Shown here one piece after another: positions 1 to 39,450 of a stretch of DNA of 39,450 nt (positions are counted from its first letter, which is position 1; every line of letters starts with the position of its first letter). A model generated the notes under the pieces. The model saw only the letters and a list, made by a program, of their open reading frames with translations. It did no database searches and was not told the DNA's origin. Position numbers and translations under genes: made by a program. This stretch comes from an uncultured bacterium (GTDB lineage Bacteria > SAR324 > NAC60-12). The DNA lies in NCBI GenBank assembly GCA_964010765.1, contig CAXGMD010000023.1, positions 1-39,450 of the forward strand, read 5' to 3'.

Positions 1-14
1 CCACTGGATTTTCA

Positions 15-43
15 TTGCACCTTAGCCCTGCTTTTCGTACGCT
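15..43 (+). promoter_or_regulatory. Putative sigma70 promoter for recA operon
   Basis: TTGCAC (15-20), 17-bp spacer, TACGCT (38-43) upstream of recA. Confidence 0.4.
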
Positions 44-153
44 TCAATCTCTAGCAAATTTTATACTGCGATCTAATTCTCCCCCTTCTGATGGCTGAGG
101 CGTCCGTGTCGACCGACCAGCTTCATTTCGACCACCTGCTTGCGGAACAAACC

Positions 154-1197
154 ATGATAAACGAGGAAAAGCGCAAAGACCTGGAATCGGCAATGAGCCA
201 GATCGAACGACAGTTTGGTAAGGGCTCCATCATGAAACTTGGAGACCAAGCTCTAAACCAAGTGTCCGTGATTGGCTCTGGTAATCTGGGCTTGGATATT
301 GCGCTAGGAGTTGGGGGCTACCCCCGTGGAAGGATCATTGAGATCTATGGCCCTGAATCATCAGGTAAAACGACCATGGCGCTCTGTGCAGTTGCAGAGG
401 TACAGCGGGCTGGTGGTATGGCTGCTTTCATTGATGCAGAGCACGCACTTGATATCAGTAATGCACGATTGCTGGGGGTCAATGTGGAGGAATTGCTGGT
501 GGCTCAGCCAGACTACGGAGAGCAGGCCTTGGAGATTGCTGAGCAATTAGTCCGTGTGGGTAAGGTGGATATTGTCGTGGTAGATTCAGTGGCTGCGCTG
601 GTTCCGAAAAGTGAACTCGATGGAGACATGGGAGATTCTCATATGGGACTCCATGCTCGCCTCATGTCACAAGCTCTGCGTAAGCTTACAGGCTCGGTTT
701 CAAAGTCGCATACTATCTTCATATTCATTAATCAGTTGCGCTCCAAGATCGGAGTGATGTTTGGCAACCCAGAGACAACCACCGGAGGCAACGCACTCAA
801 ATTCTATGCGAGTGTTCGCCTGGACGTCCGCAGCACCACCAAGATCAAGCAGGGCGACGAAGTTCGTGGTCATCGGATCAAGATCAAGGTTGTTAAAAAT
901 AAAGTAGCTCCTCCTTTCCGTAATACGGAAGTCGACCTCATCTATGGAGAAGGGATCTCCCACTTGGGCACGATTCTCGACTATGCAACAGAAGCCAACA
1001 TCGTACAGAAGAGCGGGACCTGGTTCTCCTTCGACAAGGAACGTCTGGGACAGGGCCGAGACAACGCAATTCGTTTTCTGGCAGAGCACACAGAGATCGC
1101 TCAGGTAATCGAGAATCGGGTTCGTCAGTTACACGGGTTAATTCCACCTGATGCAGAGAAGCCAACAGAGGAGGAGGCAAAGGCTGCCAGTGACTGA
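154..1197 (+). CDS. recA: Recombinase A
   Basis: [10 protein letters not shown]-loop, [25 protein letters not shown] motifs. ORF track starts at 91, but homology fits ATG 154 ([10 protein letters not shown]). Confidence 0.98.
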
Positions 1198-2248
1198 GGT
1201 TCCTCCAGGGCAGTTTCTGCAGGGGCCATGTCCATCTCTTGCCCTGTCGGAACTGCCGTTTCTCTCTCCTCCACCTCTGTTTGATGTTCGTACCGCTGAA
1301 GAATACACCCAGGGACACATCCCTGGGGCTCTCAATCAACCACTGTTTGACCATTTTGAACGATCAACGATCGGGACACTTTACAAGCAATTCAGTCCGG
1401 AGTCCGCTATATCCGCAGGGCTGCGCTATGTCGAGCCGCGTGTACAGCAATTGGTGGAAAGTTTTCAGCCCTGGCAGAAACAACCACTGATCGTTTACTG
1501 TGCTCGTGGTGGAATGCGGTCAGCTTCCGTAGTGCGTCTGCTCAATAGCGAAGGTTTCAATGCACAACAATTGCGAGGCGGTTACAAACACTATCGCCAA
1601 CATGTTCTGCAAGCCCTTGAACAATGGTCGCCATCCCTGATCGTGCTACACGGTCCTACCGGGGTAGGCAAGACGCTATTGTTGAAACAGCTGCCAGATC
1701 ATCTAGACTTGGAAGACTTGGCACAGCACCGAAGTTCGTTGTTTGGTGGCATCCACCGGCATCCACGAACTCAGCGGCAATTTGAGGGACTACTGCATCA
1801 AGCAAAGCTCGCTCTCCCAACGAAGTATCCATTTTTCATCGAAGGAGAGAGCCGCAAGGTCGGTCCGGTGTTCATCCCAACACCACTGGCCAAAGCAATG
1901 CAGGAAGGTCAGAAAGTCCTGCTGCATGCCTCACTAGAGACACGAATCGATAGGACTCTAGCGGATTACCGTGTTGAAGATGAAGCAACGGTTGCAGAAG
2001 TTGACCAGATCTTGCAGTCCCTGCGCATGGCATTAGGTCGGCAGCTGGTGGATCATCTGCGAGACTGCTTGCGGCAAAATCGGTTGCGTGAGTTGGTAGC
2101 GATCTTATTGAACGACTACTATGACCCACGCTACTACAATTCAATGAAAAATTATCACTACGCGGCCGAGTTCTCGGCAGAAAATCTGGATCAAACCGTA
2201 GATAATCTACGGAAATTTCGAGATAAAGTCGCGGCAGCGTCCGGATGA
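1190..2248 (+). CDS. mnmH: tRNA 2-selenouridine(34) synthase (rhodanese + P-loop)
   Basis: [16 protein letters not shown] rhodanese, [44 protein letters not shown]. Likely GTG start at 1190 overlapping the recA end, with GAGGAGG upstream. Confidence 0.93.
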
Positions 2249-4899
2249 ACATGGCAGTTCTTGTACGCTGGCTCCGAGGAGCTATATTAGGGTGTGGATT
2301 CTGTTTGACCACTCTAAGCGCCTTGGCCACTCCTTCAGATCAAGTACAGACCCCTTACGGGTCTTTTCCGCTGGGTGAGATCTCTCCCTTCCAACAAAAT
2401 CTTTCTCTGAACACACCCAAGCTGGGTCGTTCGGTCTCTCTTCCACCATTGCCTGACTTCAGTCCACTCAGTCGAGAGCCCTTGCAGGTCAGCTTCTTCG
2501 ATCAGATTGGTCGATACTTCGAGACCACTTTGGAGAGTTTCCAGAATGGCGACTTTGCACTGGCACGAGATCGGTTCTACGAAATCATCGATAAGAAACC
2601 GAACAGTCGTTGGGCTAAACCATCAGGATTCTGGTTGGGCTTGTCCAGGACTCAGCTTGGAGAATTCAAGGCTGCTGTAGATGACCTGCAGGGTTGGCTA
2701 CAAACTGATTCAGAACAAGTGCCCGGATTGAGATCTGCAGCTTACCTAACATTGACCTGGCTGACGGCAAGGCGTGGAGATTGTGTGGAGAGCGAGGTGT
2801 GGCTTGGTCGATTGCGGGATGTCGGACAAGCCAGTCGAGAGTACTTGAGAGAAGGGACGCGTATCGAACTCTACTGTGCAGCCCAGACGAAGCCCGCCCA
2901 GGTCCCAGCGATTTTTACACAACTGCGTCAGGATCCTGGCAACGCACAAAATCTGGTTCGTTTTGTTGCAGAAGAAGCCTCCTATCAGTACGAACGGGCG
3001 AACTGCAGTCCCGTCCTACGATTACGAGAAGAGTATTTTGAAAAATACTACAACTATTCTGAAATAGAGGAGCTTGCTGTCATGTCAGCCTGGTGTCGCT
3101 GGCAGCAGCAGGATTGGGAAACACTAGATCAAGAAGTTCAGGCCCTGGCGAAGCGGGGGTTACGCGATGAAGATCAGTTGTCTCTGCTCCAACTGGAATT
3201 AGCACTACGAAAACAAGACGAGAAGGAAGTTCGTCGAACCATGCGCGCTCTGCGTCAGCGAGAGCTACGTCGTGAAGGGGCCTATCGAGCAATGTGGCAT
3301 GCTGCATCCTGGGGATGGTGGGAGTTTTTGTTAGATTTCCCGCTGCCTATTGAAGAGTTTGCGCTACGCTCCAGGGTAGAGGAATTTCGCTTACTAAGAG
3401 CTCAGGCGCTTCAGGAAACGGGGAAGCCAGAGCAGGCCCGTCAAATCTTTGAGGAACTGCTGATCTCCCCTGATTTGGCGACCTCTCTGAAGGGAGAGGT
3501 TATTTATCGTCTCGCCTATCTGGATTTGTCAGAAGGTCAGACAAAACGAGGTCTGGAACGCTGTCAGCAGGTGACTCAGGAGTTTGTGGAGTCAGCTCGG
3601 TTAGGTGATTGCTATTTCTGGCAAGCAGCTCTAGAGGATCCGAAGCGCAATGAGAATCAGCGTCGTGCAATCGGCCTGACACTCCGGCAGGTTCCAGTAG
3701 AGGCAGGCCGTGAGGAAGAGAAAGCGCTGATCCGCATCGGCTTATCCATGCTGAATGAAGAGTGGTTGGAGGCCCAGAAAGAAGCCAAGACTCTGGTAGA
3801 TGCGGAGCCACCATCACGCTATCAGGTTCGTGCCTGGCAGTGGTTGGTTGCGATTTATCGTAGCTTGGAGCTTCCAGAAGAGGCCCTGAGAGAACTGAAT
3901 GCGCTGCTCAAGGCTCATCCAGAGGCTTTGAACAAGGATCTGTTGATTGAGCAGGTGCTATTGCTACGTGATTTGAATCGTCGTGAAGAGGCCCTGCAAG
4001 TTCTGCTTAGCCATCCGGAAATCCTTGATCTGGAGATGCAGCAACTACAATTGAGCCTGTTGTGGGAGTTGGAGCTTTGGGAAGGCTTTCTGGAAAAAGC
4101 TCTGCAGATGCTGCCTCAGATGAAAGATCCCAAGGACCAGGCTGAGTTACACTTCCGGCGTGGTCAGGCATACGAACAGATCAAGGATCCACTGAAAGCC
4201 CTACCAGCGTATGAACGGTCACTGCAAAATGTTCTGAATCCTACCTGGGGGATTGAGGCCAAACTAGCGATTTTGCGCCTGTACTACGGATTGAAGGATG
4301 TGCGTTTTACAGAGCGTTCAGAAATTTATTTGAAGGATACTCGTTTCAAACCGGAACAAGAAGAGCAGATTCGGAATTGGTTGGTTGAGCGCTACGAGTA
4401 CGTGGGAGAACCCACGAGAACAATTCCGCATCGGCAGGGCTTGATTCGACTATGGGAGGATCGGTTACGCAATAATCTTGAGCCGGATCAGGCTGCCCGT
4501 GAACAGCGGATGCTCCGCATTGGCAAGGAGCATTTGAATCTTGGACGACTCGGTGCTTCTGGAGCCTGGGAACAAGCAGAGAGTTGGTCTGCCCAGTTGC
4601 GTCGCAGTGAAAATCCATTGATCCAACGAGAAGCACTATTGTTAGGTGGAGAAGCTGCGGCTGCGCTGAAAGCTCATGAACGTTCGGTTGCTGCTTACTT
4701 GCAATTAACCTACTTCCATGCAGAAGGGCTGAATGAAAATCAAAAGTTCACAGCCTGGCAGCAAATGGGACTGAGCTACGAGGCCTTGGGACGGATCAAT
4801 GACGCGAAGGCGATCTACAGCAAGATCAGCAATGAGCTAAGCGATCCGCAGATGAAGCTGGCTGCAGCTAATGCTCTGCAGCGATTGGAAGGTAAGTAG
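2245..4899 (+). CDS. Large tetratricopeptide-repeat protein, probably exported
   Basis: 884-aa ORF with N-terminal signal-like segment (LSALA-TP) and many TPR-like helical pairs (e.g. GLSYEALGRINDAKAIY). ATGA overlap with mnmH. Confidence 0.8.
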   Translation: MNMAVLVRWLRGAILGCGFCLTTLSALATPSDQVQTPYGSFPLGEISPFQQNLSLNTPKLGRSVSLPPLPDFSPLSREPLQVSFFDQIGRYFETTLESFQNGDFALARDRFYEIIDKKPNSRWAKPSGFWLGLSRTQLGEFKAAVDDLQGWLQTDSEQVPGLRSAAYLTLTWLTARRGDCVESEVWLGRLRDVGQASREYLREGTRIELYCAAQTKPAQVPAIFTQLRQDPGNAQNLVRFVAEEASYQYERANCSPVLRLREEYFEKYYNYSEIEELAVMSAWCRWQQQDWETLDQEVQALAKRGLRDEDQLSLLQLELALRKQDEKEVRRTMRALRQRELRREGAYRAMWHAASWGWWEFLLDFPLPIEEFALRSRVEEFRLLRAQALQETGKPEQARQIFEELLISPDLATSLKGEVIYRLAYLDLSEGQTKRGLERCQQVTQEFVESARLGDCYFWQAALEDPKRNENQRRAIGLTLRQVPVEAGREEEKALIRIGLSMLNEEWLEAQKEAKTLVDAEPPSRYQVRAWQWLVAIYRSLELPEEALRELNALLKAHPEALNKDLLIEQVLLLRDLNRREEALQVLLSHPEILDLEMQQLQLSLLWELELWEGFLEKALQMLPQMKDPKDQAELHFRRGQAYEQIKDPLKALPAYERSLQNVLNPTWGIEAKLAILRLYYGLKDVRFTERSEIYLKDTRFKPEQEEQIRNWLVERYEYVGEPTRTIPHRQGLIRLWEDRLRNNLEPDQAAREQRMLRIGKEHLNLGRLGASGAWEQAESWSAQLRRSENPLIQREALLLGGEAAAALKAHERSVAAYLQLTYFHAEGLNENQKFTAWQQMGLSYEALGRINDAKAIYSKISNELSDPQMKLAAANALQRLEGK

Positions 4900-4910
4900 G
4901 AAGGGATTGC

Positions 4911-5603
4911 ATGGCTTTTGTGATTGTGGCGTTAGACGGTCCTACAGGAGTTGGTAAGAGTACGCTGGCGCGTCAATTGGCTGAACGCAATCAGTTGCTC
5001 TATGTCAACACCGGTTCAATGTTTCGTTGCTTGGCTTGGAAGTGGAACCGTCTGGACAAGCCAGAAAAAGAGGGGGCATTGCAGGAACTTGGTGAACAAA
5101 CGCAGATTGTGCTGGAAGCAGATGGACGAGTGTTTTGTGATGGTGAAGAGATTAGCTCCGCGATTCGTACCGAGGAGGTTTCAGCACTAGCATCTCAGGT
5201 GAGCCGCTTTGTGCCGATTCGGCAGGCACTCAAGTTTCAGCAGCGTCAGCTGGTGGAACAAGCAAAAATTGGAGGTGTCTACCGAGGGGCTGTGCTAGAG
5301 GGACGCGATATTGGTACCGTCGTTTTGCCACAGGCCGATTGTAAGTTTTTCGTTGAAGCCAGTCCCGAGACCCGAGCCCGTCGACGCTTTGCCGAATTGC
5401 AGATCAAGGATCCTAGTGTTCGTTTCGAGGAGATCTTGGAGGCCCTGAAGCAACGAGATGAGCAGGATAGCAATCGTAGCGAAGCACCCCTGCGTAGAGC
5501 AGTTGATGCGATCTTGGTGGATACCAGTAATTTGAATGTTGAGCAGGCGTTGTCTGTGCTGGAGCAGCATCTGCGACCTTTCCTTCTTACGGAGTCTTCA
5601 TGA
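4911..5603 (+). CDS. cmk: Cytidylate kinase
   Basis: ALDGPTGVGKST, NTGSMFR, EGRDIGTVVLP, RDEQDSNRSEAPL motifs. Confidence 0.95.
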   Translation: MAFVIVALDGPTGVGKSTLARQLAERNQLLYVNTGSMFRCLAWKWNRLDKPEKEGALQELGEQTQIVLEADGRVFCDGEEISSAIRTEEVSALASQVSRFVPIRQALKFQQRQLVEQAKIGGVYRGAVLEGRDIGTVVLPQADCKFFVEASPETRARRRFAELQIKDPSVRFEEILEALKQRDEQDSNRSEAPLRRAVDAILVDTSNLNVEQALSVLEQHLRPFLLTESS

Positions 5604-6826
5604 AAGCGGTGATTCTGGCAGCGAACTACAGCCCACGGTTGCTGCCGTTTACAGCGACTCGTGCCAAGCCAATGATTCGGATTGCAGGCCGTCCCATCTT
5701 GGAGAGTATTCTTGATGGGCTGCACAACGCTGGAGTCCATGAGGCCTTGGTCGTAGTACACCATGAACAGCAGGCTCTGCGAGATCATTTTGGAGATGGA
5801 AGCGACTTCGGAATGAGTCTCGAATACGTAGAACAGCCAGAACTACTAGGTATTGGTCATGCGCTCTCCTGCTGCGAACCCTACCTGAAGCGACAGCCTT
5901 TTCTACTGGTCTATGGAGATGTGCTGGCGGATGGAAATCCTGTTCCCCAACTACTACGAGCTTTCGCTGAAACAGGCCGAGAGGTTGCGTTGGTAACCTT
6001 GCCTCGCAATTCTAACGAATACGGTAACGTCTACCTAGACAATGAGATGAAGATCCGCCGCTTCATTGAGAAGCCTCAGGGACGCATGCAAAGCAATTAT
6101 GTCTTTGCCGGCGGATTTGTTCTACAGCCAAGAATCTTTGACCTGCTGCGCCAGCATGATCAAAGCATTGAAGCGTGTTACCAATATCTGGTTCAAGGTG
6201 ATGGCTTGCAGGCAGATCTCTGGGAGGGTACCTGGATTGATGTGATCTACCCATGGCACATCCTAGAAGCGAACCAGATGATGATGAGTGCCTGGCGCAC
6301 AGCACATATTCACCAAAGCGCTAGATTGGTGGGGAACATTCAGCTGGAAGGACCGGTGGTGATCGAGCGAAATGTTGTGATTGAGAGTGGTGCAGTACTC
6401 AAGGGCCCGTGCTTTATTGGAGAAGGCTCTTACATTGGGAACAACTCGTTGGTACGAACCTTCAGCGCTATCGGCCCAAACTCAGTAGTCGGTTATGGTT
6501 CAGAGCTCAAGAACTGTGTGCTTTTCGGGAAGTCTGACCTGGGACGCCTTTCTTTCATTGGGGACAGCGTGATCGGGGAGGGGGTTTCGCTTGGTACAGC
6601 GCTGACCACGGTAAATCATTTTTCAGATGGCAAAAATATCGTAGTCTCTACTGCCAATGAACCTGTTGATTCTGGCTTGCCCAAGCTGGGAGCGTTCATT
6701 GGAGATGAAGTACGCATTGGTGCCCGACAAACACTGGCGCCCGCAACGATAGTTCCAGCAGGCATTTTCATCGAAGATAATATTTCCCTACGTGGCTGGG
6801 TTCCTGATAATCAGAAGGAGTCCTGA
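5600..6826 (+). CDS. Archaeal-type GlmU-like sugar-phosphate nucleotidyltransferase/left-handed beta-helix protein with degenerate catalytic motifs
   Basis: MKAVILAA..RLLPFTATRAKPM, YGD, EKP, WIDVIYPWHILEAN, hexapeptide repeats, KLGAFIGD. Lies directly upstream of glmS. Confidence 0.8.
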   Translation: MKAVILAANYSPRLLPFTATRAKPMIRIAGRPILESILDGLHNAGVHEALVVVHHEQQALRDHFGDGSDFGMSLEYVEQPELLGIGHALSCCEPYLKRQPFLLVYGDVLADGNPVPQLLRAFAETGREVALVTLPRNSNEYGNVYLDNEMKIRRFIEKPQGRMQSNYVFAGGFVLQPRIFDLLRQHDQSIEACYQYLVQGDGLQADLWEGTWIDVIYPWHILEANQMMMSAWRTAHIHQSARLVGNIQLEGPVVIERNVVIESGAVLKGPCFIGEGSYIGNNSLVRTFSAIGPNSVVGYGSELKNCVLFGKSDLGRLSFIGDSVIGEGVSLGTALTTVNHFSDGKNIVVSTANEPVDSGLPKLGAFIGDEVRIGARQTLAPATIVPAGIFIEDNISLRGWVPDNQKES

Positions 6827-6827
6827 A

Positions 6828-8648
6828 ATGTGTGGAATCAGTGGAATGATCAACGCAAAGAATGTGGCCCATCCTCTCTATGCCTCAATTCGCAATCTAG
6901 AGTACCGAGGATATGATTCGTGTGGAATGGCACTGCTGGATGCGGGCAAGATCCACACTCGCAAGAACACCGGAGGGGTGGAAGAGGTCAATCAACGGGA
7001 ACGTCTCACCCAACTCAGCGGGCGCCTTGGGATTGCCCATACACGTTGGGCCACTCACGGAGTGGTCAGTCGGGAGAATTCCCACCCGCACCTCTCAACT
7101 GACGAGGCTTTTGCGGTGGTGCACAACGGTATTTTTTCAAACTACCAAGACTTGCGGGAGGAACTGGAAGCAGAAGGAGTAACGTTCTGTTCGCAGACGG
7201 ATACCGAGGTGTTTGTACAACTGGTGGCCCGTCACTATGAACGATTACAAAACACTGAGCGTGCATTTATAGCGGCCCTGGAACAGATGGAAGGCTCTTT
7301 CGCAATCGTGATGATTTCAGTACATGAGCCAGATCGACTCTTCTGTGCGAAGCGTGACTCTCCTCTGATTTTAGGGTTGGGCGAAGGTAGCAACTACGTT
7401 GGCTCGGATATCAATGCCTTTCTGGAGTATACCCGACGGGCGGTGATTCTGGATGATGACGAATATGTCATTCTGACGCAAGAGAGCTATCAGATTCGCA
7501 GTCTGCGTGATGGTCAGCAGGTTGAGAAAGACATCCTGCATATTGACTGGGATGCAGAGACAACCCGCAAGGGTGGTTTTGCCCACTACATGCTCAAAGA
7601 AATCTTTGATGAACCTCAGACCCTGCGTCAGGCGCTAAAGATTCCAGATGAGGAGATTCGAAAACTAGCTCAGAAGTTTGTAGAAGCACCACAGGCCTAT
7701 CTCGTTGGTGTGGGAACAACCTTCTATGTTGCACAGCTAGGACAGTATTTTTTCTCACAACTGACGGGGCGCTACTTCCCAGCCATCAGTTCCGATGAAT
7801 TTATTGATATTGCTGGTGTACAGGCACAGGATTTGGTGCTGGCAATCTCTCAGTCCGGAGAAACCTACGATACCAAGATGGCGCTTAATTTTGCTCGCCA
7901 GCGTGGTGCCAAGACAGCAGCAATCGTTAATGTGATGGGGTCCTCGATTGGGATGCAGGTTGATCAGGTCATTATGCAGGGATCTGGACCAGAAATTTGT
8001 GTAGTTTCCACCAAAGCCGCGATGGCACAGACCCTGATTTTACTCCGAATTGCTGTGGAAACCGGTCGCCAACAAGGTAGTTTGGATGACCAGCAGATCG
8101 ATTCTTTCCACGCTGCTGTGAATCGTTTGCCAGACTTGATTCAGGATACTCTGAACGAACAATCTGGCTTTTTACGAAACATTGCTCGCTCCACCAGTTG
8201 GGTCTCCAACTGGCTGTTTCTAGGGTGTGGACAGTACTATCCGGTAGCGATGGAGTCTGCCTTGAAGATGAAGGAAATAACCTACCAGCATGCGGAAGGA
8301 ATGCCGGCAGGATTCCTCAAACATGGTACTCTTTCAATGATTGAGAAGTCGGTTCATTCGCTGTTTTTTGTACCACTCCCGGAGCAGCAAGACTTGCATC
8401 GACGAACACTGATTGCGATGGAAGAGATCCGAACCCGAGGAGGAACTCTGGCTGGTTTTGTTTTTGAAGGAGATCGGCATGCCCGTGAGGTTCTCGACTA
8501 CGCAGTCGAACTGCCTACAGTGCATCCCTGGTTGGCGCCGTTACTCCAGATGACCATGGCTCAATTGCTTTCCTACTACGCAGCGCTTGACCTGGGACGT
8601 AATATTGACAAGCCCCGCAATCTGGCCAAGTCAGTGACGGTTGGATGA
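6828..8648 (+). CDS. glmS: Glutamine--fructose-6-phosphate transaminase (isomerizing)
   Basis: MCGI N-terminal Cys nucleophile (ATG 6828 after AAGGAG), LEYRGYDS, HTRWATHG, SQSGET, LKMKEI, KPRNLAKSVTV. Confidence 0.97.
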   Translation: MCGISGMINAKNVAHPLYASIRNLEYRGYDSCGMALLDAGKIHTRKNTGGVEEVNQRERLTQLSGRLGIAHTRWATHGVVSRENSHPHLSTDEAFAVVHNGIFSNYQDLREELEAEGVTFCSQTDTEVFVQLVARHYERLQNTERAFIAALEQMEGSFAIVMISVHEPDRLFCAKRDSPLILGLGEGSNYVGSDINAFLEYTRRAVILDDDEYVILTQESYQIRSLRDGQQVEKDILHIDWDAETTRKGGFAHYMLKEIFDEPQTLRQALKIPDEEIRKLAQKFVEAPQAYLVGVGTTFYVAQLGQYFFSQLTGRYFPAISSDEFIDIAGVQAQDLVLAISQSGETYDTKMALNFARQRGAKTAAIVNVMGSSIGMQVDQVIMQGSGPEICVVSTKAAMAQTLILLRIAVETGRQQGSLDDQQIDSFHAAVNRLPDLIQDTLNEQSGFLRNIARSTSWVSNWLFLGCGQYYPVAMESALKMKEITYQHAEGMPAGFLKHGTLSMIEKSVHSLFFVPLPEQQDLHRRTLIAMEEIRTRGGTLAGFVFEGDRHAREVLDYAVELPTVHPWLAPLLQMTMAQLLSYYAALDLGRNIDKPRNLAKSVTVG

Positions 8649-9502
8649 ACACCGAAAGCACTCCTCCTACTTTTTCCCTCCTGGATTGGCTACAAGAACA
8701 TGCTCCAGTGTTTAGTGAGGGTAGCCTGGTCCCTGTTCTACAAAAGTTTGGTTTGCCAGAAAATCAGCCGCTGTATCTGGCAAATCTAGAGCAAATGGAT
8801 TGGGTCCGTGCCGCCTACAAGAGCTACCAGCGAGCAGGTGCAGATTTTTTTCGTACGAACACCGCTGGTGCCAATGTTCTTGAGCTAACTCAGCAAGGCA
8901 TTGAAGATCGTGAGGAAGCTATCAATAACAACGGCATGGCCCTGCTCCGTGAAGCCTTGGGAAGAGTCGTCAGCGCTGGTTTGTTACGGCAGGCTAAGAG
9001 TCAGTCAGAGTTGGGTGAACACTTGGCAGAGCGGGTCTATGGCCCTCCAATCGTATATCTTTCAGATACAGGGGCAGATTTGCTCTGGGCAGAAGGCTTT
9101 ACCCGACTCAAGGAACTGCAGCAAGTCGCTCGCTTAGCACGGCGGAGCTTTCAGCGAGATTGCGTGTTCCATCTACGCTTGGCACCCGATATTCGGTTGG
9201 GCGAGCGGCTAGAGGGACTGCTCGAAATGGTTCAGTTGGGACGTACCATTGTCGGGTTGCATGCTTCTGCTCTGCAACCTGGCTTAGCCGAAGATGTCGA
9301 ACAGTTGGTGGGTGAGTGTGGGGTAGTCAGTGTAGTGCTGGATGAATTGCCGCAGACGGAGCAACAACCAAGTCCTTGGTTTCAACGTAAGGCAGGGCAA
9401 CTACTGGAGCAGGAAGTAGCAATTCTTGGATTAGGGGCAAACACCACCCCGGAGCATTTGCGCTGGTTACGTGATTTCCGGGATGGAAGTGAATCGACCT
9501 AA
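8645..9502 (+). CDS. Homocysteine S-methyltransferase-family protein lacking the Zn-ligand cysteines
   Basis: YQRAGADFFRTNTAGAN, GADLLWAE and TTPEHL match the HMT barrel. The GxNC and GGCCG motifs are absent. Confidence 0.7.
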   Translation: MNTESTPPTFSLLDWLQEHAPVFSEGSLVPVLQKFGLPENQPLYLANLEQMDWVRAAYKSYQRAGADFFRTNTAGANVLELTQQGIEDREEAINNNGMALLREALGRVVSAGLLRQAKSQSELGEHLAERVYGPPIVYLSDTGADLLWAEGFTRLKELQQVARLARRSFQRDCVFHLRLAPDIRLGERLEGLLEMVQLGRTIVGLHASALQPGLAEDVEQLVGECGVVSVVLDELPQTEQQPSPWFQRKAGQLLEQEVAILGLGANTTPEHLRWLRDFRDGSEST

Positions 9503-9915
9503 GCGGTTGCGCTCTTCAGTGATTCTAAAATCTGTTTGACGTTGGCCCGAACGGTCTTGATGTCCAGGTCCCCGCCATCCTGAAAGTAAGGATGTTCAGT
9601 GGGCTCCATACCAATCCGCGTCATGACCTTGGTAATAAAGGCGCGTTCTTCGTCTTCAAACACCCCATCAGCACCGGCCACCAGAGCGAGAGTGTCGACC
9701 AAAGCACTTTTGGCTTCATCAGACTGAATTTCCTCCAATAACGACCCAATTGAGGTCTTGGCTTTCATCGCAGCCTGCTCTTCCTTAGTTACTCCGATGG
9801 CCTTGAACAGGGTCATCAATACTTTTTTCTCCGAATCTGCAATATCTCCGTCAGAGCGGGCAAGATGGCTGACGATGGAGATGATGTCCAAATATTCTTG
9901 ACGATTGACACTCAT
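9499..9915 (-). CDS. TerB-like (tellurite resistance family) protein
   Basis: Two ADG/SDG-x4-E repeats (LARSDGDIADSE, VAGADGVFEDEE) typical of the TerB fold. Confidence 0.8.
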   Translation of the reverse strand: MSVNRQEYLDIISIVSHLARSDGDIADSEKKVLMTLFKAIGVTKEEQAAMKAKTSIGSLLEEIQSDEAKSALVDTLALVAGADGVFEDEERAFITKVMTRIGMEPTEHPYFQDGGDLDIKTVRANVKQILESLKSATA

Positions 9916-10014
9916 TTGACCTCACTGTCTGTAGGAAAATTCTTAGATGGAGGGAAATGTTTATATCGAATTTTAATTGTGTCGTAAAGCAGGAATTCCG
10001 CCAGCAGGAGTGGA

Positions 10015-10404
10015 ATGTCTCTAGATGAGCGCTATCATCCTGACTGGCCAGTGATGTCAAGGTGGGTTCGTCAAGAGTTTGGCAATCGCTGCGCACGCTG
10101 CAAATTATCTGGTGATGAGGACGATATTGCTCTCCAAGTTCATCATATCGACGAGAATCCAGGCAATAATGCCTTGGAAAACTTAATTCCTCTTTGCAGT
10201 CGTTGTCATTTACAGATTGAAAAGGAGGCTCGTCAGCACGCACCCTACCAGCATCAGCAGACAGAACTGTTTGAAGATTCTTCCTATTCTAAGGCTCTAG
10301 GTGAGCTTCGCAGCAAAGCTCTTGCTCAACAATCTCAACAAAATACAAAGACCTCTGAGGACTTCGAACAAGAGGAGTGGGAGTGGGAGCAGGAAAATCA
10401 TTGA
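10015..10404 (+). CDS. Stand-alone HNH endonuclease
   Basis: CARC...LQVHHIDENPGNNALENLIPLCSRCH; GGAG Shine-Dalgarno upstream. Confidence 0.85.
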   Translation: MSLDERYHPDWPVMSRWVRQEFGNRCARCKLSGDEDDIALQVHHIDENPGNNALENLIPLCSRCHLQIEKEARQHAPYQHQQTELFEDSSYSKALGELRSKALAQQSQQNTKTSEDFEQEEWEWEQENH

Positions 10405-10829
10405 AAACACCCCGAAAGTTTGGTGGTTACTTTGGGTCCTGGAGTTCCACATTACTCACGCTCTTCTTGCTGATAAGTGCAGGAGGAGTCTGGTGGTGGC
10501 AACAGCATTCCGAAGATGAGGAATATGATCTTTCACGAATTGGTAGCGGACGACCAGTTGTAGTTCAGGTACATGATCCGACATGTGTTGTTTGTCGCCA
10601 ACTCCAACGCACAGTTGCCAGTTTGCAGGGAGAGTTTCAGGCTGACGTGGATTTTTTGATTGCAGATCTGAGTCGTCCAGAGGGGCAGGCTTTTGCGAAT
10701 CAGCAGCAAGTTGGGAGCATTACCCTGGTCTTTTTCGCGCAGGATGGGCAACTCTTGGGGGCACTGGAAGGTCTACAGGAACCAGAATTTTTACGAAAGG
10801 TGTTCGGTGAACTGCGCCCTTCAAATTAG
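10401..10829 (+). CDS. Membrane-anchored thioredoxin-fold protein
   Basis: N-terminal TM segment, then GRPVVVQVHDPTCVVC (CxxC). Probable TTG start at 10401 overlapping the HNH stop. Confidence 0.75.
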   Translation: MKTPRKFGGYFGSWSSTLLTLFLLISAGGVWWWQQHSEDEEYDLSRIGSGRPVVVQVHDPTCVVCRQLQRTVASLQGEFQADVDFLIADLSRPEGQAFANQQQVGSITLVFFAQDGQLLGALEGLQEPEFLRKVFGELRPSN

Positions 10830-10973
10830 ATCGAGCAACAATGTCATGGCGATGGAAGGAGGAATGACAAGGAGAGAATATCCAACCCAGCGCAGAACAG
10901 GCTGAGATAGCCGAGAGAACAGAAAGCCCAGGATCATTGGTAGAATCACTAGCAGCAGAATGATTCGCAGCAT
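10821..10973 (-). CDS. Small (50 aa) hydrophobic membrane protein, not in ORF track
   Basis: Hand translation MLRIILLLVILPMILGFLFSRLSQPVLRWVGYSLLVIPPSIAMTLLLDLI*. Starts 2 nt after the response regulator stop and fills the gap exactly. Confidence 0.55.
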   Translation of the reverse strand: MLRIILLLVILPMILGFLFSRLSQPVLRWVGYSLLVIPPSIAMTLLLDLI

Positions 10974-10975
10974 TT

Positions 10976-11362
10976 TTAGGAGAGAGATCGGGTCAGCAGA
11001 GATTGGATTTCCTGATCCAGTTGCTCTGCACGGAAGGGCTTGGTTAGGGTACTTTGGATTCCCATCGCCAGTGCCTGTGTCGCAAATTTTTCGGTAGGAA
11101 CACCAGAGATCAGCAGAACAGGAATCTTAGCCAGGACAGGATCCTGCTGCATTGATTGGAAGAGACCGATGCCGTCCATTTCTGGCATATGATAGTCAGT
11201 GATGACTAGATCGACAGGTTGGAATCGCAGTAAATTCAAGGCTTCCACGCCATCAGCAGCCATGCAGAGGTTTTGATAGCCAAGCTGTTGCAGCATTCTT
11301 TCAAGAATGGTTCGGATGAACTTGTAGTCATCCACTAGGAGGATAGAGGCATCGTAGTACAT
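10976..11362 (-). CDS. Single-domain CheY-like response regulator
   Basis: ILLVDD, DLVITDYHMPEMDG, TKPF motifs. ATG 11362 preferred over the ORF-track start at 11398. Confidence 0.9.
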   Translation of the reverse strand: MYYDASILLVDDYKFIRTILERMLQQLGYQNLCMAADGVEALNLLRFQPVDLVITDYHMPEMDGIGLFQSMQQDPVLAKIPVLLISGVPTEKFATQALAMGIQSTLTKPFRAEQLDQEIQSLLTRSLS

Positions 11363-11371
11363 ACGGTGCTT

Positions 11372-11401
11372 AGAAGACGGGTGCTGCCGGAGCAACACCC
11401 G
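11372..11401 (-). terminator. Stem-loop between antiporter and response regulator (weak terminator or mRNA stabiliser)
   Basis: Minus strand CGGGTGTTGC-TCCG-GCAGCACCCG followed by TCTTCT (10-bp stem, poor U-tract). Confidence 0.45.
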
Positions 11402-11410
11402 GTGGAGGGA

Positions 11411-13255
11411 TTAAACGAACTTGAAGATGGCCCCGAGATCTTCTTGGATCTGGCGAGTAGCATCCCAATGGTCCTTGCCCTTTTGCAGGAAGGCCTCTTT
11501 GGTGCTCTTGCCCATCTCTTCCTCGAAGACTTTGCGGAAGCTCTTCGAAGCAAGGTAATCTGTCTGGATCACGTAGCGCACACCAGCTTCATAAAGTTCC
11601 AGTGCTTCGTCATGAGAGGAAGTGGTTGCAACGAATGGCGTGTCTGGAGCATGCTCAGCCAAGTAGGCTGCAATGCCCAACTCCATTTCCTGTCCTTCAA
11701 CAAGACAGGAAACGACAACCTTCGCCTTTTCAAAAGCAAATTGCTTCCAGACATCTGGATCTTCCATGTCTGCGTAAAGTGGGACAATATTCGAATCCTC
11801 TTTTTTGCGGAAGAATTCTGTGATCTCCGGATCCAGGTCCATCAGTAAAACCTTCTCACCTTTCTCTGCGTAGTGTCCTGCGATTTCAGCAGCTAACTCA
11901 TTGTAAGAAAGAACCACTACGTGATTCTCCAGTGCAAAATCTCCTTCCAGTTCATAGGTGGAGCTTCGCTTGTCAATGAAGCGCAATGAGCCACGCAGCA
12001 TGTTGTAGAGAGTGCCCAGATAGAGGTGACTGATCGCTGCAAAGAACATTGAGAACAAGACAGTCAAGGTGACTAGGGCAAAAACATAGTCACTGAACAA
12101 GCCAGTTTCACGACAGATCAATGCGATGATCAATGAGAATTCTGAGCAGTGATTGATTGTACCACCCAGCAAAAACGCAGGACGTCCCTTAAGACGAGTG
12201 GCCCAACCTGTGATCAACATGGCAACTGGTTTGATAACCAATACGATGACCGCAAGCACGACTGCCAAGCCGAAGGCACTACCCATTGCTCCAGATTCCA
12301 GTGTGACCATACGGAAACCCAAGGTAAGGAAGAAGAGAATCACCCCAAAGGTTTTCAGTGGATTGACCTTATCCTCAATTTCCAGCTTCTGTGGAATGAT
12401 TCCGAGGAAGACACCAGCGAAGAACGCACCACCTTCTTGGGAGAAGCCCATAGTATCACACACAGCCGCTACCCCCATGCAGTAGCCCAGCGCGGTGACA
12501 AACATCAGTTCCGGTGACTCACTGAGGAATTTAAAAACTTTCTCCAGAACGTAGCGAGATAGCGAAGATAAGACTGCCATCAGAACCAGCATCTTGATGA
12601 ACGCCATCCCCATGCCTGTAATACCACCAGCATCACGCATCTGGCCTTCTAGCAGGACAATCGCAACAACAGCTACCAAGTCCTGCAATAGCATGATTCC
12701 ACCGGCCAACTGACCGTGTAGCGATCCTTCTGAGCCAGAGTAGCTTAGGGCGCTCTGGGCCACCAGAGTTGATGAGAGGGAGAGGCAAATAGCAACGAAG
12801 AAGAGACCTTCAGTACCAATACCATCGATGATGCCACCAGCTAATAATAGCATCACAACCATCACAACTACCAACTGGCCGATACCGTTGTAGAGTACCA
12901 GTTTGCTGCGGTTCGTGATCTCTCGCAGGTTGACGCTCATTCCGGCCATGAAGAGCAATAGGACGATGCCAATTTCAGCAAAGCCTTCAATCAGAGGACC
13001 ATTGGCGATGGCCATCGCCGCTTCACTCCCAGCGACCAAACCGCCCACAGCACCAGCTACTACGAAAGCAAGTAGAATGGGCTGGTTGAAGCGAGTCAGG
13101 ACCATCGAAATCAGCATTGCGCTACCAAGCAGCAAGCCGAGTGACATGATCAAGGCTCCACCGCCTGCCGCATAGGCAGGCGTGGCCATCACGAAGAGTG
13201 TGATGAATAGCACTCCCAAGGAAGTACGTAGTTTTTGACAAAGATTCATAGTCAT
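11411..13255 (-). CDS. CPA2/Kef-type cation:proton antiporter with C-terminal KTN/TrkA-N domain (paralog 2)
   Basis: About 13 TM segments, GIVLLLFMAG, LSLSST, LLQDL, SEFSL, then DLDPE and YADMEDPDVW in the KTN domain. Confidence 0.9.
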   Translation of the reverse strand: MTMNLCQKLRTSLGVLFITLFVMATPAYAAGGGALIMSLGLLLGSAMLISMVLTRFNQPILLAFVVAGAVGGLVAGSEAAMAIANGPLIEGFAEIGIVLLLFMAGMSVNLREITNRSKLVLYNGIGQLVVVMVVMLLLAGGIIDGIGTEGLFFVAICLSLSSTLVAQSALSYSGSEGSLHGQLAGGIMLLQDLVAVVAIVLLEGQMRDAGGITGMGMAFIKMLVLMAVLSSLSRYVLEKVFKFLSESPELMFVTALGYCMGVAAVCDTMGFSQEGGAFFAGVFLGIIPQKLEIEDKVNPLKTFGVILFFLTLGFRMVTLESGAMGSAFGLAVVLAVIVLVIKPVAMLITGWATRLKGRPAFLLGGTINHCSEFSLIIALICRETGLFSDYVFALVTLTVLFSMFFAAISHLYLGTLYNMLRGSLRFIDKRSSTYELEGDFALENHVVVLSYNELAAEIAGHYAEKGEKVLLMDLDPEITEFFRKKEDSNIVPLYADMEDPDVWKQFAFEKAKVVVSCLVEGQEMELGIAAYLAEHAPDTPFVATTSSHDEALELYEAGVRYVIQTDYLASKSFRKVFEEEMGKSTKEAFLQKGKDHWDATRQIQEDLGAIFKFV

Positions 13256-13281
13256 TCTCTCTGCTAGAGGGGTAGAAGAAA

Positions 13282-15171
13282 TCAGACCAAACTGAAAATA
13301 CTGCCCATGCCTTCTTGGATCTGCTTGGTTTGTTCAAAATGCTCTTTTCCAACTTCTCGGAAGGCATCTTTTGGATCCTTTTCCATTTCCTGAGCAAACA
13401 GATCCCGGAAGCTTTTAGAAGCCAGGTATTCAGTTTGGATAGCGTAACGTACACCTGCCTCATACAACTCGAGTGCTTCTTCGTGTGAGCTGGTCGCTGC
13501 CAGGAAGGGCACATGGTCGCTTTTCTCATGCAGGTAATGGCAGATACCGATCTCAGCTTCTTGCCCCTCGTCCAGACAGGAAATGACAATGCGAGCTTTT
13601 TCGAAGGCGAAGTGCTCCCAAACATCGGGATCCTGCATGTCTGCGTACTTGGCTACAATATTGGAGTTAGAGTGGTTCTTCTTGAAGTAGTCGGTAATGT
13701 CTGGATCAAGATCCAACAGTAGAACCTTCTGATTATTTTGACTGTAGAAGTCAGCAATCTCCATCGAGAGTTCATTGAAGGAGAGAATGACAACATGGTC
13801 TTCCATCTCCAATTCTTCATGTTCCTCCTCTTCTTCCATGCTGCGCTTATCCATGAAGAGTAAGCGACTGCGGGCGGCTTGATACATTGGGTCCAGAAAC
13901 TGATGCCCAAGTGAGGAGAGGAAGAAGGTCAGCAATACAACCAGTGTGACAATGATGAACAACTCATCGTTGAAAATACCGAACTGCCGACAAAGTACAG
14001 CAAGCATCAAGGAGAATTCAGAACTTTGATTGATAATAGCTCCAATCATGAAGGCTGCTCTTCCCTTCATCTTAGCCATGTAGCCCAAGAAGAGCATGAG
14101 TGGCACTGTCAAGATGACTAGGTACAGGGTCAATACAACACCTGTGGAGAGTCCACCAACGATGGCTGCACCGTCAAGGAAAGGTAGGTCGAAGCCGAGG
14201 GCGATGAAGAAAAGGATTACTCCGAAAGCCTTTAGAGGTTCTACTTTGTCCTCAATCTCGTGCCGGTAGGGTAGTGCTGCCAGCGTGGCACCGGCGAAGA
14301 AGGCGCCGATTCCGGAGGAGAAGCTGACAACCTCACAAAGTCCGCCGACACCCATTCCGTAACCGAGGGCTCCAATGAAAAGTAGCTCAGAAGAGCGTGC
14401 CAAGTACTTGAACATTGCGTTGAGGACGTACTTGGTGAAGAAGTACAGAATGACAATTAGGATCGCCATCTTTAAGAAAATCATGGCAACTTCAAGGCCC
14501 AAGGAACCCCCACCTTCACGACTCGGATCTAGGCTCAGCAGAATTGCCAGGGCAACAACGGCAACAACATCTTGAAGCACCATCAAGCCCAGGGCGATCT
14601 GTCCGTGCAGGGTTTCCATCTGCCCAGTTTTCTTCAACGTACCAATTACTAAAATGGTCGAAGAGAGAGTTAAACAGAGAGCAAAATAGATGAGAGTGGC
14701 AAACCAACCATCACCGAAGGTGTCCGCACCAATGCCAATGTAAGCGACTCCAAGTCCCATACTGACAATCAGCAGAAGGGTAATCTGGCCCGCACCGTTG
14801 ATTAGTACCAACTGCCAACGCTTGATCATGCCCTTGATGTCAACCTCCATTCCGGCCATGAAGAGCAGCAGGATGATTCCAATATCGATGAAGGCACTCA
14901 TCAGTTCCTTGGAGATCAATTCATCTCCAGCACCAATGGACTTGGCGTAAAATCCGCCGATGGCACCTACGCCGATGAAGGCGAGTAGGCTTGACTGCTT
15001 GACATAGCTTAGCAGAATAGCGAGTACTGTTGCTCCCAAGAGCATCATTCCCAGAGGTACTACCAGGCTGCCCGGCCCGGAGCTTTCTCCACTGCCAGCA
15101 GCCCATGTGACTGCCGGTAGGGCAATCATCACAAGGGCGACTAGGGTCCGCGTGAATCCTCTTTCCAGCAT
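13282..15171 (-). CDS. CPA2/Kef-type cation:proton antiporter with KTN domain (paralog 1)
   Basis: GIILLLFMAG, LTLSST, VLQDV, QSSEFSL, KTN domain. ATG 15171 has GGAG upstream; the ORF-track start at 15324 would overlap kdsD. Confidence 0.9.
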   Translation of the reverse strand: MLERGFTRTLVALVMIALPAVTWAAGSGESSGPGSLVVPLGMMLLGATVLAILLSYVKQSSLLAFIGVGAIGGFYAKSIGAGDELISKELMSAFIDIGIILLLFMAGMEVDIKGMIKRWQLVLINGAGQITLLLIVSMGLGVAYIGIGADTFGDGWFATLIYFALCLTLSSTILVIGTLKKTGQMETLHGQIALGLMVLQDVVAVVALAILLSLDPSREGGGSLGLEVAMIFLKMAILIVILYFFTKYVLNAMFKYLARSSELLFIGALGYGMGVGGLCEVVSFSSGIGAFFAGATLAALPYRHEIEDKVEPLKAFGVILFFIALGFDLPFLDGAAIVGGLSTGVVLTLYLVILTVPLMLFLGYMAKMKGRAAFMIGAIINQSSEFSLMLAVLCRQFGIFNDELFIIVTLVVLLTFFLSSLGHQFLDPMYQAARSRLLFMDKRSMEEEEEHEELEMEDHVVILSFNELSMEIADFYSQNNQKVLLLDLDPDITDYFKKNHSNSNIVAKYADMQDPDVWEHFAFEKARIVISCLDEGQEAEIGICHYLHEKSDHVPFLAATSSHEEALELYEAGVRYAIQTEYLASKSFRDLFAQEMEKDPKDAFREVGKEHFEQTKQIQEGMGSIFSLV

Positions 15172-15299
15172 GCGAATCTCCAGCGAAAGGTTGATGGTTT
15201 GCAAAATTCTACAACGGGCCCCACTATACTGATAAGTTTCTGGTCCATTCAAGTTTTCTTGCAAATAAATCAATAATTTTTTCTGACAACATTCTGGTG

Positions 15300-16298
15300 A
15301 TGACAAACAATAAGATAGAAACATCCCAAAATATTCTCAATTCAGCACGCGGTTTTCTTAGAATTGAGCAGGATGGACTGAGAGCTCTGGAAGCCCAGTT
15401 GGATGAACATTTTGTTACAGCAGTGGAGTGGTTACTGGCCTGTCGAGGGAAGGTTGTCGTCACCGGTATGGGCAAAAGTGGCCATATCGGAAGGAAGTTA
15501 TCGGCTACGCTATCGAGTACAGGAACGCCTTCTCTGTTCTTACACCCCGGGGAGGGAGTTCATGGAGATCTGGGGGTAGTTGCTCGTCAAGATGTGGTAA
15601 TTCTGCTAAGCAACAGCGGCACGACCGAAGAGATGCTTCAGTTACTTCCCTCCTTGCGGTCGATTGGTTGTCAAACAGTTTCAATTACTCGTGATCCGAG
15701 TTCACCACTGGCAACGCAGGCGTCTTTGCATATCAGCTGTCAGGTACCGAAAGAGGCTTGTCCCTTGTCCCTGGCCCCAACTACCAGCACAACGGCGCTG
15801 CTCGCCCTAGGAGATGCCCTTGCACTATGCGTAATGGAGCGGAGGCGATTCACCCCAGAACAATTCGCGCTCTATCATCCACAGGGTGCGTTGGGTCGTC
15901 GTCTACTGACTCGAGTCGAGGACGTCATGCTTCCCAAGGATCGTCTACCTTTGGTGGCTCCAGATCTCTCCTTGCGCCAGGGAGTGGTTGAATTGGCTCA
16001 CAAGCGTTTGGGGTTGTTGATCATTGTTGCTGAAGACCAAAATTTGCTAGGAGTCTTCAGCAACGGAGACCTCTCGCGATTGTTGGAAGATCCAACACAT
16101 GATCCAAATGTAGATTGGCCTCGCCCTGTTGCTGACTGGATGCGCATAGATCCTCTGACAGTTGCCCATGATAGTATGGCCTTGGCCGCCAAGGAGTTGA
16201 TGCAGGAAAACTCAGTTTTGACGCTAGTGGTTACCGATTCTGATAACCGTGTTTGTGGGGCTGTGCAACTCTACGATATTCTCCGTGCGGGCATCTGA
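15300..16298 (+). CDS. kdsD: Arabinose-5-phosphate isomerase (KpsF/GutQ family, SIS + CBS)
   Basis: GMGKSGHIG, HPGEGVHGDLG, SNSGTT, APTTSTT, HPQGALG and C-terminal CBS pair. Confidence 0.92.
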   Translation: MTNNKIETSQNILNSARGFLRIEQDGLRALEAQLDEHFVTAVEWLLACRGKVVVTGMGKSGHIGRKLSATLSSTGTPSLFLHPGEGVHGDLGVVARQDVVILLSNSGTTEEMLQLLPSLRSIGCQTVSITRDPSSPLATQASLHISCQVPKEACPLSLAPTTSTTALLALGDALALCVMERRRFTPEQFALYHPQGALGRRLLTRVEDVMLPKDRLPLVAPDLSLRQGVVELAHKRLGLLIIVAEDQNLLGVFSNGDLSRLLEDPTHDPNVDWPRPVADWMRIDPLTVAHDSMALAAKELMQENSVLTLVVTDSDNRVCGAVQLYDILRAGI

Positions 16299-16397
16299 TT
16301 TTCCTGCTTTCGATTAGACAGATTGGGGGCTTACTGTTAGCATAAAATTCTAAATTTTTGTCTGGCCTACCAATCCGTCTTCATAAAGGAGTTTGTC

Positions 16398-17852
16398 ATG
16401 TCCCAGGCTGTGGTAGCGATTGCCGGTGCTACCGGCTTCGTCGGAACCGCAATCCGCAATAGTCTGCTTGAACAGTTCACTGTTCGAGGATTGACCCGAT
16501 CCGCCTACAAACTCTCTCATCCCGATCTGAATGATCCTGTGCAGTGGGTTCATTGCAATGCCTATTCGGCTTCTTCTGTCGAGCAAGCCCTGCAGGGCAC
16601 AGATTACCTGATCTACTTGATTCACTCGATGGTACCCTCCTCTCGGCTGACCCAGGCATCCTTTCAGGACTTGGATTTGCTCTTAGCAGACAACTTTGCT
16701 CAGGGAGCCAAAGCTGCTGGGTTAAAGCAGATTCTCTATGTGGGGGGGTTGATGCCAGATGATGAGCGTGAAGAGGCATCACAGCATCTTTCCAGTCGCT
16801 ATGAAGTTGAGCAGGTTTTGAAGGCGTCTGGAGTACCAGTCACTACAGTGCGCTGTGGAGTGATCGTTGGGCCAGGAGGTTCTTCTTTGCGAATTCTGAT
16901 CAATCTTGTGCGCAGATTACCCATAATGGGATTGCCAACCTGGACCTGGTCCCAAACCCAGCCAGTTGCGATTCAGGATGTGTTGAAGGCAGTCAAACTT
17001 TGTTTGGGGGCCCCAGGAGAGTACTCAGGATCTTTTGATATCGGCGGCCCTGACTTGATGACCTACAAGGATATGATGCAGATCACTGCTGAAGAGATGG
17101 GAAAAAATCGTTGGATGTTTCCATTCCCCTTTGTGACTCTGGGAATCTCCAAGCGTTGGGTTTCCACTATCAGCAACAGTTCACAAGCGCTGGTTGGTCC
17201 ACTAGTAGACAGCCTGCGTCATGACCTGCGAGCCAAATCAAATCGATTACAGGATCAACTTGTAGGTTCTGCAGTAACGTTTCGAGAATCGGTGGCGGCT
17301 TCAATGGATGAACAGGGGTTTCCACTACAAAATCCACGTCAGGAGTTGAAGCGAGAGGATCAGCAGATGATCCATGAGCAACGTCGAGTGCGCTCTGTTC
17401 AGCGACTGCCATTACCTCCAGGCAGAGATGCTCGTTGGGTTTTGGAGGAATATGTGCGCTGGCTGCCTCAATTTCTTAAGCCGTTTCTACGCTGTGATGT
17501 TTTGGAGAACGGGAGGGTGCTCTTCTGCTTGCGGTTTCTCTCAACTCCGCTACTGGAGCTGCGTTTGCGACAAGGTGGTGATGAGCATCGTAAGGTGCTT
17601 GACATTATTGGAGGATTGCTCGCTGATACCCAAGAAAGTCAGGAAGGACGTCTAGAATTTAGAGAGGTGTTTGACGGCAAGTACGTGATTGCCGCGATTC
17701 ACGACTTTTGTCCGAGCCTGCCGTGGTACATCTACAACACAACACAAGCAGTCGCACATCTGTTTGTGATGAACGCTTTCGGACGGCATCTGGCGAGAAT
17801 GTGTGAGGCTTCAGCAGTTGTTGTTACCGCCGTTGAGCCATCTGCAGAGTGA
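16398..17852 (+). CDS. Atypical SDR / NAD(P)-binding epimerase-family protein with C-terminal extension
   Basis: IAGATGFVG, YLIHSM, SQHLSSRYEVE, IVGPGGSS, TQPVAIQDV; AAGGAG SD. Confidence 0.85.
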   Translation: MSQAVVAIAGATGFVGTAIRNSLLEQFTVRGLTRSAYKLSHPDLNDPVQWVHCNAYSASSVEQALQGTDYLIYLIHSMVPSSRLTQASFQDLDLLLADNFAQGAKAAGLKQILYVGGLMPDDEREEASQHLSSRYEVEQVLKASGVPVTTVRCGVIVGPGGSSLRILINLVRRLPIMGLPTWTWSQTQPVAIQDVLKAVKLCLGAPGEYSGSFDIGGPDLMTYKDMMQITAEEMGKNRWMFPFPFVTLGISKRWVSTISNSSQALVGPLVDSLRHDLRAKSNRLQDQLVGSAVTFRESVAASMDEQGFPLQNPRQELKREDQQMIHEQRRVRSVQRLPLPPGRDARWVLEEYVRWLPQFLKPFLRCDVLENGRVLFCLRFLSTPLLELRLRQGGDEHRKVLDIIGGLLADTQESQEGRLEFREVFDGKYVIAAIHDFCPSLPWYIYNTTQAVAHLFVMNAFGRHLARMCEASAVVVTAVEPSAE

Positions 17853-17866
17853 TGATCTGTCTTTTT

Positions 17867-19699
17867 TCAGACAGGAGTTGTTTCTTGGTCCTGCAAGGCT
17901 GAAAGAACAGCTTGTCCCACCACAGTATCTGCCAGGGATCGGGTCAAATCTCCAAGCCGGTCCATTTCTGTTTTAAGCACCTGAGGATCTTGTCCTTCCA
18001 TCTGCTGACGTACAACCTCCATTTGCTGGCGAATTGCAGTGCAGTCTATCTGAGCCAGTGCTTTTTCCGCAATAGTCCAGTGCATCTCGATACCCTGTAG
18101 AACCCGCTCTGCAGTTTGGCGAAATTCAATCAACTGACGTGCAGTAAAGTCCTCAATCGCATGCTCATAAGATGCTTCTAGCAAATCATCGATCTCCTGC
18201 TGGGTGAGTCCATGGAAAGGAATCACTTCAATAGAGGCATCAGTCTGGCTACGTTTTTCCAGAGCGGAAACAGTTAGGATTCCGTTGGCGTCTACCCGGA
18301 AAGTGACTTCAACCAAAGGTAGACCTGCTTTCATTGCAGGAATGCCTCTCAATTTGAAGCGCCCCAGACAACGGCAATCACGAACTAGCTCTCGTTCACC
18401 TTGGTAAATGTTGATCTCAATAGCAGTCTGGTTGTCAACGTGGGTCGTGTAGAGTTCCTTGGCCTCCGTTGGCAGGGTCGTGTTCGCCGTGATCAATTTG
18501 CTGAAGGTCCCTCCAACCGTTTCGATGCCCAACGCCAGAGGAATCACATCCAGCAGCAGGAAGTCTCTTCTCCCGCCTGCGAGTAAGTGCCCCTGGATGC
18601 CTGCTCCCAGTGCAACTACCTTGTAGGGGTCAATTGCCACTTGTGGGGTTCGGCCAAAAAACTGTTGTACTTGCCGGCGTACTTCTGGGACTACCGTGGA
18701 ACCACCGACCAAAACCACCTCATCCAGGTCTTCAACTTTCCATCCTGCCTGATCCAAAGCTTGCTGACAGCGTTGCAGTGTTCGTTGGATCACGGGTGCC
18801 AGTAATGGTTGAAGTTCGGTCGTTGTGAATGAACCCTGATGAGACCAGGATTGATCTTCAATTGAAATAGTATATTCTATTTCGTTACTCTGGCTCAGGC
18901 CGATTTTGATTGTCTCCGCAGTTTGTCGTAAAACCTGACGGGCTAAGGGGGAGCGAAGCTCTGCGTCAGTAAATTCCTGCTGAATCCGAAGCGTAAGTTC
19001 ACCAACGATAGCTTGGTCGAAATCATCTCCTCCCAGACGAGTATCGCCATTGGTAGCAACCACCTTGAAGATTTTCCCGGTTAACTGGAGCAATGAGATG
19101 TCAAAGGTGCCTCCACCCAGATCATAGACGGCAATTTTTCCTTCCTTACGCTCATCCAAGCCATAGGCAATCGCTGCCGCAGTGGGTTCATTGAGAATCC
19201 GCACAGCTTCCAGTCCAGCAAGGCGAGCCGCATCTCTAGTAGCTTGTCGTTGAACATCGTCGAAATAGGCTGGAACGGTGATTACCGCTTTCTGTAGAGT
19301 CTCGCCAAGGATTACTTCTGCTCGATACTTGACTGCCTTGAGAATCTCAGCAGAAATTTCCTGTGGTGTGAAAGCCTGTTCGTCTAGGCAGACCAGAACT
19401 TGTCCACGTTCACCAGAGCGCAGTTGGTAGGGGAGTTGAGCCTGTTCTTCGGCAGGAATTTCCTCAAGGCTACGCCCTATCAAGCGCTTGATCGAGTGCA
19501 GTGTTTGCGTAGGATTTTGTAGACTCCTGATCAGCGCCTCTTGGCCCACAAGCCATTTTCCCTCATGCATCGTTAGTACAGAGGGAATGATTGGGGTCTG
19601 TCCAGGTTCAGCAATTACCTCCGGTCCTACCTGATCGAAGACGGTTGCGGCAAGACTGTTGGTCGTGCCGAGGTCTATACCGACGATACGTTCTGTCAT
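17867..19699 (-). CDS. hscA: Fe-S cluster assembly Hsp70 chaperone
   Basis: [30 protein letters not shown]. Directly downstream of hscB in an isc operon. Confidence 0.88.
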
Positions 19700-20316
19700 A
19701 GATCCGTTTCTGAGGATGTGGATGAACAGCGCTCCAGCAGTCGTAGTAGGTAGCGCTCAGCATTCAGTTGTTGCTGGATTTGTTTGCAGAACGTAGTGTC
19801 AGGTGTATTTTCTTTCAGTTCTATCAGTTGCTGTTGATAGTTATGTTGCAGGTCATTCAGGCGCTGCAGAAAATCTGCGTGTTTCGTTGCCAGTGCTTGC
19901 TGATCTTTGGCCTCCAGCAATTCCTCTAGTTCTTCTTGCAACGCAAACATCTCCTGCAAAAATCCAGTCGGTAGGTCGCGCTCATGAGTGGGTGTCTTTG
20001 ATTTCCAGACCCCCATGAGGTATTGGGCGCGTGCTGTTGAGTTTTGTAAGGTCTGCCATGCCTGATTGAGCCGAGCAGATAAGCCCTCACTGAGTCGGCG
20101 CTCGGCAACCGTTGCTGTCGCAAAGAAATCAGGGTGCAACTCAGCAGCAAGCTCGTGGTAACTCCGTTCCAAAGATTTTAAGTCCACATCATAGCGCGGT
20201 GGTAAACCGAAAACCGAAAAATAATCAGTCTGTAAACCGCTGGACTGTAGCTGCTGACAGGCACCACACCAGAGCGTGCTCTGCAAAGGTTTTTGACAGT
20301 GAGAACAAAAAGGCAT
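19696..20316 (-). CDS. hscB: Fe-S co-chaperone HscB with N-terminal CxxC..CxxC motif
   Basis: J-domain (DYFSVFGL, LHPDFF, LNQAWQTL, RAQYL) and FLQEMF. ATG 20316 start gives MPFCSHC...WCGAC. Confidence 0.9.
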   Translation of the reverse strand: MPFCSHCQKPLQSTLWCGACQQLQSSGLQTDYFSVFGLPPRYDVDLKSLERSYHELAAELHPDFFATATVAERRLSEGLSARLNQAWQTLQNSTARAQYLMGVWKSKTPTHERDLPTGFLQEMFALQEELEELLEAKDQQALATKHADFLQRLNDLQHNYQQQLIELKENTPDTTFCKQIQQQLNAERYLLRLLERCSSTSSETDL

Positions 20317-20349
20317 GGAGTGAATCAGGGAAGAAATCCGGTGTGGGTG

Positions 20350-20373
20350 AGGAGACTCATTAGTGAGTCTCCT
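20350..20373. repeat. Perfect 10-bp inverted repeat between iscU and hscB
   Basis: AGGAGACTCA-TTAG-TGAGTCTCCT. Confidence 0.7.
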
Positions 20374-20383
20374 GCAGATACAA

Positions 20384-20788
20384 TCAGGCAGAAGCAGTAG
20401 ATTCTGAGGAGGTCTCTTGTCGCTTTCGATAATCCTGAATAGCGGCCTTGATGGCATCTTCGGCCAGCACAGAACAGTGGATTTTGACGGGAGGTAGGGA
20501 AAGTTCTTCCACGATCTCGGTGTTCTGAATTGCTAATGCTTCATCCAATGTTTTGCCTTTGACCCATTCAGTAGCCAGGCTAGAACTGGCAATTGCAGAA
20601 CCGCAGCCGAAGGTCTTGAATTTCGCATCGACAATCTTTTCGTTTTCCACCTTGATCTGCAGTTTCATCACATCTCCACACTCAGGTGCCCCGACCAGTC
20701 CAGTACCAACCTGGTCGTCACTCTTCGCGAAACTACCTACGTTGCGTGGTTCATTGTAGTGGTCAATTACTTTTTCACTGTATGCCAT
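20384..20788 (-). CDS. iscU: Fe-S cluster scaffold protein
   Basis: MAYSEKVIDHY, GAPECGD, FGCGSAIAS, LPPVKIHCS. Confidence 0.98.
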   Translation of the reverse strand: MAYSEKVIDHYNEPRNVGSFAKSDDQVGTGLVGAPECGDVMKLQIKVENEKIVDAKFKTFGCGSAIASSSLATEWVKGKTLDEALAIQNTEIVEELSLPPVKIHCSVLAEDAIKAAIQDYRKRQETSSESTASA

Positions 20789-20853
20789 CTTGAATCTCCT
20801 TGTTAAGCGGGAATGCTAGTTGGAAAAATTTATGGGTTCGTTGTCCATTTTGA

Positions 20854-22068
20854 TCAATGTGGTGTCCAGTTGACGGTCGAGAGGTCAATACCTTCCTGAA
20901 CCATCTCGTAAAGTGGGGACATGTCTCGTAGCCGCTTGACAGCAAAGATCATTTTGTCCGCTGTGTAGTCGATCTCTTCTTCGGTGGTGAAGCGGCCCAC
21001 TCCAAAGCGAATGGAAGAGTGTGCTAGGTCATCTCCCACCCCAAGTGCCCTGAGCACATAGGAAGGCTCAAGGCTAGCGGAGGTACAGGCTGAGCCGGAA
21101 GAAACTGCAATGTCGCTGATTCCCATGATCAGGCTCTCGCCTTCAACGTAGCCAAAACTGACGTTGAGATTGTTGGGCAGTCGTTGTGTTGGGTGGCCAT
21201 TGAGCTTGATGTGATCCAACTCGGCTTGCAGTCGCTGATGCAAACGCTCACGCAGGGCGGTCTGTCGCTCTGCCTCAGATTCCATTTCATCGCGGCAGAG
21301 TTCGAGGGCTTTGGCAAAACCAACAATGCCAGGTACGTTCAGAGTGCCAGAGCGCATCCCACGCTCATGTCCACCACCGAACATGATGGGAGACAAGCGC
21401 ACTCGTGGTCTCTTGCGGCGAACATAGAGTGCACCCACACCCTTAGGGCCGTACATCTTATGGGCAGTGAAGGAAAGCAGATCGATATTCATCTGCTCGA
21501 CATCTAGTGGAATCTTCCCAACGGCCTGAGTAGCATCTGTGTGGAAGAGGACTCCATGCTTTCGAGTGATTTTGCCAATTTCTTCCAGAGGATTGAGCGT
21601 GCCGATTTCATTATTGCCAGCCATCAAGGACACCAGAATCGTGTCGGGACGAATCGACTTTTCCAGTTGTTCCAAAGAAATACAGCCATCATCATCGACA
21701 TCCAGAAAGGTTACATCATAACCACGCTGTTCCAAGGCTTGGCAGGGGTCAATCACGGCCTTGTGTTCAATAGGACTGGTGATGATGTGTCGGCCTTTCT
21801 CCTTGTAGAAATCTGCTACACCTAGAATAGCCAGATTGTTGGACTCTGTCGCGCCACTGGTCAGAACAATCTCTCGCCCGCCACCTCCAATGGTTTCACC
21901 AAGTAGATCACGTGCTTTCTCTACTGCTTGCTCAGCTTCCCAACCAAATTGGTGGTTTCGGCTGGCTGCGTTGCCATACGTTTGAGTAAAGTATGGCATC
22001 ATGGTTTCTACTACACGTGGATCAGTAGGAGCCGTAGCATTGTAATCAAGATAGATGGGGAATTTCAT
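20854..22068 (-). CDS. iscS: Cysteine desulfurase
   Basis: [25 protein letters not shown] (PLP Lys), SSGSACTS. Confidence 0.97.
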
Positions 22069-22083
22069 GAGTCCTTCTTATTA

Positions 22084-22500
22084 TCAAACAGGTTGCAATT
22101 CATGATTCTGGATCAAGTTTTCCAAGGTGACTGACTCCATAAACTCGTACAAGCGACCATGCAGTGCTTGTAAAGGAGTTTGTGTTGGACAGGTGGCAGA
22201 GACTCGACATTCTGAGGGTTCGTGGGCACACTCGACAAAGTTGAAGGGACCATCAATAACCCTGACAATTTCTGCGAGAGAAATTTGGTTGGCTTGACGC
22301 TGTAACACATAGCCACCTTGTACTCCACGTGTACTTTCTACCAATTGTGATGCTGCTAATTGCTTCAATATATTAGCAATCATTGGTTGCGGTAGGTGAT
22401 AGTGAGAAGACACCTCTTGAGCACTAATCGGTCCAGAGGCCTCGCCTAGGTGGCTTAGCAGAATGATGGCGTAATCTACTTTCTTCGAGAGTCGAAGCAT
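22084..22500 (-). CDS. iscR: Rrf2-family transcriptional regulator (IscR-like)
   Basis: LVESTRGVQGGYVL winged helix, three Cys (ECAHEPSECRVSATC), first gene of the isc operon. Confidence 0.75.
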   Translation of the reverse strand: MLRLSKKVDYAIILLSHLGEASGPISAQEVSSHYHLPQPMIANILKQLAASQLVESTRGVQGGYVLQRQANQISLAEIVRVIDGPFNFVECAHEPSECRVSATCPTQTPLQALHGRLYEFMESVTLENLIQNHELQPV

Positions 22501-22528
22501 AGGATATCCGAAAAAATTAGTTTCCTCT

Positions 22529-22558
22529 AAAATAGCACTGGCTTGGTACGCTTTTCAA
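22529..22558 (-). promoter_or_regulatory. Putative sigma70 promoter of isc operon
   Basis: Minus strand TTGAAA, 18 bp, TATTTT with TG-n extended -10. Confidence 0.4.
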
Positions 22559-22615
22559 GTAGCAATTCGTATTGATCTGTTACGGATTGCTGGAAAAGAT
22601 CACCTGGCAGCCAAA

Positions 22616-22631
22616 TGTTTCACGTGGAACA
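22616..22631. promoter_or_regulatory. parS site (ParB binding)
   Basis: TGTTTCACGTGGAACA, one change from consensus TGTTTCACGTGAAACA. Confidence 0.88.
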
Positions 22632-22660
22632 CTAGGCTAAATGAAGGGAAACCAGCGAGA

Positions 22661-22676
22661 TGTTTCACGTGAAACA
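22661..22676. promoter_or_regulatory. parS site (perfect consensus)
   Basis: TGTTTCACGTGAAACA inside a 24-bp perfect palindrome (22657-22680). Confidence 0.92.
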
Positions 22677-22720
22677 TCTCCTCAATGTTAAGTATATTTT
22701 TTAAACTTAGCGGTTGGAAA

Positions 22721-24517
22721 TCAGGAAGTAGCGATTTTGGCTGCATCAGCGTAGTCGGCAAAATGAGCCCGAAACTGCATTTGATGTAGTTGTTCGTAAC
22801 GTCCACCTAAAGCGAGTAATTCATCGTGAGAACCCATTTCAATGATCTCGCCTTTCTCCATCACGCAAATACGATGGGCATGTCGGATAGTTGAGAGGCG
22901 ATGAGCAATCACGATTGTAGTACGATTCTGCATCAGGCGTTCGATAGCCTGCTGAACCTCAATTTCTGATTCGGAATCCAAAGCCGAAGTAGCCTCATCA
23001 AGAATTAGGATTGGTGCATCTTTGACTAGGGCCCTAGCTATTGACAGACGTTGCCGTTGCCCTCCCGAAAGCTTGACACCTTTTTCTCCGATCATTGTGT
23101 CGTAGCCGTGGGGTTGTTGAAGGATGAACTGGTGAGCGTTGGCAGCCATAGCTGCGTCGATCATCCTATCTTGGGAACACTCCGGGTGACCGTAGGTGAT
23201 ATTGTTGGCAATGCTATCGTTGAATAGAATCGTTTCTTGGGTCACTACTGCGATTTGGGAGCGTAGGCTGTGCAAATCCAGTTCTCGCAGATCATGGCCA
23301 TCGATACGAATGGCGCCTTCGTCAATATCGTGGAAACGTGGCAATAGATTAACCATCGTCGTTTTACCAGAACCACTGCTGCCAACCAGCGCAACGACTT
23401 CACCACGATCAACGTATAAATTAATGTTTTGCAGTGTTGGCTCTTCGGCCAGTGGATACTGAAAGCGGTCGATTTTCAGATCGATACCTTTTTCGAAGTG
23501 CTGCAACTTGACGGCGTTGGGAGGAGAAACAATCTCTGCTTCAGTGTCCATAATTTCAAAAATGCGCTTGATCGAGGCTGCACCCTCTTGGAGTCGCAAA
23601 TTGAAACCATTTAATTTTTTGATCGGATCATTGAGCATGAAGAAACTGAGAATAAACGAAGTGAAGTCACCTGCCGTGATCTGTCCATGAATAATTAAGT
23701 AACCACCGTGCGCCACGATGGTTGCTCCAGCAGCAGCTCCAATCACTTCGATGACGGGTGTGGAATAAGAACTGATCAGAATGGATCGCATTTGATTGTT
23801 ATAGAGTCGCTCATTGGCTTCATCAAAGCGCTTGGATTCGTACTTTTCCATTCCAAAAGCTTTAACGACACGAATTCCGGAGATTGTCTCCATCAGCAGA
23901 GTACTCAAGTCACTGAAACTTAGCTGACGGTCATTTACAGCCTCGCTGTTGCGCTTGCCAAAGATTTGAATGAAATAGAGCGCAATCGGAATGATGACCA
24001 GTGTGGTCAGCGACAATTCCCAACTCCGATAAAGCATCAGGCCCAGCAACAAAAATATCTGTGGGAAATCACGAAAAGGTCCGGTCACTCCAACATGCAA
24101 CGTATTCTGGAAAGTATTGAGATCATTGGTGAAGCGCGACATCAAGTCGCCAGTTTTGGAGCGGGAGTAGAAGGAAAAACTGAGTGTGAGTAGGTGATCG
24201 AAGAGATCCTGCCGCAGCCTGGTTAACAATTTTTGGATTAGATGACCCAACCCGTAGTTGTTTCCAAAGTGGAAGGCACCCTTGAAGAAAAAAATCAGAA
24301 TCAGGCCAAAGCCCACCAGAAAAAATTGACTTAGTTCCGGTTTATCTCCGTAAGCAAGGGCGTCAACAATATCCTTGGCATAGTAGGCAGGCGCTGCGGA
24401 GAAGATGTTGTAGCCACCCATGCAGAGAATGCTGAAAATCACCCATCCCTTGAAGGGTGCGACCAGATTCCACAGGCGGAGATAAATATTTTTTGGTGAG
24501 GGCTTCCAGGAACTCAT
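22721..24517 (-). CDS. msbA: MsbA-like lipid A export ABC transporter (TMD + NBD)
   Basis: Six-TM domain, GSSGSGKTT, LSGGQRQR, ILILDEATSALD, IAHRLST. Confidence 0.75.
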   Translation of the reverse strand: MSSWKPSPKNIYLRLWNLVAPFKGWVIFSILCMGGYNIFSAAPAYYAKDIVDALAYGDKPELSQFFLVGFGLILIFFFKGAFHFGNNYGLGHLIQKLLTRLRQDLFDHLLTLSFSFYSRSKTGDLMSRFTNDLNTFQNTLHVGVTGPFRDFPQIFLLLGLMLYRSWELSLTTLVIIPIALYFIQIFGKRNSEAVNDRQLSFSDLSTLLMETISGIRVVKAFGMEKYESKRFDEANERLYNNQMRSILISSYSTPVIEVIGAAAGATIVAHGGYLIIHGQITAGDFTSFILSFFMLNDPIKKLNGFNLRLQEGAASIKRIFEIMDTEAEIVSPPNAVKLQHFEKGIDLKIDRFQYPLAEEPTLQNINLYVDRGEVVALVGSSGSGKTTMVNLLPRFHDIDEGAIRIDGHDLRELDLHSLRSQIAVVTQETILFNDSIANNITYGHPECSQDRMIDAAMAANAHQFILQQPHGYDTMIGEKGVKLSGGQRQRLSIARALVKDAPILILDEATSALDSESEIEVQQAIERLMQNRTTIVIAHRLSTIRHAHRICVMEKGEIIEMGSHDELLALGGRYEQLHQMQFRAHFADYADAAKIATS

Positions 24518-24535
24518 GCAGCTTAATTTAGAGAT

Positions 24536-25969
24536 TTAGGAAATTTCCCAGGTAGTGCCGTCCTTGCTGTCCTGCAGTTCAATTCCTAGCTCCTGGAGTC
24601 GTTGGCGAATCAGATCAGCTCGAGCAAAGTCCTTCTGTTGACGGAAGTCACGACGTAGTTCCAGCAACAGATTGATGGTCTGCTCAAGCAATTCTGGGCT
24701 GTGAGTGGTTGACTCAGTCTCAGGGAGCAGTCCCAAGACATCCCCGGCTAATTGTTGGAACAGATTCAGTGCATCAGCGAGCACTTCTGTTGCAGTATTT
24801 TCTTGCTGAAGCAGGCGGTGGACTTCATGGATCAATTCGAAGAGTACGGCAAGGGCTTGTGGTGTGGAGAAGTCATCGTCCATTACCTCACAGAATCGCT
24901 TGCGGTACTGCTGAAGATGCTGGCCAGGGGCAGAAAAATCTGTGGGAACCTTGCGCTGTAGGGTTCTAACTGTTTGTTGCAGGCGCTGTAGGGAAGTCTC
25001 TGCGCCTTGCAGGGCAGAATCACTGAAGTCCAGCACAGAGCCATAGTGTCCAGCAACAATGAAGTAGCGGAGCACCAATGGATCGTATGTTTGAAATGCG
25101 TCTTCCAGTGTGATGAAATTTCCTAGAGATTTAGCCATCTTCTGCCCGTTGATCGTCAGAAGGTTGGCATGCAACCAATAGCGTGCGTAGTCATGGCCAA
25201 GTGCTCTTGCCTGGGCTAGTTCACATTCATGATGGGGGAACTTGAGATCCATGCCTCCACCATGAATGTCAAAGGCGTTGCCCAAATAGCGCATGCTCAT
25301 CGCAACACATTCCGTATGCCATCCAGGAAATCCTTCTTGGCCTAGACAGTCTCGCCAGCGCATCAGATGATCAGGTTCTGCATGCTTCCAGAGCGCAAAG
25401 TCCCGAGGATCTTTTTTCTCATTACGCACAGCCACCCGAGTACCGCTCAGCATATCTTCTCCCTTGCGACCGGAGAGAGTGCCGTATCCGGAATCCTGAG
25501 AAACGTCAAAGTAGATCGACCCGTTTCGTTCGTAGGCTTTCCCCTGAGCGAGTAGCGTTTCGATCAACTGTAGTTGCTCCGGAATATGTCCCGTTGCCCG
25601 CGGTGAGATGTCGGGTCGCTTAACCTGCAGACGGTCCATCATCGCAAAGTGTCGACAGGTGTAGTGTTCTACGATTGCCATCGGCTGACGGTTGATTTCC
25701 CGGGCTTTTTGCAGCACCTTGTCGGCACCATCGTCTTCATCTCCAACCAGATGACCCACATCCGTGATATTTTGGATGTAGGTTACCGTGTAGCCACAGA
25801 ACCGTAGGTAGCGTACGATCACATCGAAACTGACATAGGTCTTGGCATGGCCTAGGTGAGGGTCACCATAAACTGTGGGACCGCAGACGTAGAGACCAAC
25901 GTGACCTGGCAGCACGGTTTCAAAGTCTTCTTTTTGTCTGCTCAGACTGTTGGTGAGGCGAAGGGGCAT
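24536..25969 (-). CDS. cysS: Cysteine--tRNA ligase
   Basis: [46 protein letters not shown]. Confidence 0.97.
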
Positions 25970-26280
25970 GGGCTTTTTACTAAAGTGTACTGCGGTCGAA
26001 AGCCAGATAGCTTAACGATAAGAACAGAAAGTTGTCAGGTTTTTTCGAAGGTAGGAATGGTACACGGCGATCAGAAGGCTGACTTAATAAATTGGATCCA
26101 TTTGGGATAGAAGATCCAACTCCATCCAGATGCCATCGTAAATCACCAAGCTTTGAATTTTTAAGAGGCGTGGCCTTGATGACTGCCAGGCTGGTTTTAG
26201 ATTGCATTTCTGTATTTTCTCTATCGCTGTTCGCCTACTTCCTGTGGCGGATGGTGATTCGGCAATCTCTCTCACCAACT

Positions 26281-26862
26281 CTAGCGGGGGAGCTTCGAGA
26301 AATTAGATTTATCTGGGTAGGAACTCTTGGGGGAGTGCATCCCGTTCTTGTGTAGCATCGAGGTTAAAATCAGATTTTCTAGGCGTTCATCTGCCTGCAA
26401 AATACGCAGGATTGCGCCAAGGTCAGAGTAGCCCAGATGCTTTTGGAGAATTCGTTCGTAAAGTTGCTTGGTCTGTTCTGGTAACTCTTGACCACTTTGT
26501 GTCTCTGTGGCGACAATTTCCTGAGCAATCTGTGTCAGCAATTCAGGCTGTTCCTCGATCCGACGTCGGAAGGTGCCAAAAATTTCCTCTTTGAAAACAT
26601 CAATCAGCAGCAAAGAAACCCGCTCTCCTGAATCGTTCTGATCCAATTCGAAATGCTCAATCAGTCGCTGTCGCAAATGCTCTAGAATTCGTCCCTGCAA
26701 CAGGTTACAGAGGAGATGTTTTAGCGTTTGTTCGTCGTGTCCGCCGTTCGGGTCGGATCGCTCCAGCATCTGCAGACACTCTGCGAGTCCGCGTGTGTAG
26801 GGGCTTACCTGGTAAGTTGAAGAAGAATTATCCGGAGGTTGGGCAGCTTCCAGATGGGGCAT
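26281..26862 (-). CDS. Hypothetical all-alpha protein
   Basis: Open frame of about 190-207 aa with protein-like composition and no recognised motif. Start is 26862 or 26904. Confidence 0.6.
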   Translation of the reverse strand: MPHLEAAQPPDNSSSTYQVSPYTRGLAECLQMLERSDPNGGHDEQTLKHLLCNLLQGRILEHLRQRLIEHFELDQNDSGERVSLLLIDVFKEEIFGTFRRRIEEQPELLTQIAQEIVATETQSGQELPEQTKQLYERILQKHLGYSDLGAILRILQADERLENLILTSMLHKNGMHSPKSSYPDKSNFSKLPR

Positions 26863-27336
26863 GTTTTCTTCCCCGTGCATCACCACTATTAGGCTGGGGT
26901 CCATTCCCCTCTGGAAAATTTACAAGAGAGGAGAGACATGGTTGTATGCAAAGCTGGTTTTCCGTAGAAGAATCGTTTTGCGCCTTCCACGGATCTTGTG
27001 ATTGATGTGCAAAACTCATCTTCTCTAGCGATCCCCCTCCCAACTTGCAAGATTTACAGAAGAGGTTGTTTTTTCGAGAAGATTAAAGGCAGTGGCTACA
27101 GAGCAAGAAACTAGTATGTGACAGATAGAAATTGTGCGTTGGCTGGGTTGCAAAGCCCAGTAGCGGCCGAATTCTAAATACCTCTGAAACGTATATGTGA
27201 GGCTGCAAAGCTGGTTCCAAAGGAGGGTGTATAGAAAAGTTACGAAATTTTGACTGATTTTCCGCTTGAAAGCGATTTTGCTTGAGCGCAACCTCACGCA
27301 ATCAACTGTTTTTTTCATCACCGTCATGAGTTTCAT

Positions 27337-28017
27337 ATGGTGTACCTCTTTCTGCTAGCGATCCCAATTGTTGGACTGCTGGTCATCCGAGCGTTCTATC
27401 GCGATTTTGCAGGCCTGGGAGAATGGCTCTGGTTTCAGGATGAGTACGACGCAATCAGCCAGAGCATTGATCAGTTTGGCCAGTCAAGTTATTTGTATAT
27501 TCAGGCCATCCACATCATTGGTGTAGTGGTCTGGTTTGCGGGGCTATTTTACATCGGAAGATTGTTCGTCTATCACAAGGAAGCTTCCCGTCGCCCAGAG
27601 CCGGAACGCAAGATTCTAGAAGAGCAATTTACGATCATGGAACGCCGCCTTTGGTACGCAATTACGTGGCCTGGGCTGTGCATCACAATGGCTTTCGGTA
27701 CGCTGATGTTACTCTACATTGGCCTGCCGCCATGGATCCATTCCAAGCTGGGCTTGGTGGTTTTGCTGGTTGGTTATCACCTCTACTGTGGACGGCTAAG
27801 AAGACAACTGGAGGAAGGCACTTGCCGCTGGAACGGACGCCTGTTGCGTATGTTCAATGAGGTGCCCGCACTTTTGCTGGTAGCGATCGTTTTCATCGTC
27901 GTACTCAAAGATCTCTTGTCTTGGACGGTCCTGCTGATAATCTTAGTGTTGTTAGCAATCTCCATCTTGGTGACGATCAAATGGTATGCGCGCTATCGAA
28001 AGAGTGTAGCCCTTTGA
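27337..28017 (+). CDS. hemJ: Protoporphyrinogen oxidase HemJ (with extra N-terminal segment)
   Basis: AIHIIGVVVWFAGLFYIGRLFVYH, MERRLW, WIHSKL, RMFNEVP. Confidence 0.9.
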   Translation: MVYLFLLAIPIVGLLVIRAFYRDFAGLGEWLWFQDEYDAISQSIDQFGQSSYLYIQAIHIIGVVVWFAGLFYIGRLFVYHKEASRRPEPERKILEEQFTIMERRLWYAITWPGLCITMAFGTLMLLYIGLPPWIHSKLGLVVLLVGYHLYCGRLRRQLEEGTCRWNGRLLRMFNEVPALLLVAIVFIVVLKDLLSWTVLLIILVLLAISILVTIKWYARYRKSVAL

Positions 28018-28078
28018 GATGCTTCAGCGAAATACCGTTGTCCTCTCCCTACCGCAAACCCTAAAACACAATCTGATC

Positions 28079-28780
28079 ATGAATTGGATCGTTCCAATGC
28101 AACGCCTGTTGGGAACTCTGCTGCTGGCTCTGCTACTCAGCAATTGCAGTGGTCTGTTCGAAAGTGAAGCTGAGCGCCAACAGCGTCTAGCCCAACACTT
28201 CGAGCAGGGTATGCGCCTATTTGAGCAGAAAGAATACACAGGCGCAGTGGAATCCTTCCGACAAGTTCCTCCAGAGTCTGCGCTGTACAATCGCTCACTG
28301 GCCATGATCCGTCGCGTTCCTTACCAACGAGGGCGAGACGCTTACGAAGAGCAACGTTATGCAGATGCCAGTCGTCAGTTTCGTGCAGTTCCGGTTTCAG
28401 CATCTGAGTATGGTGATGCACAGAACTACCTGCGTGAAATAGAGATGATTCGCATTGAACAGCAGTACCGTGAATCCCGTGGAGATCGCAGGCGTGAATT
28501 GCTCAGCCAGTTGGTGCAGAAGTCTCGTGAGAATTCAGACGCCAAACGTTTGGATGAGCTGTTGGAACGTGGTCGCAAAGAAATGATGGGTTCGATGCCA
28601 GCTGAGCAACGAGCCTGGCTTGCCTGGTTCCGTGAGACAATGGAAGGAGAAACTTCGCGCACCGTCCGTCAGCAGATGCTGGAAGAGATGATGCAGAATT
28701 TCGAGCAGTTTGCTGCTGAACCAACCACTCGGGCTGAAGCGATCGAGTTGGTCGCTAATCTAAAGCTTAGCCTACAATGA
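28079..28780 (+). CDS. TPR-like lipoprotein
   Basis: Lipobox LLLSNC after ATG 28079. Two internal helical repeats (EQGMRLFEQKEYTGAVESFRQVP / QRGRDAYEEQRYADASRQFRAVP). Confidence 0.7.
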   Translation: MNWIVPMQRLLGTLLLALLLSNCSGLFESEAERQQRLAQHFEQGMRLFEQKEYTGAVESFRQVPPESALYNRSLAMIRRVPYQRGRDAYEEQRYADASRQFRAVPVSASEYGDAQNYLREIEMIRIEQQYRESRGDRRRELLSQLVQKSRENSDAKRLDELLERGRKEMMGSMPAEQRAWLAWFRETMEGETSRTVRQQMLEEMMQNFEQFAAEPTTRAEAIELVANLKLSLQ

Positions 28781-30432
28781 CGTATTCCGGTCGGTTTTCC
28801 GCCGACCAGAAACCTACCTTTCCGCTTTTCGCTATCTCTGAATTCAACGTGCACATCTCTCTTTTTCTTCGCCGCTTGCTGCTTGCCAGTAGCTGCCTGC
28901 TCCTACTGAATACCTCCCTCTGGGCCCAAAGCAACTTCATTCCTCTAGAGAAGGGAGACTACAAAGAACTCGAAGAGCGCCCCACTTACGCACCAGTCCT
29001 CGAAGTCGGTGGTTCCTACCGACTCCGTAATCGATGGATTGATGCGAGCCCAGAGCCAGAAACTCCAACAGGTTTCCCAAATGCCGGTACACTCTCCTTT
29101 GAGCAAGATCTGAGGATCTTTCTGCGCTCAACTGCACACCGCTCAGCTTCGATTCAGCTTGAGTTGGCAACAGCCCAGGCTCCTTTCAACAACGCTGACT
29201 TGCGTCCACCAGCAGAGCGACCAAATGCCCCTGATTCGCAGGACGTTGATCTGGTGGCTCGTCAGGCCTACCTGGAGTTTCGTGCGAACCCTCGTGATCA
29301 GTTACGCATTGGGAAGCAGGAACTTCGTCTCGGTGATCGTCGTGGCAAGGTTTTCAGCGGATTGTTGACCGGTATCGCTCAGCAATGCACAGCAGGTAGC
29401 TTCTGTTATGAAGCCGGTGCTCTGAAGCTGCAGGATGATACAGCAGACTGGCTGTACACCCTCTCCTTGGACTACCCACTTTTTTATGAGCTTGATGCAG
29501 CTGGACAGCCTGAGAATGTGATGCGTGTCGAGGTTTTTCGAATCATCTACACAGAGCGGAACATTCCACTTGGACGCAACAACGCTCCTGGATTGCGACT
29601 CAGCAACGGAGACTTGGATCGCTTACGAGGTACTAGTTTTGCGAATACTAATAGCTGCTCATCAGAGTTGAAACGCCAGGCAGTCGTAGGAGGACAGGAT
29701 TGTACCCCAGTCCATTTCGATGCGACCAGCCAGGATTATTATGGGGTACGTTTCACGTGGAACACTCCGAGCTGGCGTTGGTATTCCGACCTGCTTGGCA
29801 ACCAGGGGAATCGTGCCTACTACAGTTTAGGGCCAAATAACGACTATGGACAGTCACTGGGAAGTTACGCCGTAGCCGGAGTGGCAACGGAGCATGAGCT
29901 GTCTTATCTCTGGGACAATCATCAGGTAACAGGCCTGTTTCTCTATGCCAGCGGTGATGAACAATTGGAAGATGGTGGGTCTATCGACAACACGGGTCAG
30001 AACTACCAGCGAAGCATTCGTGCCTTCCACGAAATCGTTCCGGGCACATATCGAGGAACAAACTTTTACTTCAACGGTGGAAGTCCAGATTGGAAGAGTG
30101 GAACCGGATTGGGCCACACGATCGCTAACACCCAAATGCTTGGTGCTCGTTATCGTTTCACTGTCGAGGCCTCGGAGACATTCTACGAGGCTGGGTTCTA
30201 TTACCTGGACCACGTGAATCCGGTGATGACATCATCAGGTGGAAAAGCTACCCACATTGGTATCGAATGGGATAACACTTTCTCCTGGAAGTTGCGGGAC
30301 TTTGTGACCTGGGACCTGGAGTTGAATTTCTTCCGACAAGGAAAGGCATTCCGCTACGACGACTACCAGCCTTCCGTTAGTGAAACAGGTTCTGCCACAC
30401 ACTTCGCCAGCCGAGTTTACTATTCTTTCTGA
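28777..30432 (+). CDS. Outer-membrane beta-barrel protein, alginate-export (AlgE)-like
   Basis: Signal peptide (possible GTG start at 28849), RQAYLEF and LRIGKQELRLG motifs, amphipathic strands, C-terminal YYSF. Confidence 0.65.
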   Translation: MTYSGRFSADQKPTFPLFAISEFNVHISLFLRRLLLASSCLLLLNTSLWAQSNFIPLEKGDYKELEERPTYAPVLEVGGSYRLRNRWIDASPEPETPTGFPNAGTLSFEQDLRIFLRSTAHRSASIQLELATAQAPFNNADLRPPAERPNAPDSQDVDLVARQAYLEFRANPRDQLRIGKQELRLGDRRGKVFSGLLTGIAQQCTAGSFCYEAGALKLQDDTADWLYTLSLDYPLFYELDAAGQPENVMRVEVFRIIYTERNIPLGRNNAPGLRLSNGDLDRLRGTSFANTNSCSSELKRQAVVGGQDCTPVHFDATSQDYYGVRFTWNTPSWRWYSDLLGNQGNRAYYSLGPNNDYGQSLGSYAVAGVATEHELSYLWDNHQVTGLFLYASGDEQLEDGGSIDNTGQNYQRSIRAFHEIVPGTYRGTNFYFNGGSPDWKSGTGLGHTIANTQMLGARYRFTVEASETFYEAGFYYLDHVNPVMTSSGGKATHIGIEWDNTFSWKLRDFVTWDLELNFFRQGKAFRYDDYQPSVSETGSATHFASRVYYSF

Positions 30433-30445
30433 ATCAAAGCCGACA

Positions 30446-31030
30446 ATGCGACAAGTCAGCAAACAACGAAACACACGTGAAACTAAAATCCAACTGACGA
30501 TCAACCTGGATGGCAGCGGTAAGGTCGCTGTGCGCTCCGGTATCGGCTACCTGGATCACATGCTGGAGCAGTTAGCCTTCCACGGCTTGTTTGATCTGGA
30601 ACTTCAGTGTGAGGGAGATCTTGAGGTAGATTGCCACCACACGGTCGAGGACATCTCTCTGACCTTGGGGGCTGCCGTTCTTGAAGCGCTGGAAGACAAG
30701 CAGGGGATCGTTCGCTACGGCCAGATGTATGTGCCGATGGACGAGACCTTGGTGCGTACTGTGCTGGACTTGAGTGGTCGGCCAGATTTTGTGTTCCAGG
30801 GTGAATTTCGTCAGCCAGCGATCGGTGCACTGGATACCCAGATGATCCCACACTTCTTCAAGTCCTTTGCGATTGCCTCGAAGACCACTCTCCACATGGC
30901 AATTCTGTACGGAGAGAATGACCACCACAAGTGTGAGGGATTGTTCAAGTCCTTCGCCAGGGCCTTGCGACAAGCCACGGAGTTGGACCCAAGACGCGCT
31001 GGTGTCACATCAACGAAGGGCGTGCTGTGA
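30446..31030 (+). CDS. hisB: Imidazoleglycerol-phosphate dehydratase
   Basis: RNTRETKI, GYLDHML, DCHHTVED, PMDE, NDHHKCE, STKGVL; ATG 30446. Confidence 0.96.
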   Translation: MRQVSKQRNTRETKIQLTINLDGSGKVAVRSGIGYLDHMLEQLAFHGLFDLELQCEGDLEVDCHHTVEDISLTLGAAVLEALEDKQGIVRYGQMYVPMDETLVRTVLDLSGRPDFVFQGEFRQPAIGALDTQMIPHFFKSFAIASKTTLHMAILYGENDHHKCEGLFKSFARALRQATELDPRRAGVTSTKGVL

Positions 31031-31635
31031 GCCTGAGTGTGATCATCGACTACAAAGTCGGTAATCTGCACAATCTCAAAAACGCTTTGGACTACTTGAA
31101 GTTGCCGGCTTCGATCGTGGAAGAGCCGGAAGCGGTCCGTCAAGCAGATCGAATTCTCTTCCCTGGAGTAGGTGCCTTTGGCCCAGCGATGCAGCATCTT
31201 CGTGATTCTGGAATGCTGGAGGTGATGGAGGAGAAGGTCCAGTCTGGCGCTCCGCTATTAGGGATCTGTGTTGGCGCTCAGTTGTTGATGGAGCTGGGTC
31301 AGGAAGATGGTCCGCATCAGGGCCTGGGATGGATCGCTGGAGAAGTCAGCCGCTTTCAGCACCAACTCAAGATTCCACAGATTGGCTGGAACGAGGTCGA
31401 GTTCCGCAAGCCCGATCCATTATTTCAGGGATTGCGTGACCGCAGTCACTTCTACTTTGTGCACTCCTACCACCTGCGGCCCAATGATCCAGAGGTCGTG
31501 CTGGGTGAAACGGAGTACGGCTATCCTTTTGCCTCGGTTGTGCGCAAGGATAACGTCTGGGGAGTGCAGTTTCATCCGGAGAAGAGTCAGCAAGCGGGTC
31601 TGCAGCTACTGCAAAACTTCTGCACCTTGACTTGA
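31027..31635 (+). CDS. hisH: Imidazole glycerol phosphate synthase glutaminase subunit
   Basis: FPGVGAF, GICVG, YFVHSY, QFHPEKS; GTGA overlap with hisB. Confidence 0.96.
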   Translation: MSLSVIIDYKVGNLHNLKNALDYLKLPASIVEEPEAVRQADRILFPGVGAFGPAMQHLRDSGMLEVMEEKVQSGAPLLGICVGAQLLMELGQEDGPHQGLGWIAGEVSRFQHQLKIPQIGWNEVEFRKPDPLFQGLRDRSHFYFVHSYHLRPNDPEVVLGETEYGYPFASVVRKDNVWGVQFHPEKSQQAGLQLLQNFCTLT

Positions 31636-31755
31636 GTGCAACTTCTCCAGTAGCTTCGACCAAGGTTGCTTGGACAACCAACCTACTAAAAATTACTCAT
31701 AGGGCCGTCCATCTGGGCAGTCTTTTCCACTATAACGGCCAACCCGAAAGGCAGC

Positions 31756-32187
31756 ATGGCATTGGAACGAACTCTCTCGATCATCAAGCCCGATGGCGTC
31801 AAGCGTAACTTGATCGGCCAGATTTTTTCTCGCTTTGAAGCCAACGACCTGCGGATTGTCGCAACCAAGATGCTACACCTCTCCCTACGTGAAGCCGAAG
31901 GTTTCTACGCAGTACACCGAGGACGCCCCTTCTACGGAGAATTGACCGAGTTCATGAGTTCAGGGCCAGTCGTGGTCAGTGTGTTGGAAGGTGACAACGC
32001 CATCAATCGCCACCGTGACGTGATGGGGGCCACCAACCCGGCCCAGGCTGCAGAAGGAACAATTCGTAAGGACTTTGCCCTGAGCATCGGTGAAAATACA
32101 GTCCATGGTTCTGATGCCCCAGAGACAGCAGCAACAGAGATTGCCTACTTCTTTGCGGAAACCGAGATCGTCAACAGCGCTGGTTAA
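31756..32187 (+). CDS. ndk: Nucleoside diphosphate kinase
   Basis: [31 protein letters not shown]. Confidence 0.98.
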
Positions 32188-32304
32188 ACATACTGGATGA
32201 GAAAATCTATTCTTGTTGGAAAAGAACTGGTTTTCTTACCAAAAATTCGCTACGTTGCCGGCTCAGAATTTGAATTTCATCAATAATACCTGTTCCAGAA
32301 ACCT

Positions 32305-32457
32305 ATGACCGAAACGAAAAAAGCATTCCGCCTCCTCTTTGTTGGAGTAGTGGTCAGCATTGCCGTAGGAGTCTTCTCCGTTGCGGTGTTGTTGCCGATT
32401 TTGCCCGACATTGATCGAGACCGGTACCCAAAGAACCTGCAGCAGCAGGGTAACTGA
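32305..32457 (+). CDS. Small (50 aa) single-pass membrane protein, not in ORF track
   Basis: Hand translation MTETKKAFRLLFVGVVVSIAVGVFSVAVLLPILPDIDRDRYPKNLQQQGN*, with a terminator-like hairpin downstream. Confidence 0.6.
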   Translation: MTETKKAFRLLFVGVVVSIAVGVFSVAVLLPILPDIDRDRYPKNLQQQGN

Positions 32458-32524
32458 TTCCTTGGTTGAATCCCATGGAGGGATGCCGTCGGTCTGGGAA
32501 TTTGAAAAAGATGGAGAGTCTCCG

Positions 32525-32546
32525 CCTGCGCCCGCAGGTTTTTCTT
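32525..32546 (+). terminator. Putative intrinsic terminator
   Basis: CCTGC-GCCC-GCAGG followed by TTTTTCTT. Confidence 0.5.
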
Positions 32547-32657
32547 GTGTTCTGATAAAAAGTTTGGCGGCAATTCAGAAAAATGATTTTATCAGAAATC
32601 AGCCTGTCTGAATACCTCTTGACCTTTCTCTTGAATCCAAGATACTTTCCTTCTTTG

Positions 32658-32880
32658 TGGCCTGATCCTTGTCGTGCGCTTGCGAGGAGCACGGACGAAA
32701 GGGATTGGGCGCGTTCTGTTCGCGCAGTTCCAGCGAGGTCGCTGCCAGCAGAATCGATCAGGCGGGACGAGCCCGTGGGATGTGGGCAAGCTCGGAAAGA
32801 TGACAGACGCCTTGGACAGCCCGTCCAAGCGCCAGAATCCTTGGCCCCCCTGCGTTGGTTTCGTCTTTCGACCGATTTTC
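32658..32880 (+). ncRNA. Candidate structured non-coding RNA of unknown family
   Basis: About 64% GC over 32661-32850 versus about 36% in the preceding 100 nt (hand count). Multiple nested helices. TTGACC..GATACT promoter-like signal just upstream. Strand is inferred from that promoter. Confidence 0.5.
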
Positions 32881-33123
32881 TGGTTTTAAAAGAAAAACCT
32901 GTGTTTGGCATGAACATTGTAGCATGTGAGTTAAGGAGCCCGGAAAACGGAAAGCCACTTTGGCAAGAGGCTGATTTTGCTTCTCCTTTTTCGGCATTCA
33001 CTTACAGTTGCAAGGCCGGCCCAAAGCACCTGTTTTAAAAGATGTCGACGAAAGTTGACTGCTTGTCCCCTGCTGCCAGGCGGGGCGGGCAACCAACCGA
33101 TTCCTAACTTTGTAAGGAGTAGT

Positions 33124-34308
33124 ATGAAAAAGTTTAAAAGCCTGATGTTGGCCGCACTCGCTTCCGCCGCATTGGCAGCCCCTAGTTTTGCTGATGGTCA
33201 CGGTGGCCCAAATCTTGGGATTACAGGCATCAGTGGTGAAGTAGTTTATGAACTGCAACAATCCAGTACCAGCCCAGACGAAGGTAATTCAACCAGTGTG
33301 ATGGACGCCGAGGTTGGAGACGTGAACATTTCATTCAAAAGTGACTTTTATCAATTCTATTTTGAAAGAGATGATGAAGGTTCCTTGGATAATAGATTGA
33401 AAATTGTCCCAAGTATGAAAAGTGGTGACAATTATGTAAAAGCTGTTGGGGAGATAAAAGGACTCTTTGGTGATGCTGGTTCAGATGCTGGCCCATACGG
33501 TGATGTTTTCGTCGAAGGCGGAAACCAGTCCGTATATGTGAAGGTGGGTACTTTTGGATCAACTGAATACTATGGCAACGGTATGGGCGTTTCCCGTGCC
33601 AGCCTGGGTAATGGTGTCGATCCGGACGGAGTATTTAAGAACGGTGAACACTTAGTTATCTCTGGCTTCAAGGGTATTGAAGTTGGTGTTAATGCTGGTG
33701 ACATCAAATTTGAAGTAGCTTTGCCATGGATGAATTCTGGTGATTCTTCCGCTTACGCACTGACTTCCAGCAAAGATCAAACAGTCAACGGTACCGCAAT
33801 CGCTAAAGGTGACAAAGTTGCTTCGAACATTACTGGTGTTCGACCGGGGGTTCAGTTTAGTGCTGGTGATGTGAGCGTCAAAGCAATTGCTTACAGTCTG
33901 TCGATTCAAAAGCAGAACAGTGATATCGATACAGATGAGATGTCTCGATCAGGAGCCCAACTTGTAGGAAGCTTCAATGCAGGTTCCGCTACGATCGGAG
34001 CATTTTACAGCACTGCGACCGAAAAAGACGGCAGCACAGACGTTACTCCAACAGCAGGTGGAGCAAATGTTACTGTGGCGCTTGGAAGTGGGCAGAAGGT
34101 AGGAGCTTCATTTGACACCGCTAATAATGGTCAAGACGATGCTGCTGAAGTTACTTCAACCCGTTTCTCTGCTTCTTACCAAATGCCATTCTTTGTTGAA
34201 GCACTGTCGCTGAAATTGGGTGTGGGTACCTCGACCGAAAGCTCTGACACAGACGCCTTGGCCGGTTCCGCAAGTTCTATGGAAGCTGAGTGGGCATACT
34301 CATTCTAA
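33124..34308 (+). CDS. Probable major outer-membrane porin
   Basis: AAGGAG SD before ATG 33124, signal peptide MKKFK...PSFA, Gly/Ser/Asp-rich amphipathic strands, C-terminal WAYSF, strong terminator. Confidence 0.8.
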   Translation: MKKFKSLMLAALASAALAAPSFADGHGGPNLGITGISGEVVYELQQSSTSPDEGNSTSVMDAEVGDVNISFKSDFYQFYFERDDEGSLDNRLKIVPSMKSGDNYVKAVGEIKGLFGDAGSDAGPYGDVFVEGGNQSVYVKVGTFGSTEYYGNGMGVSRASLGNGVDPDGVFKNGEHLVISGFKGIEVGVNAGDIKFEVALPWMNSGDSSAYALTSSKDQTVNGTAIAKGDKVASNITGVRPGVQFSAGDVSVKAIAYSLSIQKQNSDIDTDEMSRSGAQLVGSFNAGSATIGAFYSTATEKDGSTDVTPTAGGANVTVALGSGQKVGASFDTANNGQDDAAEVTSTRFSASYQMPFFVEALSLKLGVGTSTESSDTDALAGSASSMEAEWAYSF

Positions 34309-34339
34309 AAATCAGTTAAGCTGATTAGTTCCCTTAAAG

Positions 34340-34379
34340 ACGGGATCGTTCGTTTCTGCGAGCGATCCCGTTTTTTTTT
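34340..34379 (+). terminator. Rho-independent terminator of porin gene
   Basis: ACGGGATCGTTCG...CGAGCGATCCCGT stem followed by a long T run. Confidence 0.9.
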
Positions 34380-34524
34380 GCCTTTTGACCAGATTTCCCC
34401 AAATTTGCCCACCTGTTGCAGCGAGGGATCTAAGATAGCTGTTTCCCATTGAACTCGGACTAGCCAAGCGCTTTATTTTCCGCTAGGCTTGTTTTATTTC
34501 CTTCTGCTAAACTGTTTGACATTC

Positions 34525-34992
34525 ATGGATTCCAAGGACCTGCGCCAGGTCTTCGGTCGGTTCGCCACAGGAATCACGGTGATCACGACTCGCACACCAG
34601 AAGGAGAGCAATACGGGGTAACGATCAATTCCTTCACCTCTGTTTCGCTGGAGCCCCCCTTGGTTTCTTTTGCGCTTCAGCGGAGTTCGCCAATGGGAGA
34701 GCACATCCGGCGATCTGGTGGATATGCCGTTAATATCTTGTCGGCAGATCAACAGGAGTTATCAAATCACTTTGCCAGTGATAAACATCGGCAGCCTTTT
34801 ATGGACTGGCCGCTGCTGAACGGTCCTGCGAGTCAACCGCTGTTGTCGGGTTGCTTGGCAGTGCTCGAATGTCGACTTTGGCAGGAATACGATGGGGGCG
34901 ATCACGTCCTGTTACTGGCAGAAGTACTGGATTGTCAAGCGTTTGAGGGTCAACCTCTACTTTACTATCGGAGCCGTTATGCGACGCTATAA
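34525..34992 (+). CDS. Flavin reductase family protein (HpaC/RutF-like)
   Basis: LRQVFGRFATGITVIT, NSFTSVSLEPPLV, GGDH, PLLYY; ATG 34525. Confidence 0.9.
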   Translation: MDSKDLRQVFGRFATGITVITTRTPEGEQYGVTINSFTSVSLEPPLVSFALQRSSPMGEHIRRSGGYAVNILSADQQELSNHFASDKHRQPFMDWPLLNGPASQPLLSGCLAVLECRLWQEYDGGDHVLLLAEVLDCQAFEGQPLLYYRSRYATL

Positions 34993-35095
34993 TATGGAAA
35001 TTGAGAAAGGATTACCGAAGAGCGATGGCTGCTTGCCATTGAATTCGGGGCAAGATGCCAAAATGCAACCGACTCCAGAGGGCATTGTTGGCAGG

Positions 35096-36022
35096 ATGAT
35101 CGGCTGGCAAACATTCTTGCTGCTGCTCTGTAGCAGTCTGTTGGCATCCTGTTTATCCACTACCCCTGATATCAACAAGCTGCGGACCTTCGCCGAAGAC
35201 CGCCGTTCTGCCCCTTTTGCACCAACATTGGAAGAATTGACGCTGGAGATGCCCTTTGTTGCTGTGTTAGCGCCACGTACTCAACCGGGAGTGACGAGCT
35301 ACGCCAACGACAACAGCGTGACCTTCATCAAGTCGATGATGGAAGATGCTGGCAATCTGCAAGTATTTCCTGAAGAACGGATGAGACAAGTGCTGGATTC
35401 TAACGAATATCGAATGTTGGATATTACACGTGAAGAAGACGCCATCAAATTTGGAGAAGCGCTACGGGTCAAGTATCTGGTGATGCTCGATACGTCACCA
35501 GCCACATTCTCCCACGATGATGACGACTGGAGTGCGGTGGTCACTATGCACCTCTACCAGTTGTCACCAACCAAAAAACTCGCAGAGGAAACCTTCCCAT
35601 ACCAGCAGTCTGAGCTAGAAGATATGCGCCTGGATCTGCGGCCCAAGCTTCAAGCTGCGCTTCCATTGAAGGCCTTTCTTGTTGAGACCTACGAGAGACG
35701 TAAAGTCGCCAAGCTGAACGTTGGCATGGACCAGGGCGCAGAGGAACTGGATCGTTTTTCGGTTTTCCGACGTGACCAGCGCTCAAGTCCACCAGAAATT
35801 GTGGACCATGGTGGAGGGAAGTCCAGCCGCATTACGACTCATAGCGAAGACTATGGTAAGTTGGTTGGTACCTTGGAGATCTTCCGTAGCAAGCAAAATG
35901 AGTCCTGGGCCTTGTTGGAACCAGCGAAGGGTGAGGAAATTTTGCCAGGGGATGCCGCGTTTAAAGTCGTTCGCTATCGAACGGATCCCTTCCGCAAGAT
36001 TGACCTCGGTCGCTTTGACTGA
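35096..36022 (+). CDS. Lipoprotein, possibly CsgG/FlgT-like fold
   Basis: Lipobox LLASC after ATG 35096. C-terminal LNVGMDQG...FSVFR resembles FlgT-C-like domains (family call is inference). Confidence 0.6.
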   Translation: MIGWQTFLLLLCSSLLASCLSTTPDINKLRTFAEDRRSAPFAPTLEELTLEMPFVAVLAPRTQPGVTSYANDNSVTFIKSMMEDAGNLQVFPEERMRQVLDSNEYRMLDITREEDAIKFGEALRVKYLVMLDTSPATFSHDDDDWSAVVTMHLYQLSPTKKLAEETFPYQQSELEDMRLDLRPKLQAALPLKAFLVETYERRKVAKLNVGMDQGAEELDRFSVFRRDQRSSPPEIVDHGGGKSSRITTHSEDYGKLVGTLEIFRSKQNESWALLEPAKGEEILPGDAAFKVVRYRTDPFRKIDLGRFD

Positions 36023-36042
36023 TTTCTTTTCCTGATCTGAGT

Positions 36043-36072
36043 TGACGTAGGCATCTCCTTTTGCCTACGTCA
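36043..36072 (+). terminator. Stem-loop after lipoprotein gene
   Basis: TGACGTAGGCA-8 nt-TGCCTACGTCA perfect 11-bp stem, pyrimidine-rich tail. Confidence 0.6.
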
Positions 36073-36336
36073 GTGCTCTTCCTTCCGTTCGCTCCCTCAC
36101 TTGATTTCTCCTATTTCCACTAGCAATCAAATTGACTAGTGAGACAGTTCTCAACAGTTGATTGATCCTGTCGATTTTGTTAGTTCTTTTCTATACTGCT
36201 TTGGCTGAGATGATGGTTGTTATCCAGGTTGCAAAGTGCTACCTCTCTTGTGCACAGCTTGCTACTAAATATTGACTTCATTGGGTGAAGTGAAAAAAGT
36301 CTTCTCCACAACGCAAAGCTACTTTTACGGGATGCT

Positions 36337-36543
36337 ATGTTGACAACCTTGGAAGCTACTCTAGAAAAAGATGGCACTATTCGATGGATCGAACCGCTGC
36401 CAGGTAGTCGTTATCGAATTTTAGTGACGCTGTTAGAAAAGCTACCAGATGAAGATAGAGAATCGAGCTTACTTGCTGAAGCAACATTGGCTGAAGACTG
36501 GTTACGGCCTGAAGAAGAGGAAGCATGGGCCCATTTGCAGTAG
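36337..36543 (+). CDS. Putative type II antitoxin
   Basis: 68 aa with acidic C-terminus LAEDWLRPEEEEAWAHL; overlaps the downstream MazF/PemK-like gene. Confidence 0.72.
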   Translation: MLTTLEATLEKDGTIRWIEPLPGSRYRILVTLLEKLPDEDRESSLLAEATLAEDWLRPEEEEAWAHLQ

Positions 36544-36866
36544 GCTCAGTCGTGTTGATTCACTTTCCTTTCTCTGACCTGTCTTCTAGTAAACTTAGAC
36601 CAGCGCTGCTTTTGGCTGATGCTGGAAACCATGACTGGGTTTGTGCTCAGATTACAAGTCGTCATTATGCCGACAAACGAGCTGTTTTATTAGAAACTAT
36701 TGATTTTGTGGAAGGTTCTCTGGAGATACAGAGTTTTATTCGTCCGGCTAAATTATTTACAGCAAGCGAATCTTTGTTTCAAAGACAGATTGGTCGGATT
36801 TCAAAAGCTAAGTTGAAGGAAACTACACAAATCCTGGTGGCCCTGCTTAATCCAGAAGTAGCATGA
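36525..36866 (+). CDS. Type II toxin, PemK/MazF family endoribonuclease
   Basis: GSVVLIHFPFSDLSSSKLRPALLL, CAQITS, SFIRPAKLFT. Confidence 0.88.
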   Translation: MGPFAVGSVVLIHFPFSDLSSSKLRPALLLADAGNHDWVCAQITSRHYADKRAVLLETIDFVEGSLEIQSFIRPAKLFTASESLFQRQIGRISKAKLKETTQILVALLNPEVA

Positions 36867-37684
36867 AGTCTTCTTTCCCAATCTTGCTGGGAGTGCTCAA
36901 TGTCACTCCAGATTCGTTCTCAGATGGGGGAAAGTTCCTGAAAGTTGAAGCAGCCCGTTTGCAGGCTCAGTGCATTGTTGAGGCAGGAGCAGATTGGCTG
37001 GACCTGGGTGGGGAATCCACAGGACCGGGTAGTGTGGAAGTGTCTCTGGAGGAAGAACTCCAGCGGGTACTGCCAGTGTTGGCCTGCATTCGGGAAGATC
37101 ATCCGGAATTGAGCGTCTCTATCGACACGTGGAAAGCCGAGGTCGCCCGCAGATGCCTCTCGATGGGAGCAAAGGTGATCAATGATGTGACCGCGCTGCG
37201 TCGAGATCCCGCAATGGTTGAAGTCGTTGCCGAGGCTGGGGTTCCTGTCGTCTTGATGCATGCCAAGGAAGCCGATGGCCGGACGACCCGAGCAGTCCAG
37301 CACTACGACGACGTGATTTCGACCGTGAAGGCCTTTTTTGAGGAAAGAGTCCTTTGGGCCACGCAGCATGGAATCCAGGAAGAACAGATCATTCTGGACC
37401 CGGGGTTGGGATTCTTTATCAGCGCCGAGGCTCGCTACAGCTTTGAGATCGTGCGTCGCTTGCCCGAATTGAAAGCGCTGGGCTTTCCGTTGTTGCTGGG
37501 ACCTTCCCGCAAGTCCTTCCTGGCTGGAGTTTCCCCCGGAAGAGCCCTATCGACCGAGGAACGCCTGATCCCCGGAGTTGCACTGTCTGCCATTGCAGCC
37601 TGGCTCGGCGTCGATATCCTACGGACCCATGATGTTCAAGCAGGACGACTCTTGCTGGATACGGTGCAAGCGCTTCGAGGATAG
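36863..37684 (+). CDS. folP: Dihydropteroate synthase
   Basis: GVLNVTPDSFSDGG, DLGGEST, SIDT, INDV, LDPGLGF, SRKSF, RTHDV. Confidence 0.96.
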   Translation: MKSSFPILLGVLNVTPDSFSDGGKFLKVEAARLQAQCIVEAGADWLDLGGESTGPGSVEVSLEEELQRVLPVLACIREDHPELSVSIDTWKAEVARRCLSMGAKVINDVTALRRDPAMVEVVAEAGVPVVLMHAKEADGRTTRAVQHYDDVISTVKAFFEERVLWATQHGIQEEQIILDPGLGFFISAEARYSFEIVRRLPELKALGFPLLLGPSRKSFLAGVSPGRALSTEERLIPGVALSAIAAWLGVDILRTHDVQAGRLLLDTVQALRG

Positions 37685-37817
37685 TGAGAAAATTTTGTCA
37701 ATTGATTTTTTATCGACTGATGATGCTATCAGTGCTAAATTACTTTGGGTTTTTCAAGTGATAGATTTGATGTATTTAAATCTATCAAGAGTAGAAAAAT
37801 AAATCATTATCGATAAA

Positions 37818-38501
37818 ATGATTAAGAGTAGAGAAGTGAATTTGAAAGAGAAATTAATTTGGATGAGTGGTTTACTATTGCTGGTTTCTTGTTCTTTTAA
37901 TGAAAATATACAATCTGATAAACTACTTAAGTTAAAGGAAGCAAAAGAGATTGTAGCAAGTGTATCAAAAATTAGTCCGATATATATAAAGCACTTGAAT
38001 GTTATATCTCCAGACCACCCTGCAGACGGTACGGGTGTTGTCGTTAGATATCAGAATATTTCTAATGAAACCCTCACATATGTCGATTTCGAAATTCAGC
38101 CATATGATTCAATGGGTAAAATCCAAGAATCAGCAATTGATAATAAGTCTGCAAAGATTGTAAGAGATGATGGACCAATTAAACCTATGGGTAATATTGC
38201 TGATGTAACTAAAAAAGTGTATTTTTTCGAAATAAATGTTCCAGGCGGAAATTGGAATTCAGTTTGGTTCAAAAAGGAAGTAGTTTGTATAGTAATTAAA
38301 AAAGTAACTATAGAAAAATTAGATGGATTAAAAATAATTATAGAAGATCCCGAGAAAATTAAGAAAATTTTTTCAAAAGGATCACATCATTACATAAATA
38401 AACACGACCAATCCTTTTTTAGGACAAACCAACTTTATAACGTTAATGATTGTACTTACGAAAACCAACTATCCGCTAATAATGACCAAGTGAAAAATTA
38501 A
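37818..38501 (+). CDS. AT-rich hypothetical lipoprotein (probably horizontally acquired)
   Basis: Lipobox LLLVSC, beta-rich YQNISNETLTYVDFEIQPYD segment, GC 15-30% in sampled 60-nt lines. Confidence 0.65.
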   Translation: MIKSREVNLKEKLIWMSGLLLLVSCSFNENIQSDKLLKLKEAKEIVASVSKISPIYIKHLNVISPDHPADGTGVVVRYQNISNETLTYVDFEIQPYDSMGKIQESAIDNKSAKIVRDDGPIKPMGNIADVTKKVYFFEINVPGGNWNSVWFKKEVVCIVIKKVTIEKLDGLKIIIEDPEKIKKIFSKGSHHYINKHDQSFFRTNQLYNVNDCTYENQLSANNDQVKN

Positions 38502-39060
38502 ATACTGTCCATCTGGAGATAATGGTTCCCCTGAAAGTGGTCCGCAGTGAGCTAGCTATAATCTTGGGGTAGTCGTACATCTGAGCAGTTTTCAAACGAA
38601 CTGGGGAGCGATTGACTATTTCCTCAGCAATATGTGAGACCTCCAGAGTATGACAGCGTTCGGATGCCTTTGTGGTGATTGCCAAATTCCTTCGCTTTGG
38701 GCCCAATGACCTGATACAGATGACCTTTAGCCTCTCACAAGATGGCTTGGGTAAGTTTCTGTTAGCTTGCTTAGACCAGAAGATGTTGGAGAATGACCTT
38801 TTCACGATGCGGGATCAGCTCGGTGTTGTGGGACTGATTGAATATGTCCATTCAGCAAGCTCACAAGATCAAATTTTCTCTACTCTTGGCATTCATAGAT
38901 AGCGTAGAAGACAGTTCCACTTGATTGGCTTCTATCACAAAGTGAGTTTTGACTTCTCTAGCCTCTATCCAGTACTGACCACTCTGATTGCAGTGACTCA
39001 TACTCTAATCCAGCAGTAAGCTTACCGATTGTGAAGAATTCTTTTCTTTTGCCTCAGAGA
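38500..39060 (-). pseudogene. Possible decayed gene (weak tyrosine-recombinase-like remnants)
   Basis: One minus-strand frame with several in-frame stops. Fragments GIRTLSYSGG and KTAQMY loosely echo HxLRHS and TTxxY. Confidence 0.2.
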
Positions 39061-39450
39061 GAAGAGTTTTCCCAGAGCAAAAATAGGCTGAGAAATTGTG
39101 CAAACAGTGTCTCCTATTTCCACTACATCTTATATTTCTACCGGTTGAGGTCTGAGAAGACTTCGCATAATGGTGTAGTGATGGTGATTCCCCAAGTATT
39201 TAAAAATTTTCTATACAAAAGTCTTCATCTGTAATCTGAGGTTGCTGATAAAGTGACCTCCTGATGTCCTGCCTGTCTGCAATTCCACACAAATAATCTC
39301 CATCCTTGGTCTCGAGTAAACCTGTCTGAAAAATTGTATAAATTTGAAATAGGTGAGAATTCAAAATTCAACTGAAACCATCTATTTTTAGTAAGATTGT
39401 CACAAGGGCTGGGAGAGGAGATCTGGAAGATTTTCTTGGGGAAAGAATTT

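Follow-up and report, generated by a model that had tools for sequence, protein, structure and literature searches.

A candidate structured non-coding RNA upstream of a porin-like gene in one genus of marine SAR324 bacteria

Several described bacterial RNAs can be set beside a non-coding element that precedes a porin-like gene. The leader of the Escherichia coli ompA mRNA, ~130 nt in length, carries a 5'-proximal hairpin that protects the message from 5'-end-dependent decay. MicF of enterobacteria and Yfr1 of marine cyanobacteria are porin regulators of ~60-100 nt, which end in a terminator and act by antisense pairing. CsrA-sequestering RNAs, such as CsrB and RsmZ, display many GGA motifs in hairpin loops, and 6S RNA folds into one extended hairpin, interrupted along its length and opened by a large bubble at its center. 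In addition, a riboswitch has been described that lies beside a porin gene, in a variable genomic region of a marine microbe (PMC12379486). SAR324 is an abundant uncultured lineage of the ocean. A literature search found no paper pairing SAR324 with an sRNA, and the titles, abstract openings and passages of the literature on SAR324 and porins mention no RNA leader. We here describe a GC-rich intergenic element of this lineage, for which a preliminary description had proposed a novel structured non-coding RNA, acting either as an independent sRNA or as a cis switch of the porin-like gene downstream.

The window, namely the whole stretch of DNA that was analyzed, is the complete contig C23 (39,450 nt) of a marine SAR324 genome, G000, which served as the reference. 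On its + strand, hisB (30380-31030), hisH (31027-31635) and ndk (31756-32187; Pfam NDK, E 8e-57) are followed by an ORF for a hydrophobic protein of 50 aa (32305-32457, from the ORF list), the GC-rich element (~32655-32890), a further non-coding stretch of ~235 nt reaching up to 33123, and the porin-like ORF (33124-34308). The 50-aa ORF has no Pfam or NCBIfam match. Within the main clade, by which we mean the average over six congeners compared with G000, its identity is 97.8% at codon positions 1 and 2 and 81.7% at position 3. A site scan placed a terminator-like hairpin with a T-run at 32524-32549 on the + strand, 3' of this ORF, and in the alignment the arms of this hairpin change compensatorily in G001, the single genome that represents a distant clade of the genus. 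A motif, CTGGTTTT, is found both at 32229 and at 32877 and is conserved at the two places; this repetition was dropped from consideration, as genome-wide the motif occurs at merely 2-4 times the mononucleotide expectation.

Immediately 5' of the element, the scan also found the sigma70-like, promoter-like site TTGACC-16-GATACT (32619-32646, + strand), the hexamers of which the preliminary description had pointed out. This is the sole sigma70-like site reported in 32100-33300, and its predicted start falls at ~32653-32655. The hexamer TTGACC and the bases AGATAC were invariant in all 28 tabulated sequences, including that of G001 in spite of its diverged spacer. The last T of the -10 hexamer is replaced by C in three of the 28, and C is also found there in the alignment rows of G005 and G006. 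As a whole, the site is 97.6% identical to G000 in the main clade and 78.6% in G001.

The base composition of the element is exceptional in the window. We counted 121 G/C among the 190 bases of 32661-32850, the same number as given in the preliminary description, and this is the maximum over all 190-nt intervals of the contig (mean 93.8, sd 9.3); only 0.04% of these intervals reach 121, and all of them lie at the element. The 100 bases preceding 32661 are indeed low in GC, although they contain 38 G/C rather than the 36 given earlier. All eight arm pairs listed in the preliminary description were located at their positions, six of them perfect and two with the bulge or mismatch given for them. 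That such helices in themselves signal a structure was not borne out, however, since the element contains 27 perfect arms of at least 5 bp as compared with 22.4 ± 3.8 in 200 shuffled sequences, and an arm of at least 8 bp is present in 32% of the shuffles. Similarly, the minimum free energy (MFE) of 32650-32890 was -93.6 kcal/mol, as compared with -90.1 ± 4.7 in dinucleotide shuffles (z -0.75), of which 45 out of 200 fold as well. The minus strand of the same interval gave a z of 0.02 and the 142 nt at the 5' end of the element, taken alone, a z of -0.55. The sole interval that stood out was 32790-32905 (z -2.30), with 5 of 200 shuffles folding as well. Neither the number of arms nor the folding energy of the element is above that of shuffled controls.

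Comparison among genomes was more informative about constraint. The element core (32675-32870) is 97.5% identical to G000 in the main clade, which equals the identity of ndk codon positions 1 and 2 (97.6%), indicating that purifying selection on the core is as strong as that on amino-acid-changing sites. The corresponding values are 77.0% for ndk codon position 3, 82.4% for the spacer at 32458-32618 and 77.4% for the first 28 nt of the element (32647-32674); they rise to 96.0% for the tail of the element (32871-32890) and to 98.6% for the proximal leader, as we call the interval 32950-33123 on the + strand. The two highly conserved blocks are separated by a dip at 32891-32949 (89.5%). This strong constraint is not shared by the whole locus, because the middle of the porin-like protein shows 46-52% amino-acid identity among congeners and its downstream flank 85-89% DNA identity. 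In the comparison with G001, the core as a whole (49.5%) is near the neutral level, with ndk position 3 at 48.3%, the spacer at 44.7% and the first 28 nt at 53.6%; ndk positions 1 and 2 (92.7%), the tail (95%) and the proximal leader (66.1%) are higher. The parts of the element region that stay conserved across the two clades are the block of the second hairpin (P2, see below), the tail and the promoter-like site.

Codon-like conservation of an overlapping ORF would argue against an RNA, as the preliminary description had noted, and no such conservation was found. In each of the seven genomes, stop-free frames do run through the element on either strand, which is expected for GC-rich DNA. Between G000 and G001, all six frames showed similarly weak similarity (E 1e-4 to 4e-6), the indels that separate the two sequences (1, 2, 2, 3, 23 and 5 nt) do not keep a frame, and a hand count of the variable columns in the main clade revealed no period of three. 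Protein coding on either strand was thus rejected, as no frame is preferentially conserved and the indels break the frame.

The element appears to be confined to one genus. By blastn, it was found in seven of the eight other genomes (species) of the genus, in six of which it is 94-97% identical over its full or nearly full length; in the seventh, G001, the match is limited to 77% identity over a core of 61 nt. None of 32 searched genomes from 24 other genera contained it. A covariance model (CM) built on the 5' 142 nt of the element, when searched against 88 genomes of the phylum, gave eight strong matches, all within this genus, and outside the genus nothing except one partial match at E 0.3. 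The porin-like gene has the same distribution, being found in eight of 45 genomes of the family including G000, all of one genus, and in the same seven of eight congeners as the element. In the remaining congener (G008), the matches to ndk and to the porin-like gene are also undetectable along with the element, so that the locus is probably unassembled there. At 22 loci 3' of ndk in other genera of the family, there was no porin, no motif and no nhmmer match below E 0.4; the region 3' of ndk in other genera is unrelated. Two pattern scans of public genome and metagenome collections returned 65 loci. By nhmmer, 31 of these proved to be true homologues, every one belonging to either of the two known sequence types, and the other 34 were discarded as chance matches in unrelated taxa. 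Adding the genome copies brings the set to 38 sequences (33 distinct). SAR324 cluster bacterium JCVI-SC AAA005 and Deltaproteobacteria bacterium MAGs carry close copies of the element.

The fold of the element was predicted with RNAalifold on 15 distinct sequences, and consists of four serial domains on the + strand, P1 to P4, followed by a conserved U-rich tail. P1 (32662-32708, extended to 32660-32710 in the MFE fold of G000) is the 5' hairpin and contains internal loops. Seven of its 18 pairs changed on both sides and 98.1% of its cells are paired; the pair 32668/32702, for example, is C-G in nine, U-G in two and U-A in four of the 15 sequences, with variation inside the main clade. The MFE fold of G001, computed independently, gave the same hairpin from a different sequence. 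P2 (32710-32756) is a long hairpin with the apical sequence CC-AGCGA-GG, and its sequence is better conserved between the two clades than that of any other block. Because it hardly varies (13 of 18 pairs never do, one changed on both sides, 99.3% of cells are paired and G-U pairs are kept), variation neither supports nor contradicts it. In P3 (32763-32794), the inner stem is compensated in G001 (G-C to C-G and C-G to U-A) and the outer five pairs are lost there, with the MFE fold of G001 placing a hairpin at the same site. P4 (32795-32869) is a domain closed by GAAAGAUGA/UCGUCUUUC, which encloses hairpins at 32811-32829 and 32831-32845. It varies between lineages: in G001 a deletion has removed 23 nt and only one inner hairpin is present, although in separate folds the G001 counterpart is again one domain with an A-rich/U-rich closing stem, as in G000. 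All five columns of P4 that vary in the main clade are at unpaired positions. The tail, GACCGATTTTCTGGTTTT (32870-32888, + strand, from the alignment), is 95% identical to G001 amid flanks of ~50%. It can form a hairpin of 4-5 weak pairs, and the terminator (a hairpin with TTTT near 32880) that had been proposed here is not supported by the site scan, which did not score the tail as one. The tail might be a processing site or a protein-binding site.

Over the whole fold, 98.1% of cells are paired and 13 pairs changed on both sides, as compared with 2.1 ± 1.0 in 500 column shuffles, none of which reached 13; this count was made on the same alignment from which the fold was predicted, and most of the both-sided changes come from one divergent genome, G001, so that they represent few independent events. 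When partners were slid by 1-3 columns, the number of both-sided changes fell to 0-4. Ten paired columns vary within the main clade, and most of their cells still pair. When G000 and G001 were folded individually by MFE, the same three 5' hairpins were obtained, though the sequences of P1 and P3 differ. With regard to the strand, the fold contains 137 G-U cells, and 98.1% of cells pair when it is read as + as compared with 85.8% when read as -, a comparison that is biased toward the + strand on which the fold was predicted. The fold drawn in the preliminary description fared less well in the same alignment (89.4% of cells paired and two both-sided changes). The enclosing helix 32660-67/32756-63 has two positions that are unpaired in seven and 11 of the 15 sequences, and seven and eight of the 15 fail to form the two end pairs of GCGCG/CGCGC. 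On the other hand, the alternative pairing TTCTGTT/AGCAGAA is contained in P2 and the hairpin CTTGGAC/GTCCAAG in P4. The competing long-range pairing 32676-82/32826-32 has no support from variation, since its sequence never changes within the main clade and the 3' arm is missing from G001.

Searches against known families gave no assignment. In the whole window, no Rfam family reached its gathering score, and with E values up to 10 the interval 32400-33200 yielded four weak matches, all outside 32602-32884 and far below the gathering scores. One of these, L20_leader on the minus strand at 32885-32994 (E 0.17; 20.8 bits, gathering score 58.7), falls outside the element and was treated as a chance match. 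A divergent 6S RNA, considered earlier on account of the size, is rejected, since the genome encodes a canonical 6S RNA (RF00013) on another contig (C53:19517-19696; 62.9 bits, cut-off 46.4), the 6S model has no match at this locus at E values up to 10 and the fold consists of serial hairpins. A role as a CsrA sponge was also rejected, because GGA is not enriched: it occurs seven times in the element as compared with 4.4 ± 1.8 in 2000 shuffles, 12% of which reach seven. Taken together, conservation, compensatory changes, the lack of a conserved frame and the presence in RNA libraries (see below) support the view, drawn from sequence comparison, that the interval behaves as a functional, structured, non-coding RNA of the + strand; a structured non-coding RNA had originally been proposed.

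Public sequencing runs offered a view of transcription. Among 20 listed runs that contain the stretch, 14 are on record as RNA libraries; all of the runs took the form of assembled contigs, from which neither transcript ends nor strand nor level can be read, and an RNA library may contain DNA as well. When contigs were mapped on 31000-35000, those of four RNA-library runs, each from a different study, covered the element. Two of them bridge the element and the start of the porin-like gene, record 4 of X1 (32641-33476) and record 10 of X2 (32306-33167), and the latter also crosses the terminator-like hairpin at 32524-32549. Since one contig need not represent one molecule and DNA may have been carried over into the libraries, bridging contigs are a hint of continuous transcription and not a proof. 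Two RNA-library contigs from different studies begin at 32302-32306, where the 50-aa ORF has its start codon. They hint weakly at a transcript start at ~32302-32306, and that the ORF, the element and the porin-like gene may share a transcription unit, of which the 50-aa ORF would possibly be the first cistron; with contigs starting at the ORF itself, the real start may lie upstream of it. Contig breaks at 32897-32932 coincide with variants at 32911 and 32928-32929, which marks them as assembly bubbles rather than transcript ends. The ends of public contigs on the window form a loose cluster at 32291-32306 and are otherwise scattered. The interval 31000-31669 (hisB/hisH) is covered by no contig of the four runs, and is unusable as evidence on DNA carry-over.

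The non-coding sequence between the element and the porin-like gene is likewise structured in the prediction. RNAalifold on seven sequences placed three hairpins in the proximal leader. The first (33044-33059) has 6 bp and a GNRA loop (GAAA in G000, GCAA in G001). The second (33060-33091) is built on CCCC/GGGG and has one compensated pair, C-G to U-A. In the third, AUUCCU (33100-33105) pairs with AGGAGU (33115-33120) and covers the ribosome-binding site (RBS); this hairpin is almost invariant, and its pairs are kept in all seven sequences except for one cell. No conserved alternative pairing that links the RBS hairpin with the element was found. In the dip between the two conserved blocks lies a sigma54-like motif on the + strand, TGGCATG-N4-TTGT (32906-32920; TGGCACG in the other species), which is kept in G001 amid diverged flanks, and the genome carries rpoN. 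At -12, the motif shows GT rather than the GC of the GG-N10-GC consensus. The strict consensus has no occurrence genome-wide, and the loose motif occurs four times as compared with ~7 expected by a hand estimate that assumes equal base frequencies. In the RNAalifold prediction, the bases of the motif pair with 33007-33021, and all changes in these pairs are one-sided. The interval 32906-32920 may be a sigma54-like promoter, or it may instead form the 5' strand of an RNA helix whose other side is 33007-33021.

The protein encoded by 33124-34308 has no Pfam or NCBIfam match. The nearest clusters of a protein language model are porin-like (score 0.96), and in one cluster 96% of the members have Porin_2; as a lead only, this model-based likeness suggests that the product may be an outer-membrane porin. 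The gene has a hypervariable middle (~33200-34150), the two flanks of which are 85-96% identical in DNA. Two congeners, G004 and G005, each have two porin alleles, with contigs that end in the shared leader.

On balance, we lean toward the interpretation that 32655-32890 is the 5' half of a cis-acting, structured leader of the porin mRNA, ~470 nt in length. The untranslated RNA would run to the porin start codon (33124), with P1-P4 and the tail followed by the three hairpins of the proximal leader, and would set the stability and translation of the porin message in cis. By analogy with the ompA leader, P1, which begins at 32660-32662, namely 5-9 nt past the predicted start, could protect the message from 5'-end-dependent decay, and the downstream hairpins with the RBS hairpin could tune the access of ribosomes. 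We infer the start site, as well as any processing at the tail. As to the continuity of such a leader, the scan reported no terminator-like site at 32850-32900. Between the two options raised in the preliminary description, the cis-acting one fits better than the independent sRNA, because contigs from RNA libraries extend from the element into the porin-like gene, and the sequence remaining up to the start codon matches the element in conservation and structure. Counting against a single leader, the promoter-like site together with the sigma54-like motif would also fit two transcription units.

This latter arrangement corresponds to a separate sRNA gene of ~230 nt, transcribed from TTGACC-16-GATACT and ended or processed in the tail at 32870-32888, with the porin-like gene served by its own proximal promoter; alternatively, the sRNA could be cut from the leader. 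Its action would be exerted in trans or on the message of the porin. We consider either form unlikely, though several features are in its favor: the promoter-like hexamers are retained in G001 even where the spacer is not, the tail is held amid poorly conserved flanks, a conserved sigma54-like motif stands between the element and the porin-like gene in a genome with rpoN, and the dip at 32891-32949 divides the conservation into two blocks. They are offset by a 3' end with a weak hairpin and no terminator-like site, by RNA-library contigs that bridge 32890-32930, by the sigma54-like motif being no commoner than the chance estimate, and by the failure of a PF17209 search to detect Hfq in this 92% complete genome, which does not prove that Hfq is absent. 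The same motif underlies a second explanation, by which control is exerted at the level of DNA: the GC-rich block would hold enhancer or activator sites for a sigma54-dependent porin promoter at 32906-32920, and the AT-rich tail would be a bending region. TGGCAYG-N4-TTGT is kept in both clades, rpoN is present, on contig C68 a similar motif precedes a gene by ~230 nt, within a stretch that has stops in each of the three forward frames, and P2, with its imperfect dyad symmetry, could just as well be a site bound by a protein. However, ~200 bp of near-invariant sequence is far beyond what activator sites need, and the changes that are tolerated keep RNA pairs of the + strand (C-G/U-G/U-A and A-U/G-U), which would be meaningless for DNA sites; moreover, the motif has GT in place of GC at -12, with the strict consensus absent and the loose form not enriched. 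We therefore regard control at the DNA level as improbable.

A riboswitch or other sensor, in which P1-P3 would respond to a ligand, temperature or a protein and pass their state to the downstream leader and the RBS hairpin, seems to us still less probable. The P2 core with its apical loop is very highly conserved in both clades, and the ribosome-binding site is sequestered by a conserved hairpin, but the domains are serial hairpins with no closing multi-stem junction, the RBS hairpin is local and 230 nt away with no linking alternative pairing found, no Rfam riboswitch matched at E values up to 10, and the element is confined to one genus. Least probable of all, and in our view very much so, is that the element has no function of its own and is kept as an upstream homology arm for the exchange of porin alleles between strains or species. 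The porin middle does look like a replaceable hypervariable cassette between conserved flanks, and the two alleles of G004 and G005, on contigs ending in the shared leader, would suit such an exchange. On the other side, the downstream arm is just 85-89% identical, upstream conservation drops to 77-82% within 30-60 nt, and the variation inside the element is patterned by the fold.

This locus combines a non-coding stretch of ~470 nt, whose conservation is as tight as that of non-synonymous sites, with a porin directly downstream that differs by ~50% in the middle of the protein between species. Such conservation marks a control region under strong constraint, and the metatranscriptome assemblies that contain the element provide a testable handle on the regulation of a major surface protein. 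A bolder proposal, which we hold to be doubtful, is that the element is a lineage-specific regulatory RNA, either a sensor or an sRNA released at the U-rich tail, that controls a hypervariable major porin; if true, this new regulatory RNA would be a near-invariant controller tied to a surface protein under diversifying selection.

The element matches no described RNA family and is a candidate for a new, narrow family restricted to one genus. It resembles 6S RNA in length (~180-230 nt), in being GC-rich and in having its own promoter-like site, but it consists of serial hairpins in contrast to the one long interrupted hairpin and central bubble of 6S RNA. With CsrB and RsmZ, it shares a multi-hairpin fold, GGA in the loops of P1 and P3 of G000, and a CsrA encoded in the genome; it differs from them in that GGA is not enriched and that the P3 loop of G001, as read from the fold, has none. 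Like MicF and Yfr1, it is a non-coding RNA genetically linked to porin expression; unlike them, it is co-oriented with the porin-like gene and directly upstream of it, with no terminator or identified antisense target. The marine riboswitch (PMC12379486) is comparable as a cis RNA element that accompanies a porin gene in a variable region, and our element differs from it in having no Rfam riboswitch match or identified ligand-linked architecture. Finally, the ompA leader has no sequence relation to the proposed leader, which is far longer (~470 nt as compared with ~130 nt) and belongs to one SAR324 genus, yet the two are alike in that a structured RNA precedes the gene of an outer-membrane protein, here a putative one, and bears a hairpin near its 5' end, which in the present case is a predicted one.

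Between ndk (31756-32187) and the GC-rich, folded non-coding element upstream of the porin-like gene lies a conserved, hydrophobic 50-aa ORF (32305-32457, + strand), for which no family match was obtained. The left ends of RNA-library contigs from two studies (X2 record 10 and X8 record 27) fall at 32302-32306, and those of three public contigs at approximately 32291-32305, near the start of this ORF. The 50-aa ORF may be leaderless and form the first cistron of a unit extending into the porin gene. In the public contig L101, the first 46 bases are unrelated to the locus and are fused directly to position 32683 of the element; we take these bases to resemble a sequencing-adapter remnant.

A conserved AAAGRACTGGTTTTCT motif is located between ndk and the 50-aa ORF, at 32222-32237. 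This motif and the conserved U-rich tail of the element (32870-32888) have CTGGTTTT in common, and both are retained in the distant congener G001. The shared octamer occurs across the genome at only about twice the frequency expected from mononucleotide composition. The G001 locus (L008) carries approximately 270 additional bases immediately 3' of ndk, before the 50-aa ORF, which are absent from the other species.

A TGGCATG-N4-TTGT motif, like the sigma54-like motif at 32906 between the element and the porin start, was found at position 17766 on the - strand of contig C68 of the source genome, approximately 230 nt 5' of a gene whose product starts with a twin-arginine-like signal. Stop codons are present in all three forward frames between this motif and the gene, and the motif may be a further sigma54-type promoter in this SAR324 organism. 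The same genome contains rpoN (C65:441-920), csrA (C13:17513-17671) and a canonical 6S RNA (L010, C53:19517-19696; RF00013, 62.9 bits); a PF17209 search of this genome, which is 92% complete, did not find Hfq.

The middle of the porin gene (33200-34150) is a hypervariable cassette, with 46-52% amino-acid identity among congeners, flanked by a conserved signal-peptide and leader arm on one side and an ordinary downstream arm on the other. Two genomes each have two porin alleles (loci L111, G004:C11, and L114, G005:C210), and the contigs with the second allele stop 23-90 nt 5' of the start codon, within the shared leader. This pattern resembles replacement of alleles at the strain level, which would be expected where diversifying selection acts on a surface protein.
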